NCBI GenBank assembly: GCA_964510585.1 | Contig: CAZECW010000206.1 | Coordinates: 1-5,156, forward strand | DNA from: an uncultured archaeon | Lineage (GTDB): Archaea > Asgardarchaeota > Jordiarchaeia > Jordiarchaeales > Jordiarchaeaceae | Reading direction: 5' to 3' | Length of the DNA: 5,156 nt | Shown: in pieces, positions 1-5,156 of the stretch | How the letters are laid out: every line of letters starts with the position of its first letter | How positions within the stretch are numbered: position 1 is the stretch's first letter | The notes under the pieces: model-generated | Database searches by the model: none | What the model was told of the DNA's origin: nothing | Seen by the model: only the letters and a program-made list of their open reading frames with translations | Position numbers and translations under genes: made by a program

Positions 1-115
1 AGAACAGGCAATCTTGTACCTCTCCTTCTCATAGGCAGCAATAACGTCTGGAGGGCCAGCCTTAATTTTGTCCCAGTCTGGAAAATCAAACCACATCTTA
101 TCATAGTGCAGACAG
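1..115 (+). repeat. Terminal direct repeat, copy 1 (circularisation or assembly overlap)
   Basis: Bases 1-115 (agaacaggca...gtgcagacag) are identical to 5042-5156 by direct comparison. The repeat lies inside a coding sequence, which is typical of a contig-end overlap rather than a biological terminal repeat. Confidence 0.98.
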
Positions 116-1251
116 GTTTTAAGAGCATCCTCTATTGGCCAAACATGATCACTACCTATGAGATACGCGTATTTTCCATGTGCCTGAAGCAGTATGTCTG
201 CATGGCGTCTTAAGTCTCCGCCTGTGATTAGTGTTCCTCCCGGCGGCCAGTGCACCTCTTTACAAAGCTCCACGTGGTACTGTATCAGGTCTGCAGTCAT
301 GTCAGTACCCATCACGTTTATGCCGTCGCAGAAGAACATTATGTCTGTGCCTGCGTCCCTCACTGCTCTGTGGTGCCTGATACAGAACCTGAGAGCCTCC
401 CTCATACACATGTGCAGCCACTCTGGATTACGTTTGTACATCAGAGCTCTTTCCCTATGTCCCAACGTGGGTCCGATGGCACCACCTGCAGTGGAGAGGG
501 GACCCACGCAGGTATTTGTCATGAGGGGCATGACTCCCCAGAGCCCAGCTCTTCTGAGATACTCTTTAATAAATTTGATCTCCCACAACTGCATGGCGTA
601 GGCTCCATAATCCGCTTCGGGTACTTTATGTGAAAGGAACGGCGCTGTTCTGAAAGGTAGCCATGGAACTTGGAATCCGGTTTCCATTGCTCCGGCGCTT
701 CTGCACACGGGAGCAGAGGTTTCCTTAAGATAAACGTGACCACCGTACTCTGCTTCTCCGTAAGTGATTTTGTGAATGAAAACTATGTCTGTTGCAAACT
801 TTGCCACGGCCATATTTGACGCTATAACGTGTAGCTTAGGATACCTGTGAAAATCAACACTCTTCAGTATTACTCCATAGGCGTCTAGAATCCTGGGGGC
901 GTTAGTGGCCATAGCGTAGAGTCCCCCCATTACTGGGCAGCGGTCCCTTTCAACGCCGTAGGCGGTTGCCCAGTACCTGTCTAAGGGAGTCATCTTCTCC
1001 TTAGCTATGTTCTCATGCATCTTAAGCATTATCCTCTCCATAATTAGTAATTCCTCTTCTGACCATTCTGGGGGTTTGAAGTTCCAGTACCAGTCTGGTA
1101 TTTTCAGCTTCTCCCAAATTTCCCATTCTTTGTATGCGTAATCGCACCAGTCCGCGGCCTTTTTCCCTCCGGCTTCCGCCGGCTTTTCCGAAACGGTTGT
1201 GTAGGGTTCTGGTTTCTTATACCAGGATAGGTATTCTTCACCCTCGGGCAT
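1..1251 (-). CDS. URO-D/MtaA-CmuA superfamily corrinoid-associated methyltransferase-like protein, residues 1-417 of 458 (continues across the overlap to 4916)
   Basis: Manual translation from ATG at 1251 is open with no stop to base 1 (MPEGEEYLSWYKKPEPY...KERYKIACS). It is absent from the ORF track, presumably because it runs off the window edge. GAGGTG RBS at 1258-1263. MTPLDRYWATAYGVERDRCPV (from residue 87) matches the family N-terminal MTPxER...GxxxDRxPV motif. It starts 22 bp downstream of a corrinoid protein gene. Confidence 0.88.
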   Translation of the reverse strand, partial: MPEGEEYLSWYKKPEPYTTVSEKPAEAGGKKAADWCDYAYKEWEIWEKLKIPDWYWNFKPPEWSEEELLIMERIMLKMHENIAKEKMTPLDRYWATAYGVERDRCPVMGGLYAMATNAPRILDAYGVILKSVDFHRYPKLHVIASNMAVAKFATDIVFIHKITYGEAEYGGHVYLKETSAPVCRSAGAMETGFQVPWLPFRTAPFLSHKVPEADYGAYAMQLWEIKFIKEYLRRAGLWGVMPLMTNTCVGPLSTAGGAIGPTLGHRERALMYKRNPEWLHMCMREALRFCIRHHRAVRDAGTDIMFFCDGINVMGTDMTADLIQYHVELCKEVHWPPGGTLITGGDLRRHADILLQAHGKYAYLIGSDHVWPIEDALKTCLHYDKMWFDFPDWDKIKAGPPDVIAAYEKERYKIACS

Positions 1252-1257
1252 TTTCCA

Positions 1258-1263
1258 CACCTC
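1258..1263 (-). promoter_or_regulatory. Ribosome-binding site GAGGTG
   Basis: Minus strand reads GAGGTG-TGGAAA-ATG(1251). It sits in a 22-bp intergenic gap, consistent with an operon. Confidence 0.8.
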
Positions 1264-1273
1264 AAAAACCCTT

Positions 1274-1918
1274 TTAGGCCTCCTCCATCAGTTCTGTGGC
1301 TAGCTGCACGGCTGCCAGTGCATCCCGTGCAAAGTAGGCACCTATGGCCTTGGCGTACTCGGGCCCAGTCGCCCATCCACCAATCATGTACTTGACGGGT
1401 AGCTTCTCCCTCTCAATCATCTCCTTGAGGGTCTTCAGCTTGTCCAGACAGCCGGTTATCGCGGAGGCTGCGCCTATGATGTCTGCATTTTTTTCTTTGG
1501 CAGCCTGAATGAACTTTTCCAGAGGCACGTCCTCTCCCAGGTCGGTGACCTCCCAGCCTGCAGATTCAAACATTGTCACCACAACAGATTTCCCTATGGT
1601 ATGCAGGTCTCCCTCCACCATTCCAATAACTAGTTTGCCTGCCACCTCCGACTTTTCAGCCTTCAGGTGGGGCCTTATAACCTCAAGCACCGCCTTCATG
1701 GCCTCCCCAGCCATAAGCAGATCAGTGAGTGAGGCTCCTCCTAGGCCTGAGGCGTACATTTCTCCAGCCTTCATCATGCCTGGAGTGCATCCCTTGTTCA
1801 ATATGTCGATGGCCGAAATTTTCTTAGCAAGCGCCTGCTTGGCGAGGTCCGCTGCGAGCAAGTCGTCACCATCAACAAGAGCCTGGGACAACCTCTCAAG
1901 CAACTCCTTCTCCGACAC
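1274..1918 (-). CDS. Corrinoid (B12-binding) methyl-carrier protein, MtaC/MtbC/MttC-like, 214 aa
   Basis: N-terminal helical cap domain followed by a Rossmann B12 domain. GKLVIGMVEGDLHTIGK contains the DxHxxG motif (His106, 1601-1603), followed by DLGEDVP..KFIQAAKE..ADIIG and MIGG. GTG start preceded by GAGGGAT (1922-1928). Confidence 0.95.
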   Translation of the reverse strand: MSEKELLERLSQALVDGDDLLAADLAKQALAKKISAIDILNKGCTPGMMKAGEMYASGLGGASLTDLLMAGEAMKAVLEVIRPHLKAEKSEVAGKLVIGMVEGDLHTIGKSVVVTMFESAGWEVTDLGEDVPLEKFIQAAKEKNADIIGAASAITGCLDKLKTLKEMIEREKLPVKYMIGGWATGPEYAKAIGAYFARDALAAVQLATELMEEA

Positions 1919-1964
1919 AGCATCCCTCTACTGAGTTTTTGCTTTAAGTATTTTTTTTAACTTT

Positions 1965-1982
1965 TATTTAAAGTTTATTATT
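1965..1982 (-). promoter_or_regulatory. Putative archaeal promoter (TATA box TTTAAATA with A-rich BRE-like upstream sequence) of the corrinoid operon
   Basis: Minus strand reads AATAATAAAC-TTTAAATA (1972->1965), 46 nt upstream of the GTG. That leaves room for a short leader containing the RBS. The region is AT-rich, so chance matches are possible. Confidence 0.6.
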
Positions 1983-2119
1983 ATAAAAACAGATGTGGTG
2001 CAAGTTAGCTCGGCCGTGTGGCGCCTGAGACGGCTTTTTAAACGGATTGGTAGAGTTAAGTTAGTGGGTTAGGAATCTGATTAGTGTGAGTGCAACTTAG
2101 CCCTGAGATTGCTTGATTG

Positions 2120-2189
2120 CGTGTGTCTCGGAATATAACTTTCAAAAAGGGATTAGATACAAATGAGTCGCGGCAAAACGTGTGTCTCG
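2120..2189 (+). repeat. Two exact 11-bp direct repeats CGTGTGTCTCG (2120-2130, 2179-2189)
   Basis: Direct reading; 59-bp period; GC-richer than the surrounding intergenic DNA. Confidence 0.7.
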
Positions 2190-2260
2190 TTCCCTTTTTT
2201 GGGCTTTGTGGTGTTTTATGATTTTTTCAAATCTTTCTTGGGCTAGATGGAGATACTTTG

Positions 2261-2360
2261 TTACATAATTTTATTTTTTCAATTTATTTATATATTTTAA
2301 TGAATTTTTTTGTAATTCTACATTTTTAATTTAAAAAAGATTAAGAAAAATAAATAAATT
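2261..2360. other. Extremely AT-rich tract (92% AT) with an 11-bp inverted repeat
   Basis: Manual count gives 8 G/C in 100 bp. AATTTATTTAT (2281-2291) is the reverse complement of ATAAATAAATT (2350-2360). Confidence 0.85.
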
Positions 2361-2590
2361 TATTAGAAGAATTATGCAAAGCAGTTGGAGAAAGGGCCTT
2401 TTTGGTGATTTTCCGATTTGGACTACTCTAAAAAAATGGTAGACTGGGTGTAAATCTGAGTTGTAAGGAGTGGGGGGTGACATAGAAAAGTTTAGCTTCA
2501 TTAAAAAGGAGCGTTTATACTGTTTCTCCTACAATTATGGAGCCGCAAAACAAGGGGGAAGCCGATTAATCCTACGCCCAAGGGAGGTCG

Positions 2591-2608
2591 AGAAAAAGGT
2601 TATATTAA
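2591..2608 (+). promoter_or_regulatory. Possible BRE/TATA (AGAAAAAGG-TTATATTA) upstream of the nuclease gene
   Basis: Purine-rich run directly followed by a TTATA-like box. An alternative TTTAAAT lies at 2624-2630, so the assignment is ambiguous. Confidence 0.35.
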
Positions 2609-2684
2609 TTAAGCTAGTTAATCTTTAAATTTCAGTGATAATTTTTGAATGTATTGAAAGTGAGTGTCTAGAGGAGTGTGTGGA

Positions 2685-3143
2685 ATGTCTCTTAAAGATT
2701 TTTCCAGATATTTTGCTGAAAAGTCCCTGGTTAAGGATCAGGTTGAAAAAGTGGTTGAGACTCTAAGAGTAAAGTTGAGTGGTGGGGTTGTGGAGTTTGC
2801 TGATGAGGAAGATTTGAAGGATAGGGTTAGAGACATTTGTTTAAGCTTTGACCCATACCTTTTACGTGACCAAGTTAGACAGGGCTATATGGGTGCCTAT
2901 AACATAGACTTTATTCTGTGGAGGGGTTTGCTGGCTATGGAGGTTAAACTTGTTAGAAATAGAGAGGATTTGGAGAGAGCGGTGACGGAGATGGTTTCTC
3001 ACATCCCAACTCTGAGCAGTCTTTACAGTAATGTTCTCTTTCTAGTCTACGACAGTAATGAGGTTATAGGGAATCTCGACGAATTCAAAGGCAATATTGA
3101 GAGTAAATCTGATAATATTAAAGTATTGATAATTAAAGGCTAA
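2685..3143 (+). CDS. Stand-alone PD-(D/E)xK restriction-endonuclease-fold protein, resembling the REase_DpnII-MboI-type domain, 152 aa
   Basis: Motif order E.DL (41-44), NIDF (D75), AMEVK (E86, K88), a helix, then LFLVYDS...IGN..EF...IE...I.V.II. This matches my recollection of the family. ATG 2685 follows GAGGAGTGTG (2671-2680) and is preferred over GTG 2664. Confidence 0.7.
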   Translation: MSLKDFSRYFAEKSLVKDQVEKVVETLRVKLSGGVVEFADEEDLKDRVRDICLSFDPYLLRDQVRQGYMGAYNIDFILWRGLLAMEVKLVRNREDLERAVTEMVSHIPTLSSLYSNVLFLVYDSNEVIGNLDEFKGNIESKSDNIKVLIIKG

Positions 3144-3169
3144 AGATTGGAAATTAAACCTAAATTCGC

Positions 3170-3178
3170 AAAAAAGAA
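3170..3178 (-). terminator. Putative oligo-T terminator (TTCTTTTTT) downstream of the GcvH-like gene
   Basis: Minus-strand T-tract about 20 nt after the TAA at 3199, in the gap between convergent genes. Confidence 0.4.
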
Positions 3179-3198
3179 TAAGTGCCCCTCTTGGAGTA

Positions 3199-3720
3199 TT
3201 ATTGTTCCTCTATTGTGTAGCCCTGTTTTGCCTGCTTTACGAGTTCCTCGTCTTCTGAATACTCTATTATATCTTTAATAATCCATTTTATGGCTTCTTC
3301 CCCTGTTAGGAGGTTCTTTATTTCAGCATCATAGTTATCTGGTTTGAGAACGAGGAACCATCCATCCGTGTAGGGATTTCTAATATTGTGGGGTGGCGAG
3401 GATACTCTATCGGGGTTAACTTCAACGATGGTTCCTGTGAGTGGGGCGTAGAATGGCCCTATGTATTTCACTGTTTCAAGAAGGCCGTAGGGTTGATCCT
3501 GTTTGAGATGTGTCCCTGCGGGTGGCAATTCTATAACGTATGGTAGGGGATGACTGATAGTGGTTACCATCATTGGTATAGCTCCAAAGTAATCTAAACC
3601 CAAGCGCACATTTCCGTCATCTAGCCTTTTTACCCAATTATGCCCCCGCTTATTATGTGAGTAGTAAAGATCTAGGGGAAAAAACATCTCTCCTATTCTG
3701 GCGACTTTCATTTCAATCAC
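3199..3720 (-). CDS. Glycine cleavage H-protein-like (GcvH/LbpA-type) lipoyl carrier protein
   Basis: HNWVK...VRLGL, ELPPAG, YGLLETVKYIGPFYAPLTGTIVEVN and NPYTDGWF follow the H-protein pattern. The lipoyl Lys is conserved (K85, 3466-3468). The true start may be ATG 3711, preceded by GTGAT. Symbol withheld because no gcvT/P/L are present and the protein is divergent. Confidence 0.9.
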   Translation of the reverse strand: MIEMKVARIGEMFFPLDLYYSHNKRGHNWVKRLDDGNVRLGLDYFGAIPMMVTTISHPLPYVIELPPAGTHLKQDQPYGLLETVKYIGPFYAPLTGTIVEVNPDRVSSPPHNIRNPYTDGWFLVLKPDNYDAEIKNLLTGEEAIKWIIKDIIEYSEDEELVKQAKQGYTIEEQ

Positions 3721-3772
3721 TGAATTTTTAATTTAGTTTGCAAGTCCTTGTATATCTTCGCTCATCATAAGT

Positions 3773-3952
3773 TTAGTGTGGTCTGGTAGTGTAATCCAAT
3801 TCCCTGAAATATAACTCGGCGTATCCACAGTTGAGGCAAACATAGGCATCGGCGGGGAAATTTCTTCCAATTTCAAGTATTGAAGGTACGGATACCTCCT
3901 TCCTCTGAATTTTGTCAGAGTTGCATTTTACGCATTTAGTTACCTTAGACAT
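3773..3952 (-). CDS. Small zinc-ribbon protein, 59 aa (CxxC...CxxCGYxExY type)
   Basis: Manual translation: MSKVTKCVKCNSDKIQRKEVSVPSILEIGRNFPADAYVCLNCGYAELYFRELDYTTRPH. GAGGTG RBS at 3963-3968. Not in the ORF track. Confidence 0.85.
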   Translation of the reverse strand: MSKVTKCVKCNSDKIQRKEVSVPSILEIGRNFPADAYVCLNCGYAELYFRELDYTTRPH

Positions 3953-4337
3953 AATATACCCACACCTCTGTTTAAAGTTTTTAAATTTTGATTCTTAAAA
4001 TAATCACCTTTTTTCTTATTTTCTTTATAATTACTTATTAGCTTTTCTACCACCTCTAGAATGCTTCTAATTTGAAATGTTAAGGAGCAACTAACATTTT
4101 GACACCGAGTTCGGAGCATTTTTTTGTCCTTATAAATCTAAAAATAATTTGTGCAGTTTGAGTTGTAAGGCTTCAACCGATGAATTTAATTAGAAATATT
4201 ACTAGTAAGTTAAGAGCCTTTGATCGCACTAGCTGTAAAAAAGGGGAAATTGGTGGTGAACTTATTGTTTTTTTGAATCAGATGAGAGACAGCCGCCGAA
4301 GGAAAAGCCATGCAATTCATTTTCGCATAATTACGAA

Positions 4338-4484
4338 GTGGACATCAGCCGTTTTCGCTGCCCGCACTGCGGTTCCTTCACTGTTGAAATTTTAAGGGAT
4401 GAACCTGTGATAACCGGCGTCTTTCGTATTTTCAAGTGTAAGAAATGTGGTAAGGAGTTTGGCAGATTTCTCGGTCAAGGCTAA
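4338..4484 (+). CDS. Small zinc-ribbon protein, at least 48 aa (CPHCG...CKKCG); start uncertain
   Basis: Manual translation from GTG 4338: MDISRFRCPHCGSFTVEILRDEPVITGVFRIFKCKKCGKEFGRFLGQG. Its TAA (4482-4484) overlaps the TAG of the convergent SCP2 gene (4481-4483). The frame is open back to 4260 with no ATG. Confidence 0.72.
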   Translation: MDISRFRCPHCGSFTVEILRDEPVITGVFRIFKCKKCGKEFGRFLGQG

Positions 4485-4882
4485 CTGGACTCTCCTTTAT
4501 ATTTAGGATGTCCCGGAGGATAGTACGGTTCGTAGGACGCGAATGTCTTGTATCTCTGAAGGACGGCGACGTCGCCCTTAATTTTCATTTCACCCGAGTA
4601 GTACTTTTCAGCCAAATCAACTTCCTTAGTGTGCTGGCCTACCCAGTCATCACTAGTCATGATTACAACAGCGTTGACATCTGTGGGCTCCCTTGTAACA
4701 ATTTCTGAATCTTCGAGTATCCCGTCCTCCTTAAACTTAAGCAGGTATCCGCGGTTAAGATCCCTCATCCAGAAACACATTTTAAAGGGTTCCCAACCTT
4801 CTCCGTAACCCTCCTCAGATAAAGCCTTCATCCTTTTAACGCTGTGATGAAAGCACGCATCAGCCTGCTCTATTGTAGCCAT
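4481..4882 (-). CDS. SCP2 (sterol carrier protein 2)-like lipid-binding domain protein, 133 aa
   Basis: VIMTSDDWVG...VDLAEKYYSGEMKIKGDVAVLQRY matches the SCP2 signature (..D...+..G.LD...A+MSGKLKI.GD...L.K). Preceded by GGAAGTGTGGTG and starts 33 bp after the methyltransferase-like gene's stop. Confidence 0.8.
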   Translation of the reverse strand: MATIEQADACFHHSVKRMKALSEEGYGEGWEPFKMCFWMRDLNRGYLLKFKEDGILEDSEIVTREPTDVNAVVIMTSDDWVGQHTKEVDLAEKYYSGEMKIKGDVAVLQRYKTFASYEPYYPPGHPKYKGESS

Positions 4883-4915
4883 TGCACCACACTTCCTTTA
4901 ACAAGAAGCTAATTT

Positions 4916-5156
4916 TTATGGTTGTTCCCATCCCTTGGGGTAAGAGCCGTACTTTTTAGATGCGTCAACCCAGGCTTGATAGTGCTCCATAGGTATCCAG
5001 TAGTCACCGGGTCCAGGGTTCCAGTACTTGCTCTTGGGGTCAGAACAGGCAATCTTGTACCTCTCCTTCTCATAGGCAGCAATAACGTCTGGAGGGCCAG
5101 CCTTAATTTTGTCCCAGTCTGGAAAATCAAACCACATCTTATCATAGTGCAGACAG
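4916..5156 (-). CDS. C-terminal end of the same URO-D/MtaA-superfamily protein (unique part 4916-5041 = residues 418-458 plus TAA)
   Basis: In frame with 1-1251 across the overlap (ACS|DPK). KAGPPDVIAAYEKE...WNPGPGD...IPMEHYQAWVDASKKYGSYP matches the family C-terminus (GTPEEV...PGC...P.EN..A.V.A.K.YG.YP). The 73-aa ORF in the track is this fragment. Confidence 0.88.
   Translation of the reverse strand, partial: CLHYDKMWFDFPDWDKIKAGPPDVIAAYEKERYKIACSDPKSKYWNPGPGDYWIPMEHYQAWVDASKKYGSYPKGWEQP
5042..5156 (+). repeat. Terminal direct repeat, copy 2
   Basis: Exact 115-bp copy of 1-115. Unit length after trimming is 5,041 bp. Confidence 0.98.

Follow-up and report, generated by a model that had tools for sequence, protein, structure and literature searches.

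A 5-kb Asgard contig with matching ends is probably a pseudo-circular assembly product of tandem corrinoid methyltransferase paralogues

Circular elements of small size have been described in Asgard archaea, among them Yucahu-i, a 10.9-kb element of Atabeyarchaeia that occurs integrated and as an excised circle; for elements of this kind, reads support the integrated state as well as the circular one, the att repeat is short and coverage is elevated (PMC11529989). The same work could not confidently identify mobile elements in a closed Freyarchaeia genome from abundance changes in read mapping (PMC11529989). Corrinoid-dependent methyltransferases include CdmBCA, the chloromethane system of Acetobacterium (PMC13222342), and Freyarchaeia encode an MtbC-like corrinoid protein and gcvH near mtrH (PMC11291895).

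The DNA that we analyzed (the window; 5,156 nucleotides) is contig C206 of a 217-contig bin assembled with MEGAHIT (k = 141) from a hot-spring Asgard archaeon of the Jordarchaeia/Freyarchaeia. Window positions 1 to 115 are identical to positions 5042 to 5156, and a comparison of the two ends revealed no longer terminal overlap. Joining the ends yielded a cycle of 5,041 bp with an unbroken minus-strand ORF (461 aa from a GTG, 458 aa from an ATG) and a regular gene order of corrinoid protein, methyltransferase (MT), SCP2, zinc ribbon, GcvH-like protein and DpnII-like fragment (Table 1). None of the window ORFs matched Rep, Orc1/Cdc6, partition, relaxase, integrase, transposase, phage or plasmid families in Pfam, NCBIfam or PHROGs. 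An earlier note on this DNA had reported the exact 115-bp end overlap, the 458-aa ORF and orderly operon restored by joining the ends, and the lack of any replication or mobility gene, and we confirmed all of these. Its description of the unit as apparently closed could not be upheld, in view of a 167-bp repeat common to contig C211 and a second paralogue and of the lack of a junction-spanning contig among the assemblies compared.

Table 1. Coordinates of the genes, repeat ends and other features of the window
Feature	Position	Strand	Remarks
MT1 body ("type 1"), codons 1-417 from ATG	1..1251	-	URO-D/MtaA-fold corrinoid methyltransferase
First 141 nt of repeat R (gene orientation)	1..141	-	k-mer vertex where two MT paralogues converge; 1-115 is the overlap
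CoP1 corrinoid protein, 214 aa	1274..1918	-	B12-binding_2 cap, B12-binding domain, DxHxxG
AT-rich spacer between tandem modules	1919..2663		sole adjacency without counterpart in closed genome G005
Degenerate MITE copy	2246..2380		~135-bp MITE with terminal inverted repeats and target-site duplication
DpnII/MboI-like nuclease-domain ORF, 159 aa	2664..3143	+	Pfam PF18742 5.4e-06, just under curated cut-off
GcvH-like lipoyl-carrier protein, 173 aa	3199..3720	-	Pfam GCV_H 1.6e-20; lipoyl-lysine context ETVKY retained
Zinc-ribbon protein, 59 aa	3773..3952	-	weak Pfam Zn_ribbon_13 match
Insertion-polymorphism site	4050..4051		three JGI contigs exit the window into a dispersed element
SCP2-A, sterol-carrier-protein-2-like small hydrophobic-ligand-binding protein, 133 aa	4481..4882	-	Pfam SCP2 8.5e-06
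3' end of MT gene on A arm, last 79 codons and stop	4916..5155	-	pairing as in L025
Last 141 nt of R	5016..5156	-	branch vertex with exits to the A arm (window) and C211 (B arm); 5042-5156 duplicate 1-115

The ends of the window fall within an exact repeat, R, of 167 bp (window 141..1 followed by 5041..5016; gene nucleotides 1111-1277), which is also present in C211 of the same assembly and in L025, L028 and L032 of other assemblies. The two ends of C206 coincide exactly with the first and the last 141-mer of R. The first 141 bases of C211 are the reverse complement of window 5016-5156, with the first mismatch at base 142, and past this shared 141-mer C211 carries SCP2-B (130 aa), a paralogue of SCP2-A with 68% amino acid identity, followed by methylmalonyl-CoA mutase, SDR and CoA transferase genes. 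The cycle therefore has an exit, since C211 shares the terminal 141-mer and then diverges into chromosomal genes; the isolated assembly-graph component required of a circular element is thus not what we found. The assembler k of 141, evident from exact 141-bp end overlaps in 41 pairs of bin contigs, indicates that the 115-bp overlap is not the signature of a k-mer closure. As R is longer than this k (167 > 141) and lies on other graph paths, as expected of a repeat artefact, it would have two entries (MT1 and MT2) and two exits (the A and B arms). C206 spans R from its last 141-mer to its first, so that its ends overlap by 2x141-167 = 115 bp, the length observed. The default output limit of MEGAHIT is 200 bp, and the 167-bp unitig of R falls below it. 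Because the unitig of R itself is too short for output, the overlap equals 2k-|R| and not k, and consequently does not look like a k-mer artefact.

We propose, with a probability of roughly 0.87, that the window is a pseudo-circular contig between tandem MT paralogues sharing R and not a closed molecule. Two paralogous modules would lie one behind the other on the same strand of the chromosome, CoP2 - MT2 - SCP2-A - small ORFs - Zn ribbon - GcvH-like - DpnII-like, and then, beyond the AT-rich spacer with the MITE, CoP1 - MT1 - SCP2-B - methylmalonyl-CoA mutase and onward; we infer their order in this genome. The C206 unitig would start at the last 141-mer of R, pass the A arm, the spacer, CoP1 and the MT1 body, and stop at the first 141-mer. 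The true 3' end of MT1 is thus most likely on C211, and the MT 3' end on the A arm is most likely that of MT2, the paralogue upstream, whose body would lie outside the bin. The bin contains the exit, C211, but the entry contig with the CoP2-MT2 body is absent from it and was found only in assemblies of other samples; the MT2-bearing contig would be short. The two MT genes (type 1 and type 2) differ by about 13% at the DNA level in a mosaic pattern, which suggests patchy gene conversion. A worked analogue exists in the same bin, in which contig C109 is flanked by tandem B12-radical-SAM paralogues and both the entry and the exit paths are present (C93 - 155-bp repeat - C109 - repeat - C106).

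The pairing of MT bodies and ends across R was followed in other assemblies. An independent JGI contig, L025, carries the second CoP-MT copy (type 2, about 10% divergent) and differs from the window at 187 positions across CoP-MT, the last at window 142; the two are identical from 141 onward. The graph model had forecast an entry path diverging at about 141-142, and L025 diverges exactly there. Beyond window 142, L025 continues across the supposed closure and along the A arm for 1,132 bp with a single mismatch (99.9% identity over window 5041-4051), joining the type-2 body to the A arm. L032, from a related strain (97%), and contig C25 of the sister species G004 (118/28 type-1 sites, 121/25 B sites) connect the type-1 body to the B arm, and a full-length type-1 protein in the database ends with the B-arm C-terminus; the A and B MT ends are distinguished by 2 of 79 residues. 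In G005 and G002, where the MT orthologue is single-copy, it is type-2-like and A-like. A SPAdes contig, L028 (coverage 8.6, adapter-contaminated end), joins the type-2 body to the B arm. Deletion or circularity of the 5-kb segment would give the pairing found in L028. Every assembler used a k smaller than 167 and contigs crossing R rest on read-pair repeat resolution, so any one of them could be a misjoin. In the bin and five other assemblies, no contig links window 142, a type-1-specific base, to 5015, an A-arm-specific base; since no sequence spans the two, the closure itself was never observed.

Related genomes hold the same genes in linear order, a comparison that the earlier note had proposed. 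In the closed congener genome G005 the cluster occurs once in linear chromosomal context, with an orthologue of the C211 mutase 4 kb downstream. On the 119-kb contig Ga0315314_1000102, a pair of MT genes occupies one strand with a separation of 5,458 bp; the interval holds SCP2(131)-Zn-GcvH-DpnII, and SCP2(130) comes past the second MT gene. Relatives including the sister species and this contig each hold a single A-type module and a single B-type module, and contig C106 of G004 shows the same nuclease-spacer-CoP link as the window. The DpnII-like ORF has orthologues in G005 (160 aa) and L031 (154 aa, PF18742); as its position is conserved in relatives, we consider it part of the locus and not a mobile element. 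L031 also has a 59-aa gene at the position of the zinc-ribbon protein, and one relative has an MtrH gene near the cluster. The MITE belongs to a family with 25 copies in the bin, 9 of them at contig ends, and the tails of the three JGI contigs leaving the window at the insertion-polymorphism site are 100% identical to C166, C63 and C142. The tetranucleotide composition of C206 is typical of the rest of the bin. The search for signs of an integrative element or excised cassette yielded no integrase or transposase, and the relatives have the same genes at this place in their chromosomes.

A free 5,041-bp circle could exist beside the chromosome as the reciprocal product of homologous recombination between the R copies. 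Its cargo would be CoP1, a hybrid MT1/MT2 gene, SCP2-A, GcvH and the spacer; it would either not replicate or depend on the host, and the chromosome left behind would have the deletion form CoP2-MT2-R-SCP2-B. A direct repeat of 167 bp could plausibly serve as a substrate for recombination. The cycle is present in the graph, and L028 has the predicted deletion join (type-2 body-R-B arm); the few type-1-like sites that it has are distant from R. However, L028 may be a SPAdes misjoin over a repeat longer than its k, given its 8.6x coverage and the adapter at its end; the type-1-to-A junction occurs in no contig, and the window ORFs encode no replication function. In the closed Freyarchaeia genome, moreover, neither excision sites nor co-existing circular forms were detected (PMC11529989). 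We regard such a circle as very improbable. The related proposal that Jordarchaeia populations are polymorphic via R as a recombination site, with a deletion haplotype like that of L028 and the reciprocal 5,041-bp circle, which would equal the closed form of the window and bear a complete corrinoid methyl-transfer module, is a very unlikely one; it would entail copy-number variation of a methylotrophy module that has no dedicated mobility gene.

A true chromosomal tandem amplification, in which at least two identical 5-kb copies were collapsed by the assembler, would place a type-1-to-A junction in linear DNA and would also look like a cycle with an exit, and duplication is clearly part of the history of the locus. 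Against it, relatives have one module of each type, the type-2-to-A join of L025 explains the second entry with no need of amplification, and the type-1-to-A contig was not found; we give this reading slightly less credence still. The earlier note was right to consider tandem duplication, but the duplication is old and diverged, with only 167 bp identical, and is not a collapsed 5-kb amplification. An autonomous small plasmid or minicircle maintained by the host for a B12 methyl-transfer module has in its favor only the end overlap and the lack of chromosomal flanks on the contig itself. The overlap differs from the assembler k, the graph exits into chromosomal genes, the gene order recurs in relatives on chromosomal contigs that are closed or long, there is no replication gene, and composition and MITE content match the chromosome, all of which make it scarcely credible. 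The suggestion of a host-dependent minicircle or excised cassette likewise gained no support, given the exit, the linear relatives and the chromosomal MITE and composition. The pseudo-circular reading corresponds to the graph artefact that the earlier note had listed as its third option, and the exit on C211 and the entry in L025 at the forecast position essentially bear it out; the possibility raised there that the 115 bp reflect a repeat or k-mer overlap is in substance what the repeat arithmetic gives. The note had also held it more likely that the biological junction lies in an AT-rich spacer. The spacer at 1919-2663 is indeed the sole novel adjacency relative to G005, but it is intergenic between two tandem modules and is not an att site.

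As judged from its genes, the contig is one complete predicted corrinoid methyl-transfer module plus accessory genes of the neighboring module. CoP1 matched Pfam models at 1.8e-18 and 1.1e-16 and the NCBIfam methyltransferase-cognate corrinoid protein at 6.9e-40, with the motif DLHTIG; the cap, Rossmann domain and DxHxxG motif of a corrinoid methyltransferase system are thus found together with a URO-D/MtaA TIM barrel. The 458-aa MT is itself under every curated family threshold in Pfam and NCBIfam, and it is labelled "hypothetical" in the named public records examined. Its distant homologues exceed the PF01208 threshold, placing it among URO-D/MtaA-superfamily TIM barrels; the MT profile matched the MtaA structure PDB 4ay7 (E 5.6e-19), and an AF2 model (pLDDT 82) aligned to 4ay8 with a target TM of 0.82. 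The MtaA/MtbA (MT-II) family has an H-x-C...C zinc site for thiol activation. In the profile alignment, 'LHICGN' and 'PGCGI' of 4ay7 line up with non-His and non-Cys positions of the MT family, and an assignment as an MtaA/MtbA-type methylcobamide:CoM methyltransferase is not supported, as this zinc site is missing. The MT is most likely a Zn-less URO-D/MtaA-fold substrate:corrinoid methyltransferase ('MT-I').

If this contig were called circular, the very short list of Asgard extrachromosomal elements would wrongly gain a "metabolic minicircle" with no replication gene, and the methyltransferase on record would be a chimera with the body of one paralogue and the tail of the other. A practical warning follows: a terminal overlap that differs from k is no proof against a graph artefact, since a repeat that exceeds k by a little gives an overlap of 2k-|R| once its tiny unitig is dropped. 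On the positive side there is a modest result: Jordarchaeia/Freyarchaeia have a corrinoid methyl-transfer module in tandem copies that are homogenised in part, with the divergent MT as a candidate substrate-specific demethylase in their proposed non-methanogenic methylotrophy.

Like elements of the Yucahu-i type, the window is small, comes from an Asgard host and offers an AT-rich candidate for the junction, but its locus is purely metabolic and syntenic with the chromosomes of relatives. Like other repeat-induced pseudo-circular de Bruijn contigs, C206 ends in one exact repeat longer than k and has terminal k-mers in common with other contigs; unlike the typical case, its overlap is 2k-|R| (115) and not k. 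The URO-D/MtaA TIM barrel is common to the MT and MtaA of Methanosarcina (4ay7), whereas the window protein lacks the H-x-C...C site. A GcvH-like gene is found in the window cluster, as in the Freyarchaeia mtrH-gcvH locus (PMC11291895), and MtrH is nearby in a relative. As in known corrinoid systems, the MT gene adjoins that of a cap-plus-Rossmann corrinoid protein with DxHxxG; it differs from them in its length of 458 aa and its pairing with an SCP2-like gene.

We compared the two ends of the window directly and found its first 115 bases to be an exact copy of its last 115, as the earlier note had stated, with no longer terminal identity. Joining the ends gives 5,041 bp and, as the note had also claimed, restores a 458-aa reading frame: a continuous minus-strand corrinoid methyltransferase (MT) gene of 461 aa from a GTG codon or 458 aa from the ATG used by orthologues. 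The window is the entire contig C206 of an archaeal bin of 3.78 Mb (217 contigs, 96% complete). Named congeners and public records of the same protein cluster assign the bin to Candidatus Jordarchaeia/Freyarchaeota (Asgard archaea), and every sequencing run containing the window stretch is a hot-spring metagenome. C206 is native to this genome, because it carries a copy of a bin-wide MITE and its tetranucleotide correlation with the rest of the bin is 0.924 (5-kb chunks: median 0.947, 5th percentile 0.875). Assignment of the window ORFs with Pfam, NCBIfam and PHROGs revealed no resemblance to replication, integration, phage or plasmid proteins, bearing out the reported lack of a replication or mobility gene. 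An Rfam scan of the window yielded nothing but one chance sub-threshold match. Exact database look-ups of the window's corrinoid protein (CoP1), its nuclease and the predicted truncated MT2 product (from the second MT gene) of the entry contig gave no match.

Features located in the window, with the basis of each assignment
Feature	Position	Strand	Basis
Methyltransferase-cognate corrinoid protein	1274-1918	minus	Pfam/NCBIfam/PHROGs assignment
MITE, degenerate copy	2246-2380		Similarity to bin copies
DpnII/MboI-like fragment	2664-3143	plus	Pfam/NCBIfam/PHROGs assignment
GcvH-like protein	3199-3720	minus	Pfam/NCBIfam/PHROGs assignment
Small Zn ribbon	3773-3952	minus	Pfam/NCBIfam/PHROGs assignment
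SCP2-like protein (SCP2-A)	4481-4882	minus	Pfam/NCBIfam/PHROGs assignment

Exact 141-bp end overlaps were found in 41 contig pairs of the bin, so the assembly was of the de Bruijn type with k = 141 (MEGAHIT-style). The 115-bp overlap is no signature of closure, because the ends of a unitig that really closed on itself would share k bases (141). Bases 1-141 of contig C211 (6,383 bp) are the reverse complement of window 5016-5156, with divergence from base 142. Past the shared 141 bp, C211 carries the last MT codons (2 of 79 residues differ), a second SCP2 gene (SCP2-B, 68% identical) and genes for a methylmalonyl-CoA mutase, a ChsH2-like protein, a short-chain dehydrogenase and two CoA-transferase subunits. 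This is ordinary chromosomal metabolism, and the cycle therefore has an exit. With an exact repeat (R) slightly longer than k, a contig would start on the last 141-mer of R and finish on its first, the overlap would equal 282-|R|, and a second path into R should part from the window about 141 nt from its left end.

The bin holds no second MT copy. An independent JGI contig, L025 (3,023 bp), encodes a corrinoid protein, a 458-aa MT and SCP2-A. Against the window it has 187 mismatches over the corrinoid protein and MT body, the final one at window 142; from window 141 through 1, and then from 5041 to 4051, there is one mismatch. The divergence point predicted from the assembly graph is thus matched by L025. 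From this last mismatch, R spans 167 bp (window 141..1 plus 5041..5016), and the overlap is therefore 2 x 141 - 167 = 115. We had also considered 115 as an intermediate MEGAHIT k (99 or 119) with read extension, or as a trimmed 141-bp overlap, and dropped both since 2k-|R| fits exactly. The default output minimum of MEGAHIT is 200 bp; a 167-bp R unitig would fall below it and not be output, and would go unbinned anyway.

The MT body of L025 (type 2) and that of the window (type 1) are 92.8% identical at the amino acid level. In L025, type 2 leads into the A arm, the window sequence downstream of MT with SCP2-A. Type 1 leads into the B arm, that of C211 with SCP2-B, in L032, a single contig with the order CoP1-MT1-SCP2-B-mutase from a 97%-identical strain in another JGI sample, and also in contig C25 of the sister species G004 (type-1 sites 118 vs 28, B sites 121 vs 25). 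A full-length type-1 protein in the database has a C-terminus with B-specific residues. The single-copy MT orthologues of two relatives (G005 and G002) have a type-2-like body followed by an A-like arm. The join of type 1 to the A arm that is needed to close the circle was absent from all contigs examined; with the exit into C211, this counts against the closed 5,041-bp unit proposed in the earlier note.

The same gene order in linear context, which the note had suggested seeking in related genomes, is present in the closed 3,576,204-bp genome of Ca. Freyarchaeum deiterrae (G005): Cpn60-like gene - CoP - MT - SCP2 - (Zn ribbon) - GcvH - DpnII-like - radical SAM - ... - mutase. The cluster is collinear with the window's minus strand, and the orthologue of the C211 mutase lies 4 kb past the nuclease gene. 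Orthologues of the G005 flanking genes lie beside nothing informative in our bin. A back-translated motif scan of metagenome contigs gave a single match, a 119-kb Freyarchaeota contig with, in order, MtrH, Cpn60-like, CoP, MT, SCP2(131), Zn ribbon, GcvH, DpnII-like, radical SAM, MT and SCP2(130), in which the two MT genes lie on the same strand, 5,458 bp apart. Contig C106 of G004 runs from an MT 3' end through SCP2-A, the nuclease and a spacer to a CoP 5' end (83% DNA identity). The GcvH-like protein is kept in the corrinoid methyltransferase cluster genus-wide (the window's copy, with orthologues at L020:11744-12268 and L031:7006-7521), and the lipoyl-lysine context ETVKY is retained in the window's protein and its orthologues.

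The pairings and the linear order in relatives together make a tandem two-module layout the simplest for this genome, which would read CoP2-MT2-[R]-SCP2-A-...-nuclease-spacer/MITE-CoP1-MT1-[R]-SCP2-B-mutase. C206 would be the segment between the two R copies, and the 'restored' 458-aa ORF would join the body of MT1 to the tail of MT2. On these comparisons the window's sequence features are genuine and the closed unit most likely is not: C206 is best read as a pseudo-circular assembly product, caused by an exact repeat of 167 bp that two tandem paralogues share. It is possible that recombination between the R copies generates a low-abundance circle or deletion variant, and a type-2-to-B join would fit such a deletion. 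That join was seen once, in L028, a SPAdes contig at 8.6x coverage; either SPAdes misjoined it over a repeat exceeding its k, or the deletion haplotype is genuine. L028 was the sole match in an exact look-up of CoP2; a degenerate pattern across R had no match in a metagenome contig collection, a result that weighs neither for nor against, as even L025-type contigs failed to come up there. The first 69 bases of L028 (L028:1-69, ENA ERZ505355 NODE_11273) are Illumina Nextera adapter/index sequence, left as untrimmed contamination at the contig end. Work on the closed Freyarchaeia genome detected no excision sites and no co-existing circular forms, and mobile elements could not be confidently identified there from read-mapping abundances (PMC11529989). 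We regard recombination-driven copy-number variation of the methylotrophy module as very improbable.

A second contig of the bin, C109 (L010:1-3607), overlaps itself by 126 bp and resembles C206 in its arrangement, C93 - 155-bp exact repeat - C109 - repeat - C106, the repeat lying in tandem B12-binding radical-SAM paralogues. C109 is also a false circle, since its entry (C93) and exit (C106) contigs are both in the bin. MEGAHIT 'disconnected' dead ends, at which the last 140 nt of a contig match an internal site of another, are common in the bin; they account for the 126 bp of C109, whereas C206 does not require them.

We compared MT1 (window 1-1251 plus C211:116-241, the B end) with MT2 (L025:656-2032, the A end). 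The genes are 87% identical in DNA, with R as the longest exact run (167 nt), and form a mosaic in which 60-nt blocks with 0-4 mismatches alternate with blocks of 11-19 (about 25% divergent). Synonymous changes account for 105 of the 140 codon differences, and CoP1 shares 97% identity with CoP2. The two MT copies of the 119-kb relative are fairly evenly about 79% identical except for the first ~120 nt, their longest exact run (92 nt) being at the 5' end. The mosaic and the close match of the two corrinoid proteins suggest patchy, recurrent gene conversion between the tandem paralogues.

Local BLAST without the low-complexity filter recovered 25 copies of the MITE, one in the window and 24 at other loci of the bin (e.g. 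C20:41665-41783 and C121:60814-60932). The family is about 135 bp long and very AT-rich, with ~13-bp terminal inverted repeats (GCTGTGTTGCAT...ATACAACACAGC) and 7-bp target-site duplications. Nine copies sit at contig ends, making the MITE a major cause of bin fragmentation. Contigs from three JGI samples, L025 (2898-3023), L026 and L027, all depart from the window at exactly 4051, and their tails are a dispersed element 100% identical to C166:14-141, C63:502-628 and C142:2647-2773 of the bin. Downstream of SCP2-A, window 4050/4051 is thus polymorphic for the insertion of a mobile element other than the MITE. A stretch of ~386 bp (4038-4424) that separates SCP2-A from the Zn-ribbon region, with a 71-aa plus-strand ORF at 4180-4395, is absent from G005 and present in G004, and is a lineage-specific insertion. 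In the related strain of L032, a third dispersed element (L032:1-160) precedes CoP1 by about 75 bp; it is 89% identical to C67:3081-3217 of the bin, with more copies on C189, C66 and C205. The inter-module spacer is a hotspot for such small elements.

The 458-aa MT matched no curated family in Pfam or NCBIfam. An exhaustive profile search returned about 47 representatives, the remote homologues (20-29% identity over ~400 aa) being full-length URO-D family proteins. A profile from close homologues had no match in the PDB; one including the remote homologues matched MtaA (4ay7, E 5.6e-19) and CdmB (9rui, 2.4e-08). With 12 close homologues as input, AF2 gave a model too poor to use (pLDDT 46); with remote homologues added, the model reached pLDDT 82 and a target-normalised TM of 0.82 against 4ay8. 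In the window's corrinoid protein the cap, Rossmann domain and DxHxxG motif are all present. Non-methanogenic methylotrophy has been proposed for Freyarchaeia/Jordarchaeia, and published analyses place an MtbC-like corrinoid protein and gcvH near mtrH (PMC11291895, PMC9723677). The adjoining SCP2-like gene hints, speculatively, at a hydrophobic methyl donor. Because the zinc motifs of MtaA align to non-ligand residues in this MT, we favour a putative substrate:corrinoid (MT-I) role over a CoM-methylating one, with CdmB (PMC13222342) as the model.

Follow-up and report, generated by a model that had tools for sequence, protein, structure and literature searches.

In anaerobes, it is corrinoid methyltransferase systems that determine which methylated compounds can enter the Wood-Ljungdahl pathway, and to our knowledge only a few substrate classes of such systems are known. 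The SCP2 fold is overwhelmingly associated with the binding of hydrophobic ligands, and SCP2 domains classically occur with thiolases, hydratases and dehydrogenases. Jordarchaeia and Freyarchaeia have been predicted to be non-methanogenic methylotrophs, the substrates being largely guesses (PMC9723677; PMC11291895), and the organism considered here is without methyl-CoM reductase (PMC9723677). The closest described systems have three components: the bacterial O-demethylases MtvB, OdmB and VdmB, the archaeal MtoABCD, and the chloromethane dehalogenase CdmBCA (PDB 9rui; PMC13222342). They resemble our locus in that an enzyme of the URO-D fold is encoded beside its cognate His-on corrinoid protein, with a separate second methyltransferase (MTII) and a RACo-type activator; in our case the MTII is MtrH-type, and both components occur in the genome and beside homologues. 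MtoA has been named as the archaeal equivalent of CdmA (PMC13222342). CdmB is a zinc-free substrate-side methyltransferase (MTI) of the URO-D fold, and shows that such an enzyme can itself act as a scaffold channelling hydrophobic substrates (PMC13222342), and Moorella MtvB is another zinc-free MTI of this fold according to the passage of PMC13222342 that cites it; both resemble the methyltransferase described here (MT) in being without an MtaA-type zinc site. The methylcobamide:coenzyme M methyltransferase MtaA/MtbA (PDB 4ay7), the best solved-structure match, shares the TIM-barrel URO-D fold and also works with a corrinoid protein. UbiJ/UbiT (6h6n), SCP2 accessory proteins in the making of ubiquinone, and the SCP2-like C-terminal domain of the alkylsulfatase PSdsA (4nur) illustrate how an SCP2-fold module lets soluble enzymes handle hydrophobic substrates, but the enzymes concerned are SAM-dependent methyltransferases, hydroxylases or sulfatases rather than corrinoid-dependent enzymes. 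Our search for literature linking SCP2 or sterol carriers to corrinoid methyltransferases found none, in keeping with the statement in the preliminary description of this DNA that SCP2 is not known to be part of the characterised systems.

The window, by which we mean the whole 5,156-nt stretch analysed, is a chromosomal piece of an uncultured hot-spring Jordarchaeia/Freyarchaeia (Asgard) archaeon between two tandem paralogous methyl-transfer cassettes (Table 1), and its nearest loci belong to Ca. Jordarchaeia and Freyarchaeota MAGs. The open reading frame of MT covers 1-1260 (minus strand), with a likely start at ATG 1251 behind GAGGTG. The two gaps reported earlier, 22 nt long at 1252-1273 and 33 nt long at 4883-4915, were confirmed together with their purine-rich RBS-like motifs, as was the TATA-like TTTAAATA 46-53 nt 5' of the corrinoid start; the region upstream of the corrinoid gene is kept in locus L009 to position 1993 and in G119:C106 to position 2011.

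Table 1. Features of the 5,156-nt window, in order of position.
Feature	Position	Strand	Basis or remark
Assembler overlap, 115 nt	1..115		Equals 5042-5156 and the start of contig C211
Divergent URO-D-fold methyltransferase (MT), residues 1-417 of ~458, runs off contig end	1..1251	-	MT2 by position
Corrinoid protein, 214 aa, MtbC/MtgC/MtaC-like, cognate to MT	1274..1918	-	Pfam, DxHxxG motif
Upstream region of the corrinoid gene: TATA-like TTTAAATA and TTTTTATAA, GAGGGA RBS-like motif	1919..2011	-	
ORF159, PD-(D/E)XK DpnII/MboI-like, 159 aa, divergent from the corrinoid gene	2664..3143	+	
GcvH-like lipoyl-carrier protein, 173 aa	3199..3720	-	Pfam GCV_H 73.6 bits
ZNR59, 59-aa Zn-ribbon protein	3773..3952	-	Weak Pfam Zn_ribbon_13 match, Atlas look-alikes
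Four-cysteine Zn-ribbon gene, 48 aa, convergent with SCP2A, overlaps SCP2A stop codon	4338..4484	+	
SCP2A, 133 aa, 33 nt 3' of the MT1 stop codon	4481..4882	-	Pfam SCP2
3' end of MT1, last 79 codons and stop, upstream paralogue	4916..5156	-	MT1 body not in bin

Positions 1-115 of the window are identical to 5042-5156, and it was through this terminal overlap that SCP2A had been read as the third gene of the operon. Exact 115-mers are common to 68 groups of contig ends in the bin, and the one at the ends of the window also opens contig C211; the identical ends are therefore an assembler k-mer overlap. The overlap codes for MT residues 379-417 and is common to both paralogous MT genes. The bin contains one MT body, two MT tails and two SCP2 genes, SCP2A (C206:4481-4882) and SCP2B (C211:306-698), which are 68% identical. 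In L009, a gap-free contig (no N) from a strain 96-97% identical, the corrinoid gene and MT body run into a C211-type tail and SCP2B, and both MT-SCP2 pairs stand in linear tandem on a 22-kb scaffold (L038) and a 119-kb contig (L080). The order in independent assemblies is MT1-SCP2A-ZnR-GcvH-like-ORF159-COR-MT2-SCP2B; in L039, 436 visible residues of MT1 are followed by SCP2A, and L080 is alike. By synteny with the complete genome G117, the mutase cluster of C211 sits a few kb downstream; the MT1 body, sought through upstream synteny with the same genome, was not located, the upstream genes not being syntenic. The topology is thus a linear tandem, and since independent assemblies agree on it, the MT body of the window most likely continues into SCP2B on C211, SCP2A following the paralogous MT. 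Of the three-gene operon proposed earlier, the order corrinoid-MT-SCP2 is real and occurs twice, but the joining of the window's own MT to the SCP2 gene at 4481-4882 through the overlap is not supported. If the window were an extrachromosomal or excised element of 5,041 bp, closed, carrying metabolic cargo and dependent on a host, this would account for contig ends identical over 115 nt and for a bin without a second MT body. The reading is nevertheless scarcely credible, because such ends are general in the assembly and this one recurs at a third contig end, because the arrangement is linear in L009, L038, L039, L080 and the complete chromosome G117, and because a Pfam search of the window found no replication or mobility gene. 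We rejected the small circular plasmid or excised element accordingly: the 'closed 5-kb circle' was a false lead, produced by the assembly.

The corrinoid protein has a cap domain, a Rossmann B12 domain and the DxHxxG motif at residues 104-109 (Pfam B12-binding, 67 bits; B12-binding_2, 61 bits); against NCBIfam TIGR02370 it scored 136 bits, below the cut-off of 215.3. Homologues of it, 56-99% identical, immediately precede MT homologues, and a corrinoid gene adjoins MT in clades I, II and IV as well as in distant relatives, being absent beside clade III MTs and beside MT2 in L080. The pairing of a cognate corrinoid protein with a URO-D-fold enzyme, as first described, thus holds in most lineages. 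MT itself reached only 17.8 bits against Pfam URO-D (PF01208; E 0.0018, residues 250-313 only), below the cut-off of 23.9, and its relatives at 25-28% identity pass that model with up to 94 bits. An earlier structure prediction of MT from six sequences (pLDDT 45.5) was discarded. The AF2 model retained (pLDDT 81.4, pTM 0.83) gave HemE and MtaA as best Foldseek matches (E ~1e-12, TM up to 0.83; TM 0.83 and E 4e-12 for MtaA 4ay7), and the MT-family profile matched MtaA 4ay7 at 1.4e-20. The URO-D fold proposed for MT was therefore borne out by the structural model, by profile and by relatives that pass Pfam URO-D, and the TIM-barrel fold and transitive homology place MT in the URO-D superfamily. 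It is a divergent member: the family profile matched CdmB at 2e-8 and only in the C-terminal half, a very low similarity, and unlike the characterised URO-D-fold MTI systems, MT lies below the Pfam cut-off, has no NCBIfam match and carries a conserved, aromatic-rich N-terminal extension of ~55 residues. Neither MT nor P0001 or P0005 matched any NCBIfam family at E <= 0.01. The family has 47 representatives among 1.84 billion proteins searched.

In contrast to MtaA/MtbA, MT is ~110 residues longer, matches neither TIGR01463 nor the MtaA/MtbA equivalog models, and is without the H-x-C...C zinc triad that activates the thiol of CoM. In the profile alignment to 4ay7, no His-x-Cys...Cys triad was found in MT: the zinc-binding His of MtaA falls in an insertion without counterpart, and both Cys align to Ala/Gly columns (G344 and G427, P0001 numbering). 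Conservation of Cys or His was likewise absent across the wider family, and distant relatives scored at most 54 bits in the NCBIfam subfamily or equivalog models, against a cut-off of 235. The same genome encodes 18 URO-D genes and ~15 corrinoid-protein genes, together with two RACo activators and MtrH-type enzymes represented by four full-length matches and two fragments, so that a separate MTII and a reductive activator are available. An MtrH gene adjoins the MT homologues at L015 and L019, and RACo is present in L019. Because the zinc ligands of MtaA have no counterparts and zinc-free URO-D-fold MTIs exist, and because a separate MtrH is found beside homologues and MtrH and RACo in the genome, we infer that MT is a substrate-side enzyme (MTI). 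The activator and second methyltransferase had been expected from a host; there is no separate element, and the genome itself has the two RACo and four to six MtrH-type genes.

SCP2A scored 26.5 bits against Pfam SCP2 (PF02036), above the cut-off of 21.3; in a six-frame Pfam search SCP2A and SCP2B scored 26.0 and 24.6 bits. Close homologues in NCBI/nr are named 'SCP2 sterol-binding domain-containing protein', and in the alignment of the subfamily (A3) a C-terminal motif of the PYYPPGHPK type is invariant. The SCP2 profile gave weak matches in the PDB (E 0.03-1.2), among which nine of 11 were SCP2-fold proteins, including the SCP2 domains of MFE-2 and hydratase-2, as well as UbiJ/UbiT and PSdsA at E 0.03-0.3. 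An SCP2 gene lies 33-66 nt 3' of every MT 3' end seen, both within the genus (six genomes) and at the clade II loci L010, L081 and L082, so that SCP2 follows MT also at ~76% MT identity; the pair MT2-SCP2B is intact in L080 without an adjacent corrinoid gene. The strong SCP2 subfamily was found in all six MT-bearing genomes of the genus and in none of 394 other Asgard genomes, and none of the nine other SCP2 matches of the genome is near a URO-D or corrinoid gene. SCP2 was not beside MT homologues of ~67% (clade III) or 54-58% identity (clade IV); the MT family can evidently work without an adjacent SCP2. The conservation of the gene order on which the earlier proposal depended therefore stands for the genus and the ~76% clade and breaks down at 67% identity or less, and by the refuting condition set with that proposal SCP2 is a lineage-specific addition and not a core part. 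Among the distant SCP2 matches in other Asgard families, the four loci fetched were all without a corrinoid-protein or MT match, and the single neighbourhood read (L047) has peptidase and deacetylase-type genes.

The complex was modelled with the SCP2B/MT2 pair from alignments made in this analysis, and its score is the model's own confidence. MT and SCP2 gave an ipSAE of 0.68 (runs 0.69, 0.68 and 0.64), the best of three controls 0.00; 58 of 80 solved complexes attained that ipSAE mark, as did two of 110 mismatched pairs. At least 82% of the contacts agreed between runs, and the SCP2 partner had a pLDDT of 87-89. The modelled interface joins invariant SCP2 residues to MT loops 312-318 and 344-346, the latter at the position of the H-x-C motif of MtaA. 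Conservation of the MT interface residues was no better than that of the rest of the protein, and interface identity in SCP2-linked versus SCP2-less homologues gave no signal, tracking overall identity. The pairwise prediction suggested in the preliminary description thus supports, at the level of a model, binding of SCP2 by MT.

Across the family, ZNR59 and the GcvH-like protein, both absent from the preliminary description, are more widely conserved neighbours of MT than SCP2 is. ZNR59 is the most conserved: it retains 73-90% identity where the adjoining MT homologues have fallen to 54-86%. The 48-aa Zn-ribbon gave tblastn identities of 81% (L017), 83% (L080) and 60% (L040). The lipoyl lysine of the GcvH-like protein, which aligns with the genome's own GcvH paralogues, is retained, and four separate contexts have a GcvH-like gene next to one of the MT family: Jordarchaeia, the contigs of P0005 and P0007, and G002.

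Considering these results, we propose that each of the tandem cassettes is the substrate-side half of a three-component corrinoid system with a dedicated SCP2, an account of the whole to which we give an even chance. The His-on corrinoid protein would be the methyl carrier of each cassette, and the zinc-free URO-D-fold MT, as MTI, would pass the methyl group from the donor to Co(I). SCP2 (~130 aa) would bind the barrel at its catalytic (C-terminal) face, where it most likely would supply or extend a hydrophobic pocket or tunnel for the substrate. From CH3-Co(III), the methyl group would go to H4MPT or THF through one of the MtrH-type enzymes of the genome, with RACo-type activators, whose genes lie elsewhere, repairing oxidised Co(II). 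Gene content, fold, neighbourhood conservation and the linear tandem are shown, MT-SCP2 binding has the support of a model, and the hydrophobic nature of the substrate is speculative. Relative to the characterised URO-D-fold MTI systems, the SCP2 subunit, the Zn-ribbon and the GcvH-like protein are extra. An extended form, which we regard as unlikely, is that SCP2 and the zinc-free MT form a two-subunit MTI in which the tunnel of SCP2 brings a lipophilic methyl donor to the corrinoid or receives its product there, with the Zn-ribbon and the lipoylated GcvH-like protein as further working parts, for example a protein-bound dithiol acceptor or reductant. If true, it would have components absent from any characterised corrinoid system and a new methylated-substrate class for Asgard archaea.

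The place of SCP2 might also be explained by inherited synteny without shared function, SCP2 belonging to the adjacent acyl-CoA and lipid genes. SCP2B is flanked, on the side away from MT, by MM_CoA_mutase, zf-ChsH2/OB (DUF35), SDR and two CoA_trans genes, and in L040 a 55% identical SCP2 homologue occurs among genes of beta-oxidation type (acyl-CoA synthetase, MaoC hydratases, CoA-transferases), no MT being present within the 11.5 kb seen; the classical partners of SCP2 domains fit this as well. Against it, the L040 homologue still lies with corrinoid, ZNR59, ORF159 and LplA genes, SCP2 has been kept in both duplicated cassettes, and the model supports MT-SCP2 binding where the controls do not. 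Moreover, in the single-copy arrangement (G117 and L017), SCP2A has MT on one side, in the same orientation and with 42 nt to its stop, and the ZNR59/GcvH-like genes on the other; the mutase cluster is ~5.5 kb away. We thus hold a function of SCP2 with the lipid genes to be quite improbable. We judge in much the same way the proposal that SCP2 is a structural or gating subunit without a lipophilic cargo, shielding Co(I) or controlling the docking of the corrinoid protein, for example, while the substrate is an ordinary soluble methyl compound. The modelled SCP2 occupies some of the catalytic face that the corrinoid domain also needs for docking, its subfamily is far from lipid-binding SCP2s by both Pfam score and PDB profile (E 0.03 or worse) and has its own invariant proline-rich motif, and homologous MTs work without it; however, the fold is overwhelmingly one of hydrophobic-ligand binders, and CdmB shows that a URO-D-fold MTI can channel hydrophobic substrates (PMC13222342).

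A different assignment of MT, as an MTII methylcobamide:acceptor enzyme whose acceptor is a thiol, possibly the dihydrolipoyl arm of the GcvH-like protein, would make the cassette the acceptor side. In the PDB, MT is closest in sequence to the MTII MtaA, the recurrence of GcvH-like genes in four separate lineages or contexts and the retained lipoyl lysine would agree with it, and dedicated LplA ligases are near in the P0005 contig and L040. The three thiol-activating zinc ligands of MtaA are missing, though, with no Cys or His conserved in the wider family, and a separate MtrH-type MTII is encoded beside homologues. Furthermore, the 25 closest GcvH homologues from other genera, fetched as loci, had no corrinoid or MT gene within 1.5 kb; the GcvH-MT link is seen from the MT side only. 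We consider an acceptor-side role quite improbable as well.

As a substrate-side half, the cassette points to an accessory subunit not described before, and perhaps to a greasy substrate, in an enzyme system of known kind; the MTI family that it would define is very rare and very divergent and has an SCP2 partner of its own. Should SCP2 handle the substrate, it would be the first subunit of a corrinoid system to serve as an accessory for hydrophobic ligands, and would point to lipophilic methyl donors in the sediments of hot springs. A separate, testable question, raised by the recurrence of the GcvH-like and Zn-ribbon neighbours, is whether a lipoyl protein takes part in corrinoid methyl transfer.

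Some further observations concern the surroundings. An ORF of L041 (141 aa) scored 16.8 bits against Pfam SCP2, below the cut-off, and is a lead only; hhalign of the SCP2 profile against this and another weak SCP2-like ORF (L040, 134 aa) was not significant. ORF159 scored 26.5 bits in Pfam (cut-off 27) and 0.94 in the Atlas to DpnII-MboI clusters, and its homologues occur in L017, L018, L038, L040 and L080. The search of sequencing runs returned eight runs, all of them hot-spring metagenomes.

The gene order corrinoid protein, divergent URO-D-fold methyltransferase (MT) and SCP2-family protein, proposed in a preliminary description of the window, is real and occurs twice, but the wrap-around join through the terminal overlap, by which its third gene had been reached, was wrong. 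Positions 1-115 of the window (contig C206) are identical to 5042-5156, and the same 115-mer also begins C211, another contig of the bin. As exact 115-mers are common to 68 groups of contig ends in this bin (3.78 Mb, 217 contigs), the terminal overlap is the assembler's k-mer overlap. Circularity, which the identical ends would suggest, was rejected given the generality of this overlap and the linear tandem loci in relatives. The 22-kb scaffold L038, in which 100 N coincide exactly with the shared segment, and L080, from a 119-kb contig, both have the linear order MT1 tail, SCP2A, ZNR48, ZNR59, GcvH-like, ORF159, MT2, SCP2B, where MT1 and MT2 are the upstream and downstream paralogues. Within the bin, a single MT body is accompanied by two MT tails, which are 97% identical, and by two SCP2 genes, which are 68% identical; the second set is on C211. 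L009, a 3.6-kb contig without gaps that comes from a different sample (96-97% identical), is ordered corrinoid, MT body, C211-type tail, SCP2B, and in locus L039 the 436 visible residues of MT1 are followed by SCP2A. The complete genome G117 carries a single copy ordered corrinoid, MT, SCP2A, ZNR59, GcvH-like, ORF159, and a counterpart of the C211 mutase cluster lies a few kb beyond it. The shared ends and the linear tandem loci together show that C206 reaches from the shared 115-mer in one tandem paralogue to that in the other. Most likely, the window's MT body runs on into C211 and SCP2B, and SCP2A follows MT1, whose body is missing from the bin.

Genes of the window
Feature	Position	Strand	Remarks
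MT ORF	1-1260	-	runs off contig end; likely start ATG 1251, GAGGTG upstream of start
Corrinoid protein, 214 aa	1274-1918	-	B12-binding_2 and B12-binding domains; DxHxxG at residues 104-109
ORF159, small PD-(D/E)XK, DpnII/MboI-like, 159 aa	2664-3143	+	
GcvH-like protein	3199-3720	-	
ZNR59, four-cysteine Zn-ribbon, 59 aa	3773-3952	-	
ZNR48, Zn-ribbon, 48 aa	4338-4484	+	
SCP2A, 133-aa SCP2-family ORF	4481-4882	-	Pfam 26.5 bits, cut-off 21.3
Homologous MT ORF, final 79 codons	4916-5156	-	

The corrinoid, MT, SCP2, ZNR59 and GcvH-like genes all share the minus strand, and a TATA-like element, TTTAAATA, lies upstream of the corrinoid gene; this element, the gene calls, the 22-nt and 33-nt gaps and the RBS-like motifs were all found as first described. 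A 120-nt AT-rich, partly palindromic repeat at 2252-2374 has about 25 other copies in the genome (78-85% identity, both strands), several of them at contig ends, is missing from the matching intergenic region of G119:C106, and looks like a MITE/REP-type element.

The nearest named loci belong to Ca. Jordarchaeia QZM_A3, Ca. Jordarchaeum madagascariense and a complete Freyarchaeota chromosome, and the sequence is contained in sequencing runs of hot-spring metagenomes. A "host" had been expected to supply the activator and the second methyltransferase; the same genome itself encodes two RACo reductive activators and 4-6 MtrH matches, along with 18 URO-D-family matches and about 15 corrinoid-protein paralogues. 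Another contig of this genome carries an MtrH-like fragment that contains an in-frame TAG and adjoins a URO-D match and a corrinoid-protein paralogue (G000:C62:51646-52338 and C62:53176-53628). Stop-codon recoding has been reported in Jordarchaeia.

MT is rare, with six clusters in a word-based search of 5.8 billion proteins, 47 representatives at E <= 0.001 in a profile search of 1.84 billion representatives and, among 400 Asgard genomes, occurrence in one genus (5/5) and one distant relative. It belongs to the URO-D family by fold and falls outside the curated families by sequence: it scored below the Pfam URO-D cut-off and no NCBIfam model matched. Its relatives at 25-28% identity (about 400 aa) are clear URO-D members, the AF2 model from 26 sequences (pLDDT 81.4) was grouped by Foldseek with MtaA (TM 0.83) and HemE, and the family profile matches MtaA at 1.4e-20 and CdmB at 2e-8. 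In the profile alignment to MtaA, that enzyme's three zinc ligands had no counterparts in MT, and the wider MT family has no conserved Cys or His. Zinc-free URO-D-fold substrate-side methyltransferases (MTIs) have precedents in MtvB and in CdmB, which forms a scaffold with hydrophobic channels (PMC13222342). A separate MtrH-type second methyltransferase is encoded beside MT homologues at L015 and L019, with RACo also at L019. From the missing ligands, these precedents and the separate MtrH and RACo genes, we infer that MT is an MTI. In how it works, the cassette resembles the substrate-side part of systems of the O-demethylase, MtoB or CdmB type, and its MT is not MtaA-type.

The three-gene order is conserved in part. 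Separated by MT identity to the window, clade I (at least 85%, the genus) has SCP2 33-66 nt downstream of each MT 3' end seen (six genomes and several metagenome contigs), and clade II (about 76%) has corrinoid, MT and SCP2 (46-48% identical). Clade III (about 67%) has neither corrinoid protein nor SCP2 adjacent, and clade IV (54-58%) has corrinoid, MT and ZNR59 without SCP2. Strong matches to the SCP2 subfamily occur in 6/6 genomes of the genus, which as kin are not independent, against 0/394 other Asgard genomes; the genome has nine other SCP2 matches, none of them close to a corrinoid or URO-D gene. The core consists of corrinoid protein, MT, Zn-ribbon and GcvH-like protein, and SCP2 is a lineage-specific addition to it. 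L080 retains the MT2-SCP2B pair although no corrinoid gene adjoins it. In one related species, identity is 91% between the paralogous MTs but only 68% between the two SCP2 types. The distant URO-D relative P0009 is flanked by a second, tandem URO-D gene and by a 141-aa ORF whose SCP2 match is below threshold at 16.8 bits (L041:191-616 and 697-2809). This hints weakly at possible SCP2-like partners in other parts of the wider MT family.

Structural modelling supports binding of SCP2B by MT. The complex, modelled with our own alignments, gave an ipSAE of 0.68 (three runs: 0.69, 0.68, 0.64), against 0.00 for the best of three controls; 58 of 80 solved complexes attained the ipSAE mark applied, as did 2 of 110 mismatched pairs. 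Contact agreement between runs was at least 82% and partner pLDDT at least 87. Since we know of no solved SCP2/URO-D complex, it seems unlikely that the model reproduced a memorised structure. The modelled interface joins invariant SCP2 residues to MT loops after the barrel strands, including 344-346, the position of the MtaA H-x-C motif, so that SCP2 is predicted to sit on the catalytic face; the MT interface residues showed no special conservation. MT and SCP2 are likely a functional pair, possibly with a lipophilic substrate. No literature linking SCP2 to a corrinoid methyltransferase system was found; for the SCP2 part, UbiJ/UbiT and alkylsulfatases with their SCP2-like domains offer the nearest functional analogies. 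To our knowledge, no characterised system of this kind includes an SCP2 partner, a Zn-ribbon or a lipoyl protein.

ZNR59 keeps 73-90% identity at loci where MT has only 54-86%. It was found in L040 as well as in clades I and IV; it directly follows MT in the clade IV loci (L015, L088-L090) and follows the corrinoid gene in L040. GcvH-like genes, in which the lipoyl lysine is retained, adjoin MT-family genes in four lineages or contexts (Jordarchaeia, the P0005 and P0007 contigs, and the distant Asgard G002, at G002:C1:1911913-1912302). In general, homologues of GcvH do not lie close to corrinoid genes. Dedicated LplA ligases are nearby on the P0005 contig and L040. A lipoyl protein may therefore take part in corrinoid methyl transfer. 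For Freyarchaeia, gcvH near MttB, MtbC and MtrH genes has been mentioned in passing (PMC11291895).

In a more distant organism, L040:253-5391 encodes LplA, corrinoid protein, ZNR59, an ORF159 homologue, a second LplA, SCP2 (55%), a ZNR48 homologue and a second SCP2-like ORF, in an order different from the window's and followed by beta-oxidation-type genes; no MT is present in the 11.5 kb covered. Such membership, conserved while the order is shuffled, favours a functional neighbourhood of more than three genes. ORF159 is a conserved member (41-71% identity in L017, L018, L040 and L080) with no obvious methyl-transfer role. Directly beyond it, relatives encode a 527-540-aa radical SAM protein that carries an HMPTM N-terminal zinc-ribbon domain (L080:3092-4675 and L037:11841-13463, both minus strand), the family to which the methanopterin-pterin methylase belongs; in the window's genome this position is occupied by the second corrinoid-MT-SCP2 cassette.
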